From sequence record MW233709: a DNA stretch of 64,000 nucleotides. One strand, 5' to 3'. Under the pieces are notes generated by a model, which was not told where the DNA came from, did not search any database, and was given only the letters and a program-made list of their open reading frames with translations. Positions 1 through 64,000 of the stretch are shown in pieces. The position numbers were made by a program, and so were the translations under genes. The stretch is from Escherichia phage UPEC01. Each line of letters starts with the position of its first letter. Positions within the stretch are counted from its first letter, which is position 1.

Positions 1-1213
1 GCGTGACCTGGAATGTGGTGCATCCGTATCGATTGCGAATAAAGTTTGGAAAGGTTTAATTCCTGAGCAGCCACAGATGCTCGCTTCTTCTTATGATGAA
101 GCAGGTATTGCCAAGAACATTAAGTTCCCGGCCTTTGCACAATTGAAAGCCGATGGCGCCAGGTGTTTTGCAGAAGTTCGTGGCGATGAGTTGGATGATG
201 TTCGATTGCTATCCCGAGCTGGTAACGAATACCTTAAGCTTGACCTCCTTAAAAAGGAATTGATTGAAGCTACCCGTGAAGCGCGTGAGAGACATCCTGA
301 GGGCGTTTTAATTGATGGCGAGTTAGTATACCATGAACAGAAAGTAGCTCCCCAGAATGACGGTTTGGGCTTCCTTTTTGACGATATGCCTGAGCTTAGC
401 AAAGCAAAAGAATTTGCAGAATTTGCAGAATCAAGAACCTTTTCAAATGGGCTGGCAAACAAATCATTGAAAGGAACTATTTCTGCAACAGAAGCTTCTT
501 GCATGAAATTTCAGGTTTGGGATTATGTTCCACTGATTGAAGTCTATTCTGATGTTAAGATTCTCAATCCATTGAAATATGATGTGCGTTTTTCTGTTCT
601 GGAAAAAATGATTGCAGATAACGTGGTGCTGCATGGTTTCGACCGCATGATTCTGATTGAAAACCATGTTGTTAACAATCTCGATGAAGCGAAGGTTATC
701 TATAAGAAATATGTGGATGAAGGCCTTGAAGGTATTATCCTTAAGAACATGGCATCGATTTGGGAAAACAAGCGCTCAAAGAACTTGTACAAGTTCAAAG
801 AAGTAATTGACATTGCAATGGAAATCATTGGATATTACGAGCACGATAAAGACCCGAATAAGATTGGCGGTGTTGTGCTTCGTTCTTCTTGTGGTAAGAT
901 TACAAATAACTGTGGTTCTGGCTTTAAAGACACAACTCAAGTTAAAGATAAGAAAACCAAAAAATGGGTTACTATTCCGATTGAGGAGCGTCATGAAATG
1001 GACCGTGAAGCCTTGATGGTTAAAGCTCGTAAAGGTGAATTGGTTGGAATGATTGCCGACTGTGAATGTAATGGTTGGTTGACTTCCGAGACTCGTAAAG
1101 ATAATACGGTTGCATTGTTCCTGCCGATTATCAAAGGGTTCCGTTTCGATAAAGACCATGCAGACACATTCGAAGATGTATTTGGCGACTGGGCAAAGAC
1201 CGGGTTAAAATAA
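1..1213 (+). CDS. 30: ATP-dependent DNA ligase, 5'-partial (reading frame begins at nt 2; N-terminus lies upstream of window)
   Basis: Translation from nt 2 reads RDLECGASVSIANKVW...QMLASSYDE...FAQLKADGARCFAEVRGDELDDV (KxDG adenylation motif) and ends ...ECECNGWL...TFEDVFGDW; near-identical to T4 gp30 as recalled. Stop TAA 1211-1213. Confidence 0.95.
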   Translation, partial: RDLECGASVSIANKVWKGLIPEQPQMLASSYDEAGIAKNIKFPAFAQLKADGARCFAEVRGDELDDVRLLSRAGNEYLKLDLLKKELIEATREARERHPEGVLIDGELVYHEQKVAPQNDGLGFLFDDMPELSKAKEFAEFAESRTFSNGLANKSLKGTISATEASCMKFQVWDYVPLIEVYSDVKILNPLKYDVRFSVLEKMIADNVVLHGFDRMILIENHVVNNLDEAKVIYKKYVDEGLEGIILKNMASIWENKRSKNLYKFKEVIDIAMEIIGYYEHDKDPNKIGGVVLRSSCGKITNNCGSGFKDTTQVKDKKTKKWVTIPIEERHEMDREALMVKARKGELVGMIADCECNGWLTSETRKDNTVALFLPIIKGFRFDKDHADTFEDVFGDWAKTGLK

Positions 1214-1214
1214 C

Positions 1215-1236
1215 AAAAGGGCTTCGGCCCTTTTTT
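1215..1236 (+). terminator. rho-independent terminator after DNA ligase (GGGC-UUCG-GCCC + U6)
   Basis: AAAAGGGCTTCGGCCCTTTTTT. Confidence 0.8.
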
Positions 1237-1238
1237 AG

Positions 1239-1246
1239 TATAAATA
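1239..1246 (+). promoter_or_regulatory. late promoter TATAAATA (alt)
   Basis: Exact T4 late-promoter octamer 25 nt upstream of the alt ATG. Confidence 0.7.
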
Positions 1247-1271
1247 CATCATATTTTATAAGGAACCTATT

Positions 1272-3332
1272 ATGTCTGAACAATTAAATGAACTCTTTGA
1301 CAAATATATCGAAGCCTTCGGTTATCCTGTCATTAATATGAACCCAAAATACAAGGTCCCACAGGTTTGGCAATTCGGTGTTCCTGGGACAAATTCTCTT
1401 ATGGCTCGTTTGATGCAATTCACGGGCAAAGAAACGGTTAAACAATATAAACGCGGTGATGCGATTGCCGAGGTATTTCTGTTATCCGGGACTTCACATG
1501 GCCATGCTATTCCTCTGAAGGGTGGTCTAGGTGAAAAACCTCTTGACGCGATTAACCTGATTTTTGTTACAGTCTGGGAAAGCATTAAACTAGGTAAACC
1601 TGATGTAGTCTTGTTCCGTTTCCCATCCAAAAAGATGAAAGGACAAGACCAAGCTGTTATTCGTATTATGAATCGACTGATTCAAATGAAAACCAGCGGA
1701 CGTTATCATGTTCTTCCGAATGCTTCTGGCCTCGGTAAAAAGAACGCTTATGTAATTATGTACAAAAAGGGTGTTGACCTGCTTTCGGTTGATGGTATGC
1801 CACCAGTCCCTGAGAAATATCAAAAAGTTGAAACTAAAGTTGGCGATGTATTCACCAATAAAGATACAGGCGCGCAAGTCTCCAAACAAGAAATCGCAGC
1901 CGAAGTTCTGATTAACGCAGCAAACAAAAAGACCGACGCAGCTGTTGCCCAGAAAACTAAAATCAGTCGCCGAGCTATTGCACAAGCCCAGTACGCACCA
2001 AGTGATTCCGTGCCAGAAGGTTGGGACGAAATTGATGCAGAAGCTGCTAAGTTTAGTCGACCGGCTACGGCAGAACTTATCGATGATTATGAAGAACTGG
2101 AAATTTTTGTTCGACCTTCCGAAACGAATACTATGGCTCGTATGCGCGCCGCGGATACGGCTATGCGAGCAAATGGTGTTTGGAAAGAAGAAATTCGTGT
2201 TGAAGACTCTGACCCAATTTTTAACCGTATGCATCGTGAACTTAAACGTGCCCCAGTTGGTAGCATGAAGCAGATGCAGATTTTTGCCGAATCATGCGCA
2301 GAGATTCTTAACCTTCGCAAAGCCGCATTTATCGAAAGAAAAATGAATGATGCTCCTCCTAACCTGGATGCAGCCACTTATGCAGCCTCGCTCTGGGAAA
2401 AAGAATACACAAGCGCCATTCGTGTTGCAGTTAAAGACTTTGCCGAAGAAGCATCAGAAAATACTCTTAATTTCACAGCAGGGTATACTGACAACCGTTT
2501 CCATTATGGCCAGCGAGAAGCAATTGCAGATTATTGTGGAGCAAACTATGCCGATATTAATAATTATTTGATGGGCAAATATTATGAAGAAGAAGCTGAA
2601 TTCCTAAATCTAGACAGAGTTGTCGAAACAATTAAGGAATTGGATTCGGCCTTTGAAATTGGACATAAGTTGCCGCCTAATACAACTCTTTGGCGTGGTC
2701 AATATTTAAATGTTCCTACATTTGATAAAATTAAGCAATCGAAATTATTTTATTTCAGGAACTATGTATCAACGTCGTTTAAACCGATTATCTTTGGTGG
2801 TTGGGTGGCGAACGTTGCTATGGCTGCAGTTCATCAGGACTATCGTGATGGGACATCTTTCCAGGCTGATGACGAAATTGTTTTACCAGATATGCCGGAT
2901 GCACGCCGCGACCACGTAATGATGCATGTTGGTTGGAAAATTTCTGGGGCGGACTTAATTAACGTAATTGTTCCTGGGGAATTGTCAAGCAACCCGTCCG
3001 AGCAGGAAGTTATTCTTCCTCGTGGGACTGTAGTTAAGATTACCAAAATTACTGATGCTTCGTATCAAGGAAACGCGAACGTCAAAATGCTGGAAGCTGA
3101 TATCCAGACTACGGACCAACTGGATGAAAATGCAGTTATCTATGATGGCGATGTGTTGATGGAAACTGGTGAGCTTGTCGTTTATCAGGGCGAGGAAACA
3201 GAAGAGCCAGTAGAATCTGTTGACTTTGCATCGTTTGCATCCTCTGGTGTAACGAAGAAAGTCAATCAAGGTCTTGGTATTCTTGCTAGTTGTATTAATT
3301 TGGAAGCTATTCCTCCTAAATTCCTTTCGTAG
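1272..3332 (+). CDS. alt: Alt, packaged ADP-ribosyltransferase
   Basis: 686 aa; segments ETKVGDVFTNKDTGAQV...KISRRAIAQAQ, FYFRNYVSTS, LMETGELV and C-terminal DFASFASS...GILASCI match T4 Alt (about 682 aa, recalled); late promoter TATAAATA 25 nt upstream. Confidence 0.9.
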   Translation: MSEQLNELFDKYIEAFGYPVINMNPKYKVPQVWQFGVPGTNSLMARLMQFTGKETVKQYKRGDAIAEVFLLSGTSHGHAIPLKGGLGEKPLDAINLIFVTVWESIKLGKPDVVLFRFPSKKMKGQDQAVIRIMNRLIQMKTSGRYHVLPNASGLGKKNAYVIMYKKGVDLLSVDGMPPVPEKYQKVETKVGDVFTNKDTGAQVSKQEIAAEVLINAANKKTDAAVAQKTKISRRAIAQAQYAPSDSVPEGWDEIDAEAAKFSRPATAELIDDYEELEIFVRPSETNTMARMRAADTAMRANGVWKEEIRVEDSDPIFNRMHRELKRAPVGSMKQMQIFAESCAEILNLRKAAFIERKMNDAPPNLDAATYAASLWEKEYTSAIRVAVKDFAEEASENTLNFTAGYTDNRFHYGQREAIADYCGANYADINNYLMGKYYEEEAEFLNLDRVVETIKELDSAFEIGHKLPPNTTLWRGQYLNVPTFDKIKQSKLFYFRNYVSTSFKPIIFGGWVANVAMAAVHQDYRDGTSFQADDEIVLPDMPDARRDHVMMHVGWKISGADLINVIVPGELSSNPSEQEVILPRGTVVKITKITDASYQGNANVKMLEADIQTTDQLDENAVIYDGDVLMETGELVVYQGEETEEPVESVDFASFASSGVTKKVNQGLGILASCINLEAIPPKFLS

Positions 3333-3334
3333 GG

Positions 3335-3364
3335 GTTTACAAGCACAAGGAAGTGCGATACAAT
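3335..3364 (+). promoter_or_regulatory. candidate early promoter (GTTTAC, 18 nt, TACAAT)
   Basis: T4-early-like -35/-10 pair between alt and ORF 3396. Confidence 0.35.
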
Positions 3365-3395
3365 GTTCATATCAATTGCACATGAGGAAAACAAA

Positions 3396-3686
3396 ATGAA
3401 ATCATCTTTTCGCTTTAATGGTCAGGAACTGGTAGTTGAGAATGTTATCCCGGCTTCAGAAGAGTTTGACAGCGCGGTGGGTAATGAACTGCGGCGTGTG
3501 TTTGGCGAAGATAAGAAGTTTGACCTTCGCCCTGTTGAAAACTTTGTAAATTCTGAACAAACAGAAAATATTTTTAATGGTGTAGTAACTGGGCAACTTG
3601 AATCTGAAGCACCAATTGCAATTACAGTCTTTGCTAAGAAAGAAGTTGTAATGACTGCAGCAGGTTTCATTTCATTCCGCAAATAA
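3396..3686 (+). CDS. hypothetical small protein (alt-adjacent, possibly alt.-1-like)
   Basis: 96-aa ORF from internal ATG of the track ORF 3363..3686; candidate early promoter upstream and terminator hairpin directly downstream. Confidence 0.55.
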   Translation: MKSSFRFNGQELVVENVIPASEEFDSAVGNELRRVFGEDKKFDLRPVENFVNSEQTENIFNGVVTGQLESEAPIAITVFAKKEVVMTAAGFISFRK

Positions 3687-3715
3687 AAAAGGGACCTTCG
3701 GGTCCCTTTCTTTTT
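3685..3715. terminator. bidirectional terminator (GGGACC-UUCG-GGUCCC) between ORF 3396 and gene 54
   Basis: A-run, perfect 6-bp stem with UUCG loop, T-run; identical hairpin recurs at 16341 and inverted at 40801. Confidence 0.8.
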
Positions 3716-4673
3716 ATAATATACGTTGACTTCCACCAGAGACTGTTCTCCCAGAACCAGTGAACGTATTGTACAGACTTGTTAATCCAGATTGAGCACC
3801 AGACAAGCGGCTCAATCTGGCAACTTCTGAGTTCAAGTTGTTATCTGAACTAATACCAGATACACCTTTAATAACCTTATCTTCCAACCATTCCAATGCC
3901 GCAGCTCTTCCCACCGCACCAGTTGACATAACGCGATAAGCAAAAGTCACATCAAATGTAGCTATCTGATTATCCCCTTCATAACTCAATTCAGGTGCAG
4001 ATACACTTACAGGAACACAACCAGTTAACATAACAACCGTATGCGGTAACCCATTACGCGAATGAAGGTTAACCTGAATATCAGCTTCAACGTCTTCAGG
4101 CAAGGCCCTTAGCTGGGTAACTGGGTCCTGTACAGAGTTGACCCAATCGTTAAATGCTCTAAAGTTCCCTGCCTCTGAATCCATTCTAAAGCTCAATACC
4201 AACGGAGAATATTCTCTCCCGGTTATCTTGATATTTGGTGCATTATGGTTAAGGTCCATTTCGTAGTTCAATGTGTTATCCGGAAGCTTAACAGAGTGAA
4301 CTAATAGACCAGCCGTTGGATAAGCCATATTAAAGAAATCAAGCAGGTAAGTACCAACCTCAAATTCCCCTAGTAACGATTGCACAACACGGTTACTCAT
4401 TGCCCCGATAAGATATTTGCTTATCCCTGATTTGCGAATAAGCTTTTGTGTCCCGGCAGTAACAAGAGTTGTTATCCCCTGAGTTAAGTCACCTTGTGTT
4501 AATCCGAACCAATCTGAGTTAACAGGAAGGTTACTGAATAATGCGCCACCGAACTGGTCCAGAAGATTCTGAGATTTGGAGGAAGGCGTGGTCGCGAAGA
4601 CCACACTAAAAAGGTTATTCCTCTGCAAGTCGATATTAATCGCTTGTGTTTGAAATTCTTGTAAAGTAAACAT
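3714..4673 (-). CDS. 54: baseplate tail-tube initiator gp54
   Basis: 319 aa; position and size match T4 gp54 (320 aa recalled), downstream of 48 in the 29-48-54 block. Confidence 0.8.
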   Translation of the reverse strand: MFTLQEFQTQAINIDLQRNNLFSVVFATTPSSKSQNLLDQFGGALFSNLPVNSDWFGLTQGDLTQGITTLVTAGTQKLIRKSGISKYLIGAMSNRVVQSLLGEFEVGTYLLDFFNMAYPTAGLLVHSVKLPDNTLNYEMDLNHNAPNIKITGREYSPLVLSFRMDSEAGNFRAFNDWVNSVQDPVTQLRALPEDVEADIQVNLHSRNGLPHTVVMLTGCVPVSVSAPELSYEGDNQIATFDVTFAYRVMSTGAVGRAAALEWLEDKVIKGVSGISSDNNLNSEVARLSRLSGAQSGLTSLYNTFTGSGRTVSGGSQRIL

Positions 4674-5767
4674 TAGAAACCTTCCGCATATAGTGAGCCA
4701 CGGTTAAGCGTAATGATTTCACGGAAAGTGATTTCAAGTACAAAAGTCGATGGCAGGTTAGGAGCAATAGCTAATCCACCGAAATGACCATCCGGAGATT
4801 TATCGAATCTTATGCTCTGAATCTGACATGGCCCAAATAGCTCCCCACGGCCATCGTACGAGCTTGTATCACCGAAGTTGCGGATATACCAGATAGTAGG
4901 GTTAGAGACCACCAGAACGTTCGTTAGGAAGCTTGTTATCTCTTCACCGAGCAACTTGCCGTCAAAGTTATCGATTGCTTCCTTTTTGAAGGTGGATTTA
5001 TACCATGTATCGATTTTATCTTTCAGCTCGGAAGCAAACGAACTTTTACCGGTTTCCCCATAGGAGTAATAGTTAAAAATCTCGTATATCTTCACTATCT
5101 GGATTAAGTCCTGGGCCGAACGTGGAGTCATTTCCCAGGTGTAAACTTTTGTCCTGTTATCAGGACCAGCATACATGCTTCGCGCGGTTGTGTAAATCTG
5201 TTCGCCGTGGTCGGCCATTACACCATTTGTAACTGATTCGAGGGCGCCGAAAACTGCAGTCGATGCGATGTTACTAAGAATACCTGTAGCTGAGCCGCCA
5301 CCTTTCGTAATAAGAGATTCACCAACATCGTTGAATCGGTGCGATACGGATTCTACATCAGACTTCGAACGAGGCAACAGGATATTTGCAACAGCGTTTG
5401 AATCAAAACTTTTACCTGTTGAGCCAGCGCCGGTTAATTTCGATTTAGCAAAAGATGTTAAACTTTTAACCGGGTTAAATGAAGCACCATTGGAAACTTT
5501 CTTTAATGAAGTCAATTGGCTTGACCTGTCTGAGCGTAATTCCGGAGATGTTCTTGAACTGAAATTGTATGCCGTGAATAACAGACCATTTTTATAAAGG
5601 TCATTAACTCGCATATCATCTGAAGAATCATTACCGGAAGCTCGTTCTGCTGGATATTGCGCCACAATAGTAGCTTGAGTCTGGGCAGCTTTTGACTGCC
5701 CAGCGGAGGTCTTAGAACCTCCGTTAAATAAACCCGCAATATCAATATCGAGTTCTTTTACTTTCAT
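4673..5767 (-). CDS. 48: baseplate tail-tube cap gp48
   Basis: 364 aa, same length as T4 gp48; ATGA-type overlap with downstream gene 54. Confidence 0.8.
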   Translation of the reverse strand: MKVKELDIDIAGLFNGGSKTSAGQSKAAQTQATIVAQYPAERASGNDSSDDMRVNDLYKNGLLFTAYNFSSRTSPELRSDRSSQLTSLKKVSNGASFNPVKSLTSFAKSKLTGAGSTGKSFDSNAVANILLPRSKSDVESVSHRFNDVGESLITKGGGSATGILSNIASTAVFGALESVTNGVMADHGEQIYTTARSMYAGPDNRTKVYTWEMTPRSAQDLIQIVKIYEIFNYYSYGETGKSSFASELKDKIDTWYKSTFKKEAIDNFDGKLLGEEITSFLTNVLVVSNPTIWYIRNFGDTSSYDGRGELFGPCQIQSIRFDKSPDGHFGGLAIAPNLPSTFVLEITFREIITLNRGSLYAEGF

Positions 5768-5775
5768 GTTATTCC

Positions 5776-7521
5776 TTAGTTAATTCTCGTGGCCTGTCTC
5801 ATGCCAGGGGCAGGGGTTGAACTTTGAGGAGGCATATTGTATTGCGTCCTGGAAGTCTTCTGAATATTATTGACCGTGTTAATTTGTGCCTGAGCTGGTA
5901 CATCCTTGTATTTATTTTCTTTGGCCTTCATGCCTTCGTCAACCTTCGCAGCTTGTTGTGCATCCGGAGAAGTCTTAACATCCGGCGGTTTAACTTTCGG
6001 TTCGTCTTTGAACTTCTCGAGAGACTTATCAAGTTTTTCCAACAGGGCGCGCATATTCAGGTCTTTCGGAGCCCCACCTTTTGCCATAGCTGGGTCAGCT
6101 AATTGTTTTTCAATTTTAGCTCTCATTTCCATCGCATTCTTTTTATCGGTTGCGTCTGGCTTCATTAGGTTGTCAGCAGTTTGGGTCAAACGAATAATAT
6201 CAGCCTGTGCTTTGTCACGCTTCTTGAAATAGTCCAGACGTTCTTCTTCTGGAAGGTCTCTGAAGCTTGTGTCAATACCACCCGCGCGAAGCTGGTCAGC
6301 TTGTTCCTTGGTAAGGTTACCATATTTTTCGGCTTGATTAATTAGTTCAGGTTTATCCTTATACTTCTTATTCATCTTCTCTGCAGCTTCCATTGCTTCG
6401 GCCGAACGTTTGTCATGATATTTTGCTATCTTGGTTTGGTCTTCATCATCCAGAGTTGCCCCTGTATTTTGCTGATAAGACATCAAAGCTGAGGCTTCCA
6501 CATTATCTGCTAAATCGCCCATCCCAGGGATTTTGCTTAAGATAGCTGAAATCAGTTTCGAAATACCAAGCATAAGAAGTTGAGCCATGTTCTTCGTTAA
6601 GTTGACCATTCCGCGAATAATCGCTTCGGCTAATCCTAACCAGTTCCTTTCACTAAACATCGCTTCGGCGTTCTTAGCCCAAGTCATTAGTCCTTCAAGC
6701 AACGGTCCCCATTCTTTGAACTTATCATTAAATTCGGCCCAGCCTTTTTCGAATTGCTTCATGAAATATTGGAAGTAAACTCGTATTGCATCGATACCGA
6801 ATACCAACAACAATAATCCACCAATAAGCTTGGCTGCTTCGGCTGCTGCCGTAATTGTATATTTGAATAGCATCCCGGAGATTCGGTCAGCTACAGAAAT
6901 CGATGCCTTAAATCCTTTTTCGGTTATCTTCGAAAGGGTATCAAGCTTATCACCAAGTGACCAGGTATTAGTCTCTTTACCTTCTGCATCGTTTTTTGGC
7001 TGTTCTGGTTCCGGAATGAAGTCTGCATCGGGCTTTTTTTCTTCTGGCGGTATGAGCGCTGGAACGCTCGCTGTGGGCTTATTCTCTTCAGGCTCTGGTA
7101 GTGCATCCTCCACAGGTTTAAGGCTTTCAGAACCAGCCACAGGAGACGTGACGCCTATTTTACCGCTTATCATTGCACTGAGTTTGTCGAGCTTATCCGA
7201 GAGAATATCCGTGAGGTTTTTAATCCCTTGTTGAGTCTTCTCGGTGGCTTCGGCCGTTAGTTCGACCCCAGCACTGATATCCTGGAGGACCCCATTGTTG
7301 GTCTGGATATTCTCAATAATCTGATTACCCTTATCCTCAATAGCTTCCGATACAAGTTCGGTTGCAGCTTGAGTATTTGTAAGAGTTGTATTCAGATTCG
7401 ATAATTCATCATTCTGTTCAGCAGAGAGGGCTTCCGCCCTCCTTTGTGGTGCTAATTCTTCGATAAGCTTTTTATTAGGTCCACCGCGTCTGAAGCTCGT
7501 TTGTTCGGAGTTTTTATTCAT
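5776..7521 (-). CDS. 29: baseplate hub / tail-length determinator gp29
   Basis: 581 aa (T4 gp29 590 aa recalled); low-complexity Ala/Glu/Lys-rich stretches typical of tape-measure-like proteins; conserved gene order. Confidence 0.8.
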   Translation of the reverse strand: MNKNSEQTSFRRGGPNKKLIEELAPQRRAEALSAEQNDELSNLNTTLTNTQAATELVSEAIEDKGNQIIENIQTNNGVLQDISAGVELTAEATEKTQQGIKNLTDILSDKLDKLSAMISGKIGVTSPVAGSESLKPVEDALPEPEENKPTASVPALIPPEEKKPDADFIPEPEQPKNDAEGKETNTWSLGDKLDTLSKITEKGFKASISVADRISGMLFKYTITAAAEAAKLIGGLLLLVFGIDAIRVYFQYFMKQFEKGWAEFNDKFKEWGPLLEGLMTWAKNAEAMFSERNWLGLAEAIIRGMVNLTKNMAQLLMLGISKLISAILSKIPGMGDLADNVEASALMSYQQNTGATLDDEDQTKIAKYHDKRSAEAMEAAEKMNKKYKDKPELINQAEKYGNLTKEQADQLRAGGIDTSFRDLPEEERLDYFKKRDKAQADIIRLTQTADNLMKPDATDKKNAMEMRAKIEKQLADPAMAKGGAPKDLNMRALLEKLDKSLEKFKDEPKVKPPDVKTSPDAQQAAKVDEGMKAKENKYKDVPAQAQINTVNNIQKTSRTQYNMPPQSSTPAPGMRQATRIN

Positions 7522-8032
7522 TTAGGAGTTCCATTATTTTCAGTAACCCCTTAACAGGACCATTCGGGCCCGGGATTGCTAATGTGCTTGTTATATCGTC
7601 TGCCCACTTAGCAACAAAAGCAGGCATATCCAGAAAGTCTGGAACATCTTCCCCGAGATAAAGGGTCTCCAGGAGATTGTCAACTGGTCCGAATTCTTCA
7701 TACGGTTTATTGGAGCGGAATTTAAATGTCTTTCCTTGATAAGAGAATTCAAGGCGCTGACAGATATAAACATCATCCAGCTTATATGTAAACCCATCAA
7801 TCTCACGTTTGTCTTTTAGCTTACCATTAAATTCCAGAAGATGTAAAGATACAAAGTCGGATTCGGCTGCTGTAAGATTAGGGAATATCGATTGCATAAT
7901 CTTTCTTAATGCAACATAAGGATTAGGTTCGTTTTTAATCAGATTGTGATGCTTGAGTCCAAGCTTGGGAACGTGAATCTCTTTATCACCCAGCTGTATT
8001 TTCTTCGTCGGCAGAATCAGTTTTAAGTTCAT
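7514..8032 (-). CDS. 28: baseplate hub distal subunit gp28 (start uncertain; track ORF extends to 8074)
   Basis: Internal ATG at 8032 preceded by AAGG; begins [11 protein letters not shown]; C-terminus ...[18 protein letters not shown]; size about 172-186 aa vs T4 gp28 177 aa. Confidence 0.7.
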
Positions 8033-9155
8033 TTTTAACCTTCGGTGGTTCTTCAACTTCGATAGGCTTACCATTGGTAAACATATAGAGGTTTGTAATT
8101 GATGTATTGTTACTCACTTCATGAATAACTTCGTCTACGTAAAAATCATATTTGAATTGGTTCTTAGGGTCAAAGAAATTTATCTTATCACCCGGGGTCA
8201 GTTCAAAGTTCCCGTATGTTTTGCAATGTGCGTAACCGTCATATTGTGACATGGTTATTAATCGCTGAGCTTCCTCGAAACCATTTCGGTATGTGTAATC
8301 TGCATAGCCCCCGGAACGAGATACCAGAATACTGTTTTGTCCTTCCCCAAAAGTTATTCTGGTTGCGTTCTTATCAAGGAATGAATGCGCATACACGGTT
8401 GCGTTTTCATATGGTTTTCTTGTATGTTGGTTCGCCTTTGTTAACCATTCAAAATCGAAGGCTAAAGGAGTAGTCAGGTTTTGTACAAATTGCCCAACCA
8501 ATCGAGGTTCCCCCACCACAAAATTAATTGGCTCTTGTGATGTTAGCCATTCATAATCCTGGATACTTATTCCATCAATATCTTCCCATACAAAAACAAA
8601 TTTATCAGTTTCTACCGACAGGCCAACTTCCCTTATGAATTCCATATATTGGTTCATCGAATCACACCATGGAACGTTAGGAGCATAAACGTTTATGCCG
8701 TTTATTGGTGGGGAAAGTAATGGTCTATCTTGATAAATTACCCCGGTCATTTCGACTAATGTTTCCTGTACGCTCGGGTAAAACATACGACTAAATTTCA
8801 AGTCTTCAATTTCGTGAATAGGAGCCAGCTGAATTGTAATTATGTTATCACCCTTTGAATCCACGGAAACAGCAAAGTGTTTACTTCCATATATTCTGGA
8901 TTGGGTTCGGTCGGAGTTAGCATTCTTAACAGAAATCTGAATAACCTGTTCACCATTCATTTTTGTATGCAGGTTTTTCGTATCATAGAATTGCAAGAGC
9001 CCCTCGTTTCTTCCATAAAGGGAATCACGCATGGTTAACGTTGTAAAGGTGGCAGCTAGTTCCACAAAACGGTGTTCAAGCCATGCATCATAATCTTCGT
9101 AAAGGCGGATGCTGATATTAGGAAAGCCTTCACGCTGCATAGATTTAACTGTCAT
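7986..9155 (-). CDS. 27: baseplate hub subunit gp27
   Basis: 389 aa; ...[57 protein letters not shown] matches T4 gp27 (391 aa) as recalled. Confidence 0.9.
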
Positions 9156-9904
9156 TTTTTCAAGTCCTTCTCAACTAGTGATAAAGCAATACCTCGTTCA
9201 ATAGGAATCATATGCATGATGCTATCTAGCGAATATTGATTCTTTACCAGCAAGTGGTTAATTTGATAAAATATAAAGACTTCATCCGGGTTAAGGATAA
9301 GCTTAAAGACGTCAAGCAGGTCAGTATATTCGGTTTTGTGCTTTTCACAACAGCCATATGTAAATGGAAGATAAACCGAATGCATTTTCTTAAGGAGTGC
9401 TTCGAGGCTCTCTATATCAATTGCATCGATAACCTGCATCTTTGTTTCTTCAGGGAGGTCTTCCCAATTGTATTTTTGTTCCGAGTCTTCGACGGTCTGG
9501 ATGGTATTCAATACAAGCTCTGACTTATCTTTATATTCCACTTCAGGGAACTTAAACTGTATTTTTATCCCGGCGGTTTCCATCGTTGGATTTACTAATG
9601 GACCCTGATTCATGTTAAACAAAGTCTGCTTTGTCTTTTTACATTTTTGACATTCAAACGCTACCGGGACTTTTGTCTTACCGATAGAGGAAGTGAATAC
9701 CTTCAGGAATATGTAAGGCCTCCATGCTTTTGGATATTCTCCAAAATAATCTTCCAACAGTTCGTCTAATAATTGTTTTTGTTCTTCGACGGGTTTGTTG
9801 TTCATGTCGTTTCGCACAAGCAGTAAATCACGGTAATCAGCGACTGTAAACGGTTTGAAACGATGAACTCCGTCTGGCATTTCACATCTTACGATATTGG
9901 CCAT
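9152..9904 (-). CDS. 51: baseplate hub assembly catalyst gp51
   Basis: 250 aa (T4 gp51 249 aa); Cys-rich (CQKCKK, CCEKH); late promoter 25 nt upstream on minus strand. Confidence 0.8.
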
Positions 9905-9928
9905 AGAATCCCCTTTTATCTTTATTGA

Positions 9929-9940
9929 TATTTATAAATA
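9929..9940. promoter_or_regulatory. back-to-back overlapping late promoters for gene 51 (minus) and gene 26 (plus)
   Basis: TATTTATAAATA: TATAAATA on plus at 9933-9940 and on minus at 9929-9936, each 18-25 nt from its start codon. Confidence 0.7.
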
Positions 9941-9957
9941 CAGTAAAGGAGCAAATT

Positions 9958-10581
9958 ATGACTTATGAATTTATTGTCCAAATTAAAAATAAAACTATAA
10001 ATTGTAGGGCTTTTACCTTGCGCGAATACAAAGATTTGCTTCAGGCAAAATTAGAAAAGCGTATGGAACCTGCAATAATTGAACTGCTTAATAAATGCAC
10101 TGATGCTAAAGGGCTAAACAAACAGGAAGCCGAGCTGCTTCTTATTAATCTCTGGGCAAATAGTCTCGGAGCTGTTAACGTCGAGCATACATGGGTATGT
10201 GAGTGCGGAAAGGAACAAGATATTCCTGTGACTATAAGTCGCGCAAACATCGTGGATGAGTCTGAAGTTATTCGTGATTTCGGGGCGTTTAAAATTAAAT
10301 TCCGTTATCCTGGGCTATTTGAAGACGGTGATAAAGGAAAAATGATTGCTTGCTGTATCGAATATATTATCACGGAAGGCGGTGAGCGCATCGTTGTTGA
10401 TGACTTAAATGAAGCCGAAATCGAGGACCTGTACAATGCAATTACCCTCGATGATATAAATGCACTAACAGAAGAACTTCTCAAGCCACAGGTCCAAATG
10501 GCTATTCCTATCTCTTGCGAGTGTGGAGCACATTCTGTCCATGTAATTAAGGGGCTTAAAGAATTCTTTAAGTTTATGTAA
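9958..10581 (+). CDS. 26: baseplate hub subunit gp26
   Basis: 207 aa from ATG 9958 with AAAGGAG RBS (T4 gp26 208 aa); late promoter TATAAATA 9933-9940. Confidence 0.8.
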   Translation: MTYEFIVQIKNKTINCRAFTLREYKDLLQAKLEKRMEPAIIELLNKCTDAKGLNKQEAELLLINLWANSLGAVNVEHTWVCECGKEQDIPVTISRANIVDESEVIRDFGAFKIKFRYPGLFEDGDKGKMIACCIEYIITEGGERIVVDDLNEAEIEDLYNAITLDDINALTEELLKPQVQMAIPISCECGAHSVHVIKGLKEFFKFM

Positions 10582-10971
10582 ATGAATATAAACAAAATGT
10601 ATAGCGATGTGTCTCCCGACTTATCTACAAGTTGGGATAAAGACGTTGCTAAAGTAACCGGTGCAAGGTCTGTTAAGAACAGTCTTCTGGGAATAATCAC
10701 CACAAGAAAAGGGTCAAGGCCTTTTATGCCTGAATTTGGATGTGATATAAGTAATCAGCTTTTTGAGAATATCACTCCATTAATCACAGATACCATTAAA
10801 CGCAACATCGTCTCCGCTGTGCGGAACTTTGAACCAAGGATAAGCAATCTACAGGTTGCAGTTGTCCCTATGTATGATGATAACTCCATTATCGTAACGG
10901 TTCAGTTCAGCATTGTTGATGACCCTGATACCCTCGAACAAATCAGGATTCAGCTAAGTCAAAACGGTTAA
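10582..10971 (+). CDS. 25: baseplate wedge subunit gp25 (gpW/lysozyme-like fold)
   Basis: 129 aa (T4 132 aa); TAAATG coupling with gene 26; conserved position between 26 and uvsY. Confidence 0.88.
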   Translation: MNINKMYSDVSPDLSTSWDKDVAKVTGARSVKNSLLGIITTRKGSRPFMPEFGCDISNQLFENITPLITDTIKRNIVSAVRNFEPRISNLQVAVVPMYDDNSIIVTVQFSIVDDPDTLEQIRIQLSQNG

Positions 10972-11007
10972 TGCTTTAATTTTATGGCTGTATAATGGTT
11001 CTAGACC
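10972..11007 (+). promoter_or_regulatory. MotA-dependent middle promoter upstream of uvsY (ori(uvsY)-equivalent position) with GGTTCTAGACC box
   Basis: MotA box TGCTTTA 10972-10978, 12-nt spacer, TATAAT 10991-10996, then GGTTCTAGACC 10997-11007. Confidence 0.7.
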
Positions 11008-11024
11008 CTTACATTGGATACATT

Positions 11025-11459
11025 ATGAAAACAGAGATTGAATATAAGTTGGAAGTCTTTCAGGACGAGTTAGATGCAGATTTAAAAATTGATGGTACAC
11101 AACTTCAATATGAAACACAAAACAACGTTTTGTTGCATAGCAAATGGTTGAGATTGTATACCAACTGCAAGAAAGAAATAATGCGTCTTGAGATTCAGAA
11201 GAAAACTGCACTGAAAAAACGACTAGACCATTATACGGGAAGGGGTGACCCAGGGGAAGAAGTATGCATGGATGTGTACGAGAAGTCAGAATTGAAAACA
11301 GTCATGGCCGCAGATTCAAGCGTGTTGAAGATTGATACTTCAATTCAATATTGGGCACTGCTCCAGGACTTCTGTAGCGCTGCATTAGATGGTGTTAAGT
11401 CACGAAGTTTCGCACTTAAACATATGTTAGAAATAAGACAATTTGAGGCGGGCAAGTAA
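11025..11459 (+). CDS. uvsY: UvsY recombination mediator
   Basis: From ATG 11025: MKTEIEYKLEVFQDEL...LQYETQNNVLLHSKWL...YWALLQDFCSAALDGVKSRSFALKHM...FEAGK, matching T4 UvsY as recalled; MotA-box middle promoter immediately upstream. Confidence 0.9.
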   Translation: MKTEIEYKLEVFQDELDADLKIDGTQLQYETQNNVLLHSKWLRLYTNCKKEIMRLEIQKKTALKKRLDHYTGRGDPGEEVCMDVYEKSELKTVMAADSSVLKIDTSIQYWALLQDFCSAALDGVKSRSFALKHMLEIRQFEAGK

Positions 11460-11692
11460 TGCGATATTCTATCGACGATGCGTTTAACCAAGACGAAGAG
11501 TTCGAAGAAGAAATTAAGTATATGATGAAGGAATGGAAATTGAATCGTGCAGATATTCGTATCTGCGCTGACCACCCTTGTGGTGAAGATGTTATCTATG
11601 TTAAAGGTAAATTTGCGGGATACATCGATGATGCGTTCTATTCTCACAATATGGGAATAGATACTGGTATGAGATACTTTAAGGAAAATTAA
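11459..11692 (+). CDS. hypothetical protein (uvsY.-1-like)
   Basis: 77-aa ORF coupled to uvsY stop (TAATG); conserved position. Confidence 0.6.
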   Translation: MRYSIDDAFNQDEEFEEEIKYMMKEWKLNRADIRICADHPCGEDVIYVKGKFAGYIDDAFYSHNMGIDTGMRYFKEN

Positions 11693-11803
11693 ATGAAAAA
11701 TATTAGTAAGATTCTCGACGAGATGGTTATCTCTGCAAACCGAATAACCGAAATTGTTAATGAGATGAAAGCTCGTGCTGCTATTATGAAGAGCACTAAA
11801 TAG
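11693..11803 (+). CDS. hypothetical small protein (36 aa)
   Basis: ATG 11693 immediately after previous stop; reads MKNISKILDEMVISANRITEIVNEMKARAAIMKSTK; below ORF-track size cutoff. Confidence 0.35.
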   Translation: MKNISKILDEMVISANRITEIVNEMKARAAIMKSTK

Positions 11804-11831
11804 ATATGTAAGTTTAACTGAGGAGACAATC

Positions 11832-11999
11832 ATGTCAGATAAGATTTGTGTTGTCTGTAAAACTCCAATCGATTCTGCATTGGTTGTGGATACAGACCAA
11901 GGTCCGGTGCATCCGGGCGCCTGTTATAATTATGTTCAGAGTTTGCCAGTTACGGAAAATACAGAAGAGCAACTGAACGAGACCCAACTTTTAATTTAG
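11832..11999 (+). CDS. hypothetical small CxxC protein (uvsY.-2-like)
   Basis: ATG 11832 with GAGGAG RBS; reads MSDKICVVCKTPID...; 55 aa. Confidence 0.45.
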   Translation: MSDKICVVCKTPIDSALVVDTDQGPVHPGACYNYVQSLPVTENTEEQLNETQLLI

Positions 12000-12056
12000 C
12001 TAGTGTTGTTAACCATTTTTGGTTTTGCCCCTTCCTTTTGGTTGGGGCCTTTTTAT

Positions 12057-12284
12057 TTAGAAATCTTCGTCTTCGTCTTCGTCCATATCCTCAAGCTCGG
12101 CACGTTTACCGGCAAGAGCGTCACGAACACTGATATCATCGGAATCTTTCAGTTCAGCTTCTTTGCTGCGTTTCTTATAATAGCCTTCCAACTCCTTCAG
12201 ACCGTCCATGGTCTGACAGGAACCAATCTTAGCCATAAAGCCTTCAATTGATGCTTCGTACATAATTTCTTCGAAGGATTTCAT
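12057..12284 (-). CDS. uvsW.1: UvsW.1 small acidic protein
   Basis: 75 aa, MKSFEEIMYEASIEGFMAKIGSCQTMDGLKELEGYYKK...EDEDF; matches T4 UvsW.1 as recalled. Confidence 0.75.
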   Translation of the reverse strand: MKSFEEIMYEASIEGFMAKIGSCQTMDGLKELEGYYKKRSKEAELKDSDDISVRDALAGKRAELEDMDEDEDEDF

Positions 12285-12979
12285 TATATTTCCACCTGTT
12301 TAATTAAATTTCTGATTTTATATAAAGAAAGCCCCGTTGCTACAGAAGCTTGCTTCATCGAACCATATTCAATCCCGTTTAAAACCACTTTCTTAGCGGC
12401 AGGATTTTTGGATGGGTCTTTATAACGTTCTTTTGCTTTATCTGAAATTTTCTTTGATGCTTCTGGTGTATGTGATTTACCATACATCCAATTACCTTCA
12501 CCTTTATTTCTTTCGGATATAGCTTGACATTGTGCTTGAGAGTATTTATACGGATTCGCTTTCTTTGTCGCAGATATTTTATCGGCCCAAGTTATTTTGC
12601 GACCCTTTAATAATTGGCTCATATATTCTTTATGTTCTTCAGTATGGTGCTTACCATAAAAAGGATTGCCTTCACCAGTCTGAAGAACTGACATTTGTCT
12701 ACGCTCCCATCCATACGATTTATTGAATTGTCGTTGATGTGTTCGAGAGCTCATACCCATAGCAATGACGGCCTTTATAAGACCGTAATGATTGGGATGA
12801 ATTTTGGCCAATAATTTATGTGCAATAAAATGTTCTTCCGGAGTAAGGTTGACTCTGTTTTCTTGTGTATCAGGTCCACCCATACATTCTGGAATGATAT
12901 GGTGAGATTCCGTGTATCCAATCGGTTTGGAAGCCTTTCGGCTCCCAATTAAATCATCATATATTTTTTGATAATTCAA
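12284..12979 (-). CDS. free-standing HNH homing endonuclease with two NUMOD3 motifs and a C-terminal HTH-like tail (Mob-like)
   Basis: HNH core ESHHIIPECMGG...NRVNLTPEEHFIAH; NUMOD3-like repeats GEGNPFYGKHHTEEHKEYMS and GEGNWMYGKSHTPEASKKIS; TTG start overlapping uvsW stop (TTGA); last six codons IKQVEI duplicate the uvsW C-terminus. Confidence 0.85.
   Translation of the reverse strand: MNYQKIYDDLIGSRKASKPIGYTESHHIIPECMGGPDTQENRVNLTPEEHFIAHKLLAKIHPNHYGLIKAVIAMGMSSRTHQRQFNKSYGWERRQMSVLQTGEGNPFYGKHHTEEHKEYMSQLLKGRKITWADKISATKKANPYKYSQAQCQAISERNKGEGNWMYGKSHTPEASKKISDKAKERYKDPSKNPAAKKVVLNGIEYGSMKQASVATGLSLYKIRNLIKQVEI
12288..12306. repeat. 19-bp direct repeat, copy 1 (HNH gene 3' end / uvsW.1 ribosome-binding region)
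   Basis: Identical to 12980-12998. Confidence 0.9.
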
Positions 12980-14475
12980 ATTTCCACCTGTTTAATTACA
13001 TAGTTAAAACGTTCATCAGCATATCGTTGTATACGTTCAAGGCCATGTTTTAGGGCAAAGTTCAAATGAACATATTTCTTTTTAGCATTTGCCGATTTAG
13101 GTTTAACACCCATATCATCAACGATATCAAAAACGTTTGCTTGTGATTTGGATTCATGTTTTCTAAGCACACGACCAATTGTCTGGAGTACAATTACCTT
13201 TGACTTGACCGGGTGAGCGAAAATAATATGATGGAGGTTTTTAACGGAAATCCCCGTTGAGAATACACCATATGAAGCTACAACAATAATTCCCTTTCCA
13301 TTCTCTGCCATGACCTTCAGAGCATTACGAGTTTCGGTATCGACTTCCCCAGAAACATAATACACTTTTTCATGACCAGCTTCCTTAAGCATTTCAAACA
13401 TCGATTTACCATGCTCGATATTCTTAAACATCAAAAAGACGTTTTCATCTTTTTTAGAAAGCTTGAGTGCAAGGTTTGTTACCCATTTATTTCGGCGTGC
13501 AGCTTTTGTAATTACCTTGATTTCATCCTGATAAGTTTTACCTTTCATTTTAACGGTGAATTCATCAGGGTAACGAAGGAAAATACTATTTATTTTAAGG
13601 TCAGTAACCTGACCATCTTCCATTAATTTAGATGTTGATACTGGTTTAAAGATATCACCAAACAGACCCATATATTGCATAAGGTTGGCTTTGCCATCAC
13701 GGAGTGAACCTGACAGACCAAATTTAAACATGCAATTCGTAAGGCCTTCGATAACCGTCGAAATCGATTTACCTGTAGCCATATGACATTCGTCATTCAT
13801 AAACTGACCGAACTGTTCAAACCATTCTTTAGGTTGTTTTACAGCCGTCTGATAAGTCGATACATAAATCATCGCATCAGAATCGCGTTTAGTCCCGGAA
13901 CGAATACCCAGACAAGCTGCACGAGGGAAAAGCCGATAATCAACAAAGTCATTAATCATCTGGTCAACAAGGGCCGTTGTAGGAACAAGGATAAGTACCT
14001 TGCCTTCATAGTTCTCGAGATAATATCGCGCCAGAAGCGCCTGGATGAGGCTTTTACCTGCAGACGTAGGTAAGTTCAGAATCTTTCTTCTGTTGACCAG
14101 ACCATCATATACGGCGTCAGATTGATACCAATGGGGCGTTATCTTGGTATTGCCTGAATAGATTTCTTTTGACTCGACCCATTTGTCGAATTCTTCGCGA
14201 GAGATTTCTTCTTTCTCGGTGATTTGCGGGTCAATCCAGAATGAATAACCAAACTGGTCAGCGAACTTTTTAATTTGATTAACCAAACCGTATGGTAATT
14301 TACGATTGTAATCCAGGAGGCGGATTCGTCCGTCCCAAACTCCCTGCTTGAACTTTGGATTGAAGCGATAGTTTTCAGCTTCGAAGCTGAAGTAATCACG
14401 GAGTTCGTAGAAGATTCCATCTTCACATTCAACATGCACGTGACTAAAATTTAGAAAGTTGATTTTAATATCCAT
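12976..14475 (-). CDS. uvsW: UvsW DNA helicase (SF2)
   Basis: From ATG 14475: MDIKINFLNFSHVHVECEDGIFYELRDYFSFEAENYRFNP...; Walker A LPTSAGKS, DECH box MNDECHMA; about 500 aa as in T4 UvsW; late promoter 29 nt upstream. Confidence 0.9.
   Translation of the reverse strand: MDIKINFLNFSHVHVECEDGIFYELRDYFSFEAENYRFNPKFKQGVWDGRIRLLDYNRKLPYGLVNQIKKFADQFGYSFWIDPQITEKEEISREEFDKWVESKEIYSGNTKITPHWYQSDAVYDGLVNRRKILNLPTSAGKSLIQALLARYYLENYEGKVLILVPTTALVDQMINDFVDYRLFPRAACLGIRSGTKRDSDAMIYVSTYQTAVKQPKEWFEQFGQFMNDECHMATGKSISTVIEGLTNCMFKFGLSGSLRDGKANLMQYMGLFGDIFKPVSTSKLMEDGQVTDLKINSIFLRYPDEFTVKMKGKTYQDEIKVITKAARRNKWVTNLALKLSKKDENVFLMFKNIEHGKSMFEMLKEAGHEKVYYVSGEVDTETRNALKVMAENGKGIIVVASYGVFSTGISVKNLHHIIFAHPVKSKVIVLQTIGRVLRKHESKSQANVFDIVDDMGVKPKSANAKKKYVHLNFALKHGLERIQRYADERFNYVIKQVEI
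12980..12998. repeat. 19-bp direct repeat, copy 2 (uvsW 3' end)
   Basis: Identical to 12288-12306. Confidence 0.9.
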
Positions 14476-14503
14476 GATGATTCCAAGGTAATAAATATAT
14501 CTA

Positions 14504-14511
14504 TATTTATA
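14504..14511 (-). promoter_or_regulatory. late promoter TATAAATA (uvsW)
   Basis: Octamer on minus strand 29 nt upstream of uvsW ATG. Confidence 0.6.
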
Positions 14512-14529
14512 CACTAACCGAGGTTCATC

Positions 14530-15195
14530 ATGATTGACAAGAACTACATTGAGGAAATTCGTGTCCTCGAGAAAAAAGAAGCCAAAGAAAAATTAGCCGA
14601 ATACGCAGCATCACTTGGTGTTGATGTTAAGAAAACAAAAACCTTTGATAATATGTTGGCCGACCTGGAAGCAGGACTTAAAGCATTTGCTGACATGCCT
14701 ATGCCTGATGATAATGAAGGCCTGAGCATCACTGACCTTATCGACGCCGATGATGAATTGTCAGGTGCTAAATTTGATGGCGACGAGTCAGCTAAAGAAG
14801 AAGCTAAACTCTTATTTGATGCTCCAACCGAAGCAAAGGTTGAAGTTGTTGAAATCGAAGAACCAGTTGTTGTGGTTGAAGAAGATGTTCCTTTTGTCGA
14901 AGAAAAGTTCGAAGCGGCTGTTGCTAAGGTTATCGAATCTGAAAAACCTGTATTTGCTCTGCCAAAAAACTTTAGCCCGAATTTAATGCTTATTGGTAAG
15001 AACCCTGGATTCTGTACTGTTCCATGGTGGATTTATCAGTGGATTGCCGAGACTCCAGATTGGAAAGAACGTCCAACTGCTTTCCCACATCCCACCGCGC
15101 ACCAAACTCTATTCAGTTTGATTTATTACATCAATCGTAATGGGTCTGTTCTAGTACGAGAAACTCGTAACTCATCTTTTGTCACTTTAAAATAA
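14530..15195 (+). CDS. putative Inh-like protein (inhibitor of prohead protease), assignment by position only
   Basis: 221-aa acidic protein between uvsW and hoc, where T4 encodes inh (about 226 aa, recalled); no sequence-level confirmation. Confidence 0.45.
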   Translation: MIDKNYIEEIRVLEKKEAKEKLAEYAASLGVDVKKTKTFDNMLADLEAGLKAFADMPMPDDNEGLSITDLIDADDELSGAKFDGDESAKEEAKLLFDAPTEAKVEVVEIEEPVVVVEEDVPFVEEKFEAAVAKVIESEKPVFALPKNFSPNLMLIGKNPGFCTVPWWIYQWIAETPDWKERPTAFPHPTAHQTLFSLIYYINRNGSVLVRETRNSSFVTLK

Positions 15196-15204
15196 GGGTT
15201 TATT

Positions 15205-16338
15205 ATGGCTTATACCGTAACTATTGCTCCTTTGGCGGCTACGGCCGTTATTGGAGCAACAACCAATTTCACTGCGACCGGTTCCGGTGCTGCAGCTGAA
15301 GGTACCGAATCATTTGTCTGGACCGTTGATGGCGTTCCTCAATCTTCTGTGACTGCTGCAATGGATTATGTTGCTGTTGGTCCAGCAGGCAGTAAGACTA
15401 TTAAAGTTGTTGCAACAACTACACCAGCGGACGGCGAACCAGAAACAGCTGAAGCCGAAACAACTTTAACTATCCAGAATAAAACAATGCCTGCTATTAC
15501 ATTGACTTTAGACCCGGCCTCTGTTACTAAAGAAGTGGGGCAATCTCAAGTTGTTACTGCTAACGTGACAGGCGCTCCTTCTGGTGCAACAATCGCTTAT
15601 GTTTGGAAACGAAATGCCGACGTAATCGCAGGTCAAACTGGTAAAACTATTACCGTCACCGAATCAGCAGAAGCAAATTATACATTGAACTGTGAAGTTA
15701 CTGTTTCTGCACCCGATTATAATAATGGCACCGCATCTAAAGGAGCTGCGGTAACTTTTGTTAAGAAAACTATGTCGGGTGTTTCTGTTACTTTAGCACC
15801 AACCTCTATTAATGTTCCTGAAGGAACTCCGGCTTCATTTAAAGCAGATGTAGTTGGCGCACCGAGTGGAGCTACTTTTGCCTATTCTTGGAAGAAAGAC
15901 GGTTCTCCTGTAGTTGGCACCACGGATACTTTAGCAATCGATACAAGCGCCGAAGGTTCCCAGTTAATTGAAGTTTCTGTTGTTGTATCTGCTACAGATT
16001 ATAATCCTGTTACAGTTACCAAAACCGGTAATGTAACAGTCACGGCTAAAGTCGCACCAGTTCCAGAGGGTGAACTACCTTACGTTCATCCGCTGCCAGT
16101 TCGTAATTCAGCTTATATCTGGTGTGGTTGGTGGGTTATGGATGAAATTCAGAAAATGACTCTTGCTGGACAAGACTGGAAAACCGATGACCCAGATAGC
16201 CCGTATTATTTGCACCGATATACACTTCAAAAAATGATTACCGACTATCCAGAGGTTGATGTACAGGAATCTCGTAATGGTCGAATTATTCATCGCACCG
16301 CTTTAGAAACTGGTATTATATACGATTACGTTTATTAA
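15205..16338 (+). CDS. hoc: Hoc, outer capsid decoration protein with Ig-like domains
   Basis: 377 aa; repeated Ig-like segments and C-terminal ...PEGELPYVHPLPVRNSAYIWCGWWVMDEIQKMT...DWKTDDPDSPYYLHRYTLQKM... match T4 Hoc as recalled. Confidence 0.9.
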   Translation: MAYTVTIAPLAATAVIGATTNFTATGSGAAAEGTESFVWTVDGVPQSSVTAAMDYVAVGPAGSKTIKVVATTTPADGEPETAEAETTLTIQNKTMPAITLTLDPASVTKEVGQSQVVTANVTGAPSGATIAYVWKRNADVIAGQTGKTITVTESAEANYTLNCEVTVSAPDYNNGTASKGAAVTFVKKTMSGVSVTLAPTSINVPEGTPASFKADVVGAPSGATFAYSWKKDGSPVVGTTDTLAIDTSAEGSQLIEVSVVVSATDYNPVTVTKTGNVTVTAKVAPVPEGELPYVHPLPVRNSAYIWCGWWVMDEIQKMTLAGQDWKTDDPDSPYYLHRYTLQKMITDYPEVDVQESRNGRIIHRTALETGIIYDYVY

Positions 16339-16340
16339 TT

Positions 16341-16370
16341 AAAAAGGGACCTTCGGGTCCCTTTATTTTT
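16341..16370 (+). terminator. rho-independent terminator after hoc
   Basis: AAAAAGGGACCTTCGGGTCCCTTTATTTTT. Confidence 0.85.
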
Positions 16371-16459
16371 ATGGTACTGAGCAAACGTTGTCTGGACCCT
16401 TTCTCCAGTGAGTCTTTGTGGTCATACCATAACAATTGTTCATCTGACATAAAACTCCT

Positions 16460-16489
16460 GTTTACAAGTTAAAAATTCCATGTTAAGAT
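16460..16489 (+). promoter_or_regulatory. candidate early promoter (GTTTAC, 18 nt, TAAGAT)
   Basis: Upstream of ORF 16507. Confidence 0.35.
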
Positions 16490-16506
16490 AGCTTCACTAA
16501 CTCAAC

Positions 16507-16710
16507 ATGAGAATCATTATGGATAAGGTTAAAGTACATTTTCTGCATGAATCTGGCATGACATTTATTGAAATCGCCAAGGTATTAGGCGGGACTGCTA
16601 AAGAGATGGCAAAAGCCTGGGTTGATGTAGAACAAGCCAAAGCTAAATTTAAAGCGAAAGAAAAGATTGTTTATCGTAAACGTTTGAATAACAAAAAGGT
16701 GAAGAAATGA
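16507..16710 (+). CDS. hypothetical small basic protein (possible HTH)
   Basis: 67-aa ORF (alternative ATG 16519); segment MTFIEIAKVLGGTAKEMAKAW is HTH-like; candidate early promoter upstream. Confidence 0.5.
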   Translation: MRIIMDKVKVHFLHESGMTFIEIAKVLGGTAKEMAKAWVDVEQAKAKFKAKEKIVYRKRLNNKKVKK

Positions 16711-16970
16711 CATTCGCAGAAGAACTACGCCAAATGGCAAAAGAGTCACAAGATAAAGTTGCAAATGACTTTATTGCTATATTCCGCAAAGTGGCTATTG
16801 CCGCCGCTGAAAATGGCAAAGATTTTGTTAATATGGCAGTTTCTGAAAAAGAATATGAAGAAGGCAATCGTGGAAAAATATCTGATTTTCTGCGGGCAGA
16901 AAAATTTACATCATTTACCTGGAATTTTGATTGGCAAGAAAACAAGCCAACATTGTATGTAAAATTCTGA
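16707..16970 (+). CDS. hypothetical protein
   Basis: 87-aa ORF overlapping previous stop (ATGA); sits in the T4 24.2/24.3 position. Confidence 0.5.
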   Translation: MTFAEELRQMAKESQDKVANDFIAIFRKVAIAAAENGKDFVNMAVSEKEYEEGNRGKISDFLRAEKFTSFTWNFDWQENKPTLYVKF

Positions 16971-16974
16971 CCTT

Positions 16975-17013
16975 TTTGCTTCAAATAAAATTGTGGTATA
17001 ATGGTTCTAGACC
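16975..17013 (+). promoter_or_regulatory. MotA-box middle promoter upstream of rnlB with GGTTCTAGACC box
   Basis: TTTGCTTCA, 13-nt spacer, TATAAT 16997-17002, GGTTCTAGACC 17003-17013. Confidence 0.6.
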
Positions 17014-17100
17014 TTCCGATACGATTAATTTCTTTTCAGAGAAAGAAAGTATAGAGAGTCTAATTTATAATGATATTTATAACATCAAAAGTGAGAGATT

Positions 17101-18108
17101 ATGTTTAAGAAATACAACAGCCTTGAAAATCACTATAACAACAAGTTCATTGAAAAGATTCGCCTGCAAGGCTTCACCAACGGTGAATGGGTAGCTCGTG
17201 AAAAGATTCATGGTACCAACTTTTCATTAATCATTGAACAAGACAATGTGACATGTGCGAAACGCACTGGACCTATCCTACCTGCAGAAGATTTTTATGG
17301 TTATGAAATTGTATTAAAGAACTATGCAGATTCTATTAAATCTGTACAGAAACTTTTGCAGGATATTAATTACCAGGCATATCAGATTTATGGCGAGTTT
17401 GCTGGTACAGGTATTCAGAAGAATGTGAATTACGGCGATAAAGATTTCTATGTGTTTGATATCCGCGTTACTAAAGAAGATGGTTTTGAATCCGTCCTGA
17501 CTGACACACTTATGGAAGCCTTTTGTATTATTCATAAGTTTAAAGTTGCTCCGCGCCTGGCTACTGGTAGCTTTGAAGACCTTATTAAGCTACCTAATGA
17601 CCTGGATTCTGTGGTCCCTGATTACAATTTTACAGTGGATAATGCAGGATTGACTACAGCAAATACCACTGATTTTGATGCAAAGGTGGAAGGTAAAGTA
17701 TTCACTGCTGAAGGATTTGTATTAAAACCTGATGTTCCTGCCTGGTTACCTAACGGCGAGCGTGTGGCGATTAAATGCAAGAACTCTAAATTCAGCGAAA
17801 AGAAAAAGTCTGATAAGCCTATTAAGGCCGCTGTTGTGTTGTCCCAGGAAGACCTGGATATTTTATGGCAGTTCACTGATTACGTGACTGTTAACCGTAT
17901 TAATAATGTTATCAGTAAAATTGGGGAAGTATCGCCGAAGGATTTTGGGAAGGTAATGGGTTTGACTGTCCAGGATATCCTGGAAGAAGCTGGTCGTGAA
18001 GGCCTTGAATTGACCCAGTCAGAAAATCCTGTTGAAGTTAAAAAGCAACTTATCACAAATGTAAGAGAAACATTAAGACATGTTTGGATTGCATTAATTA
18101 GTGAATAA
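17101..18108 (+). CDS. rnlB: RNA ligase 2
   Basis: 335 aa; [19 protein letters not shown]...[16 protein letters not shown] (nucleotidyl-transferase lysine motif KIHGTN) ...[22 protein letters not shown] matches T4 Rnl2 as recalled. Confidence 0.9.
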
Positions 18109-18139
18109 AAAAAAGGGCCGCAAGGCCCTTATTCTTTTT
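18105..18139. terminator. bidirectional terminator between rnlB and the gene 24 paralog (GGGCC-GCAA-GGCCC)
   Basis: A8 run, GNRA-loop hairpin, T-run. Confidence 0.8.
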
Positions 18140-19412
18140 CCAGTGGCGGAAGTTTAACGCCAAGATAAGAACTCAATTGGCTTTGGTTAGCCATCTTATC
18201 CATATCAGCCCCATCAATAAGGCGGGCTTCTTTATCGTCTTTAGCAACGGTATAGGGGTTCGCTGTCAATGCATAACGAGCTAACAGTGCAACCGTAGGC
18301 TGTAAGCTTTCAGGGTCAACAATAACCTTGAATTCTCCGACCGATGTATCCCCCTCATCATCAACTTCGCTAAGTCCTTCCGTATAAGGCGCATAATACA
18401 AAGATGCGACCGTCTGACCTTCACCCATATCAGCATTTACACCGACAATAACATAATCACATGGACTATTCATATCTGCGTAAAGAGGCAAACCGTTCTT
18501 CAGAACACCATAGGCTAATTCATCCTGGTCTTCCTTTTTCTCAACCCAGCCAGAAGCGGCTAAAATAGCTGCACAACGGGAAGAAGCAACCGCATATGTA
18601 CCAGCAAACGAAGTCTGACGTTGAACTGCAGAATTCATTTCACACATATAATAATACAGGGTTCGTGCGCGGTCCTGTGCGTTATCATATTTCGGGTCAG
18701 TGAGATTCAACACACCTTTTTCAGAAACACCTTGTACCTTGAAGCGAGAACTAACAGTAATAAGGGATTGCAATACATCCTTATTAATTTCCTCTGCCAT
18801 TTGAATGCCGAGAATATTATCGATGAAGTCTGTTGCATCGAAACCGTTTGCTTCCAGGTCCTGAGCAAGCTCGACAGTTAAAGAAGTTTTCAACTTTCTG
18901 GATTTAACTTCAGTCTGCCATTTATCGATACGGAAACCAGCTTCAGCAATTTCAGGATGCCCCTTTTCAAATTTATCAGTGAAAGCAGCATCTGACATCA
19001 TTCTTATATGTCCAGCAGCAATGGCTTCAGAAATAACTTCACCTAAATCAGTTTCGAGTGTCCCGGCAAAGGGGGAAGCTTCCAGAACTTTGAATACAAC
19101 GCTTTCAAACTGAAACATATCGCCGACTGCATAAGCTTCATCTTTGTTCGTAAATTCTGGAATATTCTTACGCTCGAACATACCAATCTGACCTGCAAAT
19201 GTTGCTCCACCGAGATATGTCATTTTATCATCTGGGTTCAGAACACGAACACCATACAACGCTGCAACAGGCTGTGTAGTTTTCTGTTCGGCAACGAGTG
19301 CTTTAAAAATTCGTTTATTCGTGGCCTGGGTATAAGAAAGCAAATTAGGACGGGCGACCTGGTTGGCCGCCGTTAATGTTGATTCGTGAATTAGTGCGTT
19401 AATCTTTTGCAT
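18129..19412 (-). CDS. head vertex protein gp24 paralog (divergent second copy)
   Basis: 427 aa; aligns end-to-end with the adjacent gp24 (shared blocks TNQPVAALYG, KSRKLKT.LTVELAQD.EANGF, NKDVLQSLITVS, YAPYTEGL, ANPYTVAKDDKEARLIDG) at an estimated 55-60% identity. Confidence 0.85.
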   Translation of the reverse strand: MQKINALIHESTLTAANQVARPNLLSYTQATNKRIFKALVAEQKTTQPVAALYGVRVLNPDDKMTYLGGATFAGQIGMFERKNIPEFTNKDEAYAVGDMFQFESVVFKVLEASPFAGTLETDLGEVISEAIAAGHIRMMSDAAFTDKFEKGHPEIAEAGFRIDKWQTEVKSRKLKTSLTVELAQDLEANGFDATDFIDNILGIQMAEEINKDVLQSLITVSSRFKVQGVSEKGVLNLTDPKYDNAQDRARTLYYYMCEMNSAVQRQTSFAGTYAVASSRCAAILAASGWVEKKEDQDELAYGVLKNGLPLYADMNSPCDYVIVGVNADMGEGQTVASLYYAPYTEGLSEVDDEGDTSVGEFKVIVDPESLQPTVALLARYALTANPYTVAKDDKEARLIDGADMDKMANQSQLSSYLGVKLPPLEKE

Positions 19413-20693
19413 TTACGCCTCATAAATGATTGGCGGAAGTTTAACACCGAGCAGATAAGACATATTGCTCTGACCGGCCATTAAATCCATATTGGTTGCA
19501 TCGATAATACGAGCTTCTTTATCGTCTTTAGCAACGGTGTAAGGGTTAGCTGAAAGTGCATAACGAACCATCAAAGAGATAGCTGGTTGCAAACTGTCAG
19601 GGTCCACAATGACTTTAAACGCGCCTACATGCTCTTCATCATCTAAGTCCAGGCCTTCGGTATAAGGAGCATAGAAGATTGAGCCTACGACTTCGTTTCC
19701 GCCGTAATTTTCTTTAACGCCAACGGTTACATAATCCAATGGACTGTTAACATCACAGAATACAGGAAGACCATTAATCAAATAACCGTACGCTGTTTCA
19801 GGAAGCCACTGTTCGTCTTCAGGTTTATGCTTCAGCCAGCCAGAACCGGCCAACATAGCAGCAACACGGCTGGAGGCAACAACAAAGGTACCGGAATAAG
19901 ATGTAGTTTTCTGAATTTCGGAGTTCATTTCGCAAACCAGTTCGTACAGTTTACGTGCGCCTTCTGGAGCTGCATCATATGTTAAATCGATGGTGCCATT
20001 GTCAGAAACACCAGTTACTTTATAACGCTTGGAAACGGTAATAAGAGACTGAAGAACATCTTTGTTAATTTCATCTGCCATAATAGTAGCAAGCAGGTCT
20101 TCCAGGAAAGCAGGAGCATTAAAGCCATTTGCTTCCATATCCTGAGCAAGCTCAACAGTTAATGCAGTTTTCAATTTACGGGATTTAACAGGAGCATTCC
20201 ATTTATTAACCTGGAATACAGCGTTACTAATTTCAACATCACCGGCTTCAAATTTCTCGGTGTGCGCTGCATCAGGAACCAAACGAATGGTTAATGCAAT
20301 AAGACCTTCTTGCAGAACATCTGATAATACAGTTTCGGTAGTCGATGCAAATGGATTATCAACCAGAGCTTTGTAAACGATATTTTGGTATTTTACATAT
20401 TCGCCTTTAGCAACAGGCTGAGTGGCTGTAGTTAATTCTGGAATAGTTGTACGGTCTTTAGAACCGACTTCGCCTCCATAAGTAGCGCCCGTCTGGAAAC
20501 TGAATTCATTATCAGGAGTAAGATATTTAACACCATACAGTGCAGCAACAGGCTGGTTAGTACGTTGTTCAGCGATGATATCGCGGTAAATCAATTTAGT
20601 CGTAGCGCGGGTCAAAGCAACAAGATTCGGGCGGCCCAATGAGTTGCTGGTAGTAATAGTTGACTCGCGCAGTAATTTGTTAATCTTTGCCAT
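19413..20693 (-). CDS. 24: head vertex protein gp24
   Basis: 426 aa; MAKINKLLRESTITTSNSLGRPNLVALTRATTKLIY...EQRTNQPVAALYGVKYL closely matches T4 gp24 as recalled; late promoter 27 nt upstream. Confidence 0.9.
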   Translation of the reverse strand: MAKINKLLRESTITTSNSLGRPNLVALTRATTKLIYRDIIAEQRTNQPVAALYGVKYLTPDNEFSFQTGATYGGEVGSKDRTTIPELTTATQPVAKGEYVKYQNIVYKALVDNPFASTTETVLSDVLQEGLIALTIRLVPDAAHTEKFEAGDVEISNAVFQVNKWNAPVKSRKLKTALTVELAQDMEANGFNAPAFLEDLLATIMADEINKDVLQSLITVSKRYKVTGVSDNGTIDLTYDAAPEGARKLYELVCEMNSEIQKTTSYSGTFVVASSRVAAMLAGSGWLKHKPEDEQWLPETAYGYLINGLPVFCDVNSPLDYVTVGVKENYGGNEVVGSIFYAPYTEGLDLDDEEHVGAFKVIVDPDSLQPAISLMVRYALSANPYTVAKDDKEARIIDATNMDLMAGQSNMSYLLGVKLPPIIYEA

Positions 20694-20719
20694 TTGCGCT
20701 TTCCTTTTGTGATATACTT

Positions 20720-20727
20720 TATTTATA
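20720..20727 (-). promoter_or_regulatory. late promoter TATAAATA (gene 24)
   Basis: Octamer on minus strand 27 nt upstream of gp24 ATG. Confidence 0.7.
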
Positions 20728-20733
20728 AAAGTT

Positions 20734-20780
20734 GTTTACAACCAGATTAAGATAAGACATAATGATTCCATACTGAGTTA
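20734..20780 (+). promoter_or_regulatory. early promoter cassette G (GTTTAC, 18 nt, CATAAT, then conserved leader GATTCCATACTGAGTTA)
   Basis: Drives ORF 20805; the leader sequence recurs at 58316 and 59361. Confidence 0.55.
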
Positions 20781-20804
20781 ACAAACAAAACCTGGAGTTT
20801 AAAA

Positions 20805-21086
20805 ATGAACAAAGCAACTTTCCTTCTGAACACCTTTAAAAAATTGGAAATTGAAGTTATTGCATTGGTCAACAAATACCCAAATGGCGTTAATGGTAAT
20901 GCTCTGAACAAACTAGTTAAAAAATATGAAAACTTAGCATATGACACTGATTTCTGGTGGAATGGTAATTATTCTACTCACACTAAAGATAAAAATGGTA
21001 ACTGGTTGAAACTTCAAGAAAACAATGTTAACTTCAGAGACCTCATCAAGCGCCGGGTAGAAGTTCATTTAAATGGTATGGTATGA
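20805..21086 (+). CDS. hypothetical small protein, early gene embedded between genes 24 and 23 on the opposite strand
   Basis: 93-aa ORF with its own early promoter (GTTTAC, 18 nt, CATAAT), GGAG RBS, and a bidirectional terminator downstream. Confidence 0.55.
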   Translation: MNKATFLLNTFKKLEIEVIALVNKYPNGVNGNALNKLVKKYENLAYDTDFWWNGNYSTHTKDKNGNWLKLQENNVNFRDLIKRRVEVHLNGMV

Positions 21087-21090
21087 AAAC

Positions 21091-21120
21091 AAGAAAGGGA
21101 CCTCAAGGGTCCCTTTTTAT
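21091..21120. terminator. bidirectional terminator between ORF 20805 (plus) and gene 23 (minus)
   Basis: AAGAAAGGGACCTCAAGGGTCCCTTTTT: 6-bp stem flanked by A-run and T-run. Confidence 0.8.
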
Positions 21121-21136
21121 TTAACTTAATCTAAGA

Positions 21137-22696
21137 TTAAATTCCTTTAACATATACGCGGCGGAAGTAACCGTTCAAGCCGAGGCTGTTAACGATGTCC
21201 GGCATGCCGTTTTGAATACGCTTGGTCGGAGCCTGAGCTGTCGGGTCAGCGAACGGGTTAATACCGATACCGTAACGGGTTTTGAAGCCCATAACCGGCT
21301 GGAAGTTTTTCGGGTCAGAGCCACGCAGCGGAGTCAGTGCAACATATGGTGCATAGTAGATACCAGCATCCATTTCGTTAGCGCCTTTGTAACCGATGGT
21401 GAAGTAGTCTGCACGAGCATACTGGTCGATATAGACACGGTATTTGCCACCCAGAACACCAGCGAACACAGCTTTAGTGGTGTCAACGTTGAAACCTTTA
21501 CCCAGACCCTGAGCAGCATAAGATACGGAGGTATCAACTGCAGCCAGTACGTTAACTACGTTACGGGAAGCGATGATGAAGTTACCTGCACCACGGCCAG
21601 TCTGACGAGCGATTTCAGCAGCTTCTTTGTCAATCTGGAACAGTAAAGCTTTGAAGCTTTCACCAGCCCAACGAGCACCACGGATATCAATCGGGTCCTG
21701 GAAGTCAAACACACCAGCTTTAGCGCCAACGGTGTTGGTCATACCAGATTTACCAACCTGAGCGGAGTAGTTAATCCAATCGATAACTTCGCGGTTGATT
21801 TCCAGCATAATTTCGGTAGCCAGAATACCACTCAATTCAGCATCAGCATCCATACCGTGGACAGCGCGGAGGTCCTGCGCCAGTTCGATAGAGTAGCTTG
21901 CTTTAAGCTGACGGGATTTAGCTTCGATAACTTGTTTGTCGATGCGGAAGCCCATTTCGTTCCACGGGTTATCAGTAGAACCGTTAAAGCCTTCCTGCAA
22001 TTCGGCGATAGAGGTAGCCATACCTTCAGCGATTTCTGCCAGCTTACCAGCTTCGAGCAGTTTGGTAACTTCAGCGTCAAGTTTAGCAGCATCAGTAGCG
22101 GCGGCATCGACGGTTACAGCTTCAACAGCCTGGTAGTGCGCAGAACCGGTTGCTTCGAAGAAGTGTGAATAAATTTTACCAACGGTAAGAACTTTGCTTG
22201 CAGCCAGAGCTTCGAAAGCTTCAGCAGCGCCCTGACCAGAGAACATAGCGTTCGGAGCATACATCGGGTGGAAAGCTTCTTTAGCACCAGCAGCTACAGG
22301 GTCTTTACCGTAAACTGCACGCAGGGCAAATACCTGGCCAGTCGGGTTGTTCAGAGGCTGTACGCCACAAATATCAAACGCAATCAGATGCGGGATAGCA
22401 CGACGAACCATACCCATAACTGCCGGCCCAATCTGAGTTACTGCGCCAGAGGTCTGGCCAGCAGCGATATTGGTAGCATCATAACCATGGTCACCACCGA
22501 TTTCAGCTTCGGTCAGGAAAGAACCAAATGCTTCGGAGATTTTTTCGTCACGGTATTCAGGAGCGGTCAGAATATCTTGTTCCTGGTTTTCAAAGATTTT
22601 AGCGATGATAGCTTGTTTAGAAGCACCAACGATTTCCGGAAGAGCTTCGTTTTCCAGCAGAGCGGACCATTTTTGAACTAATGCATTCTTTTTCAT
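21137..22696 (-). CDS. 23: major capsid protein gp23
   Basis: 519 aa; very close to T4 gp23 throughout (e.g. SKQAIIAKIFENQE, IAAGQTSGAVTQIGPAVMGMVRRAIP, C-terminal FRRVYVKGI). Confidence 0.97.
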   Translation of the reverse strand: MKKNALVQKWSALLENEALPEIVGASKQAIIAKIFENQEQDILTAPEYRDEKISEAFGSFLTEAEIGGDHGYDATNIAAGQTSGAVTQIGPAVMGMVRRAIPHLIAFDICGVQPLNNPTGQVFALRAVYGKDPVAAGAKEAFHPMYAPNAMFSGQGAAEAFEALAASKVLTVGKIYSHFFEATGSAHYQAVEAVTVDAAATDAAKLDAEVTKLLEAGKLAEIAEGMATSIAELQEGFNGSTDNPWNEMGFRIDKQVIEAKSRQLKASYSIELAQDLRAVHGMDADAELSGILATEIMLEINREVIDWINYSAQVGKSGMTNTVGAKAGVFDFQDPIDIRGARWAGESFKALLFQIDKEAAEIARQTGRGAGNFIIASRNVVNVLAAVDTSVSYAAQGLGKGFNVDTTKAVFAGVLGGKYRVYIDQYARADYFTIGYKGANEMDAGIYYAPYVALTPLRGSDPKNFQPVMGFKTRYGIGINPFADPTAQAPTKRIQNGMPDIVNSLGLNGYFRRVYVKGI

Positions 22697-22717
22697 GTGT
22701 TGTATAACCTTATTAAA

Positions 22718-23536
22718 TTAAGAAATTCGTGATGCTGCGAGAGCAGACAAGTCCGCGAAGGACAGGGTAGGCTTGGCGCCTTTTTCTTCAACTGCTTCTG
22801 AAATGTAATTCAGTGCCGCAGCATCGTCTACATTTTTATTTATAGCGGCTTCGGTGATTGGTTTGTCGGTGGGTTCTACCTGACCTTTAACCATTTCAAC
22901 GATAGCGCCAATTTTGGTACCGAATGCATCAGAGTATTCCATGCCTTCTACCAGAGAACCAACTTTTTCTTTTTGGGATTCAGTCAGGTCTTTAGTTGCT
23001 TCAGTCAACGCAACTTCACGTTGGACATAATTGATATAAGCATCACGCTTAGAAACTTCTTCGAACAGGTTAGCGGTTTCTTCTTTCTGTTCAGCCAGTT
23101 CTTCCTGCATTTCTGCAACAACATCGACAGATTCTTCTGGAACAACAACGTTGTGCTCAACGAACAGTTCTTTCATGCCGGTGAACATGGATTCGAACAG
23201 GTCAGCTTTAATGCCACGGTCGACAGCCAGTTTATTTTCAGCGAGCCATTCTTTAGCAACGTGGTCCAGGAATTTAGCTGCAGATTCTTTCAGTTTTTTC
23301 TCTGCTTTTTCGTCGGCTTCTTCTTTATTCTTTTCGACTTCTTCTTCAGCTTTTTCAGCGATGGCGTGAATGTGAGATTCTGCCAGTTTGATGGCGTGTT
23401 GCTTGACGGTAGCTTCGAATACAGTGCCGAAGGTAGCTTTCGCTTCCGGGGACAAATTAACTGATTCGAAAATACTATCGAGAGCAACGGAAGCATCGAT
23501 ATTCTGAGCTTCAGAAATGAGTTGTTCTTTAAGCAT
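22718..23536 (-). CDS. 22: prohead core scaffold protein gp22
   Basis: 272 aa, acidic coiled-coil; size and position match T4 gp22 (269 aa); late promoter 30 nt upstream. Confidence 0.88.
   Translation of the reverse strand: MLKEQLISEAQNIDASVALDSIFESVNLSPEAKATFGTVFEATVKQHAIKLAESHIHAIAEKAEEEVEKNKEEADEKAEKKLKESAAKFLDHVAKEWLAENKLAVDRGIKADLFESMFTGMKELFVEHNVVVPEESVDVVAEMQEELAEQKEETANLFEEVSKRDAYINYVQREVALTEATKDLTESQKEKVGSLVEGMEYSDAFGTKIGAIVEMVKGQVEPTDKPITEAAINKNVDDAAALNYISEAVEEKGAKPTLSFADLSALAASRIS
22837..22844 (-). promoter_or_regulatory. candidate late promoter TATAAATA inside gene 22 (gene 23)
   Basis: Octamer on minus strand about 140 nt upstream of gp23 ATG; none found closer. Confidence 0.4.
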
Positions 23537-23565
23537 TTTGTAGTCCTGTTGTTAAGATATACATT

Positions 23566-23573
23566 TATTTATA
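23566..23573 (-). promoter_or_regulatory. late promoter TATAAATA (gene 22)
   Basis: Octamer on minus strand 30 nt upstream of gp22 ATG. Confidence 0.65.
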
Positions 23574-24207
23574 ACGTCTTTAAAGCCTCTGCGAGAGCCA
23601 TAAAGGCGTCGTCGGCACTTGTATCGGCTTCCGCCGTTTGTGATTCTGTAATCTGCTTTGGTTTGACCCAAGCGTCCGGAGCACTTGGCCCCCATACTGC
23701 ATCTACTCCAACCGTCAATTTAAAACCTTCATTGACGATGTTATAACCTTTTGCTGATTTAGTCAGGGAACCGAGCCCACGACTAGATACACCAGGAATC
23801 CAACCCGCTCTTATATTCGCAGCAAGTTTATCACCTGGGCCATGGTCGCCTTCGATAATACGCGCGCGGCCATATACATCATTCCCTTTCCACCACATTT
23901 CCTCGATAATAATTGCCGCCTGCATAGGGTCAACGTTTGCACGAGGTGGATGGTTTAATTCTCCAAGAGACTGCTTGGTTTCAACCTGTTCGGCGATATA
24001 GTCCGCAACGGCTTTTTCCAAAATATGTTTAGGATAAAGTCGTTTATTACGGTTAACAACTTCAGCTTGTAGGAAAATACCTTCAATATAAAGTCCTGGC
24101 TTTAAACCGCTGCTGGAACCATCATGAGATTCCAACATCGGTACACCATCTTTAATTTCGCCCGGTTGACCCCAGTGTTCGATTAGTAACTCTGGTTTCT
24201 GTTCCAT
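23569..24207 (-). CDS. 21: prohead core protease gp21
   Basis: 212 aa; LIEHWGQPGEI.DGVPMLES.DGSSSGLKPGLYIEGIF.QAEVVNRNKRLYPK...GDHGPGDKLAANIRAGWIPGVSSRGLGSL matches T4 gp21. Confidence 0.95.
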   Translation of the reverse strand: MEQKPELLIEHWGQPGEIKDGVPMLESHDGSSSGLKPGLYIEGIFLQAEVVNRNKRLYPKHILEKAVADYIAEQVETKQSLGELNHPPRANVDPMQAAIIIEEMWWKGNDVYGRARIIEGDHGPGDKLAANIRAGWIPGVSSRGLGSLTKSAKGYNIVNEGFKLTVGVDAVWGPSAPDAWVKPKQITESQTAEADTSADDAFMALAEALKTL

Positions 24208-24635
24208 TAATCAAGTCCGAATGCTTTACGCTTAGCTCGAGCTTTTTTGCGCTTGCGCTCTGCTCTGATTTGCGTAGATGGGTTTGCTCTTTTCGTTTTA
24301 GTAGCCAGACGGGCAATTTGACGACGTTTAGCTTTAGAAAGACCAGTTGTTTGGAAAGCATTACGCTTACGAGTAGCTAGGTCTTTTGTGCGGGTTAACT
24401 CACCGCGAGACGATACATGTTTAACGATAAATTCGTTAAGCTGAACACCTTCATTCAGAGCGCCGATAACCGTTGCTTTTTCATATTCACCGGCTGCAAA
24501 CATGTTTTCTACAATAATATTTATATCGTCTTTTTCTAAGGCTTCAGATAATGAATCAAATTGTCCCTGAGCTTCTTCGGAAACACTTTCGATGTTTTCA
24601 AGAGTTAATTCGTAATCATCAGGGATAATAAACAT
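24207..24635 (-). CDS. 68: prohead core protein gp68
   Basis: 142 aa (T4 gp68 141 aa), between genes 67 and 21 as in T4. Confidence 0.75.
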
Positions 24636-24892
24636 TATTCATCGTCCTCATCTTCATCGTCGTCGCCTTCATCTGCGTCGTCAGATTCTTTTTTGTCTTT
24701 CTTTTCTGCTTTGGCGTCGTCCTTGCCTTCATCATCTTCTTTAGGCTCTTCACCTTCAATCATGATGGAACGTGCAATTTCAATCTTACGTTCTTCAATC
24801 AAACTACCGCATACTGGGCCAATGTTTTCAGCAAAATATTTGCGAACGGCTACGAGGTCGTTTGATTTAATGGCTTCAAATAAATCATCCAT
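24635..24892 (-). CDS. 67: prohead core protein gp67
   Basis: 85 aa with an extremely acidic C-terminus; T4 gp67 about 80 aa; conserved position after gene 20. Confidence 0.75.
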
Positions 24893-26466
24893 TAGAAATC
24901 CTCTTCTTCTTCTTCAGGGTTTTGGAAACGAGCCTCTTTGGACTCCAATTCAATTTGCTTAGCTTCTTGATTAATTTCTTCATCAGACATCTGGAGGAAG
25001 TCCTTCATAGCCGTTTGATGCGAAATATATTTACCGATAAACGGTTCAGCCATCGTTAGCATATTGATTCTGCGTTCCATGATTTCTGCATCTTTCATTT
25101 CAGTGAAATAGCTATCACGGTTGAACGTAACTTTAATATTATTTAGTTCCTTGTCCCATTCCTCTTCTGAAATAACTTTTTTCAGGATAAGGTTGGTTTT
25201 AAGCGGGTCGAGGAAAACTTCTTCAAATTTATTCTGTAACTGTCTAATCCATTTAGAGAAATTCAATTCATCGCGAGTAATTGTCGCCCCCGCATCAAAC
25301 ATAACGCCGCTGTTCTGGTCATTAGGGATACGAGATAATGGAATTCTGAGAGCCTGATATAGGTTGTTCTTAAACCAGCGAACATCGTCCATATCCGACA
25401 TGCCTTGTGCACCTGGGAGAGTATCAACTTCGGTGACTGCTTTACCGTCACGACGTTGCAACCAATAGTCTTCTGTCATTGACATATTGTGCTGTTGGTT
25501 TTTGATTTTACCCGTAGTTGCATCATATACGACACGGTTTTTCATCGTGTTCATAATATGTTGCATATGTGCTGCTGCTTTACGAGACGGCATATTCCCA
25601 GTATCGATATAAAAGACTCGGCGGTCTGGAGCACGAGTTATACGATAAATGACTAAAGCATCTTCTAATAGTTTTAATTGGTTTGCAGGTTTGATTGCTC
25701 GTTGCAGGTATCCGATGATATTCTTACCGCAACAATCAAGTAATCCGGAATGCGCATATACAATTGCCGCACGAGGAATTTTTATTTTAGTACCCGCTTC
25801 ATATATACGACCATCGGCACAATAACTTTCATGACCTGTATCGTATACAAAATATTCTCTGTAACCGTCAACAATTTTCGTACCATTTTCCATGCGTGTA
25901 ACGATTTCACGGATGAACTGGATTTGTCTTGGGTCAAGGCGACGAAGTTCTTGAACACCTTCTTTAAGTTTTGAAGGGTTGATAATTTTGTGGAAGAAAA
26001 TTCGAGAATCCACATACCAACGTTTAAAGTGGTCAGAACCTTTACGCTCGAAATTAAGGAGGTTATTAACTTCCGAGAATTCTTCGAGAATTCGGTCTTT
26101 AATTTTCTGACTAAATTCAGTAGCATCAAGGTTAAGAGCTACAACATCTTTGCCGTCTTCAAATACGATGGCATCAGATACAATCTCTTGAACCGCGTTA
26201 TCAACTTCATAATTATTTAGTAGGTTACGGTATGTGTCAATTAATTCCCTGGTGTTTTTTACTTCCGGTTCGTTGCTCCCGAACATCTGTTGCATCAATG
26301 CATTATACGGGACGTTTTGTTCTTGTGACTCAATTTCGCGAGCCCCATCATCAAACTTCGGCCCGGTCATTGACTCTAAATTATTTTTTTCTTGTTGCTT
26401 ATATTCTTGTTCATCTTCTTTAGCCCAAGGCTTAAGAAAATTTAGTATTGTATTAAAACCTGCCAT
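24892..26466 (-). CDS. 20: portal vertex protein gp20
   Basis: 524 aa, same length as T4 gp20; [37 protein letters not shown]-terminal EEEEDF match T4 as recalled. Confidence 0.95.
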
Positions 26467-26514
26467 TAGAGTCTCCGAAGTTTGGGAAATGAGGCCGAAG
26501 CCTCATAATAACTT

Positions 26515-26522
26515 TATTTATA
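26515..26522 (-). promoter_or_regulatory. late promoter TATAAATA (gene 20)
   Basis: Octamer on minus strand 49 nt upstream of gp20 ATG, followed by a GAGGC-UUCG-GCCUC leader hairpin. Confidence 0.65.
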
Positions 26523-26523
26523 C

Positions 26524-27015
26524 TTATTCCCACCAGTCAATAGCAAACGTTGTTTCAAACGTCTCAATCTCATTATTACTGTCCCAATCCATCTGGACTT
26601 CCCCAACGTTAGTTGGCCACATGCCGGTAATAACAACTTCTTTAGTAACGGTCTTGCCATCACGATGGAACTGGCGGACAGTAGCGGTTTTCTTATAATC
26701 AGCAGGAGCTGCACCGGTAATTTCGTTGGTCATACCGTGACACATATTTTGCCAATCAACAATTGCTTGACGAACTTTATGAGCATCGTCGTTATAAATC
26801 GTAATAGTCCAGTCATCAAATGTACGGTCTCCCGCAACGTTGATTTTACGGTTCATGTAACCAACTGGTACTTTTTCTACAATGCCTGCTGGCATCGGGG
26901 CTGCTTTACAATGGAAAGCAAAGTTTTTACCCAGGAATGGGATTTCGACTTCGAACAGGTTAGGGCGAGCAAAGTCACCGGATTCGAAAGCGCGTGTGAT
27001 ATCGGTCAACTCCAT
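26524..27015 (-). CDS. 19: tail tube protein gp19
   Basis: Start at internal ATG 27015 (GAGGA RBS; late promoter 53 nt upstream); ...TRAFESGDFARPNLFEVEI...GIVEKVPVGYMNRKINVAGDRTFDDWT matches T4 gp19 (163 aa). Confidence 0.92.
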   Translation of the reverse strand: MELTDITRAFESGDFARPNLFEVEIPFLGKNFAFHCKAAPMPAGIVEKVPVGYMNRKINVAGDRTFDDWTITIYNDDAHKVRQAIVDWQNMCHGMTNEITGAAPADYKKTATVRQFHRDGKTVTKEVVITGMWPTNVGEVQMDWDSNNEIETFETTFAIDWWE

Positions 27016-27067
27016 TAAGGAATCCTCTTTATAGACACAGGTCGCGCGTACGCGTCCCTGATGCATG

Positions 27068-27075
27068 TATTTATA
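27068..27075 (-). promoter_or_regulatory. late promoter TATAAATA (gene 19)
   Basis: Octamer on minus strand 53 nt upstream of the 27015 start. Confidence 0.65.
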
Positions 27076-27146
27076 CTAGGTAATATGATTCATCATCTCA
27101 AGATAATGGCTTCCTAGAATCAACCACAGGAGCCCGTAGAACCGAT

Positions 27147-27184
27147 TATGCTTTTATTTATAACACTGTATAATGGTTCTACGG
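27147..27184. promoter_or_regulatory. composite element: plus-strand MotA-box middle-promoter copy (GGTTCTACGG variant) overlapping a minus-strand TATAAATA
   Basis: Plus: TGCTTTT, 13-nt spacer, TATAAT 27169-27174, GGTTCTACGG; minus: TATAAATA at 27155-27162. The plus-strand promoter points antisense into gene 18. Confidence 0.5.
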
Positions 27185-27220
27185 TTTTACTGCTAATTAA
27201 TTCTTTCTAAGCGATGATAA

Positions 27221-29200
27221 TTATTGTGGCCCAATCAGCTCATCAAAATCAGCACCAGTGCTTGTGGCTACGAAATTAAGCGTGATGTAGTTGATGCTGC
27301 GCGCAGGTTTAAAATAAATGCTAGCAACAAACTCATTTCGGTCTATGACCGACGGGGTGTTGTTAGTAGTATCACAAACCACACGACCTTCATAAATGCC
27401 ACCGAGTGCACGAATACCATCCAAGTATTGAGAAGTTTCCATACGGAATGATGCACGAGTGAAGTTATCGTTAAGCTCAAACAGTTTATATTTGGATGCG
27501 TCACCGATATTTTTCTTCAGCATATTCGTAAGACGGCGAACGTTAATATGGTCCATCGGAGATGGAACTTTAGTTGCAGTCTTATCACCATACAGAACAA
27601 AACCATCACCACCTGCGAAACCAACAACCGGGTTGATAGCTTCTTGATACATGCGGTCACGCTGGGTCTGACGAGGTTCAACAGCCAATTTCAGAACATT
27701 CAGAATCTGACCACGGTTATAACCAGCCGGAGACATCCAAGGCTGAGAAACATCATCAGTACGAGCACACAGTCCAGCCATATCAGCTGCCAGAGGAACC
27801 CAACGGTTAACGTCGTTATATTTATCATACTGATATTTATAGTTGCCATCAATCGCTGCATAAGTCGTGCTGATATTCATGTTATCAGTATCAAATGCGC
27901 CAGCACCTGTACGCCAGTCAATCAGGTTATCCACTGCACGGGTCAGAGGAACGTTAACCAACAGACCTTTCGGCGGGGAAATGAATGCCAAGCAATCCTG
28001 ACGTTCGTCAGCAATAGAAACCACGTGCTTCTGAACAGTGGAAGCGGTCGCATCACCTTCACCAGCACAAGCACCAGCGATAAGCAGGTTGATATGCAGA
28101 GCTTCACGGTCAGCGAACAGGTCCCAACCTTGCATCAAATCACCAGCGGTAATCTTATCGTTTGCAGAAATACCACCAGACAGATTGATGATACCACTGA
28201 AGCCTACAGGCCAGTTGCGAGATGTTGCATAGATGTAGTTGGAAGTACCTTTTGCAAAGTAGTCATCCAGGTAAATGTTATTACCATAAACATCTTTTTC
28301 GCCCTGCTTAGTAGACAAAACAACGTTTTCGACGATTGCACCATCGCGGCGAACGATAATTGCATATTGGTTTTCGGTCTGAGGACCATAGTTAAACACT
28401 GCACGAGCTATAGAAGCGCGGGAACCACCACCGGGGAAAATATCCAGATTTGCAGTTGCGCCTTTTTCAAATTCAGCTTTGGATACGATTTCAACTTCAA
28501 GAGTCGAACCAATTTCACCAGGATAAAGAGCAACAACACCCGGCATTGCATATTTTGCCAATGATGCCTGGAATTCCAGAGAAGTAATTGCTTCTTCACT
28601 GTTTTCTGCTTCAGTCAACAGAATGCCAGAATCGGTAACAATTTTCCCGACAGTGATGGTACCAGATACACCGGAAGAAGTGGTCGTAACTTCTGCAGTC
28701 CATGCACTGCCCAAATTAGGATACTGATTAATAGTTTTAGCAAATGCAATAATCTTATTGGTAGGAATAAAGATTGCCAGAATTTTACCATCAACATCGA
28801 CCTTGGTCACACGGCCAGCCGGTTCAACAACAGTCTGGTTGTGTTTAACTTGAATAACATCACCGACAGCATAGTTTGTACCAGCAGTTACGATGGTAGT
28901 TTCAATATTGCCAGCAATAGGGGATGCGTTTTTAGCTTCGTCACGGTTAACAACACGTACAGTACGGAGGTCGTTACCATATTGCAGGAAGTTCATCCCA
29001 CTCATAAAGTAATCTGCTGTTTCATTATTCGGACCACCAAACAAATCAACAAGTTCAACTTCGTTTGTAATCTGAGTTACCTGGAAAGCTGGGCCCCACT
29101 GGAATTTACCAACCAGCGCCGCACGACCCGTCGCGTTACGAACAACAGTGCTTTGGACCGTTGTTTCTTTGAGCTCAATGCCCGGAGATAATAAAGCCAT
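27221..29200 (-). CDS. 18: tail sheath protein gp18
   Basis: 659 aa, same length as T4 gp18; MALLSPGIELKETTVQSTVV..., C-terminal INYITLNFVATSTGADFDEL. Confidence 0.96.
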   Translation of the reverse strand: MALLSPGIELKETTVQSTVVRNATGRAALVGKFQWGPAFQVTQITNEVELVDLFGGPNNETADYFMSGMNFLQYGNDLRTVRVVNRDEAKNASPIAGNIETTIVTAGTNYAVGDVIQVKHNQTVVEPAGRVTKVDVDGKILAIFIPTNKIIAFAKTINQYPNLGSAWTAEVTTTSSGVSGTITVGKIVTDSGILLTEAENSEEAITSLEFQASLAKYAMPGVVALYPGEIGSTLEVEIVSKAEFEKGATANLDIFPGGGSRASIARAVFNYGPQTENQYAIIVRRDGAIVENVVLSTKQGEKDVYGNNIYLDDYFAKGTSNYIYATSRNWPVGFSGIINLSGGISANDKITAGDLMQGWDLFADREALHINLLIAGACAGEGDATASTVQKHVVSIADERQDCLAFISPPKGLLVNVPLTRAVDNLIDWRTGAGAFDTDNMNISTTYAAIDGNYKYQYDKYNDVNRWVPLAADMAGLCARTDDVSQPWMSPAGYNRGQILNVLKLAVEPRQTQRDRMYQEAINPVVGFAGGDGFVLYGDKTATKVPSPMDHINVRRLTNMLKKNIGDASKYKLFELNDNFTRASFRMETSQYLDGIRALGGIYEGRVVCDTTNNTPSVIDRNEFVASIYFKPARSINYITLNFVATSTGADFDELIGPQ

Positions 29201-29229
29201 TTTGAGTCCTCTAATAGTTTGCTTTACTT

Positions 29230-31536
<2,307 letters not shown>

Positions 31537-31540
<4 letters not shown>

Positions 31541-32412
31541 AATGGTACCCTATTTTTTCGCGGTGCTGGTGGTGTTGGGTCAACCGGTACAGGAATATCC
31601 TGCGAGTAGGTTTGAACAGATTCACCTTGCCAGTCTTCTTGGTCGACGTCTCGTGGAACGGCTTCCGAGTCAACAGATTCGAAATTACCTTCCGGTGCAA
31701 GCTCTCTGGAATTCGCAAAGAAGTCAAGATAGATAGTACGGATTTCCCCGGCTACTTCCTTGACCGGTGGATATAACCAACCGTTGACTTCGAACATAAT
31801 GGACCATTCGAGTCTACGACGAGTCATTGCATCACCTTCAATTTGCTCATCCATAGCAATGGACTGGAGCACGATTCTTATATCACGTTCGAACGTAATT
31901 TCATTCGTATAAAGTTCAGTGATGGTTGTATTAAAATGTGGCTGGAAGTAAGGCATGATTTGTTCGATAATCTGGAACATATCATCTTGATGCCTTGTAT
32001 ATATTCCAAGCTCGAAAATCATTTTGACCGGTACAGGAGAATATTGTGATATCTGCTTGCGAGGGTCGTTATTAGCAAATCGCGCCTGTGTGTGATTCTG
32101 GAGAGCCGTTTTATATTGCCCGTTATACATCAAGTCAACCATATGCAGGTTCATACGGGGCAATACGGTCTCGATTTTAGCCTTCTGAGCAGCACGTTCT
32201 TGTGGTGTCATGTCAGGAGTCGGTGTATTCTGAATAGCGGTCCATTTTCCAAGCTGCATCATGAATTTTTCTTTTGAAGCATAAGAAATAGGGACCTTAA
32301 TATATTTAAGTCCAGTGTCTTCTCTGGTTCTGGCCACTTGTACATGGGAAAATAAATCGCCCATTAAAACGATATAGCGACGCAGAGACGAATTATAAAA
32401 ATGCCCAAACAA
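31537..32412 (-). CDS. 15: tail sheath stabilizer / tail completion protein gp15
   Basis: 291 aa; [20 protein letters not shown]...; T4 gp15 272 aa. Confidence 0.9.
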
Positions 32413-32455
32413 AGTAACCTCCAGGCGCCCAATTCGGGCGCATTAATAAATGTAT

Positions 32456-33241
32456 TTATTCATCAAAGAAACTATCGTCAAAGCTATCCTGTTTTGCCTT
32501 CGGAGGAGCCTCAAGTCCACGACCATTCTGCACAAAATATGGTTTAACATATTCAGCTGCTTCTGCGTTAATCTCATCAGATTCTGCATAAGGGATATCA
32601 CTGATATCTGTAAGACCATCGATATTGTGGATTGGTTGCAAATCGAGCTCACTGAATTCTGGAATATTAATACCTTCATTTCGTTGCAATTCGGGTTTAA
32701 GCTCTTCTCCGGAGTAAATGTATTTGCTCGCGGTGATTTTACGAATGGCGTTTTGACCTACCTGATAGAATGGGTCATAAGGCTGTACCCAGGTTATTTC
32801 GAACAGACTGTTATCGAGAGGGAAATAAATCAAATCTCCGGCAATAGGTTCGGTTCCATTGCATTGGTGTTTAAACAGGTTAGGGTTAATCGATATTGTA
32901 ATTTCATCGTTCACAGTCATACCGAATTTACTAAAGATAGAACCATCACCCTGATATGCATCGAACGTATCCAGATACCCAGCAAATTTCCATGCTTTAT
33001 CAAATTTACTCTGGAGGTCTTCACCAAATAGTAAATCCGGTTTAACGAATTGTCTTGGGATGTAATAGAGAGACATCCCGCGCATCTGAATACTTTCAGC
33101 AACAATAGCATCGGCTAAAGTCTGGGTATTTTCATGATGCATAAAGTTTATATAGGGGTTCAATATCTCTGTAGCATTGGTATTGTCATACCCGGTCCCG
33201 TCTTCGAGCCGGGCGAATAAGTTCGCGTCATATGTAGCCAT
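32456..33241 (-). CDS. 14: neck protein gp14
   Basis: 261 aa; [13 protein letters not shown]...[25 protein letters not shown] matches T4 gp14. Confidence 0.9.
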
Positions 33242-34179
33242 TAGCCCACCAATATAGGAGTCGGTGCATCCAGCAGGTCAAGTTCTTCGCGAAGACGTTC
33301 TTTTTCCATGCGAGCTTCTTCGATTAAACGAACACCATCAACTGTGGTACCACCTGGCATCATCATCCCCTGGTGTTTAGCCAATACGTTGCCGTTAACT
33401 TCCTTAACGAGCGCTGTGGCATAGTCTTTCACCCAACGGTTGTTGTATGCACCATCTTGAAGTCCAAGGTCCTCACCGGCTCTCATACCGCTTATTCTGC
33501 GCGCAGGATTATCCCACTGTGCACCAGCATTCCACGGATTATCACAATCGGGCGAGGCAAAACCATAACCAGCTGTATTGCCAACCATTGAATCCACACC
33601 GTTATATGATTTGGTATAAACTTCAATTACAATCACATCCCCTTGACGGAAGTTGCCCATAATTTTAAGTTGTTCGGTATCATCGTTATACCAGTAATCT
33701 GGAAGCGGAACCATCAGGTCTTGCATCATTGAACGATATTGCATAAGCTGTGTAAAATAACCAAGGTCTGCACCAAAAGCATTTGGACCAAAGCTATTAC
33801 ACGAGCTACCCATCCCACCGTTAATCCCGGCAAGGCCCAGAACGAAATCTGTAAACCATGGATATGTGGCTTGTCCGTCCATTGAAGTTAATGAACCGAC
33901 GTTAGTACGAATAATCTGCGTTACTGCAAAAATATTACGTCCTTTTAAATCGAAAACACCATCGCGGAATTTCTGTTGTGAAACTTCATCATGACCGATA
34001 TAAAAAGCCTGATAACCTTTGTTATATCCATTATAATGATATTCACCGTATAATTCTAATGCACGCTGGATGCAATCATAGACTTGGTCGGTCGTAACTT
34101 CGATATTCGTGATTGGAGCACCAAGACGACGAAGGATTGCATCTTTTAATTGTTTCGGGTTGTATGATTCAGTTGCCAT
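33241..34179 (-). CDS. 13: neck protein gp13
   Basis: 312 aa (T4 309 aa); conserved position; late promoter 19 nt upstream. Confidence 0.88.
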
Positions 34180-34197
34180 ATGTTTTCCTCTTTACTG

Positions 34198-34205
34198 TAT
34201 TTATA
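34198..34205 (-). promoter_or_regulatory. late promoter TATAAATA (gene 13)
   Basis: Octamer on minus strand 19 nt upstream of gp13 ATG. Confidence 0.6.
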
Positions 34206-34230
34206 CGAAAAAAGGGCCGAAGCCCTTTTG
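34205..34230 (-). terminator. rho-independent terminator after wac
   Basis: Minus strand reads GGGCUUCGGCCC followed by a U-run, directly after the wac stop. Confidence 0.75.
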
Positions 34231-35856
34231 TTATGGTCCAACAGTCACGAATGTAGACAAAAGAACCCATGCATTATCAACAAGCACGTAAGGGAGACCA
34301 TCAGTCGCAGGAGCGACAGGAGGTCTTTTGGCGAGCTCCGTTTCCAAGGCTGATACTTTACCTTCTAAAGTAGTTATCTTCGCCTCGGCCGCATCCAGGC
34401 GACCAGGGAGCGGAGTTACTGTACCTTCAAGGGTTGTCACGCGAGTGGTTAATGGTGCAATTTTCGCAGTATCGAGTTTAATTGCATCAATCTCGGTTTT
34501 GGTATCGATAATTTCAGTCCAGGTTCCTTGCTTGCGACCATATAACTTATTGTCCAATGGTGCATCGTTCAGCTTGGACGCCATCAGCATATCCAAGTTA
34601 ATTACAACCGGAAGAACACCACGTTCAGCCACGGTAGCACCGTTAGGGTTAGTTCCGTTCATCTGACTAGTTAAAGTCAAAATAGAACCTTTCATACCAG
34701 TGTTATTTGTACCGATTTCGGCTTGTACATCCTGAAGACCTGATGCGATTTCATTAGCCAGTGTAGTGGTCGCATTCAACTTATACGTGATAGTGTTTGG
34801 CTCCGGAGATTGCTCTGTACCAATTCTCTGAGAAAGCCATGCAGTGGTTCCGCGTAAACCAGAGCTTGAATCCTGACCAACAACAACCTGTAAGCCATTA
34901 ACATCCGAGCGCAAAGCACTGATTCGACCATTAATTGTTAATGGTTCCAGAGCGGTGCCGATATCAGCTTCAACCTTAGCAAGTCTTGGTTTGATATTCG
35001 CAATATCTGTTTCATTGACCGAAACACGTCCACCAAGATTTTCAACGCGAGTTGTAATTGCAAGTCCGGTACCAAAACCAATAGCTTCTTGAATGTTGGC
35101 AATATCTTCGTCAATTTCGACTGCTTTACCATCAAGAGTATTCAGTCGAACAAATACAGCCGGTTTACCTGTTGCTAAAGTAGACTCACCTAATTCTTCA
35201 CGAATTTTAATTACTTTTACGTTAAGAGAACCAACATCAGAATCATGATAGTTATCTTCAAGAGTCTTAATACGAACTCCATGAGCAACAATAGCCGAAC
35301 TGTTATCGATGATGCGGCGTTTCATGCCTTTTGACGGATTGCCGATAACCTGGAGACCATTTATATCTTGGTCAACATACTGGCCTAATTCATTTTTAAT
35401 CCATACGAGGTCATTACGAACTGTGCGATAATATGAATCGGTTAGCGGGTCATAAACACCAACATCTTCTTTTAACTTTTTTAGGTCTTCAGATGTTTCG
35501 CTTGATAATAATTCGGTATTAAATTGACGTTCATCAAGGTCAAGAATATTCGTACGGTTTTTTTCAATTTGTTTAACAACTTCCGTGTTAGTTGTTATAT
35601 TCAAAGCTTCCTGAATATTATTGACGTTATCAATAATTTCGTTTATTTTTTCTTTAGATGTATTTGAGTTGTCGTCGAGTGTATCTACGTTTGTTTGAAC
35701 GCCAACCGCGGCGGCGTTCAAATTACCATCATGACCATATTTGGTACTGGCCGCAGTCATACAATCACCGTTTTGTATCCAACGAATTCTCTGTTGGCCT
35801 TCGTCTGGAATACCGATGCTATACGGCAGTTCTTTGAGACTGAGTTTATTAATCAT
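34231..35856 (-). CDS. wac: fibritin (whisker antigen control)
   Basis: 541 aa coiled-coil protein ending in a foldon-like ...PYVLVDNAWVLLSTF; N-terminus and central SYYRTVRNDLVWIKNELGQY..DINGL.V.GNPS.GMK.RII match T4 Wac. Confidence 0.9.
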   Translation of the reverse strand: MINKLSLKELPYSIGIPDEGQQRIRWIQNGDCMTAASTKYGHDGNLNAAAVGVQTNVDTLDDNSNTSKEKINEIIDNVNNIQEALNITTNTEVVKQIEKNRTNILDLDERQFNTELLSSETSEDLKKLKEDVGVYDPLTDSYYRTVRNDLVWIKNELGQYVDQDINGLQVIGNPSKGMKRRIIDNSSAIVAHGVRIKTLEDNYHDSDVGSLNVKVIKIREELGESTLATGKPAVFVRLNTLDGKAVEIDEDIANIQEAIGFGTGLAITTRVENLGGRVSVNETDIANIKPRLAKVEADIGTALEPLTINGRISALRSDVNGLQVVVGQDSSSGLRGTTAWLSQRIGTEQSPEPNTITYKLNATTTLANEIASGLQDVQAEIGTNNTGMKGSILTLTSQMNGTNPNGATVAERGVLPVVINLDMLMASKLNDAPLDNKLYGRKQGTWTEIIDTKTEIDAIKLDTAKIAPLTTRVTTLEGTVTPLPGRLDAAEAKITTLEGKVSALETELAKRPPVAPATDGLPYVLVDNAWVLLSTFVTVGP

Positions 35857-35864
35857 TTTGGTCC

Positions 35865-37415
35865 TTAATAGTGAACTTTAATAATATAGTTTAAAGACAT
35901 ATTCCAAGGTCTTGTTTCATATCCGATAAGGCCTTCACGGTTTAACGTTCCGAGAGAATCACGACCACCACCTAATTCAAATCCGTCATTTGTGAAATAC
36001 GAGGCATTGTCCCAGTCTGCATATTTTCTGGTACCAAGATAACCCTGATAAACTGACGCACCAAATGGAGCTTCATTGCGTTGATATTCACCCCAGCCAC
36101 CAGCGTGTTTATGGTATGACATTTGTTGTGCCTGAACACCGCCAACATGCATTCCATCACAACCAACACCCAAACGGTCTTTACCATAACCATCTTGACC
36201 ACGGTTATTCAGAATATGACCGCCTGTACCTGCGCCACGAACGAATAAGCCGCGCATATCAGGAACGCCAGGGTTATTCCAATCACCACCAAAACGAGTT
36301 CCAACAACATTTCGATAGTCAGGGAACTGGTCGCCATTAACAGTACCACCATGACACATAATCCAACCAGGAGGAGCGCTATCACCTGCAAACATCATCA
36401 CGGTTCCGACAGGAACACGTTCGGAAGCATAACGTTGTGTAGAAAGTAATTGACCGCCCATATGAGCCGTAGTGGAGTCAAAATTGCCAGTGGAAATATA
36501 ATCTAAAGAAAGACTTCCATTAATTCGTTGACCACCTCGAGTGTTAATTACATCTGCATTCCAGGCCAGGGCTCCAGCTCCATCACCACCAGGAGCAATC
36601 CCAGCCTGAGTAGTTAATCTAACGACACCACGAATATCGGTTGTAGCACCACGACCATTAAGAGTTGCACCAGTTACCGCAACACCATCAGCACTGTTAT
36701 TGATTTCTGACTGATTACCCAGACGAATAATCCCTGCGCGGTCTTGTGTTGCTGTACGAGCATTTAAACCAGCCGGAGAAATTGCCACGCCGTCACCCAG
36801 AGTTCCTGCTTGTACTTCAGCATTTGTAGCAATTCGCACTAAACCAGAAACAGTTTGTGTAGCAGTTGAATAAGTCGGAAGAGCGGCGGTTGCTTTACCA
36901 ATTGCCAGAGCAACTTTCAACGGAGACATGGCGGTTGTGTCGTCTGTGCCAGCTAAAGCTGCATCTTCGGTGCTAATACGAAGAACACCCAGATTATTTT
37001 CGGTACCGACACGAACGGTAAAAACATCATCAATTGTTGCTTTTAATGAAGATGGAACAATAGCTGCATCGGTTACTGTCCCTGCAATTGCTTCTGCATT
37101 AGTGGCATAACGGGTAATACCTACATAAGTTTCGGTAGCTTGTGTAGGGATGTCTAAACGAGCTTTTAAGGTCGCCGGAGTCACAGCAGAGTCTGGACTA
37201 ATACCATCAATAACTTCTTGTGTGGTGGCTAGTCTGATGAGCCCTGCGGTCGTTTCGGAAGAGGCTGGGATATATCCATCTAACGCAATTTTATTAAGAG
37301 CTGCTAAAGCCTCTTGTACGTTGGTAACAGTCGACGGGAACGCTGTTCCCGTCGGGTCGAATGTTTTATATTCGGATTTATCGCTAATGTGTTTTAGCGT
37401 GTTAGTCGTTGTCAT
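35865..37415 (-). CDS. 12: short tail fiber gp12
   Basis: 516 aa; ...TPATL, AWNADVI..RGGQ.INGSL, MSYHKHAGG.GEY, C-terminal ETRPWN.SLNYIIKV match T4 gp12. Confidence 0.92.
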   Translation of the reverse strand: MTTTNTLKHISDKSEYKTFDPTGTAFPSTVTNVQEALAALNKIALDGYIPASSETTAGLIRLATTQEVIDGISPDSAVTPATLKARLDIPTQATETYVGITRYATNAEAIAGTVTDAAIVPSSLKATIDDVFTVRVGTENNLGVLRISTEDAALAGTDDTTAMSPLKVALAIGKATAALPTYSTATQTVSGLVRIATNAEVQAGTLGDGVAISPAGLNARTATQDRAGIIRLGNQSEINNSADGVAVTGATLNGRGATTDIRGVVRLTTQAGIAPGGDGAGALAWNADVINTRGGQRINGSLSLDYISTGNFDSTTAHMGGQLLSTQRYASERVPVGTVMMFAGDSAPPGWIMCHGGTVNGDQFPDYRNVVGTRFGGDWNNPGVPDMRGLFVRGAGTGGHILNNRGQDGYGKDRLGVGCDGMHVGGVQAQQMSYHKHAGGWGEYQRNEAPFGASVYQGYLGTRKYADWDNASYFTNDGFELGGGRDSLGTLNREGLIGYETRPWNMSLNYIIKVHY

Positions 37416-38080
37416 TACGATACTCGCTTATAATGGTAAAGTGAAATTGCGCCATTTGCTGTGCCACCGGATAATGTCTGGGTTGAAGTTCCAAGATATT
37501 CCCAGGAACCATAACCACCGCGCGGTTGCTGTGTAATAGTCTGGCTAAGCGTACAACCATATTGAGCGAAAGGTGCAAAATTATGGTTTTGATAGTCGTT
37601 ATATGTAATATTTAATATAGACTGGTCCACACTATCAATTGCAGAGCTTGACACGATTAAACTATCCGCAACAGCCGTCAACAAAGCATCGTTAACTTTG
37701 GAAGCAACCAATACAGCTGAATCCCCGACAATAACCTCAACCGGAATACCAAAAATGAAAAATAAAACAGTATCACCGACCCCGGCACCAGAAATAGACC
37801 CGGTGAATTTAATTTTATCCGACTGGCTGATTGCTGCCGGAGAAAGGTTATTTGTATTAGTAATTACACTACCAACTGGAAGCTCGTATCGAAATGCGAT
37901 ATCATCTATTGCGCTCTGAACTGTTGGGTAAAAAATACCTTCGGTTGTCTGTGTTGCGGATGGGCCGCCGATTGCTCGTTGACCCATAACAGCCGTAATA
38001 TTTTTTGATGTATTTTGAAATTCTAAGCAACTAGCAAGGCGGGAAATTACTCCAGCCTTTTTATTCGTTAATGTTTTCAT
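37415..38080 (-). CDS. 11: baseplate wedge / short-tail-fiber attachment protein gp11
   Basis: 221 aa (T4 219 aa); conserved position. Confidence 0.85.
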   Translation of the reverse strand: MKTLTNKKAGVISRLASCLEFQNTSKNITAVMGQRAIGGPSATQTTEGIFYPTVQSAIDDIAFRYELPVGSVITNTNNLSPAAISQSDKIKFTGSISGAGVGDTVLFFIFGIPVEVIVGDSAVLVASKVNDALLTAVADSLIVSSSAIDSVDQSILNITYNDYQNHNFAPFAQYGCTLSQTITQQPRGGYGSWEYLGTSTQTLSGGTANGAISLYHYKRVS

Positions 38081-39891
38081 TAAGCAATCCTTACCCAGCG
38101 ATGAGCAATCAAATATGGAGGCATTGTATAAACCGGTTGAGCTTGAGGGTCTTGCGCCTGATTAATGGTGGCTTTATCTTCTCTGTATTTGGTATAAGCT
38201 GGACCTTGTGCATCCGGGTCTACCTGACAACCGCCAACAACAATCGGACCATTATCATCAACAACCAAAACTTTCTCGTCGGTTTCAAGTTTAGGTACGT
38301 TTATATCTTTAATATGAACTTCAACACTACCACCTGTGCCACCCGCCGTCGCTTGTGGGTTACCACCAGAATCCAGGTCATTATTGTTTGTATGGAAGTT
38401 TGAGGCAGGGTCATCAGACCAGGCAACGATTACACGTTCTTTCAAACGTTTCCATGAACCGAATCCCATATAAGTAACCGGGTTATTCGGGTTAACCGTA
38501 TTTTCGTAAATTGTACCAACCGGATAGAATAATTCAAAGATAGCACCAACAGAAGATGGAACAACTTCCTGAAGACCGACTGGTTCAACGTTTGGTGCAA
38601 ACGGATTATCAAAATCTGTGATACGCACACGACCGGTTAGGCTCAATGTATTTCCCTGAGAAACATAAAGAGTATCAGTCTCATCACGGATTTCATCCAT
38701 GGTCATAGTTGTGCCGATATCGTTATTGTACCAAATGACTGACAGAATATCACCGTCTTCAAATTCACGGTAAATGCTAATGCCTTCGATACGGTTATCA
38801 TCATCAAATTGCAGCAAATAATCCTGGTTTGATTCAGACCAGCTACCACCATTTGCACTACATTCTGCAGCAGTAGAACCTTGTGCACCTTCACAATAAA
38901 ATACTGGAGTTCCCGCAGTACCAGCTTGATGTTGCAAAATACTGTTAATGAATACCTGACATGCGTTTGGGTTAATTGGGCTACCTGGAGAAATACCAAG
39001 TTCTTCAATTGTAAAGGTGTGTTTGGTTGTCAAATCTGTAACAATCAAAGAACCATTAATTGTTGTTTCTTTGGTCCTGTCTTGACTACGAACAAGTATA
39101 TCACGACGATTATACGAACTACGCCATTGAGCAATACCATCATTAAATGTTCGGATGATAACAGTATCACCTTCAGCGCATGGCATTTTCAAACGGATAC
39201 TTTTGCCGTCAAGCGCAACAATTTCACCAGGGTTTGCACCAGGGGAACCAAATTCAGCATTCACCGGGTCGAAAATATCATCTTTACCATAAAACAGGTC
39301 GTTACCACGATGTTTGACTTCTAAGTTCGATACGCTATACGGAATAGCACCAAACACATTGATAAAGTCAGTTTGTCCTTCGGTAGCAATAAACTGTTGG
39401 GATGCAACTGTAGCAACGTCGTTATTTGAAATTTTATCGACTTGTTTATTATCGATATATTCCCAACGACCTGGTGAACAATATACAAGTTCAAGGTCAG
39501 CTAAGTTGCGTTTAATTTCTACTGGATTTGGTGAGCCTTTAATCGTATCCCCGACTGCAGGAACAATTGTCACCGGGTTGATTTGCCAAGTAGCAAACAC
39601 GTCACGCAAGCGAATTACATAATTGTATTCTTGAGTTGTTCCTTTCGGGAGGACGACTCGAACTGCACCGGCTGATGTATCGATGGTATAGCTTCGACCC
39701 ATAACAGCAGACAACTCGGTGCCTTCTTGTGTAGTCCAAGTTTTCCATGCACCAGCCGCATGAGGATTTTCACCGTCCCCCAGCTGATAATAAAGGTCGT
39801 CAAAGTTATTGTTTATTTTTTGACCGCCGAGACGAAGGTAATCACCAGTACCATCATCAACCATATTGCCAATTTTTAAATTCTGTTTCAT
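38080..39891 (-). CDS. 10: baseplate wedge / tail pin protein gp10
   Basis: 603 aa (T4 602 aa); conserved position. Confidence 0.85.
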   Translation of the reverse strand: MKQNLKIGNMVDDGTGDYLRLGGQKINNNFDDLYYQLGDGENPHAAGAWKTWTTQEGTELSAVMGRSYTIDTSAGAVRVVLPKGTTQEYNYVIRLRDVFATWQINPVTIVPAVGDTIKGSPNPVEIKRNLADLELVYCSPGRWEYIDNKQVDKISNNDVATVASQQFIATEGQTDFINVFGAIPYSVSNLEVKHRGNDLFYGKDDIFDPVNAEFGSPGANPGEIVALDGKSIRLKMPCAEGDTVIIRTFNDGIAQWRSSYNRRDILVRSQDRTKETTINGSLIVTDLTTKHTFTIEELGISPGSPINPNACQVFINSILQHQAGTAGTPVFYCEGAQGSTAAECSANGGSWSESNQDYLLQFDDDNRIEGISIYREFEDGDILSVIWYNNDIGTTMTMDEIRDETDTLYVSQGNTLSLTGRVRITDFDNPFAPNVEPVGLQEVVPSSVGAIFELFYPVGTIYENTVNPNNPVTYMGFGSWKRLKERVIVAWSDDPASNFHTNNNDLDSGGNPQATAGGTGGSVEVHIKDINVPKLETDEKVLVVDDNGPIVVGGCQVDPDAQGPAYTKYREDKATINQAQDPQAQPVYTMPPYLIAHRWVRIA

Positions 39892-40760
39892 TATACCGGT
39901 ACTCCGATTGTTTGGGCGGAAATTACTTTAATAGCGAGCTTCATGGCAGTGGGTGAGCTTATAGCCGCCTGAATGATATCCTGGTTATCAATTCTAAAAT
40001 CGATGGCATATATCTCATCTTCTTCATTAGTTTGTCCACGTCTGATTACAGCGTATTCTGTGCTATATACCTTGCGGTCCTTAAGGTCGATGTAAAGTAA
40101 TATTTCTGATGCTTTGTATTTAGTTTCGTCTGTTGAAATAGCCGTCAGCATCAATTTGATAGTTTTATAATCTGCACGGAAAGCAAGTGGAATATCACGA
40201 ACAACCGAGCTCATATTGTATGTTTTGTCGAGCAATACAGATTGGTTGCCAAACATACTTTCAATTTTGTAGTCCCATGTCCCTACGCCGTTAGCATCGT
40301 CAATACACCACAATGTAATTTTTGTATAAGGCTGAGTAAATTTCATTTTGTTCGTTGCAGCAGTCAGGAATGAATCCGTGCCTTGTAGTTCAACTTCCAG
40401 AGGCAACGAGGTGGATAATGAACCATTGGAGTTAATAAAGATAACACCTTCGCCTGCTTTACCTTTTGCAATTCTTGCAGTGATAACACCTTCGGCAGTA
40501 TTGACATCCCGCATAGAACCGAGAGCAACAGTTGAGTTCCATTCAATGATATTTGTGGCTTTTTGATAGTAGCCGGTCGCATGAAGTACCTGGGAGTTTT
40601 CTCCATTATTCACAGAGTACAGACGCTGGTCGCCGAATGTATTATACAAACTGTCTAAATCCACGTTCAGTTTACGACCGCCTTCATATAGAATATCACC
40701 GGTGCTGGCGTTACCAATCTCGCCGATGTCTACTAATAATTTTGGGGTTTGATTAATCAT
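39891..40760 (-). CDS. 9: baseplate wedge, long-tail-fiber socket gp9
   Basis: 289 aa (T4 288 aa); late promoter 28 nt upstream. Confidence 0.85.
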   Translation of the reverse strand: MINQTPKLLVDIGEIGNASTGDILYEGGRKLNVDLDSLYNTFGDQRLYSVNNGENSQVLHATGYYQKATNIIEWNSTVALGSMRDVNTAEGVITARIAKGKAGEGVIFINSNGSLSTSLPLEVELQGTDSFLTAATNKMKFTQPYTKITLWCIDDANGVGTWDYKIESMFGNQSVLLDKTYNMSSVVRDIPLAFRADYKTIKLMLTAISTDETKYKASEILLYIDLKDRKVYSTEYAVIRRGQTNEEDEIYAIDFRIDNQDIIQAAISSPTAMKLAIKVISAQTIGVPV

Positions 40761-40787
40761 AGGTAAGCCTCGTTATTGATATAGCTA

Positions 40788-40795
40788 TATTTATA
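40788..40795 (-). promoter_or_regulatory. late promoter TATAAATA (gene 9)
   Basis: Octamer on minus strand 28 nt upstream of gp9 ATG. Confidence 0.7.
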
Positions 40796-40798
40796 GAA

Positions 40799-40825
40799 TA
40801 AAAAAGGGACCCGAAGGTCCCTTGC
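40799..40825 (-). terminator. rho-independent terminator after gene 8 (GGGACC-UUCG-GGUCCC)
   Basis: Plus AAAAAGGGACCCGAAGGTCCC; minus strand gives the same UUCG hairpin plus U-run, just upstream of the gene 9 late promoter. Confidence 0.75.
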
Positions 40826-41829
40826 TAGAATTCAAAAATAATGTTAACTTCTTCTGTCTGGTCCATTGCACGAATAATCGGTGGGCGGTTTTCCATATAA
40901 ATCATTTCCCCGGAATGACGGTCCAAATCAATTGCATCGTAGTATTCTTTGATTGCTTTGATATTTGGGTCATTAGGATGTACTTTAACTTCAAGTGGGT
41001 TGGATATAATCGACAGCTGGCGGAAGCCTTTGTTCCCCGGGAGACTGAACTCTGGGAAATAAATGGAATCCATAAATGCTTTAAATCTGATTGTATATCC
41101 TTTGATTCTGTATATTAAACCGAAATCATCTTGTTGCCAGCTGATATTGTCTTTGTAGCCCCAACGTGATGGGTCTTCTTCGATTTCTTCAGGCCATGGA
41201 ACAACAATATATTCGTTAGTACAACGGTTGATGGATACATCAGGTGGAATCTCATACAAATATTCCCAGAGATAACCATCGCCCATATCGACTCGTCCTT
41301 CTGTATCACCAGTCCCAGCTGGAGCTCTCGTCGAGTTATATTCTGCAGTCCATTTACCACCGAGTTTTAAACACTCTTCTTTATTGATAATAGAATAAAT
41401 GGAGCAAGTCCCAACATCAGGAACGTCTACACAACGATAAACCATCCAACCTTTACCAACATCAGTTCGGTTATACGGAGCACTGTTAGCTACAACAATT
41501 TCCCCTACCTGGAAGTTAAGCGGATTGGGATATCTGATATCGCCCCAGTCTTTACGTGGGACAACACAATCAAGCATTGACTTATAAACTTTGACTGCAC
41601 CCATCATATTTGTCCAAGTATCTTCAACACCTTGCGCTGTGTCAACCGGATAAGGAGGGGCGAACCCCGGGTCATTCTCATTCGAAGCCCAGGGTTCAGC
41701 GCGACCGAATGTTACATACATCGTATTCTGGTCGGGCTCGTTACCAATCATTTTATAAAAGTTATACATTTTTTCAGTTCGAAATTTCGAGGTAATTATC
41801 GAACGATAAACTACAGATGAATTATTCAT
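40825..41829 (-). CDS. 8: baseplate wedge subunit gp8
   Basis: 334 aa, same as T4 gp8; terminator hairpin immediately downstream. Confidence 0.85.
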   Translation of the reverse strand: MNNSSVVYRSIITSKFRTEKMYNFYKMIGNEPDQNTMYVTFGRAEPWASNENDPGFAPPYPVDTAQGVEDTWTNMMGAVKVYKSMLDCVVPRKDWGDIRYPNPLNFQVGEIVVANSAPYNRTDVGKGWMVYRCVDVPDVGTCSIYSIINKEECLKLGGKWTAEYNSTRAPAGTGDTEGRVDMGDGYLWEYLYEIPPDVSINRCTNEYIVVPWPEEIEEDPSRWGYKDNISWQQDDFGLIYRIKGYTIRFKAFMDSIYFPEFSLPGNKGFRQLSIISNPLEVKVHPNDPNIKAIKEYYDAIDLDRHSGEMIYMENRPPIIRAMDQTEEVNIIFEF

Positions 41830-44800
41830 TTACCTTTACCTGTGTTGGGTCTTTCGTGTCGCGTGGATTACCAATATCATCCTTAAGACGTTGATTAACC
41901 AAATTGCGCCAGTTAGCAAAAGTCACGGCGGACTGGTCAAACAATGGACTGTATTTTTTACGACGTTCAGACGGGAGAGTCCCATGAAAATCTGAAAAAT
42001 CGTTTTCGGCATCATAATCTGCCGGTAATGGGAACGGTAAACCTGCGTTAGGAGCAATATTATATACTGCTTCACCTGTAACAGGGTTATGCTCAATGTT
42101 TCCATCAGCTCCAATAACTGCAATACGGTCACACCATTCTGACGGAATACCCGACGACCAACGATAGTTGTTCAGTTTATTGATAATGGTTTCTGTATGT
42201 TTTAATGACAGACCAGCATTAACAAACATTGTCAATAATGTAATTCCAACAAATCCAAATCCAACCGGATGAACAAATCGCAATACGTCATTACGATAAC
42301 GAGATGTAGGGAGACTTGATTTAATGGTCATTACATAGTAAGAACGATTTCGGTTGATATAATCGATGTTATTGCTAAGTAATTCTTTCCCGCGAACACC
42401 CTGAACAATCATGCCTTCAAAGGAAGTCCTTTCGGATTTAATTTCTTGCCCAACAATAAAGCGACCAAGCAAGTTATGAATCGTGATACGCCATCTCAAT
42501 TTACCCTGTTTGTAGTCACGCTCCATATAGGTAACGTTACTGCGGCCAGTTGGTGTGTAAATTGTTTGTCCAACAATATCTTCGCTGATATTATCAGATT
42601 CGACGATTATGTCATACTCGGTTCCGTTCTTGGATTCAATATCGATTTCAACGTCTTCATTATATAACAATTTGAATAAAAACTTATAGGATGCTTCAGT
42701 CCCCTTGGTTGCCCAAAAATCAGACTGTCTTGCTTCAAAGAAACGAACTACTTCGTCACGCTTGGTCTTTGACAAATATATATTTCTTTTGTACATTTCA
42801 CTCCAAAGGTATTCCCATGCATCTTCCTCGCGTGGGTACTGGTTGCGAATCAAGTTCAAAAGGTTGTTATAATATGTGCCAGAGCCATCACTGATAAACT
42901 GCAAATAATATTCACAGAATTTTTCGAAGTTGCTATCCTGGAGCAAATAACTATCCGGAACCATCTTTGTTAAAAGAGGACGCAAGTCCGGGTCTTTCTC
43001 TTGTTCATCATTATCCGGGGTCCATGGAATATCATGTTCCTGGTTCTGTAATTCTGCAGTGAACATAACTTCTTTCGGTTTCCAGATTAATCTAACTTCA
43101 TCACGCATACGATAGTCAAATTCAAAATAACCAATAAGCTCACCAGTATTTTTATGTAACATAATACCCGAGGCATATTTTTTAAAGCCATTGAATTCGA
43201 TGTTAGGAGAAGTAACTTTTACTTGACCTTTATTCCAGTATTCGTGTACAATACGTTCAGGGGATGAACCACCAAAGGTATCGATAATCTTTTGATACAG
43301 CATGTCATTATATACAACCAGAGCTCTGTCTGATGTGGTAATCCAACAACGAGTATCATCACGGCGAGACCAGTTAAAGAACGGTTCAGCGTAATATGAC
43401 ATACGTCCAGGTTTAAACTCTTCCCAACCTGAATCTTTATTCGACCTAAAACTCATCATCAAATAATGCTTGTCATGTATCCATTGTTCATCATACACAT
43501 ATTTGACTGCTTCGTTAACTTCTTCAGGATACTTAGCGGGGAGTTCGGTATCTGGCTCAATGGAATAACGGAAGTTACTTGAACTGATAAAAAGTTCAAT
43601 TCCATCAGTTGACATGCTTGTGTAACCATGTTCAATACGGCGACGTTCATCCTCTGTATTACCAAAAACTCGTGTCCATGTATCGGTATCGGTATTTAAT
43701 TTATAAACGCCCTTTGATAATGAATCGACAACGTTTTCAGGCTTAGTCGGGTCTTGGCGTTCTTCCTTTACTTCACCCGTGATTAATGCAAACACTTCAC
43801 CGTCAATTGAATCCATCTTGTAACAAACAGCTTTTGGGTTGCCGCTTATTGTGCTATATCCAGCTTCAAATAATTTTTCACCGAATGTTGGAGAGTTAGG
43901 GTCATTATCAATTGGAGCATCAGAGGATTTAGCTTTGTATACACGGTCGCGGCCAGCAACGTAAATCATGGAATCGGTCGTAGTAATTGCTTCGGCAATT
44001 GTTGAGATATATGCCGGGAGTCTTGCGTATGTGCCAAATATTTCAATATCAAATCCGAGATTGATATCCGAACCAATTTTTGCAAATGTTATATCCTGGG
44101 AACTGAATCGAACATCATCAGCAGACCATCTTATGTCACTTGATTTGCGACCGTAAAAAATTCGGTCATACCCGAGTACGTAAGTTGTCGTATCTGATTG
44201 ATAATAAATTGTGCGCGATACCGGGTTACCGATACGGTCATTAAACAATTTTACATAATACCAGTTCTGCCCTTTATCATTGGAGACTTTGACAGTTGTC
44301 TGGAATCGTTCAAACAAATACAGTACACCACCGAGTTCAGCAATCATCGTACGATTAACATCGTTACACACTGGCTGAATACTGCCCTGAATTTCGTGAT
44401 ATTGGTCTTCTTTTAATACATAGTTTGAAATTGAAGACAAATGAGAATAAGCAGGAGTAAAGCTAAAATCTTCGGACATCAACGATGCCATAATTGCATC
44501 ATTATTAAAGTTGATATAGGCCTGGTTATTGTTTGTGAATTTTTCTTCGATGAATTTATTTGTTAATGTAAACTCACGCATGTGTTCAAATGTGTATGCG
44601 TTAGTTGCAAAGGTTTCAAATTCTTCGGTATAAACCCAATCAGATTGTTCAAAACCCATTGCTGCAACAGCAACACGCATTTTGTAAAATGATACTGGAC
44701 GAATAAAATCTTGTTCGAACCATTCATTGTCTGGAGTATAACCTAAATTCCTCCATAACAGATTTTCTTCTGGAATAGCAACACCATTTTCTTTTGTCGG

Positions 44801-44917
44801 AGCAATCTCAACAAAATAATAAAAGTTGGCGCCAACATTATCCCATTTTATGCTAACCTGGTTAGCAGATAGTTTATCAATCCGTAAGCTGGTTACATAA
44901 GGGGCTTTAACACTCAT
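41822..44917 (-). CDS. 7: baseplate wedge initiator gp7
   Basis: Start at ATG 44917 gives 1031 aa (T4 1032 aa); MSVKAPYVTSLRIDKLSANQV..., C-terminal GNPRDTKDPTQVKVNE; the longer track ORF would overlap gene 6. Confidence 0.9.
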   Translation of the reverse strand: MSVKAPYVTSLRIDKLSANQVSIKWDNVGANFYYFVEIAPTKENGVAIPEENLLWRNLGYTPDNEWFEQDFIRPVSFYKMRVAVAAMGFEQSDWVYTEEFETFATNAYTFEHMREFTLTNKFIEEKFTNNNQAYINFNNDAIMASLMSEDFSFTPAYSHLSSISNYVLKEDQYHEIQGSIQPVCNDVNRTMIAELGGVLYLFERFQTTVKVSNDKGQNWYYVKLFNDRIGNPVSRTIYYQSDTTTYVLGYDRIFYGRKSSDIRWSADDVRFSSQDITFAKIGSDINLGFDIEIFGTYARLPAYISTIAEAITTTDSMIYVAGRDRVYKAKSSDAPIDNDPNSPTFGEKLFEAGYSTISGNPKAVCYKMDSIDGEVFALITGEVKEERQDPTKPENVVDSLSKGVYKLNTDTDTWTRVFGNTEDERRRIEHGYTSMSTDGIELFISSSNFRYSIEPDTELPAKYPEEVNEAVKYVYDEQWIHDKHYLMMSFRSNKDSGWEEFKPGRMSYYAEPFFNWSRRDDTRCWITTSDRALVVYNDMLYQKIIDTFGGSSPERIVHEYWNKGQVKVTSPNIEFNGFKKYASGIMLHKNTGELIGYFEFDYRMRDEVRLIWKPKEVMFTAELQNQEHDIPWTPDNDEQEKDPDLRPLLTKMVPDSYLLQDSNFEKFCEYYLQFISDGSGTYYNNLLNLIRNQYPREEDAWEYLWSEMYKRNIYLSKTKRDEVVRFFEARQSDFWATKGTEASYKFLFKLLYNEDVEIDIESKNGTEYDIIVESDNISEDIVGQTIYTPTGRSNVTYMERDYKQGKLRWRITIHNLLGRFIVGQEIKSERTSFEGMIVQGVRGKELLSNNIDYINRNRSYYVMTIKSSLPTSRYRNDVLRFVHPVGFGFVGITLLTMFVNAGLSLKHTETIINKLNNYRWSSGIPSEWCDRIAVIGADGNIEHNPVTGEAVYNIAPNAGLPFPLPADYDAENDFSDFHGTLPSERRKKYSPLFDQSAVTFANWRNLVNQRLKDDIGNPRDTKDPTQVKVNE

Positions 44918-44948
44918 CATGGTTTCCTTAAAAAGCCTCCGAAGAGGC

Positions 44949-46895
44949 TTATAGTGTAATTGGTTCAAGGTCAATCTTTGTATATTGCGGACGAAGGTCA
45001 TTCTCAAATACAATCAGTGAACCATCTTGCGTGTATATATTATCTTGGTTAGGACTTGCATAAAGTTCGATTGATTGAACTTCAAAGCGCTCGGAGGTTA
45101 ATCCAATCGCGGCGATATCCCAAAAAATATAATCAGAGTAATAGTCAATTTCGCCAATTGCGTAATAAACTGTTTGGTCAGCCGGAGCTTCCATTTTATT
45201 AAAGTCATCTTGTAGGTAAGGCTGGATGTTTACGTTTTCAATAACATCGCCTGGACGGAATGGACCAATTACCATTTTACCATCACCACGAGAATCTTTA
45301 TCAGTTGCAACAATGCGAACGTTATAGGCTTCACCCGTGGTCGGAACAAATTCAAATTCACTTGATTCGACTGAACGGTTGCCATACTGGTTATAGTATT
45401 TAATGCCGGATTCTGGAGTCTTAAAGAAGTTCAGGACTTCACGCACCATCGAAATGGTTGCAGATGAACCAAGAATACTATGGTCAGTATTATCCACATA
45501 CGTAAGCATTTTTGACTTAGCAAAACTTCTGTTAAAGATTTCAACTTCATCGATATAATAACGGTCAATCTGATTAATGATTTGTGCTTGCAACCATTGT
45601 TCAGATTCTTGTAATTTGTTCAGCGCATAAGATACTTTGATATTATGTTTAAGGAACAAATAATCCGGAGAAATTACCGATGGTGTAATTGTTGATACGT
45701 TGAACTCACTAAGGTAGTTCTGGATGTCCTCACGCTGCACTGCAGTGAGATACAAGCCCGATTTAGGCTTAACTGATATAAACGCATACCCAGGCTTATT
45801 TGCGTCTGTAAACGTCTGTACGGCTTGCACGATTGAACCAAATCTTTCAGATACGAAGGTATCATAATCTGTTCCGGTGACAGCACGCATCTGCGCTTCA
45901 CGTTTAACAACAGCCAGTTCACGGATACGTTCGATATCTTCTGGGTCACCCCCGCCATCGGCACCGACATAATCAGGGTCGTCATTGTAGTTTTCAGTAA
46001 TTTTATCCACTGTGATATATGACAAAGTATCGGCATAACTGAAATCAACAGCACCGTTTGCATCTGCCCCTGAGGTACGAAGATATTCAATAACAATTGT
46101 CGAATCTTGCACCGGTTTGAGACCACCAATATAGTTGGCTTCCATAACGCCGCCGGCTACAGATTTGGTGGATTCACCTTCACCGAAGAAAAATTCAGTA
46201 TAGCCATCGATTGTTTCACGCATATAAAATATGGTGGAAGTCGAACCAGCATGGACCATTGATTTGTTCGTCCAGTCAACCCACTCAACACCGTTCACAT
46301 ATAACTTAACTTCTTTGCGGTCGATATCCGGGTCGCGAATAAGAATAGGTTGTTTCGGGTCATATAAAAGTTCTGTACGAATAATACGGCCCTGGGCTAG
46401 AGATACAATCGGAAGGTATTGGTTGTTAATATCTTTAACTGCAATAACGTTTTCCGTGGTAACAAAAACATAAGGGTCAGCTGATGTATCACGAGCATAT
46501 GCCAGGAATTTAGTTCCTCGTGGGATTTCAATATTCGATGGTTGCAGAGCATGAGAACATGTCAACATAACCGAAGTCTTTGCGGCCGAACGTGAAGATG
46601 GAAGATATCCATTATCCTGTGCTGCCTGAACAACCGAAGACCTTAAGTTTGCAGTTCCGATAAATGATTCATAAACTGCTGTATTAGCAAACTGCTGCAT
46701 ATAAAGTGTATTATACGCAAGCATGTCAATCAGGATATTCATTCGCGAACCTACGAAATCATAATCCTTAAATTCATCCTGGCTTGATAACCAGTCGATG
46801 ATATTCTTTTTAATTTCTTCAAACGTAGCTCCCACAAATACTTTTGGGATAGCGTTAACGGTTCTTGTTAATTGGTAATTCGTAGGAGTAGCCAT
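44949..46895 (-). CDS. 6: baseplate wedge subunit gp6
   Basis: 648 aa (T4 660 aa); conserved position. Confidence 0.88.
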   Translation of the reverse strand: MATPTNYQLTRTVNAIPKVFVGATFEEIKKNIIDWLSSQDEFKDYDFVGSRMNILIDMLAYNTLYMQQFANTAVYESFIGTANLRSSVVQAAQDNGYLPSSRSAAKTSVMLTCSHALQPSNIEIPRGTKFLAYARDTSADPYVFVTTENVIAVKDINNQYLPIVSLAQGRIIRTELLYDPKQPILIRDPDIDRKEVKLYVNGVEWVDWTNKSMVHAGSTSTIFYMRETIDGYTEFFFGEGESTKSVAGGVMEANYIGGLKPVQDSTIVIEYLRTSGADANGAVDFSYADTLSYITVDKITENYNDDPDYVGADGGGDPEDIERIRELAVVKREAQMRAVTGTDYDTFVSERFGSIVQAVQTFTDANKPGYAFISVKPKSGLYLTAVQREDIQNYLSEFNVSTITPSVISPDYLFLKHNIKVSYALNKLQESEQWLQAQIINQIDRYYIDEVEIFNRSFAKSKMLTYVDNTDHSILGSSATISMVREVLNFFKTPESGIKYYNQYGNRSVESSEFEFVPTTGEAYNVRIVATDKDSRGDGKMVIGPFRPGDVIENVNIQPYLQDDFNKMEAPADQTVYYAIGEIDYYSDYIFWDIAAIGLTSERFEVQSIELYASPNQDNIYTQDGSLIVFENDLRPQYTKIDLEPITL

Positions 46896-46903
46896 TTTAT
46901 TTC

Positions 46904-47197
46904 CTATTTTATAAAGACTTTTGATGAGGCTTGAGCCACAGTATCACCACATGAAATCGGGTCTGCCATTTGAACAGCTTTCTTACCGGTAACAAATACT
47001 TTTGATGTGCGCGGTTGTGTTACTCCACCGTGAGTTTCATATGGTTTTTTAATTTCGGTATGCTCGGTAATAGGGTCTCCGGCAACTAACACCGGAATTC
47101 CCCCGGTGAATACTTTACCTTGAGTTGCATTAATTACAGTCGGTGGCCATGCTTCGTGGCCTGCTGTAACACATTGATTGAAACTTAATCCAGCCAT
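46904..47197 (-). CDS. 5.4: baseplate spike tip, PAAR-repeat protein gp5.4
   Basis: 97 aa, same as T4 gp5.4; Gly/Pro/His-rich PAAR-like sequence ...[17 protein letters not shown].... Confidence 0.85.
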
Positions 47198-47718
47198 TAA
47201 TCCCTCGCGTATACGTATGAACGCAATTTATCTGCCCATCTTGACCAGTTACCAACGATAGTTTTTGTGTAAACTTTTGTCATTGTCTTTCTTACTGGAG
47301 CAGGAGGTGGGTCGGTCTCATTACCTGCACGGCTATTACTGCCGCCAGAGCTCCCTGTGTCTCCACCAGAGCTCTCTTCTTGAAAGTCATAGGTTAGGGT
47401 TACCGTGTATGAAAAGACCTTCTGGAGGCTCGCTGGGGCCCTCCAGAGATACAATTGAGTACTCTTATCGGTAGGAAGGTCTTCCCATGAACCGGCAGTT
47501 TTGAATTCATCATTAAGCCGATATTTAAGTGCATCATCTGCGAATCCGAACACGGATTCATAAACACCATAAAGATGATTACCCTCAACATTAACGCCAG
47601 GGGTGGCCTCATATTCAGTTATATTTATTTCGACTAATGTTTCGTTTGTTTCTAATTGAGCTGTAAACGTAACATCGATTGAGGCTCCTTCCATGGAGTC
47701 TCCTAGGTCAGTGCTCAT
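47197..47718 (-). CDS. hypothetical protein in the gene 5.1 position (start uncertain; alternative 47778)
   Basis: Only ORF between gene 5 and 5.4; start 47718 avoids overlap with gene 5; no recognisable motif. Confidence 0.5.
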
Positions 47719-47728
47719 TGGAAGTATA

Positions 47729-49471
47729 TTAGCCAATGTCAATCCTCGAACCATCAATAGTATATTGACCAGATGCAATAGAACTCATTGTTGACATTGT
47801 TTCGGACCAATTGCCAGCCACGGTCATATCAACGTTTCCATTAACGGACCATTTGACATTACCATTTACCGTATAATCATGGTTACCTTCGACAAGAGTT
47901 TTTGCGTCACCTTTAACAGTTATTTCAGCATTACCTTCGACCAGAATACTTACATTACCTTTGACGATAATTGTACCGTCACCTTCGATAGTTTTGGTTT
48001 CATTCCCACGAATATGAATGCTTTCGTTTCCATCGGTCTGACGACGAACGTTAGCCATATTATAATAGGTTTCATCACCACCAACGTTGACTTTATTATT
48101 ACCACCAACGTAAGTACTCGAATCGCCCTGGGTCATATAATAACCATCAGCTACTGTCTTCGAAGTCTTACGACCATCTGGTGCAACTTCCTCATAGGAA
48201 CCGGTTGGATGAATCAGTCGATAACGTTCTTGTCCAGGGGTATTATCGAATTCCTGAATATGACCGCCTTCAGTTTGCATTGTCTGCACGTAAGGATATT
48301 CGCCCTTGTAACTTGATTCTGGCTCTTTAAATAGAATCCTTGTATCTTCTGGGGTCCACGGGTCGGCTGGGTCAGAATTTGCAGGGGCTGCAAAGGTTTG
48401 AATCATCCTATATGAACGCCCTTTAAATGACCTTTCTTTAGGGGCCATAATACCATATGATTCCATATTACCGGTAAGGATAATCATTGATACCCTTGAT
48501 GCACGTCCTTTAGTTTGGTTAAACCATACTGAATTACGAGCTTCCTCAAATGCCTTTTTATAATCACCTACTAACATTGCGCTAAGCATACCACGGAATT
48601 TAGCCAATCCACCCAATCCCATTTGGAAAGCCATGTTTTCAAGAGCCATTTGTCTCGAACGGTTTTCTTTATTGTAAACTGGACCCACAACACTATGCCG
48701 GCCTATATCGTTTTGGACTTTTTTAAGGTCTTCTTGGAATAATTTAGAGGCCTCGTCCATTGATATTGCACCAGGGTTGCCTTTAACTTCACGGCCTATT
48801 TGATTAGATAATATTTTGTTTATTTGATTCATATCTCTAATAGGTTGTGGCGTAATTAAGTGTCCTATACCTATAGTAGGATAACCTTCGGTGTCCCAAT
48901 ATACTTTCAAACGAAGACCTTCATCACGGTGAAGCATATTTTCAATTGTGAAATTAGGATTATCATCTGGCTTAACTTGACTCAAATCAAGGCCATCGGG
49001 GTTAATACCAAGGTCAAGGTTTGCATCCTGAATTACGTTCGAAGTTGCATCGTAACCGACCTCACCGCCTCGGTTGAGCGCAGCAGCATCATTACCTACA
49101 TAAAGTGGATATTGTCCTGTGGGGTCAGAGAAGCCTTCGTTGGGATTTGCTTTTTGTCTTGAGGCTGAACCATACGTACCAATAACAAGTCCGTTGAGTT
49201 TCCACTTGTCTAAAAAGTGACCATATACCTGAGTCCCTGGCACCATACCAGTCATTGCAGTTTGAATACCAGAAACTGATGCAGATGATGTTGGCATCAG
49301 TACAGACATCCATGGCAGGTCTTCAGTTCTGATACCTTTTACAGGTCCTTGCGATTTCTCATATGGATGCATACCCCATACACGGACACGGACTCGACCT
49401 TGTTGAAGTGGGTCCATTCGGTCTTCGACAACACCGACGAACCAACTTACATTATCTGACATATTAATCAT
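47729..49471 (-). CDS. 5: baseplate hub + tail lysozyme gp5 (cell-puncturing device)
   Basis: 580 aa; MINMSDNVSWFVGVVEDRMDP..GRVRVRV.G.HP; lysozyme segment HRDEGLRLKVYWDTEGYPTIGIGHLI; C-terminal VxGN beta-helix repeats. Confidence 0.93.
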   Translation of the reverse strand: MINMSDNVSWFVGVVEDRMDPLQQGRVRVRVWGMHPYEKSQGPVKGIRTEDLPWMSVLMPTSSASVSGIQTAMTGMVPGTQVYGHFLDKWKLNGLVIGTYGSASRQKANPNEGFSDPTGQYPLYVGNDAAALNRGGEVGYDATSNVIQDANLDLGINPDGLDLSQVKPDDNPNFTIENMLHRDEGLRLKVYWDTEGYPTIGIGHLITPQPIRDMNQINKILSNQIGREVKGNPGAISMDEASKLFQEDLKKVQNDIGRHSVVGPVYNKENRSRQMALENMAFQMGLGGLAKFRGMLSAMLVGDYKKAFEEARNSVWFNQTKGRASRVSMIILTGNMESYGIMAPKERSFKGRSYRMIQTFAAPANSDPADPWTPEDTRILFKEPESSYKGEYPYVQTMQTEGGHIQEFDNTPGQERYRLIHPTGSYEEVAPDGRKTSKTVADGYYMTQGDSSTYVGGNNKVNVGGDETYYNMANVRRQTDGNESIHIRGNETKTIEGDGTIIVKGNVSILVEGNAEITVKGDAKTLVEGNHDYTVNGNVKWSVNGNVDMTVAGNWSETMSTMSSIASGQYTIDGSRIDIG

Positions 49472-50070
49472 AATGACTTCTCCATCTCACGGATTAATGC
49501 CGAAATAAATGATTCGATATCATTAGGGTCGATTATCTTTATTTCTCGTTTATATTCATTTTTGCGAATAGCGTCTTCATAGATATCTACTGCAGCTAAT
49601 GGACCTTCATATTGTGGGTACAATTTATTCTTATCACCTTTATCATACCAGGTGTACGGATTATCAGGATAAGAAACAAGATTCCAGAATTTTTCACCAT
49701 CTTCATTTACATGATAAAGAACCTGATTACCACCTATATTCGAATAGCGTTGAATTGATGCCTGATACGATGATTCTTGTGAACATATCCAACCATAATA
49801 AGGGTCATAGATATTATTAAGCATAAGGAGAACCCAATAGAGTTGCGTGTTTCCATAGAGCTGGTATGCAAGTTCTTCAGGTCTCGGAGCTCCGGCGATG
49901 TAATGCGTTTTCGGTGTATAATTAACCGCAACCTTATCAAAATAGGCACGATAGTTTCTGAAGATGTCAGTCATCGGGATGCTTAAGACGTCTTCTTTCG
50001 TTAATGATGCCGAGTTTTTTCTGATTGTTTTAGCATCATAATCAATTGGGTTAAAAAATGAAAAAAGCAT
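49468..50070 (-). CDS. 53: baseplate wedge subunit gp53
   Basis: Start at ATG 50070: MLFSFFNPIDYDAKT...IPMTDIFRNY...YWVLLM...YDPYYGW matches T4 gp53 (196 aa). Confidence 0.88.
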   Translation of the reverse strand: MLFSFFNPIDYDAKTIRKNSASLTKEDVLSIPMTDIFRNYRAYFDKVAVNYTPKTHYIAGAPRPEELAYQLYGNTQLYWVLLMLNNIYDPYYGWICSQESSYQASIQRYSNIGGNQVLYHVNEDGEKFWNLVSYPDNPYTWYDKGDKNKLYPQYEGPLAAVDIYEDAIRKNEYKREIKIIDPNDIESFISALIREMEKSL

Positions 50071-50082
50071 AAAGCCTCCATT

Positions 50083-50090
50083 TATAAATA
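50083..50090 (+). promoter_or_regulatory. late promoter TATAAATA (gene 4)
   Basis: Octamer 28 nt upstream of gp4 ATG. Confidence 0.7.
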
Positions 50091-50118
50091 AGTATATCAA
50101 TATTTATTAGGAGGCTAT

Positions 50119-50568
50119 ATGGCATACTCCGGGAAATTTAAGCCCACCAATATAGAAAAATATAAGGGCGACTGGAAGAAAATACAATACCGGTCAAGTT
50201 GGGAGGCTTGGCTGATGAGATGGCTCGACAACCATCCGAACGTTGTTCAATGGGGTTCTGAGACTGTGATTATTCCATACTTCTGCAACGCGGAAGGGAA
50301 AAAGCGCAGATATTATATGGATTTCTGGGTTAAGTTCGATACGGGGCAACAGTTCTTTTTCGAAGTTAAACCATTAAAAGAAACAAGACCCCCAACCAAA
50401 CCGGCCAATAATACCACTGCGAGTAAAAAGAGATTTATTAATGAGATGTACACCTGGAGCGTTAACTCTGACAAATGGAAAGCTGCGCAAGCTACCGCGG
50501 ATAAGATGGGTATAACGTTCAGGATAATCACTGAAAACTCACTGAAAAAATTAGGATGGAAAGGATGA
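50119..50568 (+). CDS. 4: head completion protein gp4
   Basis: 149 aa; [28 protein letters not shown]...[18 protein letters not shown] matches T4 gp4 (150 aa); late promoter 28 nt upstream. Confidence 0.88.
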
Positions 50569-51389
50569 GTATTTTTACATTTATCAATGAATCTGCAGAT
50601 AAACCAGGTCCGAAACCCAGTAAATCAGAACAACAATGGGTTGAAATAGGGGTTGAATTTTATACAGCAAAAGAAAAGGGAATGACCTCGAAGAAGTTTG
50701 CTGAAGAGAAAGGAATCAACTATTCGACCTTTACCAAAAGCATGTCGAGATATCATTCGAGAATTCAGACTGCTTATAAAGTATCCAAGCTCAAAAAGAA
50801 ACCCGCCGGTAAACTTACGAAGGCTGAACGTCAGCTGATAATGGTGAATAGCTTTAGAAAGAGCATAAGAGATAAGATTGCTAACGAAGGCGCTGCAAGC
50901 AACACCAAATCTGCCAGATGGTTCGCTGAGACAATTAAGAAATCAGTTCGTGGTCACGTAACGGCTAAACCTCAACCGGGTAAGATTTATGCTTATATCT
51001 ATGATGCAAAGCATAAGGATACTCTTCCGTATTGGGACAAATATCCGTTAATCATTTATCTTGGGCTAGGTAAGCACAATTTGATGTATGGTTTGAACTT
51101 GCACTATATTCCACCGAAGGCACGTCAAGAGTTCCTTGAGGAACTTCTTAAGCAATATGCTAATACTCCTACGATTACGAACAAGACTCATCTGAAGATT
51201 GATTGGTCAAAGGTGAAGGGATTTAAAGGGGCTGACCAGATGATTAAAGCATATATACCTGGCAATATAAAAGGTACTATTACTGAAATCAAGCCCAGCG
51301 ACTGGGCAAACGTTGTTATGCTTCCGTTGCAACAATTTATGTCGAAAGGCAAAAGATTCTCTTCCCAGAAAGTATGGAGAAATTCATAA
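50556..51389 (+). CDS. 2: DNA end protector protein gp2
   Basis: 277 aa (T4 gp2 274 aa); conserved order 4-2-3-1. Confidence 0.85.
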
Positions 51390-51424
51390 TCTATTATCGG
51401 TCAGTGTTATTGGTAAGGACAAAA

Positions 51425-51463
51425 GGTCTAGAACCATTATAACACTGATTGTTTTAAAGCAAA
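51425..51463 (-). promoter_or_regulatory. MotA-box middle-promoter copy with GGTTCTAGACC box, on minus strand between genes 2 and 3 (antisense to gene 2)
   Basis: Minus strand reads TTTGCTTTA, 13-nt spacer, TATAAT, GGTTCTAGACC. Confidence 0.5.
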
Positions 51464-51474
51464 CAAGGTGCACT

Positions 51475-52074
51475 ATGTCAGGTTTATATAATCAAACTAA
51501 CACGACTAACTTTATATTAGAGGTGAGCGATTCAAACCTCACACAGACCTTTAAACTCAACGTTCAAGACGTTACCCTCCCAGGAGTTCACATTCCTGTG
51601 ACGGATGTTCCTGGCGGAACACAAGGTATAAATCGCTCCAGTCTTCCTGGTAGTACAATAGAATTCGACCCGCTGATTGTTAACTTTCTGTGTGACAAAG
51701 ACCTAAGAGCGTGGCTTGACATCTATAAATGGATGCTCTCGCTCAACAACTACATCACACACGAATCAAAAGCATGGCATCCGAAGGGTCGTCCCGAAGC
51801 GGTCACGCTTCATATCTTAGATAATAACAAGGACAAAATTGTCATGTCAATCCATTACTATGGTGCATGGCCGTCCGACCTGTCAGAGATTCAGTATTCA
51901 TATAAAGAAGATTCTGACCCGGCTATCAATGCAACAGCAACTTTTAACTTTAAGTCTTTTGCTGTAGAAATTGATGGTATAATAATAGAAGGTAGACCAC
52001 AGATTGATAGTAATGCAGCAATGCAACAGGAAATCAGGTCTAAGTCAATGCATCCATCTATGAGAAACGTATGA
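51475..52074 (+). CDS. 3: tail completion / sheath stabilizer protein gp3
   Basis: Start at internal ATG 51475 (199 aa; T4 gp3 176 aa); position between 2 and 1. Confidence 0.75.
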   Translation: MSGLYNQTNTTNFILEVSDSNLTQTFKLNVQDVTLPGVHIPVTDVPGGTQGINRSSLPGSTIEFDPLIVNFLCDKDLRAWLDIYKWMLSLNNYITHESKAWHPKGRPEAVTLHILDNNKDKIVMSIHYYGAWPSDLSEIQYSYKEDSDPAINATATFNFKSFAVEIDGIIIEGRPQIDSNAAMQQEIRSKSMHPSMRNV

Positions 52075-52747
52075 AATTAATTGCGATTGTGGGTAAAAAA
52101 CGCAGTGGTAAAGATACGACTGCTGATTATGTTATTAGTCAAAATGGAACAAAGTGGCAGCTTGCAGGTCCGATTAAAGAAGCGCTTTATAACGCGTGGA
52201 TTCGTCAAGACCTGCCACACAATTTGACCCTGGAAAATTTTGATGGACAAGGTTACGACCGTGAAAAAACCTTAATAATGAACAACACCGAAGCTTATAT
52301 TCTTCTGGTTGATGCTCTTGAATGGTTGAAACAACAATACAATCTTGACCTTCCGAATCCGGATATGGTTCGTAAAATTATTGAATTTCACACACTAAAT
52401 AATGTTGAGCCCTGGACAGTTAGACGTTTCATGCAGACCCTTGGAACTGACATTGTTTGTACAGAGTTCGACAGCATGTTTTGGATTAAAACTTTTGCCT
52501 GCGACTATCTTGACAACCTCTATTCTGGATATAAATATTACGTTGTCCCAGATGTTCGCCAAAAGAACGAACTTGATTCGCTTCGGGCGATGGGTGCTAC
52601 AATAATCTTTGTAGAACGCGATGAAGCAAATCATTCTACTGATACACACATTACGGAAGCTGGACTTCCACCACTAGCTAGTGACATTGTTATTAAAAAC
52701 GATGGCACACTCGAAGAACTTTTTGATAAAATTAATAAGGTAATATA

Positions 52748-52748
<1 letters not shown>
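52071..52748 (+). CDS. 1: deoxynucleoside monophosphate kinase gp1
   Basis: 225 aa; P-loop GKKRSGKDT near N-terminus; ATGA coupling with gene 3. Confidence 0.88.
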
Positions 52749-53438
<690 letters not shown>

Positions 53439-53439
<1 letters not shown>

Positions 53440-53478
53440 TGTACAAATGAGTGTAGGTGCAGTATTATGTTCCTACAC
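53439..53478 (+). promoter_or_regulatory. early promoter / stem-loop cassette H (GTGTAC, 18 nt, TATTAT; -10 enclosed by inverted repeat GTGTAGG/CCTACAC)
   Basis: Immediately after 57B stop; same architecture as cassettes at 54422, 54755, 55065 and 58809 but a different stem sequence. Confidence 0.55.
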
Positions 53479-53499
53479 CAATGAACGAACGGAGTTAAA

Positions 53500-53832
53500 A
53501 TGAACATCAAAACTTACAACGAGTTTTTAGCCGAATCCGCCATCAATGAGACCAAATCAATTGATGATAGTGAAGGCTCTCTGAAATTTGGTTTATCCAA
53601 AAATGCAGATGGTGTTTTCTTTCAGATTGGTAATGAACGTTTTCAAACGTCCAAATATTCCAAAGCTGCAGTTGAAGCTGTCCTGAAATCTGGTGGCAAG
53701 TGGAAAGGCAAAGAAGGTACTAAAGAAATTGGTATCGCTGTTGACGGCGGTATGGCTTATTTTAAAATTGGCGATGAACAATTTATTATGTCTGCTCGCG
53801 GACGTAAAGAACTGGCAAAACTTTATAAATAA
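53500..53832 (+). CDS. internal-protein-like gene 1 (capsid-targeting leader MNIKTYNEFLAE)
   Basis: 110 aa; N-terminus matches the T4 IPI/II/III targeting leader MKTYQEFIAE with an LxE cleavage-type motif; first gene after promoter H. Confidence 0.6.
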   Translation: MNIKTYNEFLAESAINETKSIDDSEGSLKFGLSKNADGVFFQIGNERFQTSKYSKAAVEAVLKSGGKWKGKEGTKEIGIAVDGGMAYFKIGDEQFIMSARGRKELAKLYK

Positions 53833-53840
53833 GGTTTCTT

Positions 53841-54113
53841 ATGAAAACTTTCAATGAATTTTTCAACGAGTCACAACTGAATGAAGAAGTAAAAATTAGT
53901 AAAGCAGTCAAATCTATGATTGACAATATCAATCACCTGTATAGCATTGACTTGACTGACCATATAACAATTGGTAACAAACGCAACTTTTTCGCGTTTG
54001 ACATTTCAGAACTTGACCAGAACCAAATTAATAACATTGAGCGTTTTGCCAATGACAAGGGTCTCCGTCATGAGACAGCTGGTTATAAAAAATATGCAAT
54101 TTATCTAAAATAG
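53841..54113 (+). CDS. internal-protein-like gene 2 (leader MKTFNEFFNE)
   Basis: 90 aa; leader-like N-terminus; 8-nt spacing from previous gene; body unrelated to neighbours. Confidence 0.6.
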   Translation: MKTFNEFFNESQLNEEVKISKAVKSMIDNINHLYSIDLTDHITIGNKRNFFAFDISELDQNQINNIERFANDKGLRHETAGYKKYAIYLK

Positions 54114-54121
54114 GATTTCAA

Positions 54122-54421
54122 ATGCAAACTTTTCATGAATTTTTGGTAGAAAACAATTACCTGGCAGAAGCAAAAACCTGGCCTCTGGGTCTTCAGAAGA
54201 AAAACACCTACAAATGGGTTGACTTCAAAGGTAAAGGCGACGCTGAAGACTTTGACCAGCTGCGTAAAAATGGTTATACCTTCCTTGACTCTAACTATAA
54301 CAAAATTACCTCTTTTAGTCAGAAGTCAAGCATTGCCTTCATTGAAACTGGTAAGAACTCTCCTAAAGATATCACTGACGACTTCACCGCTTATGGTGTA
54401 ATTCGTGGTTCAAAAATGTAA
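54122..54421 (+). CDS. internal-protein-like gene 3 (leader MQTFHEFLVE)
   Basis: 99 aa; leader-like N-terminus; 8-nt spacing from previous gene. Confidence 0.6.
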   Translation: MQTFHEFLVENNYLAEAKTWPLGLQKKNTYKWVDFKGKGDAEDFDQLRKNGYTFLDSNYNKITSFSQKSSIAFIETGKNSPKDITDDFTAYGVIRGSKM

Positions 54422-54458
54422 TGTACACGATGGGATAGTTGCAGTATAATTATCCCAT
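54422..54458 (+). promoter_or_regulatory. early promoter / stem-loop cassette A (TGTACA, 17 nt, TATAAT; inverted repeat ATGGGATA/TATCCCAT)
   Basis: -10 hexamer lies between the two 8-bp arms; followed by CAACTACTGGAG (RBS) and ATG 54477. Confidence 0.55.
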
Positions 54459-54476
54459 CAACTACTGGAGCTACTA

Positions 54477-54755
54477 ATGAAAACTTATCAAGAATTTATT
54501 AACGAATCAATTAGTCACCCGGATATGCTGGAAGACCTGAAAGGACATCTGATGGTTAAGGCCAAACCGGTTGATGGTGGCGCATTTGAGTTGTTTCTTG
54601 TTAAAGGCGAAAACGGTCCTGATAACAAGAAAGTTTCAGCAATGATGTTGACTAAAGGTTACAAAGTCAGTTCTTCCTGGAATGCTCCATTCACTTACGC
54701 GGTAAGCCCTCGTGAACTGAAAAAAGTTAAAGCTGGACAATATACAAAAATTTAG
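54477..54755 (+). CDS. internal-protein-like gene 4 (leader MKTYQEFINE)
   Basis: 92 aa; leader-like N-terminus; own early promoter/stem-loop cassette upstream. Confidence 0.6.
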   Translation: MKTYQEFINESISHPDMLEDLKGHLMVKAKPVDGGAFELFLVKGENGPDNKKVSAMMLTKGYKVSSSWNAPFTYAVSPRELKKVKAGQYTKI

Positions 54756-54793
54756 TGTACGTGATGGGATAACTGTAGTATGATTATCTCATC
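54755..54793 (+). promoter_or_regulatory. early promoter / stem-loop cassette B (GTGTAC, TATGAT; ATGGGATA/TATCTCAT)
   Basis: Near-identical to cassette A with one arm mismatch; precedes ATG 54810. Confidence 0.5.
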
Positions 54794-54809
54794 AACTACT
54801 GGAGACCAC

Positions 54810-55064
54810 ATGAAAACTTATCAAGAATTTATTACTGAATCTGCAAATGCAAAAGTTGAGTTTGCTTATGTTGGTTCGCCGCGTGGCAGTTTTTCCAATG
54901 AGGAATTCCGTCGTTCACTGGACAATTTCATGCAGTTAAGTGCTGAAGTATCGCATGATGGTCGTTATGACATCGTTACTATTAGCGGTTCTGAAGACCT
55001 TATCAAAAAGTGGCACAAGCAGAAAGATGTTGAGATGCGTTACTATCGTATCCCTAAAAAATAA
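54810..55064 (+). CDS. internal-protein-like gene 5 (leader MKTYQEFITE; possibly IPI-like)
   Basis: 85 aa from ATG 54810 (GGAG RBS); leader-like N-terminus; own promoter cassette; size similar to T4 IPI (95 aa). Confidence 0.6.
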   Translation: MKTYQEFITESANAKVEFAYVGSPRGSFSNEEFRRSLDNFMQLSAEVSHDGRYDIVTISGSEDLIKKWHKQKDVEMRYYRIPKK

Positions 55065-55101
55065 GTGTACTTTTAAATGGGATAGTGTATGATTATCCCA
55101 T
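55065..55101 (+). promoter_or_regulatory. early promoter / stem-loop cassette C (GTGTAC, 17 nt, TATGAT; ATGGGATA/TATCCCAT)
   Basis: Same cassette as A; precedes ATG 55122. Confidence 0.55.
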
Positions 55102-55121
55102 CAACTACTGAGGAGAATAAA

Positions 55122-55307
55122 ATGAAACGTTGCGAATTAATTAGAAATGTTACTGCCCTTGTTGCTGTTACCACTTTTGGTTTTAGCATGTTTGCTGGCT
55201 TTATGTTGAATATGCTTTCAACTTCTGAGAATATAATCTCTTTAGTAGTTGCATTTTTAATTGGTTCAATCTCTTTCGTTATGGATAAAATCTCTAAAGG
55301 TGAGTAA
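55122..55307 (+). CDS. small hydrophobic membrane protein
   Basis: 61 aa from ATG 55122 (GAGGAG RBS); two hydrophobic helices (VTALVAVTTFGFSMFAGFML, IISLVVAFLIGSISFV). Confidence 0.5.
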   Translation: MKRCELIRNVTALVAVTTFGFSMFAGFMLNMLSTSENIISLVVAFLIGSISFVMDKISKGE

Positions 55308-55308
55308 A

Positions 55309-55698
55309 ATGTATAAAGTGTATGCGGATTATCAGGCAAATCCATCTGAAAAACCAGATTGTCAAATTGGGTGGGCGCATGACACCCTGCTTGAAGCGGT
55401 AGACGAAGCTCAAAAATTAGGGTATAGTTATGTAGATATTGTTCAACCAAATGGAACAGTTATTACACTTGAAGAATTCAAGAATATCAAAACAAACTTT
55501 TTGCTTTTTGCAGGTGATAGCTATTATCCTCGTGGCGGTTATGCTGACTTAATCGCAAAGGCTGCGACTGAAGATGAACTGCGTGATATCATTAAAGAAA
55601 ACGAGAAGAAGCCTTGTTATGGTTCCAACCGTTTTGACTGGTGGCAGATTGTTAATGCCAATACGCATACTATTGTTGATGAAGGAACATGCGAATGA
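55309..55698 (+). CDS. hypothetical protein
   Basis: 129 aa from ATG 55309 immediately after previous stop; GGTGAG RBS. Confidence 0.55.
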   Translation: MYKVYADYQANPSEKPDCQIGWAHDTLLEAVDEAQKLGYSYVDIVQPNGTVITLEEFKNIKTNFLLFAGDSYYPRGGYADLIAKAATEDELRDIIKENEKKPCYGSNRFDWWQIVNANTHTIVDEGTCE

Positions 55699-56171
55699 AT
55701 ATCAAATTTGGTCAGACCATCCCTAAAGGTTATGTGATTGAAATTGAAACCTGGGAAAATGATGGTGACAACTATAAAACCCAAACGGTATTTGGCGTAG
55801 AAGAACAAGAAATCCAGCAGTACAAATATATCCTGGAACTTTTCCATGGTTCGCATTGCAACAACCGCAACAAATGTGGTAATTCAGAATGGGATGTGGT
55901 TAAACACTTGGTTATCGCCCACATTGCATCTGGCGTAAAATCTGGCCAGTTGACTTATGAATTTTTGGATAAAGTTCTTGGTATCCAAGACTTAGAAGCC
56001 TTGCTGAATGATGATGAAGAAGCATACTATTTGAATGAAGCCCTTACTGAGCTCCTTGGTATGGCTTGCGAATATGATGGCGATTTCATGCGTGTAATTT
56101 CTTATGTTAAGCTATATATAATCGAAGAAGAAATCCGAATCCCATCTGTTAAAGGGCTTGATATGCTTTAA
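55695..56171 (+). CDS. hypothetical protein
   Basis: 158 aa; ATGA coupling with previous gene; GAAGGAA RBS. Confidence 0.55.
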   Translation: MNIKFGQTIPKGYVIEIETWENDGDNYKTQTVFGVEEQEIQQYKYILELFHGSHCNNRNKCGNSEWDVVKHLVIAHIASGVKSGQLTYEFLDKVLGIQDLEALLNDDEEAYYLNEALTELLGMACEYDGDFMRVISYVKLYIIEEEIRIPSVKGLDML

Positions 56172-56291
56172 CAAAAACGCGTTATTATTAATAAGTACCC
56201 TCTATTACCAAAGGTTCTTCCCTCAAAGAATCTTTCATAATAGCATGTGCTATTAATCAAACTTACTTTACTTAATTTTACTTGAGGTGTT

Positions 56292-56561
56292 ATGTTAGTA
56301 TTAAAATTAGCTTTTTACGACCCTAAAACAAAGACAACCACTACCAAACGTTGCTCTATTTCGTATGAGTGTCAATTTGGTGAAATTCAGCATCCAACAG
56401 GCGAAACCTTTATGTCAATTGGTTGTTCAACATTCAATAAAGTCAAATTAATCCCGTTGGTTAATACGGCGGCTTATCTGGTTGCTCCAGAAGAAATGAC
56501 TTATCATACAATTCAGCATATGGTTAAAGATGATAATGCTCCTGCTGGATTTGTAATTTAA
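56292..56561 (+). CDS. hypothetical protein
   Basis: 89-aa ORF with GAGGTG RBS; ends 5 nt before the first tRNA. Confidence 0.5.
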   Translation: MLVLKLAFYDPKTKTTTTKRCSISYECQFGEIQHPTGETFMSIGCSTFNKVKLIPLVNTAAYLVAPEEMTYHTIQHMVKDDNAPAGFVI

Positions 56562-56566
56562 TTTTA

Positions 56567-56640
56567 GGCCCTGTAGCTCAATTGGTTAGAGCATCCGGCT
56601 CATAACTGGCAGGTTTCCGGTTCAAGTCCGGATGGGGCCA
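56567..56640 (+). tRNA. tRNA with CAU anticodon (Met or lysidine-type Ile)
   Basis: Cloverleaf by hand: acceptor GGCCCTG/TGGGGCC, D-arm GCTC-AATTGGTTA-GAGC, anticodon loop CTCATAA (one U-C mismatch in stem), T-arm TCCGG-TTCAAGT-CCGGA; T4 itself carries a CAU tRNA-Ile. Confidence 0.8.
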
Positions 56641-56642
56641 CC

Positions 56643-56719
56643 CGGGGTGTAGCTCAATTGTATAGAGCAACGGTCTTCTAAACCGTAGGTTGTGGGTTAG
56701 AATCCCACCACCCCGACCA
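56643..56719 (+). tRNA. tRNA-Arg (anticodon UCU), CCA encoded
   Basis: Acceptor CGGGGTG/CACCCCG, D-arm GCTC...GAGC, anticodon stem ACGGT/ACCGT with loop CTTCTAA, T-arm GTGGG-TTAGAAT-CCCAC, then A-CCA; T4 encodes tRNA-Arg(UCU). Confidence 0.85.
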
Positions 56720-56734
56720 ATTACTGAGGATATT

Positions 56735-56974
56735 ATGGTTATTAGTGAATCATATGCAGTTATGGATATAACCAGCAACGAGCTGGTTTATAGCTTTGAT
56801 GAGTTTGACGAAAATGATAAACAAGTCCCATGGTTTGCATTAACTGCTCCACCTGAACATAATAAATATCTAAGTTTCCCGACTCGCAGACTAGCAACAA
56901 ATTTTATGGAATTCAATGACCTTGATTCCAATTATAAGGTTGTTAAAGTCAAATTAGCTATTACAATTGAATGA
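56735..56974 (+). CDS. hypothetical protein
   Basis: 79 aa from ATG 56735 (GAGGA RBS); the longer track ORF (56690) would overlap tRNA-Arg. Confidence 0.45.
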   Translation: MVISESYAVMDITSNELVYSFDEFDENDKQVPWFALTAPPEHNKYLSFPTRRLATNFMEFNDLDSNYKVVKVKLAITIE

Positions 56975-57164
56975 GAAGCCGGGTCGCTACCGGTAAGTCG
57001 TCGGGGCCTGTTCCCTGGGGTATTGTTCCTCCCACAGTTTTCTGTGTTCTGGTTCTTTACTATCACATCAGGCACGGCGCACCTTTTACGGAGTTTTTCC
57101 AGAGCGGGCGGTGCGCCCGGTAGTATGAGAAATCCGAGCGGATGGTGCATCCGGTACTATGGAA
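56975..57164 (+). ncRNA. candidate small stable structured RNA (cf. T4 species 1/2 RNAs next to the tRNA genes); speculative
   Basis: About 190-nt non-coding, unusually GC-rich segment directly after the tRNAs, with several stable stems (e.g. GGCGCACC...GGTGCGCC, CGGATG-gtg-CATCCG). Confidence 0.25.
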
Positions 57165-57172
57165 TATAAATA
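57165..57172 (+). promoter_or_regulatory. late promoter TATAAATA (leader-bearing ORF 57204)
   Basis: Octamer 31 nt upstream of ATG 57204. Confidence 0.6.
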
Positions 57173-57203
57173 TTAACAACAACCCTAATAATGGAAAAAC
57201 AAA

Positions 57204-57587
57204 ATGCTTACATATGCAGAATTTTTAAATCGCAATACCATCACCGAATCCGTACTGACTGAAGCTGGCAAATTTTCTTTAGTGGCTCCAGAAAAAGCCG
57301 GCGTTTCAATTGGTGACCGTGTTATGTTCAAGAAACCAGTTAATGGCGTTTCTTGGGGTATCGTAACTGGGTTTGGTATCAAAGCTAAAGATGTTAAAAA
57401 CGCCGCCGCGCCAGGTGCTAAACTAGCCGGTTCCAAAGTTTCAACTTATATGGTTCGTCCTAAACAGTCTCCAGGTAATGGTGCCGCTGACTGGGTTGGT
57501 GCTCCAATCGAAATCGCTCGTGATAAATTCTTGAACATCACTGACCGTGCCAACGAACGCGCTGCAATGGCATTCGCTCGCGGATAA
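57204..57587 (+). CDS. internal-protein-like late gene (leader-like MLTYAEFLNRNTITE)
   Basis: 127 aa; N-terminus resembles the capsid-targeting leader with an ITE motif; late promoter TATAAATA 31 nt upstream; terminator downstream. Confidence 0.55.
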   Translation: MLTYAEFLNRNTITESVLTEAGKFSLVAPEKAGVSIGDRVMFKKPVNGVSWGIVTGFGIKAKDVKNAAAPGAKLAGSKVSTYMVRPKQSPGNGAADWVGAPIEIARDKFLNITDRANERAAMAFARG

Positions 57588-57623
57588 GAACACTTGCCTT
57601 GCAGGTGGAACCCCGACAAGGTA

Positions 57624-57652
57624 TAGCCCCTTCCGAAAGGTTGGGGCTTTTT
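57624..57652 (+). terminator. rho-independent terminator after ORF 57204
   Basis: GCCCCttCCgaaaGGttGGGGC followed by T6. Confidence 0.7.
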
Positions 57653-57676
57653 TATAAATCAACTAAAGAGAAACGT

Positions 57677-58231
57677 ATGAAACTGTTAAAATATTTGAGT
57701 TGGATTCTGTTAGTTCCGCTGGATTTTATCTCCATGATTCTGGCCGTTATCCTGGCTCCATTTGTAGTTCCGTTCCATAATAAAAAGACTGGTAAACTTC
57801 CGTTCGGGTTTGATTGGATGATGACTTATGATAATCCGATTGATGGTGACCGTGGTCATATCAAACGTTGGTCAAAAATCCGAAAATGGCCATTAGGTGT
57901 TTACTTCCAACGAGTAGCCTGGCTCTGGCGAAACAAAGCATACAATTTTGCTTACCACAAGCTCGGTCGTGATTGCAATTCAGAATTCCATTATAAAGGT
58001 AATCCTGATGTTGAATCTGGTTCCCCAGATAAAGCTCATCATGGATGGCTCTTTATGTGGACGGACAATGCCTGGGGTGTTTTTGCTTCTGTTCCTTATC
58101 TTAAGGTCGGTGGAATCACCTTTTATCTGCGTGTTTATTGTGGCTGGAAGCTCAAGAGCCTTCTGTCCCGACCCATCCCTAAGGCTATGCTCGCCTTTCA
58201 TATAAATCCGTTCCGCTTTTATAAGAACTAA
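57677..58231 (+). CDS. hypothetical membrane-anchored protein
   Basis: 184 aa from ATG 57677; N-terminal hydrophobic helix LLKYLSWILLVPLDFISMILAVILAPFVVPF; terminator downstream. Confidence 0.5.
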   Translation: MKLLKYLSWILLVPLDFISMILAVILAPFVVPFHNKKTGKLPFGFDWMMTYDNPIDGDRGHIKRWSKIRKWPLGVYFQRVAWLWRNKAYNFAYHKLGRDCNSEFHYKGNPDVESGSPDKAHHGWLFMWTDNAWGVFASVPYLKVGGITFYLRVYCGWKLKSLLSRPIPKAMLAFHINPFRFYKN

Positions 58232-58255
58232 CAGCCCGCATTGCGGGCTTTTTTA
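58232..58255 (+). terminator. rho-independent terminator after ORF 57677
   Basis: GCCCGC-att-GCGGGC followed by T6. Confidence 0.8.
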
Positions 58256-58291
58256 TACCCCGAATAAATTTGAAATTTTCTTCAAAAAGTA

Positions 58292-58340
58292 GTGTACATC
58301 CAAATTGTCTGGGTGCATAATGATTCCATACTGAGTTACA
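58292..58340 (+). promoter_or_regulatory. early promoter cassette E (GTGTAC, 18 nt, CATAAT, then leader GATTCCATACTGAGTTACA)
   Basis: Upstream of ATG 58373; leader shared with cassettes at 20758 and 59361. Confidence 0.5.
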
Positions 58341-58372
58341 CACTGAATCAAACAAAACTTTGGAGAAATAAA

Positions 58373-58798
58373 ATGAACTTTCTGACCCTGACCTCTGCAT
58401 TCTCTGTTACCCGCATCACTAACAAAATGGTTGCTGACGAAGTATGTGAAATCTGCATTCGTGAAGATGCACTTATCCATCTGACTTCAACCCAGATTGT
58501 TGCCATTGCCAAGTCCCTTAATTCTGAACTGAAGGTAAACACCAAACAGTCAAAAGAATCTATCATTGAATTAATCCAAGCTGAAATGATTGAATTCCCA
58601 ATTGAAGAAGTTAAAGAAGAAAAAATCCAGTCCAAATCTGGTAACGCTCGTGACATTTGCTTCCAGGCATTTGCAGAAATTGATATGAATGATAATGCAG
58701 CTCGTCGCGCTCTGATTGATGTTCTGGTTACCACCCATGATATCAAAAAGACTGTTGTTCAGTCATATGCATCCAACTTCCGCAAAGCTCAAAAATAA
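58373..58798 (+). CDS. hypothetical protein, paralog A (shared C-terminal domain with 58882..59325)
   Basis: 141 aa; C-terminal ...NDNAARRALIDVLVTTHDIKKTVVQSYASNFRK; own early promoter (GTGTAC, 18 nt, CATAAT). Confidence 0.55.
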   Translation: MNFLTLTSAFSVTRITNKMVADEVCEICIREDALIHLTSTQIVAIAKSLNSELKVNTKQSKESIIELIQAEMIEFPIEEVKEEKIQSKSGNARDICFQAFAEIDMNDNAARRALIDVLVTTHDIKKTVVQSYASNFRKAQK

Positions 58799-58808
58799 TT
58801 GAGAAAAG

Positions 58809-58858
58809 TGTTTTACTTCCAGATGGGATAGTGTATAATTATCCCATACTGAGTTACC
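58809..58858 (+). promoter_or_regulatory. early promoter / stem-loop cassette D (GTTTTAC, TATAAT; ATGGGATA/TATCCCAT) fused to the ACTGAGTTACC leader
   Basis: Hybrid of the stem-loop cassette (A-C) and the CATACTGAGTTAC leader family; precedes ATG 58882. Confidence 0.5.
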
Positions 58859-58881
58859 AAATAAACAAACGGGAAAATAAA

Positions 58882-59325
58882 ATGAAAACTTCAAAACTGG
58901 TTAAGTATGTTAAACTGGCATTAAACAACTCTTCTGAAGCTGAAGCACAATCCGCAGCACGTATGTTCTTCAAACGTCTGACAGCTGAAGGTATTTCATT
59001 TAACCCGGCAGTATTTGGTATCACTCGTGGCGAAGCTGCTAAACTGGCAACTCTGGCAGGTAAAATTTTTAAAGGTCTGAATGATGGACAGGTTAAACCA
59101 GAAGTTAAACCTACTCCTAAAGCTGAACCAAAAGCTGAACGTAAGGCACCTAAACGCTCCGGTATGAGCAACAAAGATTTATGCTATGATATGTTCAAAA
59201 CTGTTAATATGTCTAATGGTGCTGCTCGCAGAGCTGTTATTGATATGATTGTGCGTGAGTTTGGATTCAACAAAGCATCAGTTCAGTCTTATGCTTCCAA
59301 CTTCCGCAAAGAATTTGAAATTTAA
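58882..59325 (+). CDS. hypothetical protein, paralog B (shared C-terminal domain with 58373..58798)
   Basis: 147 aa; C-terminal ...SNGAARRAVIDMIVREFGFNKASVQSYASNFRK; own promoter/stem-loop cassette. Confidence 0.55.
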   Translation: MKTSKLVKYVKLALNNSSEAEAQSAARMFFKRLTAEGISFNPAVFGITRGEAAKLATLAGKIFKGLNDGQVKPEVKPTPKAEPKAERKAPKRSGMSNKDLCYDMFKTVNMSNGAARRAVIDMIVREFGFNKASVQSYASNFRKEFEI

Positions 59326-59407
59326 TTAAAAAGGGGGTATACAAGCCCCCTGCTTTAAGGCATAATGATTCCATACTGAGTTACACAATAAAACACTGGA
59401 GAATAAA

Positions 59408-59713
59408 ATGAAATTCATCATCAACCTGGCGCTTGTTGACTTTGATAAAACTGGTAATTTCGCATCTGCTGAAAATATGATTCGTAACACCAAGTTCAAA
59501 GTGCAAGTCCAACAGGCGGTAGCAAAAGAGTTCTTTACTGATAAATTAACTAACGTTGTTAATCACCTGAATGTGCAAGTTAAATTCACTCGTGAAGCGG
59601 AAACTACTGTTGCATTTGATTTTGACTGCCAATACCATGATGAATATGTTCGCCGCATCCTGGATATTGTGTCTGATGAACTTTATTATGGTGTGCAGGA
59701 AAACAAAATCTAA
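59408..59713 (+). CDS. hypothetical protein
   Basis: 101-aa ORF with GGAG RBS; preceded by the conserved leader CATAATGATTCCATACTGAGTTACA. Confidence 0.5.
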   Translation: MKFIINLALVDFDKTGNFASAENMIRNTKFKVQVQQAVAKEFFTDKLTNVVNHLNVQVKFTREAETTVAFDFDCQYHDEYVRRILDIVSDELYYGVQENKI

Positions 59714-59717
59714 ATTA

Positions 59718-59749
59718 GTGCTTTAATGGGAACATGATAGTATGTTCCC
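59718..59749 (+). promoter_or_regulatory. MotA-box middle promoter with -10 enclosed by inverted repeat GGGAACAT/ATGTTCCC
   Basis: TGCTTTA 59720-59726, 11-nt spacer, TAGTAT; 8-bp perfect inverted repeat with 6-nt loop; precedes ATG 59786. Confidence 0.45.
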
Positions 59750-59785
59750 TGGATAATAAAACTTTAACCATCTGAAGGAAATACC

Positions 59786-60379
59786 ATGAATACTTTAAAG
59801 AAACTTGTTGAATTCATCCGCTCCAAACTGGGTACTGCAATGGCACAAAACCTGTCTATTGAAGACCAGTATACTAAAGCTGCTTCTACCCTGATTGATA
59901 AGATTACTGAGCTCCAGACTGCCCATGTTAAGTCTGTTAATGAAGAAAAACGCATTCGCGAGTTAGCGAATGAAAAAGACCAGCTCGCTTCTTCTAAAGA
60001 ACGCGAAATTCGTAAACTGATTGCTGATGGTGCTGATGTCCAGGTCCATGCTAAACTGGGCCTCCTGTATCGTCGCACTGCTAAACAACTTCGTAAGAAG
60101 GCAGATGATTATGTTGAAATGCGTAATGAAATTAAATTGAAAGTTAAAGAGCTGGATGATTCTCGTCAGGAACTAGCTGTTAAACTGGAATATATCCGCG
60201 AAACCCGTAAGGTATCTGCCCTGGGTATTGCGACTGCAGATGATGTTGTTGAAATCGCTGCATTGACTAAGATTGATATTGAAGACACCCTGATGCGTGT
60301 TGAAACCTTCAAAGGTCCACAGGTTGGTGTGGATACCACGTCAGCTGACATTGAAGAATACATCAATTCACTTAAGTAA
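59786..60379 (+). CDS. hypothetical coiled-coil protein
   Basis: 197-aa ORF, charged heptad-like repeats; middle-promoter/stem-loop upstream and terminator downstream. Confidence 0.55.
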
Positions 60380-60382
60380 GAT

Positions 60383-60407
60383 AAAAGGGGGCTTTGCCCC
60401 CTTAATT
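60383..60407 (+). terminator. terminator-like hairpin after ORF 59786
   Basis: GGGGGC-ttt-GCCCCC followed by a short T-rich run. Confidence 0.55.
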
Positions 60408-60423
60408 GGGAGAGGAGAATATT

Positions 60424-60978
60424 ATGAGCTTATATACTGACCTTATATCAAATGTAGACTGGTTTGGTGGTAGTGGCCTTGCTACTGAAACTAATACAGT
60501 TCTTTATAGAATCCGTGGTGACTTGGGTTATTCCAATGATTTCTTAAGAAGAACAACAAGTCGCGGCGATACTACCAAATTGCCTTTTATTTTTGCTTTA
60601 GCTGAAGACCTTTCTTTCGCAGATGCCTTGGAAATTATTGACGTAAATCTGGGTATTCAACGAGTGGAATTCGCTGGACTACGTTATTCAGTATATGCTT
60701 TAAACGAGAGCAATGATTGCATACTTCTTAATATGGCAGATGATGATTACCATTTAGTATGTTATGTGGCGCTAGAAAATGGTGATGTATTTGGAATGGT
60801 TGACCGACGGCCAGCTTATACTGATATTAAAAATTATGATAAAGCTGAGCTTGCTATTTTGACTAATGAGTACACATTAGAATGTCATAAACAAAAACGT
60901 AAGCTTAATCGTTTTATTGCTGAATGTCGTGAATATGCTAAAGGGGTTCAAAATGCGAACGTTATATCTGCCAAGTAA
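60424..60978 (+). CDS. hypothetical protein
   Basis: 184 aa from ATG 60424 (GGAGAGGAG RBS). Confidence 0.5.
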   Translation: MSLYTDLISNVDWFGGSGLATETNTVLYRIRGDLGYSNDFLRRTTSRGDTTKLPFIFALAEDLSFADALEIIDVNLGIQRVEFAGLRYSVYALNESNDCILLNMADDDYHLVCYVALENGDVFGMVDRRPAYTDIKNYDKAELAILTNEYTLECHKQKRKLNRFIAECREYAKGVQNANVISAK

Positions 60979-61312
60979 ACCAGAAAAATTTGTATACGCA
61001 GACAAGATTGATAAAGACCTTATGCCTCCATTTGGAGCTTTGTCCATGTGCATCGTTGGGGTTATAATGATGGTGCTTTGTGGGGATATGAATATCATTA
61101 GTGTTGGAGTCGCCTGGTCACTAATAATTGCAGCACCTTTTATTACAGTCCTGAGCATGATATTGATAAATGTGTGGCATCAAAATCATATGAATAAAGG
61201 ATATCGTGGGCGAGTTAAAGAGTGGGAACAAAAATGCGTTTCCCTGCAAGAAGAGCACAAAATTAAATGTGCCGAAGAATTTATTAAGGAGGTTCGTAAT
61301 GGAACGGCCTAG
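60953..61312 (+). CDS. small membrane protein
   Basis: 119 aa from ATG 60953; two hydrophobic helices (ALSMCIVGVIMMVLCG, VAWSLIIAAPFITVLSMILINVW). Confidence 0.5.
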   Translation: MRTLYLPSKPEKFVYADKIDKDLMPPFGALSMCIVGVIMMVLCGDMNIISVGVAWSLIIAAPFITVLSMILINVWHQNHMNKGYRGRVKEWEQKCVSLQEEHKIKCAEEFIKEVRNGTA

Positions 61313-61652
61313 TCTTGCATCACATGTTTATCAATTGGCTGAATATGATATTGGTGCCAATTTATTATTAGGGATTGTCACCGCCATGCTTGGTGGTTTG
61401 GTTGGTCTGGTAATGACCACGGTTATGGCTGCAATCGAGGGAGTCATGCCCATTGAGATGGGTTTCTTTATGATAATCGCTCCGGCTGTTGTGTCTTATT
61501 TTATCCCTGTTGTGTATGATATCTGTCACACAAATGCAGTGAATGCTCCTAGTCGGAAGAGATATGCTTCAGCAATGGCTGAGTATAATAAGTTCCTGAA
61601 CAAAACAAAACGTAATGAACTTGAAACCTTTATTAAGGAATGTAAATCATGA
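61299..61652 (+). CDS. small membrane protein
   Basis: 117 aa from ATG 61299 (AAGGAGG RBS); hydrophobic helices (LLLGIVTAMLGGLVGLVMTTVMAAI, FFMIIAPAVVSYFIPVVY). Confidence 0.5.
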   Translation: MERPSLASHVYQLAEYDIGANLLLGIVTAMLGGLVGLVMTTVMAAIEGVMPIEMGFFMIIAPAVVSYFIPVVYDICHTNAVNAPSRKRYASAMAEYNKFLNKTKRNELETFIKECKS

Positions 61653-61939
61653 ATAAAATTGAAATTGCTATCCCCAAGTATTATGATGAGAAATCTGCAG
61701 AAAAAGCTATCTATTCTCTTCTAAATAAGACCTCTGAAATTGAAAAACACTGTGAAGAAATCGCAGATGAATATGGTATCGAATTCAGCACTGGTGATTA
61801 CGGCACCGGCCGTACATATCACCCAGTCGGTTATGAATGTTCCGAATGGTTCGCTCACCATATTGAAAACAACGGCGGACAAGTTGAAAACGGCATTGTT
61901 ACTGTTGGTGCCTGGGTTTCCTCTTCTGAGGTGTGCTAA
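61649..61939 (+). CDS. WVSSSxEC-family small protein 1
   Basis: 96 aa ending ...GAWVSSSEVC; first of four tandem paralogs. Confidence 0.55.
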   Translation: MNKIEIAIPKYYDEKSAEKAIYSLLNKTSEIEKHCEEIADEYGIEFSTGDYGTGRTYHPVGYECSEWFAHHIENNGGQVENGIVTVGAWVSSSEVC

Positions 61940-61940
61940 T

Positions 61941-62222
61941 ATGATGAATGATTACCGTAAAAATAAAGAACTGGCTAACGCAGTAAATGACATCCATAAA
62001 GCTATTCGTCGTGCTGAGGAAATTGCAAACAAATATGAGACTCATTTTAATATATACCCTGCTCGCGGTATGGGCGGTGACTATTATTCTCCTGGCGCCC
62101 TGAAAGCTGACCTTGCTCATTGGGAAGAACATGGTCATCCTGAATGGGCTATTGTTAATACTCATGACTATACAACTGACCTGGAAAAAGGCGGTTGGGT
62201 GTCCTCCTCTTCTGAATGTTAA
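61941..62222 (+). CDS. WVSSSxEC-family small protein 2
   Basis: 93 aa from ATG 61941, ending ...GGWVSSSSEC. Confidence 0.55.
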   Translation: MMNDYRKNKELANAVNDIHKAIRRAEEIANKYETHFNIYPARGMGGDYYSPGALKADLAHWEEHGHPEWAIVNTHDYTTDLEKGGWVSSSSEC

Positions 62223-62231
62223 GGAACTATT

Positions 62232-62429
62232 ATGTCTCGTGAACTAGATTGTGCAATCCGTACTGCCGCGGCAGCTATTGAAAACGTTATCCAGATTTGC
62301 AAAGAAGAACGCGAAGAAGCTGATATCTACATTGATGGTGTTCGTGACTTAGAACGACATATCACGCTTTATAACGGTTGTATTACTATTAGTGGTACCT
62401 CTTGGGTATCATCCTCTTACGAATGCTAA
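62232..62429 (+). CDS. WVSSSxEC-family small protein 3
   Basis: 65 aa ending ...TSWVSSSYEC. Confidence 0.55.
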   Translation: MSRELDCAIRTAAAAIENVIQICKEEREEADIYIDGVRDLERHITLYNGCITISGTSWVSSSYEC

Positions 62430-62438
62430 GGTGATAAA

Positions 62439-62663
62439 ATGTCCAATATTAATGAATTAGAAAAAGCTTCCCTTGAACTGGCTGCACTGTATAAGAAAGT
62501 AAAAGATATGGCTTCTGCTCAAGATTTTGGTGTCGAGCTCGATGATTATGACGGCGAAGTCCGTCTTGAAGACTGGTTGAACAGCTCTTGTTATGGTGAA
62601 GAAGCTGGCCGTACCTTCGTTGCTCGTGCCGATGGTAAAATCTGGTATCCGAGCAGCTGCTAA
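62439..62663 (+). CDS. WVSSSxEC-family small protein 4 (divergent)
   Basis: 74 aa ending ...KIWYPSSC. Confidence 0.5.
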   Translation: MSNINELEKASLELAALYKKVKDMASAQDFGVELDDYDGEVRLEDWLNSSCYGEEAGRTFVARADGKIWYPSSC

Positions 62664-62693
62664 AATTATCACAAGGATGTGATAGGAGGACTT

Positions 62694-63023
62694 ATGCACA
62701 GAGATTCAGTATTTAAATATCTTTTAAAAACAGATAAAGAATTTTATATGGATGGACAAGCATTCTTGTTCGTTCGCGGTAAGCGTGAAATGTTTTATAA
62801 ATGCGACCTCTCCATGCATCATCACATGTACCATACCCATGGCGAGTCCATACTAGGGTTCTCTGGTGATGAGACTAAACATATAGCTATGTATTATGAC
62901 CATTTCAAGCTCAATGATTGTGGTGATAATGCTTTGGTCTGGAATCCATCTTGGTGTCGGTGGGATACAATAGACAACAATAAATTATTTTTAGAATATT
63001 GCAGAAGTAGTATACAACTCTAG
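62694..63023 (+). CDS. hypothetical His/Cys-rich protein
   Basis: 109 aa from ATG 62694 (TAGGAGG RBS); MHHHMYHTH and several Cys suggest metal binding. Confidence 0.5.
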   Translation: MHRDSVFKYLLKTDKEFYMDGQAFLFVRGKREMFYKCDLSMHHHMYHTHGESILGFSGDETKHIAMYYDHFKLNDCGDNALVWNPSWCRWDTIDNNKLFLEYCRSSIQL

Positions 63024-63087
63024 AAAATCGTGTTACTATTCTCTTATCAACTGATGACAATCACGTTATCAGAACAGGAGAATAAAA

Positions 63088-63288
63088 ATGTCTATCGCAA
63101 ACGAATTAATCAAAGTTCTGAACGAAGCCAAAGCCAACCAACTGGAGGTTAATCTCCAGGAAGTTTCAGATGGCATTAAAGTAACCATCAGCGGCGATGG
63201 CGTTCCAGGCACTACAGAGGTTTACGATTCTTTGGAAGAAGTGGTTTCTTGCATTAAAAGAGCCGTTTACTTATATGGTATAATTTGA
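63088..63288 (+). CDS. hypothetical protein
   Basis: 66-aa ORF with AGGAG RBS. Confidence 0.45.
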   Translation: MSIANELIKVLNEAKANQLEVNLQEVSDGIKVTISGDGVPGTTEVYDSLEEVVSCIKRAVYLYGII

Positions 63289-63298
63289 GGAAAATATT

Positions 63299-63466
63299 AT
63301 GTATAATGTTCTTATTGTTTTTGTCACTCATCCGCAAGGTGGAGTAAGACAGAATACTTCTCAAGTGGTTCAATTTTCTTCACTAGAGGCCGCCAATCTT
63401 GCTGCCTCACGAATTGAAGCGAAAAAATCGGCACTTGGAAAATATGAAGTAACTCGTCTTTACTAA
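63299..63466 (+). CDS. hypothetical small protein (55 aa)
   Basis: ATG 63299 with GAGGAAAATATT spacing identical to the next gene; below track cutoff. Confidence 0.35.
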   Translation: MYNVLIVFVTHPQGGVRQNTSQVVQFSSLEAANLAASRIEAKKSALGKYEVTRLY

Positions 63467-63479
63467 TGAGGAAAATATT

Positions 63480-64000
63480 ATGATGTTAGTTATTGGCTCT
63501 CGCGCATTGCATAACGCCGGTCTGATTGAAAGTAAGAAAATTGAAAACTCTGATTGGGACTTTATAGCAGACCAAGGTTCCTGGAACAACTTTAAAACCC
63601 AGATGATGGGGCAGCATGTTCCTGTGGATAACCCAGATGTGCAAGCTTTTAAGTGTATGCACAACGGTAAAGAAACCTATTTTGAAGCATACATCGTCAG
63701 AGCCCTGACAAGTGTTCGTGAGCTGACTGATGAGCTACAAGAGGAAGATTTTACTTCCAGTTATCGTCTGCTCAAATATGCGAAGGCGAATATTCAGAAA
63801 GACCGTCTATCTGGTTTTTACTGGGCGACTCCTGATATTTGTCTGGCAATTAAACTGTCTCATCGTTACCTGAAGAACAATCCATTCTTCCTGAAGACCA
63901 TGAGTCATATTAATTACCTTCGTAATAAGGGTGTTGTTCTTAATGATGAACTGCAGAAAATCATGCTGCAACGCCAGGCAGAAACATTGTCATATAGCCA
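63480..64000 (+). CDS. hypothetical protein, 3'-partial (runs off window end)
   Basis: Open frame from ATG 63480 (GAGGAAA RBS) to the window end, at least 173 aa. Confidence 0.5.
   Translation, partial: MMLVIGSRALHNAGLIESKKIENSDWDFIADQGSWNNFKTQMMGQHVPVDNPDVQAFKCMHNGKETYFEAYIVRALTSVRELTDELQEEDFTSSYRLLKYAKANIQKDRLSGFYWATPDICLAIKLSHRYLKNNPFFLKTMSHINYLRNKGVVLNDELQKIMLQRQAETLSYS

Follow-up and report, generated by a model that had tools for sequence, protein, structure and literature searches.

Five consecutive small ORFs in a Gaprivervirus very probably constitute the ipI-type internal-protein (IP) locus of that genus, shuffled by recombination. All five begin with the capsid-targeting leader (CTS) of T4 internal proteins, and by analogy with T4 their products are predicted to be packaged into the phage head, cut by the gp21 prohead protease and injected as likely anti-defence cargo. 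The array is a classical polymorphic IP locus, a well-known phenomenon of T-even phages. Descriptions in the literature go back to 1994 and cover the polymorphism of the locus, the shared CTS on diverse cargo, the promoter/stem-loop elements at its flanks and the anti-restriction rationale (Repoila 1994, cited in PMC2839356, PMC3012670 and PMC12373910). An earlier note on this DNA had interpreted the genes in the same way; its interpretation is correct, every testable element of it holds, and the concept that it invokes is already published.

The window, that is the whole 64 kb stretch of DNA that was analysed, belongs to a VR7/SP18-like relative of T4 (99.5% to phage TH41). Within it, the interval between gene 57B and the tRNA.4 homologue is filled by the five ORFs, all on the + strand (53500-55064):

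52984..53439, + strand: gene 57B (phrog_755, E 3e-65; VR7 and EAWsc9 annotations; position as T4 57B), the conserved left border of the locus
53500..53832, + strand: ORF1, 110 aa, leader MNIKTYNEFLAE, mature part 98 aa, pI 9.3
53841..54113, + strand: ORF2, 90 aa, leader MKTFNEFFNE, Ip9 family, mature pI 6.8
54122..54421, + strand: ORF3, 99 aa, leader MQTFHEFLVE, mature pI 9.1
54477..54755, + strand: ORF4, 92 aa, canonical leader MKTYQEFINE, mature pI 9.6
54810..55064, + strand: ORF5, 84 aa from the MKTYQEFITE start, canonical leader, mature pI 9.0
55113..55307, + strand: tRNA.4 homologue (phrog_1692; VR7 and T4 annotation), the conserved right border

The five genes lie within the coordinates given in the earlier note and have the leaders quoted there; its lengths stand for ORF1 to ORF4, and ORF5 has 84 rather than 85 aa. 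An in-frame ATG at 54780 sits inside a promoter cassette and is an unlikely start for ORF5. T4 carries a single ipI in the same slot, between 57B and tRNA.4, as the note had stated. In relatives, 57B is annotated as Acb1 anti-CBASS protein or 'RNA ligase', and an Rfam scan of 52500-58500 returned two tRNAs and nothing else.

The leaders resemble those of T4 IPII and IPIII (both MKTYQEFIAE), the one in ORF1 having a two-residue N-terminal extension. Both strands of the whole 64 kb were searched for the motif T[YF]xEF starting at most six codons from the start codon of ORFs of at least 40 aa. Six ORFs carry it, namely the five of the array and one at 57204 (ORF6), which lies outside the region marked in the earlier note and had been missed there. 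The chance count in 100 simulated sequences of matched dinucleotide content had a mean of 0.02 and a maximum of 1. In the CTS of T4 IPIII, targeting is determined by residues 4 and 7, and gp21 processing by residues 8 and 10, according to the summary of Mullaney and Black (1996) given in PMC9026906. The array leaders agree with the CTS at these mapped positions (with F at position 8 in ORF2); throughout the array, and also in ORF6, position 4 is Y or F and position 7 is F. The proposed L/I-x-E cleavage motif occupies positions 8-10 in four leaders, as LAE in ORF1, LVE in ORF3, INE in ORF4 and ITE in ORF5, whereas ORF2 has the non-canonical FNE there and LNE five residues further on. Both the scaffold to which CTS proteins bind and the protease that cleaves them are encoded in the window, and gp23 carries the expected L-T-E/AEIGG site:

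22718-23536, - strand: gp22 scaffold (Pfam T4_CASP, E 3e-91)
23569-24207, - strand: gp21 prohead protease (Pfam Peptidase_S77, E 7e-102)

Together, the CTS positions, the ipI slot and the presence of gp21 and gp22 bear out the assignment of the leader to the T4 internal-protein type.

Beyond the leader, BLASTP finds no similarity between any two mature parts (best E 1.6), and an hhalign comparison of the six mature domains, made with shallow profiles, gave no hidden paralogy (probability at most 1.1%). The claim that the proteins are otherwise unrelated is sound within the window; ORF5, however, falls into the widespread Ip6 superfamily. The mature proteins of the array are small (8.6-10.7 kDa) and mostly basic, as is typical of T4-type IPs, with a pI of 9.0-9.6 in four of the five (ORF2, 6.8) compared with 9.0-9.65 in T4 IPI*, IPII* and IPIII*. 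ORF2, ORF3 and ORF5 are labelled internal head or virion proteins in PHROGs and GenBank (ip9, ip6-like), and the VR7 annotation of the corresponding locus includes an internal head protein as well as ip9 and ip6. Specifically, ORF2 matches phrog_7673 'internal head protein' (E 2.5e-56) and is ip9 in the VR7 annotation, ORF3 matches phrog_2667 'internal head protein' (E 1.3e-21; VR7 ORF154c, 'internal head protein' in RefSeq), and ORF5 matches phrog_8111 'internal virion protein'. The families of ORF1 (phrog_3966) and ORF4 (phrog_15565) are labelled unknown function. Among the annotated records compared, both genes are hypothetical in nearly all and an internal protein in none (one ORF1 is 'profilin'). 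ORF4 is restricted to Gapriverviruses (17 phage records, 'hypothetical' in all 13 annotated ones). The mature part of ORF1 is an internal duplication of two tandem repeats of ~40 aa, and its relatives in other genera have the leaders MKTYKEFLAE or MKTYDEFLTE. Two labels in EAWsc9, 'profilin' for ORF1 and 'homing endonuclease' for ORF3, were rejected, as no library supports them.

ORF5 is a divergent member of the Ip6 superfamily. The mature domains of VR7 Ip6 and of the EAWsc9 orthologue that is near-identical to ORF5 share 39% identity (BLAST E 1.3e-8), and G60, I65 and W68 are invariant in a superfamily alignment of 10 sequences that includes ORF5. Word-index homology searches returned a single cluster with ORF6 and three clusters with ORF5; a wider reach came only from the superfamily profile, which found 24 clusters, several of them named internal head or core protein, and from an exhaustive HMMER search. 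A possible family link between ORF1 and Ip6 (BLAST E 5e-4 over 27 residues) is unproven and gained no support from hhalign. Scans of all six proteins against Pfam, NCBIfam and PADLOC gave nothing above noise, and PDB sequence searches with ORF1 and ORF5 gave zero matches even at E 10. The AlphaFold model of ORF5 has a ferredoxin-like strand-helix-strand-strand-helix-strand order (pLDDT 63.5, moderate confidence), and that of ORF6 is a beta-barrel with a C-terminal helix (pLDDT 70.6, moderate confidence). Foldseek matched these models in the PDB to generic ferredoxin-like folds and SH3/PWWP-like barrels (best E 0.036 and 0.07); none of these matches is significant, and they do not point to a function. 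A literature search for virion proteome or N-terminal data on the array proteins found none.

The sixth leader-bearing gene lies beyond the tRNA genes and an rnaD-like region, not in the 57B-tRNA.4 interval, and has its own putative late promoter:

57165..57172, + strand: T4 late-promoter consensus TATAAATA, 32 nt upstream of ORF6
57204..57587, + strand: ORF6, 127 aa, extended leader MLTYAEFLNRNTITE, then SVLTE
57627..57655, + strand: terminator-like hairpin (AGCCCC...GGGGC, then a T run) downstream of ORF6, read from the sequence

Residue 10 of ORF6 is R, and two candidate cleavage motifs follow, ITE at 13-15 and LTE at 18-20; T4 IPI similarly has an extended leader, with TITE at 16-19. The mature pI is 10.1. 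Two distant homologues, P0027 and P0028, begin MYTFKEFLVESELDLITE and MKSFKEFMLSE.

The comparison across related phages that the earlier note had called for covered 31 loci, in which the 57B-tRNA.4 interval measures 260-1915 nt and, except in L020 and L024, contains between one and five CTS ORFs; phage TH44 has six CTS genes in the interval. The mature domains of the CTS ORFs from the fetched loci form 15 BLAST families, 11 of them within this interval. Some Gapriverviruses have ORF5 instead of Ip6 in slot 5. Homology between the window and six relatives breaks at 54151, 54422-54440, 54506, 54747, 54856 and 55051, and every breakpoint coincides with a promoter/hairpin cassette or with the point where the 30 nt of CTS-coding DNA end. 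This map is a clean example of leader-coding DNA and cassettes acting jointly as recombination sites. The putative cassettes stand before ORF1, ORF4, ORF5 and tRNA.4:

53440..53499, + strand: cassette 1, -35-like TGTACA, 17 nt, TATTAT, with hairpin GTGTAGG...CCTACAC around the -10, then a GGAG Shine-Dalgarno (promoter scan match 53440-53468; fold -15.6 kcal/mol, z -2.5)
54422..54476, + strand: cassette 2, TGTACA, 17 nt, TATAAT, hairpin GATGGGATAGTTG...TATCCCATC, then CAACTACTGGAG (promoter scan 10/12; fold -17.3 kcal/mol, z -3.6; repeat families D3, D4 and D6)
54756..54809, + strand: cassette 3, GTGTAC...TATGAT, hairpin GATGGGATAAC...TATCTCATC, then CAACTACTGGAG (fold -15.3 kcal/mol; 85% identity to cassette 2 over 60 nt, repeat family D4)
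55065..55112, + strand: cassette 4, preceding tRNA.4, the orthologue of the element that separates ipI from tRNA.4 in T4 (matching T4 sequence ...ACCCTATCAACTACTGAGGAGAATAAAATGAAACG)

Early-type promoter hexamers with an overlapping or adjacent hairpin thus occur at the gene borders, which is the arrangement of Repoila-type cassettes. Hairpin energies range from -12.6 to -17.3 kcal/mol (z -1.5 to -3.6), and the stem sequences vary among cassettes with pairing retained. Cassette 2 is the breakpoint of the EAWsc9 and TH44 rearrangements. ORF1, ORF2 and ORF3 are separated by cassette-free gaps of 8 nt, so that the layout described in the earlier note, three adjoining genes followed by two that each have a promoter-like hairpin element of their own, is the one found. 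The IP genes of T4 are flanked by like cassettes (GTTTAC, hairpin around TACTAT, then ATCAACTAC-GGAG, as read directly). The late-promoter consensus occurs 22 times in the window against 4.9 expected. Its sole exact copy within the array, at 53824, ends 9 nt before the ATG of ORF2 and overlaps the ORF1 stop, and is probably not useful as a late promoter for ORF2. Incorporation into the prohead requires late synthesis, and the resemblance of the cassettes to early promoters therefore counts against the explanation that we prefer; late expression of the array would need read-through, for example from a motif at 52530.

We hypothesize that the locus works as follows. The CTS of ~10 residues on each protein would bind the gp22 scaffolding core of the prohead through the aromatics at positions 4 and 7, and gp21 would cut after L/I-x-E at positions 8-10. 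The mature, mostly basic proteins would then remain inside the head and be ejected together with the DNA into the next host, where each cargo would most likely inhibit one specific nuclease-type defence by direct binding. The model for such action is T4 Ip1, Ip2 and Ip3, each of which inhibits one distinct GmrSD variant, a type IV restriction enzyme (PMC12373910). Gapriverviruses are without known hydroxymethylcytosine enzymes (PMC8056088), so GmrSD-type targets may not apply here. The array would grow, shrink and change content through homologous recombination between short repeats of two types, the intergenic early-promoter/hairpin cassette and the 30-nt CTS-coding start of the genes.

Other explanations were weighed against this one. 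That the shared N-terminus reflects chance or a non-packaged family, the ORFs not being one functional class, has a negligible probability and is effectively refuted by the six leaders observed against 0.02 expected, the synteny with T4 ipI and the conservation of the array ORFs across many phages; homology searches, which the earlier note had proposed as a check for a non-packaged family, gave instead family-level matches to annotated internal head and virion proteins. It is improbable that CTS-packaged proteins have a mainly structural or physical role, in charge neutralisation, DNA condensation or ejection, or core assembly, rather than inhibiting defences. Basic mature proteins in four of the five cases would suit such a role, as would the properties of T4 IPs, namely ~300 copies of each and DNA binding at low salt, and the perturbed head assembly on loss of IPIII (PMC9026906). 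This leaves unexplained the 15 unrelated cargo families, the presence or absence of genes between near-identical phages and the range of one to six genes per locus, and all three T4 IPs have defined anti-restriction targets (PMC12373910).

The leaders of ORF2 and ORF3 deserve separate consideration. VR7 alleles have drifted further (MKTFNELFNE in ORF2 and MQTLHEFLVE in ORF3), and these leaders, together with FNE and the pI of 6.8 in ORF2, suggest that targeting or processing of the two proteins may be weaker. Taken further, some members, especially these two, would be poorly packaged early cytoplasmic proteins that keep the leader mainly as recombination homology. We regard this as quite improbable, although F at position 8 and the neutral pI of ORF2, the replacement of F by L in VR7 at position 7 (ORF2) and position 4 (ORF3), both targeting positions (PMC9026906), the early-promoter-like cassettes and the breakpoints at the end of CTS-coding DNA all point towards it. 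The alleles of the window retain the aromatics at 4 and 7 and the glutamate at 10, ORF2 homologues in other genera retain a perfect MKTYQEFIAE (the canonical leader is present in nine homologues at other loci), and T4 IPI is packaged despite having a divergent leader in which position 4 is F.

Within the preferred reading of an injected IP array, a more far-reaching version is possible, though we hold it only tentatively: all six CTS proteins may be injected effectors of a genus without the known hydroxymethylcytosine pathway, at least some of which (notably ORF4, ORF6 and ORF1) would inhibit defences other than GmrSD-type type IV restriction and have new folds and targets, and together with 57B/Acb1 they would form a delivery-tagged anti-defence island. 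ORF4 and ORF6 are genus-restricted and ORF1 is a repeat protein. A common capsid-targeting tag on interchangeable injected cargo is already established, so the window adds no new concept. Its practical value may lie in a short list of six small proteins, 8.6-11.7 kDa after predicted processing, with a delivery signature, three of which (ORF1, ORF4 and ORF6) carry no internal-protein label in the annotations or family libraries compared. Since each of the three T4 IPs proved to inhibit type IV restriction specifically, the uncharacterised cargos can reasonably be used as probes for new host defence variants.

Among known systems, the closest are T4 ipI and the polymorphic IPs of T-even phages (Ip1-Ip13 and more; Repoila et al. 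1994, Comeau et al. 2007), which share with the array the slot, the CTS, small basic cargo, flanking promoter/hairpin elements and presence/absence polymorphism among close relatives. More than 30 IP variants with associated promoter/stem-loop elements have been reported (PMC2839356), and the CTS on diverse cargo has been described as an anti-defence arsenal (PMC3012670). T4 has one gene at this slot and two at e-denV, whereas the genus Gaprivervirus has four to six here; the e-denV interval of EAWsc9 has no CTS genes. ORF2 belongs to Ip9 (RB32, VR7), and ORF5 aligns with Ip6 (T6, VR7) across the whole mature domain, at an identity of only ~39% (EAWsc9 orthologue). In size, charge and presumed delivery logic the array proteins are like T4 IPI* (a GmrSD inhibitor with an NMR structure) and Ip2/Ip3 (active on other GmrSD variants; Silas et al. 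2025), but show no sequence similarity to PDB chains (ORF1 and ORF5 searched). For characterised inhibitors in general, no similarity was found in sequence (ORF1, ORF5) or fold (ORF5 and ORF6 models). P1 Dar and other ejected anti-restriction proteins are likewise capsid-packaged and co-injected, but Dar belongs to another phage lineage with another packaging mechanism, without a CTS or gp21 processing. The PeSL cassettes of RB49/phi1 (Arbiol et al. 2010) are also promoter and stem-loop composites that flank accessory genes and serve as recombination sites. IP-locus elements are considered analogues, not homologues, of PeSLs, with T4-type early promoters and AT-richer stems (PMC2839356), and in the array cassettes the -10 hexamer lies inside the hairpin.

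The window derives from a Gaprivervirus, a VR7/SP18-like member of the Tevenvirinae, with the gene order 2, 3, 1, 57A, 57B, ORF1-ORF5, tRNA.4, tRNA.3 and two further tRNAs. T4 has the same order, but carries a single ipI between 57B and tRNA.4 where the window has five ORFs, as the earlier note had stated. The five genes it had described within 53439-55101 are found there consecutively, each downstream of a Shine-Dalgarno sequence and with the leaders as given; the claimed lengths hold for the first four, and ORF5 encodes 84 aa, not 85.

53500-53832, + strand: ORF1, 110 aa, leader MNIKTYNEFLAE
53841-54113, + strand: ORF2, 90 aa, leader MKTFNEFFNE
54122-54421, + strand: ORF3, 99 aa, leader MQTFHEFLVE
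54477-54755, + strand: ORF4, 92 aa, leader MKTYQEFINE
54810-55064, + strand: ORF5, 84 aa, leader MKTYQEFITE

MKTYQEFIAE is the N-terminus of the T4 internal proteins (IPs) IPII and IPIII, and MKTFKEFTSTTTPVSTITE that of IPI. A six-frame scan of the 64-kb window for T[YF]xEF at most 6 codons from the start codon, in ORFs of at least 40 aa, returned exactly six ORFs, namely ORF1-ORF5 and one at 57204 (ORF6), versus a mean of 0.02 per simulated sequence of the same dinucleotide content. ORF1-ORF3 are close-set, with spacers of 8 nt each, and ORF4 and ORF5 each follow their own intergenic cassette of ~55 nt, the layout already proposed; similar cassettes precede ORF1 and tRNA.4. Without their leaders the proteins are indeed dissimilar, both by pairwise BLASTP (best E 1.6) and by profile-profile comparison with hhalign (probability ≤1.1%). 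The array locus shares 99.5% identity with Escherichia virus TH41 and 95-98% with some 35 further records.

Work on IPIII defined the capsid targeting sequence (CTS): the first ten residues are enough for head incorporation, positions 4 and 7 being important for targeting and positions 8 and 10 for processing at L/I-x-E by gp21 (PMC9026906). Arbiol et al. put the number of IP variants at more than 30 (PMC2839356). Ip1, Ip2 and Ip3 each block a different GmrSD type IV restriction enzyme, and the remaining IP-locus proteins were proposed to aim at further GmrSD variants (Silas et al. 2025, PMC12373910). At this locus the VR7 genome record has the annotations ip9 (ORF2), ip6 and 'internal head protein' (ORF3), and the PHROGs families of ORF2, ORF3 and ORF5 are labelled internal head or virion proteins, in agreement with the earlier reading. 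That reading is thus correct, but is a rediscovery of a described system. The array is a real feature of a known kind, correctly interpreted, and its worth lies in a list of uncharacterised cargo proteins with a delivery tag, not in a new concept.

That the array proteins are packaged IPs is highly probable; any particular target is proposed with less confidence. The most likely mechanism is that the CTS would tie each protein to the scaffolding core and then be cut off by gp21, after which the mature proteins would stay with the DNA in the head, be co-injected with it and specifically inhibit host nucleases. A head-morphogenesis module on the opposite strand of the window encodes gp21, gp22, gp23, gp67, gp68 and gp20, including the gp21 prohead protease (Peptidase_S77, E 7e-102) and the gp22 scaffold (T4_CASP, E 3e-91). 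The relevant nucleases may not be the GmrSD variants that T4 counters, because Gapriverviruses are without known hmC enzymes, yet have DenA, DenB, Alc and dCTPase (PMC8056088).

After predicted cleavage, the mature ORF1-ORF5 proteins are 8.6-10.7 kDa, with pI values of 9.3, 6.8, 9.1, 9.6 and 9.0, respectively, compared with 9.0-9.65 for T4 IPI*, IPII* and IPIII*. ORF1 is built from a ~40-aa unit duplicated within the protein (score 49, matched by 0/500 shuffles; shuffle mean 21.6, sd 4.1), and its relatives in other genera bear canonical leaders. The leaders of ORF2 (Ip9) and ORF3 have drifted, and F-N-E in ORF2 is non-canonical as a gp21 site. ORF4 is confined to Gapriverviruses and 'hypothetical' in all annotated records. 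ORF5 is a divergent Ip6 superfamily member; AlphaFold models it (pLDDT 63.5) with a ferredoxin-like topology, strand-helix-strand-strand-helix-strand, for which the PDB offers no significant match. Pfam, NCBIfam and PADLOC searches of the proteins gave no match, nor did PDB sequence searches with ORF1 and ORF5. In the EAWsc9 GenBank record (L002), the ORF1 orthologue (3605-3937) is named 'profilin' and the ORF3 orthologue (4227-4526) 'homing endonuclease'; neither name has backing in Pfam, PHROG or NCBIfam, and both look like annotation artefacts.

The cassettes run from the preceding gene's stop codon through a -35-like GTGTAC(A), a 17-nt spacer and a -10-like hexamer (TATAAT, TATGAT or TATTAT) to CAACTACTGGAG, the source of the ribosome-binding site. 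A hairpin of 7-13 bp encloses the -10 element (folding energies -12.6 to -17.3 kcal/mol; z-scores -1.5 to -3.6). Stem sequences vary among 69 distinct upstream regions but pairing is retained, as in GATGAGGTA/TACCTCATC, GGTCTATAG/CTATAGACC, GATGGGATA/TATCCCATC and GTGTAGG/CCTACAC. The same architecture surrounds ipI, ipII, ipIII and denV in T4, and Arbiol et al. cite Repoila et al. for promoter/stem-loop elements at both variable IP loci (PMC2839356). From this literature, we infer that the cassettes combine a putative promoter and attenuator. They look like early promoters, whereas prohead incorporation requires late synthesis.

The locus was compared across 28 loci around 57B from viral contigs together with VR7, EAWsc9, T4 and Escherichia virus TH44, the last fetched after the comparison of intervals in 31 loci. 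Leader-bearing ORFs recur between 57B and tRNA.4: the interval is 260 to 1915 nt long and holds 1-5 ORFs, nearly all CTS-led, in 29/31 loci (exceptions L020 and L024). Gapriverviruses have four or five CTS ORFs there and TH44 six. The TH44 array (L033 368-2254) consists of that of the window with one more gene, of 80 aa (MKTYQTFITESSHGMEVKLG...), inserted at the cassette that precedes ORF4. By BLAST, the mature domains encoded by every CTS ORF of the fetched loci group into 15 families, of which 11 are represented between 57B and tRNA.4. Within the genus, the fourth gene position is occupied by the 92-aa ORF4, by an unrelated protein of 80 aa, by both or by neither, and the fifth by the 84-aa protein or a 77-aa Ip6. 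Comparison of the window with six relatives places homology breaks at 54151, 54422-54440, 54506, 54747, 54856 and 55051, always at a cassette or where the 30-nt CTS-coding stretch ends, and a direct repeat of about 100 nt (cassette plus CTS) flanks the fourth position (54411-54470/54745-54804, 85% identity; 54477-54508/54810-54841, 94%). Breakpoints and flanking repeats provide direct evidence that cassettes are shuffled through homologous recombination.

In EAWsc9, also a Gaprivervirus, lysozyme gene e abuts endonuclease V gene denV (L032 1-696), so this phage and, judged from it, the genus lack the second IP locus of T4 (ipII/ipIII). The EAWsc9 57B counterpart is labelled anti-CBASS protein Acb1; a known anti-defence gene (57B, 52984-53439, + strand) thus directly adjoins the IP array upstream.

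The sixth CTS gene lies outside the classical IP locus.

57165-57172, + strand: exact late-promoter motif TATAAATA, 32 nt upstream of the ORF6 start
57204-57587, + strand: ORF6, 127 aa, starting MLTYAEFLNRNTITESVLTE (MLTYAEFLNRNTITE...)
57627-57655, + strand: terminator-like hairpin downstream of ORF6

Its extended leader contains ITE and LTE sites and is comparable to that of T4 IPI, which ends TITE. Distant homologues begin MYTFKEFLVESELDLITE and MKSFKEFMLSE, with no others among 1.8 billion representative proteins, so the whole family is tagged. ORF6 (mature pI 10.1; beta-barrel model, pLDDT 70.6) has no PHROG and occurs in 15 Gaprivervirus records, 'hypothetical' wherever annotated and never an internal protein. 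Other T4-like genera encode unrelated CTS proteins of 154-205 aa at a comparable site downstream of tRNA.4, 2.4-4 kb downstream of 57B (comparison loci L008 8809, L009 9947, L012 9033, L014 9852, L006 10465 and L029 10165); a terminator hairpin and TATAAATA precede the genes in L008, L009, L012 and L014, and not in L006 and L029. This suggests a second class of IP genes with late promoters, distinct from the early-cassette class.

Another exact TATAAATA, conserved in relatives, lies at 53824-53831 (+ strand), overlapping the last ORF1 codons and stop; it stops 9 nt short of the ORF2 start, probably too near to be a late promoter for ORF2. After tRNA-Arg, a GC-rich non-coding stretch (56970-57083, + strand) matched no Rfam model and resembles T4 rnaD (species 2 small stable RNA) over 35 nt of that RNA's 5' end (97%) and 27 nt of that RNA's 3' end (85%); ORFs mechanically listed within it are probably spurious. 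Immediately after ORF6, a 210-aa ORF (57599-58231, + strand) encodes a DUF7338 protein (E 6e-63) whose N-terminus is predicted to be membrane-like.

Follow-up and report, generated by a model that had tools for sequence, protein, structure and literature searches.

The question raised by this locus is why the -10 hexamers of a series of phage promoters should lie between the arms of an inverted repeat, and at which level, DNA or RNA, such a stem would act. The spacers concerned are found in a 64,000-nucleotide stretch of Escherichia phage UPEC01 (MW233709), the whole of which is called the window below. The window belongs to a T4-like Gaprivervirus; its identity to TH41 is 99.5%, and VR20 is collinear with it. 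A promoter nested inside a conserved hairpin is a design already known as PeSL cassettes. We consider it reasonably probable that the spacers described here are composite PeSL/PmSL cassettes in which the hairpin serves as an RNA boundary element, and that they double as homology patches.

Six cassettes in the internal-protein locus and accessory region

The cassettes are found at 53.4-59.8 kb, a stretch combining the hyperplastic internal-protein (ip) locus with the accessory region 3' of the tRNAs, with the gene order 57B, ip genes, trna.4/3, tRNAs and accessory genes. Five tandem small genes on the plus strand (53500-53832, 53841-54113, 54122-54421, 54477-54755 and 54810-55064) share an N-terminal leader (MNIKTYNEFLAE, MKTFNEFFNE, MQTFHEFLVE, MKTYQEFINE and MKTYQEFITE, respectively; 53500..55064). 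The leader is a direct repeat in five copies (family D1), and PHROGs calls three of the five genes 'internal head/virion protein'. The late-promoter motif TATAAATA at 53824..53831 (plus strand), at the 3' end of the first ip-leader gene, is the sole late motif within the ip locus. The sequence TATAATTA, which occurs in cassettes, was considered as a late promoter and rejected, as it differs from TATAAATA.

All six inverted repeats listed in the initial annotation were found in place, both by direct reading and by an exact inverted-repeat scan. Each spacer, ~60-90 nt long, appears to consist of an upstream stop codon, a promoter, a hairpin, a short 5'UTR with a Shine-Dalgarno (SD) sequence and the next start codon; the promoter is predicted to be of the T4 early type, except in c6, where it is of the MotA-dependent middle type. 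Promoter activity and start sites in this phage are predictions from consensus sequences. All six cassettes, named c1 to c6, are on the plus strand.

Cassette c1 (53437..53502), which separates 57B from the first ip-leader gene, has a -35 TGTACA (53440-45), arms GTGTAGG (53451-57) and CCTACAC (53472-78) around a loop of 14 nt, a -10 TATTAT (53463-68), an SD at 53491-94 and ATG at 53500; the z-score of its RNA fold is -3.1. The focal cassette, c2 (54419..54479), opens with the stop codon TAA (54419-21), directly followed by the -35 TGTACA (54422-27). Its arms GATGGGATA (5', 54429-37) and TATCCCATC (3', 54451-59) enclose a loop of 13 nt with the -10 TATAAT (54445-50); the predicted start is at ~54457, the SD GGAG at 54467-70 and the ATG of an ip-type gene at 54477. 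The fold of c2 reaches -16.8 kcal/mol (z = -4.9), with SD and AUG unpaired when the whole spacer is folded. Cassette c3 (54753..54812) is 85% identical to c2 over 60 nt (repeat family D3). It has a -35 GTGTAC (54755-60), arms GATGGGATAA (54763-72) and TTATCTCATC (54784-93) that form an imperfect repeat with one G·U (G·T) wobble, a -10 TATGAT (54779-84) and an SD at 54801-04, the true ATG being 54810 (MKTYQEFITE). Its fold has z = -2.4, and the VR20 orthologue shows a perfect stem and TATAAT.

Cassette c4 (55062..55124), upstream of trna.4, is the orthologue of the ipI/trna.4 spacer of T4. The -35 GTGTAC (55065-70) is followed by arms ATGGGATA (55077-84) and TATCCCAT (55094-101) with a loop of 9 nt, the -10 TATGAT (55088-93), the SD GAGGAG (55110-15) and ATG at 55122 (z = -2.9). 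The same arms recur in c5 (58796..58884) at 58823-30 and 58840-47, again with a 9-nt loop and with the stem extended by CAG/CUG; here the -35 is TTTTAC (58811-16), the -10 TATAAT (58834-39) and the ATG lies at 58882 (z = -3.8). This cassette is a chimera, its promoter-hairpin module being c4-like and its 5'UTR module resembling that of two further spacers, c7 and c8 (repeat families D6 and D2). Cassette c6 (59711..59788), upstream of an e.6 homologue, is a PmSL-like middle-promoter version. Its MotA box TGCTTTA (59719-25) is 12 bp from the -10 and matches the consensus in PMC2988021; arms GGGAACAT (59728-35) and ATGTTCCC (59742-49) enclose a loop of 6 nt, the -10 TAGTAT is at 59738-43 and the ATG at 59786 (z = -3.0). 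It thus combines the two PmSL features, a MotA box (TGCTT core) 12 +/- 1 bp from the -10 and a stem-loop.

Several details of the initial description required adjustment. The -10 was said to sit between the arms throughout; it lies within the loop in five of the six cassettes, whereas in c6 it extends from the loop into the 3' arm. The proposed -35 elements, GTGTAC/GTTTAC or a MotA box, turned out to be TGTACA/GTGTAC in four cassettes and the MotA box in c6, but the fifth early element is TTTTAC and an exact GTTTAC occurs in none. Four of the early -35s of c1-c5 depart from TTTACW by one base; the -35 and -10 of these cassettes are 16-18 bp apart, the -10s are TATTAT, TATAAT or TATGAT, and an A-rich tract (CAAAAAT, AAAAAATAA) is present 5' of the -35. 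The repeat of c3, with its wobble, is not perfect. The count of three stem sequences in the window was correct, and a G·U pair occurs in one of the four stems of the ATGGGATA/TATCCCAT kind. The stop codon precedes the -35 or MotA box by 0-12 nt: four cassettes do begin at the stop or within 1 nt of it, as claimed, but two begin at 5 and 12 nt. SD and ATG follow within 17-45 nt after the stem. The six RNA folds range from -12.2 to -16.8 kcal/mol, with arms flanking the -10 and z-scores of -2.4 to -4.9.

The two further spacers, on the plus strand and outside the initial annotation, are built differently. In c7 (58229..58375) a canonical terminator at 58233-54 (AGCCCGCATTGCGGGC and then T6) precedes a -35 GTGTAC (58292-97), a small spacer hairpin CATCCA/TGGGTG (58297-315) and a -10 CATAAT (58316-21); no repeat surrounds this -10, and the fold has z = +0.3. 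In c8 (59323..59410) a G+C-rich hairpin AGGGGG/CCCCCT (59332-51) lies over the -35 TATACA (59338-43), followed by a -10 CATAAT (59361-66) and a 5'UTR module common to c7 (z = -2.0); c8 alone among the cassettes has such a G5/C5 stem. An AT-rich repeat at 56273-56308 was rejected as a cassette, as it covers the start and first codons of the 56292 ORF. Rfam covariance models applied to 53000-60500 gave no cassette match, only two tRNAs and sub-threshold noise, and the T4 records NC_000866 and AF158101 hold no promoter annotation.

Chance and compensatory conservation

A chance origin of the inverted repeats around the -10 is excluded. The pattern ATGGGATA-N6-20-TATCCCAT occurs three times in the window and in none of 100 shuffles. 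A promoter regular expression, combined with the requirement that a perfect repeat of 7 bp or more enclose the -10, gives five sites on the plus strand and none on the minus strand, against a mean of 0.38 and a maximum of 3 in 100 dinucleotide shuffles. These sites are confined to 53.4-59.8 kb, with none in 50 kb of late genes.

The initial annotation had taken the variation among the stems of the window as covariation. Within one genome this argument is weak, because the cassettes are paralogous, but comparison of orthologues confirms the compensatory change. Relatives' loci were gathered by protein-anchored locus retrieval and from GenBank phage records; a scan of viral contigs with the 14-mer CAACTACTGAGGAG returned 120 contigs, mostly unrelated, and with a 23-mer only 4. 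Across ~75 related loci including T4 the dyad is conserved in the sense that the hairpin is kept while its sequence changes, by compensatory substitutions that pass through G·U pairs. The three orthologous families that were aligned are about 96-100% paired, with two to four doubly changed pairs each. The trna.4-upstream alignment (A1), which includes c4, has 95.7% of cells paired, three pairs changed on both sides and zero broken cells in the core 8 bp; 0 of 500 shuffles reach the observed values, and sliding the partner leaves no double changes. A second alignment (A2) is 97% paired with two compensatory pairs. The e.6-upstream alignment (A3, including c6) is 100% paired, four of its seven pairs being compensatory, across three phage lineages that represent two annotated genera and vB_Eco_CP. 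Cassette c1 is kept in Gapriverviruses, one variant having the stem slid inward (GTAGGTGC/GCACCTAC).

The arrangement is common. Of 123 unique cassettes (55 loci), 55% have a perfect repeat of 7 bp or more, vs 7% when arms are given mismatched partners. In T4, nine early-promoter spacers lie between regB and 57B, and in eight of them the -10 is surrounded by a repeat, the stems being different. In several Tequatroviruses the orthologous e.6 promoter has no hairpin, so the stem is dispensable. Of the two possibilities offered initially, a selected structure or a dyad operator, the compensatory changes in the three families uphold the structure, while the operator found no support.

Relation to known elements

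In functional class the cassettes are of the PeSL/PmSL type; they stand outside the RB49 sequence family, because their stems (ATGGGATA, GTGTAGG, GGGAACAT) and the -35 GTGTAC differ from those of RB49/phi1. The initial suggestion of mobile, PeSL-like regulatory cassettes fits the published subclasses. According to the accessible text of Arbiol et al. (2010; PMC2839356), 'overlapping the -10 box' is among the commonest stem-loop positions in phi1/RB49, and the IP genes of T-even phages are flanked by PeSL-like elements that are analogues, not homologues, of the RB49 PeSLs, with stems described as 'weaker, more AT-rich'. That text reports promoter activity, terminator activity and mini-circles for RB49/phi1 elements only. 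The likeness to these, so far as the same text describes them, extends to an intergenic position starting at the upstream stop, a -35 and -10 ~17 bp apart followed by SD and start codon, a stem-loop between -35 and -10 or overlapping the -10, and repetition concentrated in hyperplastic regions where the elements flank indels and replacements. Unlike the cassettes, with their A+T-rich stems and T4-early-type GTGTAC/TTTTAC, the RB49 elements are described there as having polyG/polyC stems and near-perfect sigma-70 promoters with -35 TTGACA.

Further counterparts are the PST/T4 and nt-1/KVP40 elements of Comeau et al. (2014; PMC4122927). The accessible portion of that paper gives the T-even consensus as TTTACW-N17-TAYWAT, names Mot-box versions, such as c6, PmSLs, and ties the elements to gene-content differences including ip genes. 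One difference is that, according to the legend of its figure, the PST stems lie 'just upstream of the promoter', whereas the arms in the window and in the T4 ip spacers flank the -10. A T4 omics paper leaves the ip genes unmentioned, and a 2025 paper on injected proteins leaves the spacers unmentioned.

Repoila and colleagues reportedly described, in 1994, conserved promoter-containing spacers between T-even ip ORFs that share a leader, the ip genes being shuffled among relatives. As far as citing papers convey it, the locus of those IP-gene flanks is the same, 57B-ip-tRNA.

Level at which the stem acts

The register of the stem relative to the promoter is precise. In 77 unique cassettes the median distance from the -10 is 0 nt for the first position of the 3' arm and 8 nt for its last, so that the median end of the arm coincides with the expected start site; the stems are 7-10 bp long with a mean G+C content of 44%, and the loop, or half-site distance, is 5-21 nt. 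The arms occupy the sole promoter positions left unconstrained, the -35/-10 spacer and the discriminator. A transcript from the cassette's own promoter would lack the hairpin, because the stem ends at ~+1, and the hairpin would form only in RNA reading through from upstream. There it most likely acts as a boundary element that would attenuate transcription and/or protect the 3' end of the upstream message, so that each small gene would be insulated as a self-contained expression unit. RegB cleavage at the cassette GGAG, with protection of the upstream fragment by the hairpin, is plausible. Action in read-through RNA is the most likely role of the stem, since the stem ends at the predicted start of its cassette, has mismatches of the G·U more than of the A·C type, and is absent after a canonical terminator.

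Termination proper is the alternative that survives best, and we regard it as unlikely. The stems would then be efficient factor-independent terminators, as in RB49 PeSL211/210, with each gene transcribed from its own promoter only. The accessible text of PMC2839356 indeed reports that the G+C-rich stem-loop of PeSL211/210 lowered expression of a lacZ fusion about as much as rrnB T1. Like intrinsic terminators, the hairpins directly follow a stop codon, and the two are mutually exclusive in spacers: the -10 is enclosed by a repeat of 7 bp or longer in 90 of 151 cassettes without an upstream terminator-like hairpin vs 2 of 26 with one (Fisher p = 6e-7). By hand grouping, ~7 independent families follow a terminator, all without a repeat around the -10. 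A strict rule of one hairpin per spacer was nevertheless rejected, as the terminator of c7 is accompanied by a hairpin in the promoter spacer. The hairpins themselves are not canonical intrinsic terminators. None of the 77 stems is followed by at least five T in the next 8 nt (mean 2.1), the stems are short and A+T-rich with lower G+C and a long loop, a terminator scan left the cassette hairpins unflagged, and the wording of Arbiol et al. for T-even stems, quoted above, agrees with this. Moreover, late transcripts from 53824 would have to cross c2 and c3 on their way to the ip genes further downstream, and a strong stop there would block late synthesis of these head proteins.

It is also conceivable, at a probability that we put quite low, that the stem has no function and is a by-product of cassette duplication and recombination, its palindromy being kept by template-switch (quasi-palindrome) correction in T4-type replication. 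Recombination at short homologies is a trait of T4-type phages (PMC9391042), the chimeric make-up of the cassettes is visible, and the stem is missing in some orthologues. This account leaves unexplained the same-register repeat in 55-60% of promoters vs 7% expected, the inverse relation with upstream terminators and the G·U bias.

Equally low we place a DNA-level role, in which a hairpin or cruciform in supercoiled DNA would hold the -10 single-stranded in the loop, or tune promoter melting, the stem being part of the promoter. The very constant register relative to the -10 speaks for it, but is explained just as well by the few free positions in a 60-nt spacer. One stem is used under both early and middle promoter versions, and the c7 family keeps a spacer hairpin that covaries among relatives despite the upstream terminator, which hints at a promoter-linked role. 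The mismatches point the other way. Since a cruciform forms on either strand, it should tolerate A·C mismatches as readily as G·T; after hand de-duplication there are ~12-13 independent internal G·T/T·G against 3 A·C/C·A (~15 events), a ratio of ~4:1. The raw counts in unique hairpins, which include some coding-region false positives, are GT 10, TG 4, AC 2 and CA 1. Sense-strand folds are more stable than antisense ones (Wilcoxon p = 0.001, for sequences that are not independent). In addition, extrusion is poor for 7-8 bp stems that carry loops of 9-14 nt, and stemless orthologous promoters exist. A special form of this idea, which we hold to be slightly less probable again, is that the repeat extrudes from supercoiled, freshly injected DNA and offers the host sigma-70 polymerase a pre-melted -10 at the strongest early promoters. 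The virion polymerase of phage N4 uses hairpin promoters, and an extruded-stem promoter would, if real, be their sigma-70 counterpart.

Translational gating, in which read-through RNA would hide the ribosome-binding site and only transcripts from the embedded promoter would be translated, is an established T4 design (e, 49, soc, I-TevI; PMC3014915). As in the cassettes, the promoter there lies between the strands of a helix, so that its own transcripts lack the 5' strand and longer ones fold. The same window contains such an arrangement, with SD/AUG in the 3' strand, at a late promoter near 50083 (~50073-50116). The design recurs at the early promoters of T4 regB and denV, and also in some of the orthologues upstream of trna.4, with GGAG paired to the 5' arm. 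In e, 49, soc and I-TevI, however, SD/AUG lie in the 3' strand and the embedded promoter is late, whereas the 3' arm of the six cassettes stops at +1 and leaves the ribosome site free. It ends 8-26 nt upstream of the SD, both SD and AUG stay unpaired when entire spacers are folded to minimum energy, and only 1 of the 77 perfect stems overlaps an SD. As a general explanation of the cassettes, gating thus appears very improbable. Least probable of all is a sequence-specific dyad operator, an unlikely reading in which a dimeric phage or host protein on the half-sites would shut the promoter off: the dyad is centred on the -10, a classical repressor position, and one half-site sequence is common to four window cassettes, but the window contains three or more unrelated stems and T4 alone six or more, the half-site distance varies from 5 to 21 nt, orthologues change both half-sites while keeping the pairing, and the wobble intermediates are strand-specific.

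Cassettes and gene exchange

The proposed boundary role concerns the hairpin; the cassette as a whole coincides with the points at which gene content changes. The initial annotation had proposed comparing cassette positions with breakpoints in relatives, and against 13 Gapriverviruses 44 of 61 homology-block ends (72%) fall within a cassette +/-45 nt, an interval that makes up 13% of the region, breakpoints at gene boundaries being partly expected regardless of the sequence present there. Three events relative to VR20 were resolved to the nucleotide. One crossover lies inside CCATACTGAGTTA, which is common to two cassettes flanking an extra VR20 gene, and another in c5, inside 58835-58884. The cassettes form direct-repeat families (D2, D3, D6), whose copies, ip leader codons included, are 75-90% identical. 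Because of this repetition they may serve as homology patches for the insertion, deletion or swapping of accessory genes.

Significance

The cassettes can be seen as joints for the exchange of accessory genes, those for injected anti-defence (internal) proteins among them, between T4-like phages. Their recognition should therefore help to predict gene-content differences between therapeutic or environmental isolates, and they offer natural insertion sites for engineering. Three points were not found in the accessible text of PMC2839356 and PMC4122927: the compensatory upkeep of the stem via G·U, the end of the stem at the predicted start and the inverse relation to terminators. T-even phages are a group in which the stems lack the hallmarks of terminators, and with these three points the 'terminator' half of PeSLs, long assumed, becomes a testable hypothesis at the RNA level.

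Six promoter-hairpin cassettes and their setting

The window is collinear with vB_EcoM_VR20 (VR20; Gaprivervirus, Tevenvirinae) and 99.5% identical to Escherichia phage TH41. The cassette region is a classical hyperplastic locus with the gene order 57B, five tandem small genes with an internal-protein (ip) leader, trna.4, trna.3, two tRNAs, and small accessory genes. PHROGs assigns an internal head or virion protein to three of the five genes bearing the N-terminal leader. The tRNA genes at 56567-56640 and 56643-56716 (Met-CAT and Arg-TCT in the VR20 annotation) separate the ip locus from the accessory run. 57B (52984-53439), directly 5' of the first cassette, is called 'RNA ligase' in PHROGs and RefSeq, whereas the phage EAWsc9 record names it 'anti-CBASS protein Acb1'.

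The initial annotation had named six spacers (c1-c6) in which a -10 hexamer lies between inverted-repeat arms. Direct reading of 53200-55400 and 58600-59900, together with an exhaustive search for perfect inverted repeats, recovered all six dyads, each on the + strand: GTGTAGG 53451-57 / CCTACAC 53472-78 in c1 (loop 14); GATGGGATA 54429-37 / TATCCCATC 54451-59 in c2, the focal cassette (loop 13); GATGGGATAA 54763-72 / TTATCTCATC 54784-93 in c3 (loop 11, one G·T wobble); ATGGGATA / TATCCCAT in both c4 (55077-84 / 55094-101) and c5 (58823-30 / 58840-47), with loop 9; and GGGAACAT 59728-35 / ATGTTCCC 59742-49 in c6 (loop 6). In c1-c5 the -10 hexamer is indeed within the loop, and a -35-like hexamer (TGTACA, GTGTAC or TTTTAC) is found at 16-18 bp. 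This placement does not hold for c6, where TAGTAT runs from the loop into the 3' arm; its consensus MotA box, TGCTTTA, is 12 bp from TAGTAT, in agreement with the published spacing of 12 +/- 1 bp (PMC2988021). As had been proposed, the cassettes start just after the preceding stop codon (gap 0-12 nt); on their 3' side stand an SD and then ATG. A mechanical ORF list begins two genes at ATGs 54780 and 55089, which arise where the -10 TATGAT meets the 3' arm (ATGATTATC...); the SD and conserved N-termini place the real starts at 54810 and 55122.

A chance origin of the six dyads is excluded by the pattern count, the shuffle comparison and the fold z-scores. The ATGGGATA...TATCCCAT pattern occurs three times in the window and never in shuffles. 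Five promoter-like sites on the + strand, and none on the - strand, have the -10 enclosed by a perfect repeat of >=7 bp; 100 dinucleotide shuffles gave 0.38 on average and 3 at most. The fold energies of the hairpins lie between -12 and -17 kcal/mol, and their z-scores between -2.4 and -4.9.

The design and its covariation in relatives

T4 has the same architecture in every one of the ip-locus spacers 57B|ipI, ipI|trna.4, e|ipIII, ipIII|ipII, and ipII|denV, and in 8 of 9 early-promoter spacers of regB-57B, with a different stem in each of the latter. About 75 oriented loci were assembled from GenBank phages, IMG/VR, and metagenomes. The first 55 yielded 123 unique promoter cassettes. In 55% of these the -10 is enclosed by a perfect repeat of >=7 bp; a control that combined left flanks with the right flanks of other cassettes gave 7%. 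At the orthologous site upstream of trna.4 there are at least eight stems among the relatives: ATGGGATA/TATCCCAT, GATAGGGTA/TACCCTATC, ATAGGGT/ACCCTAT, GGGCTNTAG/CTATAGCCC, AGGGCTAT/ATAGCCCT, GGTCTAG/CTAGACC, a 15-bp stem running from the -35 to the AUG, and a shifted ACCACA/TGTGGT. Pairing is not universal: the e.6 promoter of several Tequatroviruses (L128, L133, L134, L135) is a good early promoter with no inverted repeat, so the stem is dispensable there.

Within a single genome the original covariation argument is weak, because the stems are paralogous, but it turned out to be correct on orthologues. The trna.4-upstream alignment (13 unique sequences) has 95.7% of cells paired and three pairs changed on both sides, including G:C<->A:U at two core positions; its eight core pairs comprise 101 Watson-Crick cells, 3 G·U, and none broken. 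Its controls gave 0/500 shuffles and no double changes with the 3' partner slid. In the e.6-upstream alignment, which includes c6 (6 unique sequences), all cells are paired (100%) and 4/7 pairs changed on both sides (0/500); the register relative to the -10 is identical in its three lineages, Gaprivervirus, Dhakavirus (as annotated), and vB_Eco_CP (no genus in the record). The e.7-upstream alignment (7 unique sequences) has 97% of cells paired and two pairs changed on both sides; its covariation score was attained by 12/500 controls.

Level at which the stem acts

Among genuine stems, internal non-canonical pairs are about 12-13 G·T/T·G vs. 3 A·C/C·A (binomial estimate ~0.02), a count from which coding-region false positives and shared ancestry were removed by hand; raw counts over unique hairpins are GT 10, TG 4, AC 2, and CA 1. 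G·U intermediates connect the T4-type stem with the window-type stem. The average fold is more stable on the sense strand than on the antisense strand. The G·T excess and this strand difference point to a structure formed by only one strand, with the sense RNA as the simplest candidate; neither would be expected of a cruciform or a double-stranded protein site.

The 3' arm begins at a median of 0 nt and ends at a median of 8 nt past the -10 (77 unique cassettes), and sigma-70 promoters start about 8 nt past the -10. The arm thus ends at the predicted start site, so that a cassette's own transcript would lack the hairpin, which would form only in read-through RNA. Furthermore, the repeat is present in 90 of 151 cassettes that lack a terminator-like hairpin directly upstream vs. 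2 of 26 with one (Fisher p = 6e-7); post-terminator cassettes make up about seven independent families, grouped by hand, and the repeat is in none. From this inverse relation we infer a mechanism in which the embedded stem stands in for the boundary hairpin of the upstream message, as the data suggest.

One family is a misfit with a purely RNA-boundary role. Two + strand cassettes absent from the initial annotation are c7 (58229-58375), a canonical terminator followed by a predicted promoter with only a small spacer hairpin, and c8 (59323-59410), with a G5/C5 hairpin over the -35. The c7 hairpin (58297-58315, CATCCA/TGGGTG with U·G) lies wholly in the -35/-10 spacer and covaries among Gapriverviruses, A:T<->G:C via G·T (CATCCAG/CTGGATG, CATCCGG/CCGGGTG), despite a strong terminator 40 nt 5' of it.

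The stems might instead mask the ribosome site. A promoter within an RBS-masking hairpin is an established T4 device (PMC3014915), and such hairpins are predicted at the regB and denV early promoters of T4 (742-800 and 3357-3416 of the assembled T4 locus, L002), where a CUCC-type 5' arm pairs with a downstream GGAG, and in some trna.4-upstream orthologues, whose 5' arm likewise pairs with the downstream gene's GGAG (in L140 and L163 the 15-bp stem spans the -35 to the AUG); there the site would be masked in read-through RNA. In complete-spacer folds of the six cassettes, however, the SD and AUG are unpaired. Elsewhere in the window, 50060-50124 (+) matches this gene-e-type design: the late motif TATAAATA (50083) is enclosed by arms AGCCUCC/GGAGGCU, which hide the SD of the gene starting at 50119 (fold -18.1 kcal/mol, z = -4.1).

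A dyad operator, which the initial annotation had kept beside a selected structure, is unlikely given how many different stems exist, how much loop length varies, and how the arms change in a compensatory way. Several points speak against simple terminators: no stem is followed by a U-tract, the stems are 44% G+C, and late transcripts from 53824, the sole late-promoter motif in the ip locus, would need passage through the downstream c2 and c3 for head proteins. That motif (53824-53831) overlaps the final codons of the first ip-leader gene and precedes the next gene by 10 nt; neither of the two following genes has a cassette, and their spacers are 8 nt long.

Recombination and modularity

Cassette positions coincide with gene-content breakpoints in relatives, as anticipated. 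Compared with VR20, an ip gene body is replaced, homology stopping at 54856, ~45 nt into the leader, and restarting at the next cassette (55051). VR20 has an extra gene between two cassettes; the window has one hybrid cassette instead, and the crossover maps within the common CCATACTGAGTTA (58835-58884); the junction of another VR20 extra gene (59715-59727) is immediately 5' of the c6 stem. Against 13 Gapriverviruses, 44 of 61 homology-block ends fall within a cassette +/-45 nt (13% of the region) and 13 at other gene junctions (22%).

Direct repeats link c2 with c3 (85% identity over 60 nt) and c4 with c5 (88% over 34 nt), and c7, c5, and c8 have a common 5'UTR module. c5 (58811-58884) is a chimera joined at the 3' end of its stem: the promoter-hairpin half resembles c4, 3.7 kb away, and the 5'UTR half (CCATACTGAGTTAC...) resembles c7/c8. 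The segments 58757-58787 and 59281-59311 are 94% identical over 31 nt; these are the 3' ends of adjacent genes (58373-58798, 58882-59325), which thus have a common C-terminal segment and provide extra homology beside c5 and c8.

Among relatives, the c6 stem, -10, and 5'UTR are joined to three upstream modules: a MotA box with AGTGCTTTAAT (window 59714-59727), a GTGTAC -35 with AGTGTACGCTTTAAC and a 4-nt indel (L168/L171), and GTTTAC (VR20, L001 16320-16345). Located where the stem begins on its 5' side, the indel would turn an early promoter into a middle one or vice versa.

Relation to known phage cassettes

Arbiol et al. (2010; PMC2839356) defined promoter-early stem-loops (PeSLs) in RB49/phi1, with parts exactly as in the window cassettes. 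They distinguished five stem positions, the commonest between the -35 and -10 or overlapping the -10, and demonstrated promoter activity, terminator activity, and mini-circle excision for RB49/phi1. T-even IP loci (Repoila 1994) are described there as bearing PeSL-like elements, analogues not homologues, made of T4 early promoters and weaker A+T-rich stems. Comeau et al. (2014; PMC4122927) extended PeSLs to PST/T4 and named the Mot-box versions PmSLs. In the portions of these two papers that we read, we found no mention of compensatory maintenance via G·U intermediates, of stems that stop at the start site of their own cassette, or of an inverse relation to canonical terminators.

The window cassettes have every sequence-level feature of the class and no sequence in common with the RB49 family PeSLs. 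The PeSL-type reading of the initial annotation is thereby supported at the sequence level, and the cassettes can be filed within this known kind. We consider it moderately probable that they are composite cassettes with an RNA-level boundary role. The promoter-hairpin cassettes themselves would be an ordinary finding for a T4 specialist.

Follow-up and report, generated by a model that had tools for sequence, protein, structure and literature searches.

A late-gene cassette in the rnaC position of a probable tRNA and small-RNA unit of a Gaprivervirus-type T4-like coliphage

The tRNA-bearing region of the Escherichia phage UPEC01 DNA analysed here (64,000 nucleotides of sequence record MW233709, hereafter the window) is probably the tRNA and small-RNA unit of a Gaprivervirus-type T4-like coliphage, transcribed from left to right, in which a cassette has taken the slot of rnaC. 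Judged by comparison with related phages, this cassette consists of an 81-nt two-hairpin RNA module, a T4-type late promoter and the late gene orf127, and it replaces rnaC exactly. The region is not a new kind of system. The features that we recognize, all on the + strand, are listed here by position.

56567-56642, + strand: tRNA(CAU), assigned to the Ile2 (lysidine) type (ARAGORN; Rfam RF00005, 62.2 bits at 56567-56640)
56643-56719, + strand: tRNA-Arg(UCU) with an encoded CCA (ARAGORN; Rfam RF00005, 73.7 bits at 56643-56716)
56735-56974, + strand: orf79, a small conserved phage gene of 79 aa (phrog_33509, E = 5e-57)
56971-57083, + strand: rnaD ortholog (species 2 RNA), 113 nt, allele A, by homology to T4/T2 rnaD
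56978-56982 with 56990-56994, + strand: P1 hairpin of rnaD, with a 7-nt loop (GUCGCUA)
56997-57003 with 57075-57079 and 57081-57082, + strand: predicted closing helix P2 of rnaD
57006-57010 with 57069-57073, + strand: short helix P3 of rnaD, with the apical hairpins between its strands
57084-57164, + strand: two-hairpin module, 81 nt, with a U-rich linker and GGAG at 57090-57093
57093-57101, + strand: GUUUUUCCA, left arm of a 9-bp long-range helix (perfect inverted repeat)
57102-57127 and 57136-57161, + strand: direct repeat in the module sequence, 26 nt with 34-nt spacing
57105-57119, + strand: module hairpin 1, CGGGCG-GUG-CGCCCG
57139-57153, + strand: module hairpin 2, CGGAUG-GUG-CAUCCG
57165-57172, + strand: T4-type late promoter TATAAATA, exact consensus, invariant in 9 of 9 distinct variants
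57192-57200, + strand: UGGAAAAAC, right arm of the long-range helix, covering the presumed Shine-Dalgarno sequence (GGA) of orf127
57204-57587, + strand: orf127, a lineage-restricted late gene of 127 aa, with its ATG at 57204
57588-57655, + strand: 35-nt conserved element ACACUUGCCUUGCAGGUGGAACCCCGACAAGG followed by the intrinsic terminator GCCCCUUCC-GAAA-GGUUGGGGC-U6, from the T4/T2L alignment

The earlier note, made from the letters of the window, had described two tRNAs and a short ORF followed by a GC-rich, structured and non-coding segment that ends at a late promoter, and most of this description stands. The short ORF is orf79, and the promoter at the segment end is an exact consensus, one of six on the + strand of the window. 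The segment, 56975-57164, has 55.8% G+C compared to a window mean of 41.0%, and only 0.02% of 190-nt windows (sd 4.3%) reach this value. A second equally GC-rich 190-nt window occurs only at ~21151, inside a 519-aa ORF. The ORFs that overlap the segment are short and non-conserved (50 and 48 aa on the + strand, 72 aa on the - strand), and they are disrupted by allele replacements and indels in relatives. Stems are present as the note had said, but the folding energy of the 190 nt does not go beyond that of dinucleotide shuffles (z = -1.10 on the + strand and -0.04 on the - strand). Across the region's folds the MFE z-scores run from -0.04 to -1.5, which by themselves give no support for structure; the evidence for structure comes from covariation and not from folding energy. 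No Rfam family matched 56971-57164 even at E up to 10, a result that is uninformative rather than negative, since T4's own rnaC and rnaD also lack a match above threshold. The suggestion that the segment is equivalent to the small stable RNAs of T4 held in part: it is right for 56971-57083, which is rnaD, and wrong for 57084-57164, which is related to neither rnaD nor rnaC. The 190-nt segment is thus not one RNA gene, because its last 81 nt are part of a distinct cassette that is found together with the late gene that follows.

Both tRNAs were confirmed by ARAGORN and by Rfam, with scores well above the RF00005 gathering score of 29. The 2-nt spacing proposed for them is correct by the Rfam boundaries (56640 and 56643), the two intervening bases being the encoded 3′ CC of the first tRNA, whose 3′ end reads A-CC with the terminal A absent from the DNA. 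A match to the Rfam 'Plastid-ycf2' family opposite the CAU tRNA, on the minus strand, was discarded as an antisense-tRNA artefact (42.3 bits compared to a gathering score of 65.7). The identity of the CAU tRNA had been left open between Met and Ile2, and the sequence evidence favours Ile2. Its CAU anticodon sits in a canonical cloverleaf, and in its acceptor stem (GGCCCUG/UGGGGCC) the positions 4:69 and 5:68, identity elements of E. coli TilS (PMC11947777), are occupied by C4:G69 and C5:G68. The same anticodon and pairs are found in the tRNA-Ile of T4 and in E. coli tRNA-Ile2 of the ileX/ileY type (acceptor stem GGCCCCU...AGGGGCC), and T4 tRNA-Ile(CAU) has exactly the same 5′ acceptor strand, GGCCCUG, as the window tRNA. 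In the D, anticodon and T arms the window tRNA has diverged from T4 tRNA-Ile, and unlike the T4 and E. coli tRNAs it encodes just the CC of the CCA end. The E. coli tRNAs annotated as tRNA-Ile are 76-83% identical to it. Among 22 listed E. coli matches, taken from top to bottom of a ranking of 5,827 records, all 22 fall on an annotated tRNA-Ile and none on a tRNA-Met; one chromosomal match that was checked has a CAU anticodon, and phage EAWsc9 has its ortholog labelled 'tRNA-Ile2 (cat)'. An elongator tRNA-Met, as the ARAGORN label has it (given by the anticodon only) and as the VR20, SP18, MN01 and T2L records call their CAU tRNAs, is improbable in the face of the acceptor pairs, the T4-type acceptor strand, the EAWsc9 label and the absence of any annotated tRNA-Met among those 22 matches.

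The tRNA-Arg has the same anticodon as its counterparts in T4 and T2L and a diverged sequence (74% mean column identity in a three-way alignment). E. coli seldom uses the codons AUA and AGA. Across 52 long window ORFs, AUA accounts for 14% of Ile codons and AGA for 16% of Arg codons, and the two tRNAs may supplement the host for both: host TilS would convert the tRNA(CAU) to the lysidine form, which would read AUA, and tRNA-Arg(UCU) would read AGA.

Downstream of the tRNAs, orf79 carries the label hypothetical protein in VR20, SP18 and P479, and its stop codon, TGA at 56972-56974, overlaps the 5′ end of the next element as set by T4. By homology, 56971-57083 is the ortholog of T4/T2 rnaD. The annotated rnaD of T2L is 88.4% identical (E = 3e-30), and T4 rnaD (NC_000866 71053-71171) aligns end to end, with both termini included. 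The window phage shares with T4 the position downstream of tRNA-Arg(UCU) in the tRNA cluster, the strand and the P1/P2/P3 scaffold, and it shares with T2L the order tRNA-Arg, orf79 and rnaD on the + strand. The 5′ end of rnaD adjoins a tRNA in T4, whereas in the window, as in T2L, it overlaps the stop of the ORF. The lengths are 113 nt in the window, 116 nt in T2L and 119 nt in T4, and between them hardly anything changes in the 5′ ~45 nt or in the 3′ ~20 nt, which end in ...ACGGCGCACC; across 29 distinct homologs the 5′ 45 nt and 3′ 20 nt are likewise near-invariant, and the scaffold sequence stays nearly the same from genus to genus. A query containing rnaD matches 415 phage records. None of the Gaprivervirus records that we inspected annotates it, and some GenBank records carry spurious minus-strand ORFs over it. 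In T4, RNA D is processed out of the transcript of the tRNA cluster and builds up as a distinct, stable species (PMC3014915; PMC9697503), and by homology the window rnaD would likewise be cut from its tRNA-cluster transcript and accumulate as a stable RNA. A promoter for rnaD itself was considered and rejected: the candidate at 56940-56967 is a 9/12 sigma-70-like match, and the scan yields 5 such sites compared to 4.6 in shuffles.

P1, P2, P3 and the apical hairpin are predicted in the window rnaD and in most of the 29 variants. Covariation against related phages, which the earlier note had proposed as a check, supports P3 and the apical helix and does not extend to P1 and P2, which never vary. 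P1 and P2 pair in all of 28 distinct rnaD sequences; their lack of variation shows conservation and leaves them without proof from covariation. One P3 pair is AU in 12 of these sequences, UA in 11 and UU in 5. Within the allele-B subset 98.5% of cells pair and four pairs have changes on both sides, a covariation score reached in none of 500 shuffles, and slid controls pair in 31-48% of cells. Invariant G-U pairs point to the + strand. In the window, unlike T4/T2, clustered substitutions on both strands of the helix have strengthened P3 to 5 bp (GCCUG/CAGGC).

The central hairpin domain of rnaD exists as at least three alleles within a single genus, with 46-60% mutual identity in a forced global alignment. 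Two of these apical alleles also occur in Tequatrovirus, and the central domain of the window is the T2L allele (91% identical). Exchangeable alleles on an invariant scaffold suggest diversifying or balancing selection on the apical domain. A convergent rnaD SNP, which arose on ECOR34, has been reported from the adaptation of a T4-like phage to a semi-permissive host (PMC12685909), and a host-interaction reading of RNA D fits with it.

The unit ends in the same way in the window and in T4/T2. The sequence at 57588-57655 has 81% mean column identity to that following rnaC in T4 and T2L, with an invariant core, and its conserved element and terminator are the same 3′ end as that of the T4/T2 tRNA-rnaD-rnaC unit. 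T4 rnaC (species 1 RNA) occupies the slot between the 3′ end of rnaD and this element, which is precisely the slot of the window cassette, and two Gapriverviruses, SP18 and P479, have the order orf79-rnaD-rnaC-terminator with the same junctions as in the window. In some other phages rnaD is directly followed by the conserved element and terminator, with no rnaC. No rnaC was found in the window (best blastn E = 0.99); where rnaD of T4/T2 precedes rnaC, that of the window does not. The slot holds an RNA gene in T4 and a protein-coding late gene in the window phage, the cassette having no sequence similarity to rnaC and lacking its tRNA-like 3′ domain. The module is found in only 15 phage records, and a tblastn search for orf127 returned the identical set.

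The substitution pattern of orf127 marks it as a real protein-coding gene: 40 of 42 variable nucleotide sites among 11 genomes are synonymous, which points to purifying selection. Its relatives form one cluster in 5.8 billion proteins, an exhaustive HMMER search gave three distant matches, and there was no match in Pfam, PHROG, PADLOC, NCBIfam or PDB. The AlphaFold model is unusable (pLDDT 36). We did not find the hairpin module in the contexts of the three distant relatives. A scan of related loci returned VR20 alone. The hits L036-L044 from short-pattern scans of viral contigs were unrelated chance matches.

Between rnaD and the late promoter, the module is evidently a + strand RNA element whose sequence is constrained by purifying selection. 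Only 8 of its 81 columns vary, compared to 33 of 72 fourfold-degenerate sites of orf127 (Fisher p = 5e-7), and its repeat motif occurs in just two places in the 64-kb window, where 0.01 are expected. In hairpin 1 the pair 57108:57116 is G-C in four and A-U in five distinct variants, and in hairpin 2 the pair 57142:57150 is A-U in seven and G-U in two (TH44 and TH40). Several origins for the module were rejected. As a diverged rnaC it aligns poorly, and blastn finds nothing; as a REP-like or host-derived element it has 0 matches in 5,426 E. coli genomes and no further copy in the window; and as a pair of intrinsic terminators it lacks the U-runs that should come after the hairpins, on both strands alike.

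The likeliest role that we predict for the module, from fold modelling, is to hide the ribosome site of orf127 in read-through transcripts. There is no terminator between rnaD and the cassette, so transcripts that run on out of the tRNA/rnaD unit would include an arm upstream of the gene, which is either the module's GUUUUUCCA or the 3′ end of orf79. This arm would pair with the ribosome-binding region of orf127 and keep the gene silent, with the two hairpins compacting the 90-nt loop between the arms and perhaps also marking or protecting a processing site on the 3′ side of RNA D. The late promoter lies between the two arms, so that late transcripts, expected to start ~6 nt past 57172, are proposed to lack the upstream arm and to be translatable; in the late-transcript model the orf127 leader is essentially unstructured (-4.2 kcal/mol). 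Occlusion of the ribosome-binding region in read-through transcripts has been described for genes e, soc, 49 and I-TevI of T4 (PMC3014915). The predicted arrangement is the same as in those late genes, with an arm complementary to the ribosome-binding region and the late promoter past that arm, but the T4 occlusion is a compact local hairpin, whereas the window arms are 90 nt apart, bridged by the two hairpins, and their helix, itself a prediction, faces a competing local one.

The 9-bp helix is part of the MFE of 57085-57235 in the read-through model. It was identified post hoc, and a helix of at least 9 bp arose in 18 of 5000 shuffles. The duplex between leader and module has an energy of -17.7 kcal/mol compared to -9.3 +/- 2.4 in shuffles; two other late-gene leaders in the window have similar duplex energies with their own upstream sequence. 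The left arm has an alternative local partner at 57127-57132, with which a competing helix is predicted, and in a longer fold context the ribosome site of orf127 pairs with the 3′ end of orf79 instead of the module. Among the nine distinct variants, the predicted probability of the long-range helix is at least 0.74 in five and 0.04-0.2 in four (TH54, P8, TH55 and L035), in which the local helix wins. The arms are nearly invariant and so give no covariation either way, one C to U change keeping a G-U pair.

The best-surviving alternative, though an unlikely one, is that the module (~57089-57155) is a stable small RNA that stands in functionally for RNA C and is made from the precursor of RNA D. 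In the fold that this would entail, CGGAGUUUUUC and GAGAAAUCCG pair as a closing helix that encloses hairpin 1, and hairpin 2 comes after it. The isolated module and four of the nine distinct variants have this local fold as their MFE, and the exact rnaC slot, the purifying selection on the module, the covariation of hairpin 1 and the G-U change in hairpin 2, which suits a + strand RNA, all agree with the alternative. Against this, the module is always accompanied by orf127 and the late promoter in its 15 records, has no promoter or terminator of its own, is unlike rnaC and all Rfam families, and has a z-score of just -1.46.

It is very improbable that the hairpins act instead as DNA palindromes, operator-like sites 34 bp apart through which a dimeric phage or host protein would modulate the late promoter. 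Each does form a perfect 6+3+6 palindrome, the two centres lying ~17 and ~51 bp before TATAAATA, and the G-C to A-T double change in hairpin 1 likewise keeps palindromic symmetry, but the A to G change at 57142 (TH44 and TH40) retains G-U pairing in RNA while breaking the symmetry in DNA, and the motif is absent elsewhere in the 64-kb window. T4-type late promoters are not known to have operators upstream, which also counts against such sites.

A type III toxin-antitoxin locus consists of short tandem RNA repeats upstream of a protein that they neutralise, and two tandem 34-nt repeat units directly 5′ of a lineage-restricted gene with which they strictly co-occur bring such an RNA-protein pair to mind. 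That the module RNA and orf127 form one is nevertheless extremely unlikely: orf127 does not resemble ToxN, CptN or TenpN and has no PADLOC, Pfam or NCBIfam match, the element between repeats and gene is a late promoter and not a terminator, the repeats are just two and diverge outside the hairpin, and remote orf127 homologs lack them. A single novel structured RNA gene spanning the entire 190-nt GC-rich segment has G+C content that is high throughout and an MFE that pairs the rnaD 5′ end with the hairpin 2 region in its favour, and is just as implausible given that rnaD homology ends at 57083, that the two halves differ in distribution (415 records for the rnaD-containing query and 15 for the module), that the rnaD alleles of natural genomes recombine without regard to the module, and that the z-score is -1.1.

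Beyond the predicted occlusion of orf127, it is conceivable, if doubtful, that RNA D is a host-interaction RNA and the 81-nt module a new cis-regulatory RNA switch. Were the module such a switch, its U-run would have two possible partners, one nearby and the other the ribosome site of the late gene that follows, and a late gene could be inserted into an early/middle tRNA transcription unit with no need for a terminator.

For annotation, the comparison indicates that Gapriverviruses have an unannotated rnaD and that the Met label often given to their CAU tRNA is mistaken. T4 has been known for some fifty years to make RNA C and RNA D, and their function has not been found (PMC3014915, PMC9697503). 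Natural phages with RNA D and without RNA C indicate that the two are not an obligate pair; SP18 and P479, along with T4 and T2, carry RNA C where the window phage has a late-gene cassette. The invariant scaffold of RNA D with its swappable apical alleles offers a comparative handle on the function of this RNA, and the cassette that replaces rnaC is a small example of how T4-like phages may insulate a new late gene within an early unit.

By homology, the first 113 nt of the GC-rich segment that follows the tRNA pair are rnaD, the T4 species 2 RNA gene. A sensitive BLAST search with 56960-57175 returned 415 matching records among 50,697 phage records, positions 56974-57083 matched the T2L feature 'rnaD: species II RNA' at 88.4% identity (E = 3e-30), and the alignment with T4 and T2L rnaD spans the first base to the last. 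In the T4 reference, rnaD (71053-71171) lies one base past tRNA-Arg and is followed by rnaC (species 1 RNA); both RNAs are produced during T4 infection, with no role assigned (PMC3014915; PMC9697503). Over the surrounding 1.5 kb, the DNA shares 99.8% identity with Escherichia virus TH41 and 91-97% with other Gapriverviruses (VR20, TH44, EAWsc9 and others); because all of these are T4-like phages of E. coli, T4 biology is the right frame. The features of the region are as follows.

56567-56642, plus strand: tRNA(CAU), by ARAGORN; Rfam tRNA model 62.2 bits
56643-56719, plus strand: tRNA-Arg(UCU), by ARAGORN; Rfam tRNA model 73.7 bits
56735-56974, plus strand: orf79, 79 aa, phrog_33509
56971-57083, plus strand: rnaD ortholog (T4-equivalent ends), 113 nt, by homology to T4 and T2L rnaD
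57084-57164, plus strand: 81-nt module, with GGAG in a U-rich linker (57090-57093), hairpin 1 CGGGCG-GUG-CGCCCG (57105-57119) and hairpin 2 CGGAUG-GUG-CAUCCG (57139-57153), both hairpins embedded in 26-nt repeats at 34-nt spacing
57165-57172, plus strand: T4 late-promoter consensus TATAAATA
57204-57587, plus strand: orf127, late gene
57588-57655, plus strand: 35-nt element (ACACTTGCCTTGCAGGTGGAACCCCGACAAGG) and intrinsic terminator
57677-58231: DUF7338 gene

The earlier note had described two tRNAs, a short ORF and an ORF-free GC-rich segment ending at a late promoter, and this description is correct. The tRNAs, both scoring well over the Rfam gathering score of 29, are the only two that ARAGORN finds in the 64-kb window, and the 2-nt gap placed between them exists on Rfam boundaries, its two bases being the CC of the CAU tRNA 3' end. 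The short ORF is orf79, and the ORFs overlapping 56975-57164 are all short and non-conserved. The G+C content of this segment is 55.8% (window mean 41.0%), a value equaled by only 0.02% of 190-nt windows. Part of this richness belongs to the cassette (module, late promoter and orf127) as a whole, since G+C in the orf127 region likewise exceeds the genome average, at about 45-53% per 150-nt window, which may point to foreign origin. The 'stable stems' are present, but the folding energy of the 190 nt lies within that of shuffled controls (z = -1.10 on the plus and -0.04 on the minus strand), and the stems are therefore no evidence by themselves. Rfam gave no match in 56971-57164, which carries no information because Rfam has no family for these RNAs; T4's own rnaC and rnaD have no significant match either.

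The CAU tRNA had been left as Met or Ile2, and the evidence favors the Ile2 type, lysidine itself being invisible in sequence. Its acceptor stem (GGCCCUG/UGGGGCC) gives C4:G69 and C5:G68, the positions of the major identity elements for E. coli TilS, the lysidine synthetase (PMC11947777). The same pairs occur in E. coli's own CAU tRNA-Ile, and T4 tRNA-Ile(CAU) has an identical 5' acceptor strand. The tRNA was matched in 5,251 of 5,426 E. coli genomes, with all 22 listed matches, sampled from best to weakest, on tRNA-Ile genes, and the EAWsc9 ortholog is annotated 'tRNA-Ile2 (cat)'. AUA and AGA are both rare in E. coli. Because the 52 long ORFs of the window use them (14% of Ile and 16% of Arg codons, respectively), the pair fits the classical T4 pattern of tRNAs for host-rare codons. 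An Rfam hit to 'Plastid-ycf2 5'UTR' antisense to the CAU tRNA (56567-56641, minus strand; 42.3 bits, gathering score 65.7) was rejected as an artefact; it recurs on the tRNA-Gly of L047, an unrelated T4-like metagenomic contig, and the model resembles antisense tRNA.

The initial four bases of the rnaD ortholog contain the orf79 TGA stop, just as T2L rnaD shares 4 nt with the end of trna.2. An rnaD annotation is absent from the Gaprivervirus records inspected. In GenBank, Yersinia phage vB_YenM_P8 and pEC-M719-6WT.2 instead have 'hypothetical proteins' annotated on the minus strand across rnaD and the module (1141-1299 in locus L021 and 1045-1299 in L023; 56932-57150 in the window); these are probably false gene calls, because their lengths differ among rnaD alleles. 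A sigma-70-like TTGTTA-N16-TACAAT (9/12) lies at 56940-56967, with a predicted start at about 56974, the first conserved rnaD base; the promoter scan overall gave no excess of such sites over shuffled sequence. The tRNAs and rnaD belong to known T4-type families on every membership test that could be run.

Among 29 distinct rnaD homologs (annotated phages, viral contigs and metagenomes), the 5' 45 nt and 3' 20 nt show almost no variation, and three classes can be told apart in the central 46-54 nt: A (T2L, the window, TH44, EAWsc9), B (T4, VR20, TH54, TH55, TH40) and C (SP18, P479). Central-domain identity is 75-96% within classes and 46-60% between them, the latter being about the level of unrelated sequences in forced global alignment. 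Gaprivervirus holds all three alleles beside near-identical flanks, and two are common to Tequatrovirus (T4, T2L). This pattern of apparently interchangeable alleles on an invariant scaffold implies recombination or balancing selection. Despite the divergence, most variants share one predicted fold plan: a 5-bp P1 hairpin whose 7-nt loop is GUCGCUA; P2, which pairs GUCGUCG and CGGCG-C-AC; a short P3; and a hairpin domain at the apex. The covariance analysis proposed in the earlier note supports this fold in P3 and within allele B. P1 and P2 pair in 28/28 sequences without any variation, while one P3 pair is A-U in 12, U-A in 11 and U-U in five. For the 16 allele B sequences, 98.5% of cells pair, with both-side changes at four pairs; the covariation score was reached by 0 of 500 shuffles, and slid controls pair in 31-48% of cells. 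The G-U pairs, invariant or variable, would be A-C mismatches on the other strand, which places the predicted RNA on the plus strand. In the window, clustered substitutions on both sides of P3 give a contiguous 5-bp helix, GCCUG/CAGGC.

Past the rnaD 3' end (...GGCGCACC), the window no longer aligns with rnaC, and blastn found rnaC nowhere in the window (best E = 0.99), which excludes the last 81 nt as rnaC. The suggestion of a T4-type small stable RNA thus holds for the first 113 nt and fails for the module, which is neither rnaD nor rnaC. In the Gapriverviruses SP18 and P479, the order is orf79-rnaD-rnaC followed by a conserved 35-nt element and terminator, whereas in the window the same element and terminator follow the 127-aa ORF; rnaC has therefore been exactly replaced by the module, late promoter and orf127. 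In a third architecture the terminator directly follows rnaD, so rnaD and rnaC are not an obligate pair. The element and terminator are almost invariant across this phage, T4 and T2L, and always end the unit, whether after rnaC, rnaD or orf127; the element could be a 3' processing signal. Two U-U mismatches in the stem caused the terminator scan to miss 57588-57655. TATAAATC (57653-57660), one base from the late-promoter consensus, overlaps the U-run of the terminator and lies immediately before the DUF7338 gene; in relatives whose rnaD adjoins the terminator, this position holds a perfect TATAAATA.

Just 15 phage records, from 14 distinct genomes, contain the module (93-100% identity), which had no match in E. 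coli genomes; orf127, by tblastn, occurs in the same 15 records and no others. orf127 forms one cluster among 5.8 billion proteins, with three matches in an exhaustive HMMER search and none in Pfam, PHROG, PADLOC, NCBIfam or PDB, and its AlphaFold model was unusable. It is a real gene, since 40 of its 42 variable nucleotide sites are synonymous (11 genomes). In the same genomes the module is constrained, with 8/81 columns variable versus 33/72 fourfold-degenerate sites of orf127 (Fisher p = 5e-7). L047 carries a remote orf127 homolog (47% identity, 202 aa, 1501-2109) just past tRNA Gly-UCC (1241-1315), a structured spacer and a terminator; the family may be associated with the ends of tRNA clusters. 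The module repeat motif has two sites in the whole window, both in the module (expected 0.01). At pair 57108:57116 of hairpin 1, four distinct variants have G-C and five have A-U; at pair 57142:57150 of hairpin 2, seven have A-U and two have G-U. Both hairpins lack a following U-run, ruling out intrinsic terminators. The rnaD 3' end (57076-57083) perfectly complements the 3' half of hairpin 1, GGTGCGCC (57110-57117), and in the jointly folded 190 nt the rnaD P1 region pairs with the hairpin 2 region; these pairings could be alternative precursor structures, or chance.

We tentatively suggest, with more doubt than confidence, that the module acts by T4-type occlusion of orf127. Every base of its GUUUUUCCA (57093-57101) can pair with UGGAAAAAC (57192-57200), a stretch spanning the presumed Shine-Dalgarno region, 4 nt before the orf127 ATG, and the late promoter is located between these arms. 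In read-through transcripts from the tRNA/rnaD unit, the upstream arm would pair with the orf127 ribosome site, while late-promoter transcripts, starting between the arms, would have an unstructured leader. Folding models agree, the helix appearing in the MFE of 57085-57235, where it encloses both hairpins, and the leader of the late-promoter transcript being essentially unstructured. For this helix, found post hoc, a complement of at least 9 bp to the ribosome-site region arose in 18 of 5000 dinucleotide shuffles of the module, and the leader-module duplex is predicted at -17.7 kcal/mol (-9.3 +/- 2.4 for shuffled leaders). When a longer stretch (56900-57235) is folded, the MFE pairs this leader with the orf79 3' end instead. 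T4 genes e, soc, 49 and I-TevI are documented cases of such an arrangement (PMC3014915), and occlusion would make sense here, as the tRNA/rnaD unit and the inserted late gene have no terminator between them. However, a local helix, CGGAGUUUUUC/GAGAAAUCCG, competes and wins in 4 of 9 distinct natural variants, and two other late leaders in the window give similar duplex energies. The arms barely vary and give no covariation either way. The orf79 pairing in the MFE of 56900-57235 is formed by an imperfect inverted repeat (56926-56946/57173-57196; 79% complementarity over 19 nt, and a perfect match of 8 nt), with rnaD, the module and the late promoter enclosed between its arms. Below occlusion we rank the module as a small RNA in its own right, a pair of DNA operators formed by the hairpins, and a type III toxin-antitoxin-like RNA partner; the G-U change in hairpin 2 fits a plus-strand RNA rather than a DNA palindrome.

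Overall, the annotation is correct and useful, and its novelty is modest. Its most interesting by-product is the allelic structure of rnaD, which connects with the report of a single rnaD SNP that arose convergently in a T4-like phage adapting to a semi-permissive host (PMC12685909). With a constrained leader and a late gene in place of rnaC, the region is a variant of the T4 tRNA-region architecture specific to this lineage.
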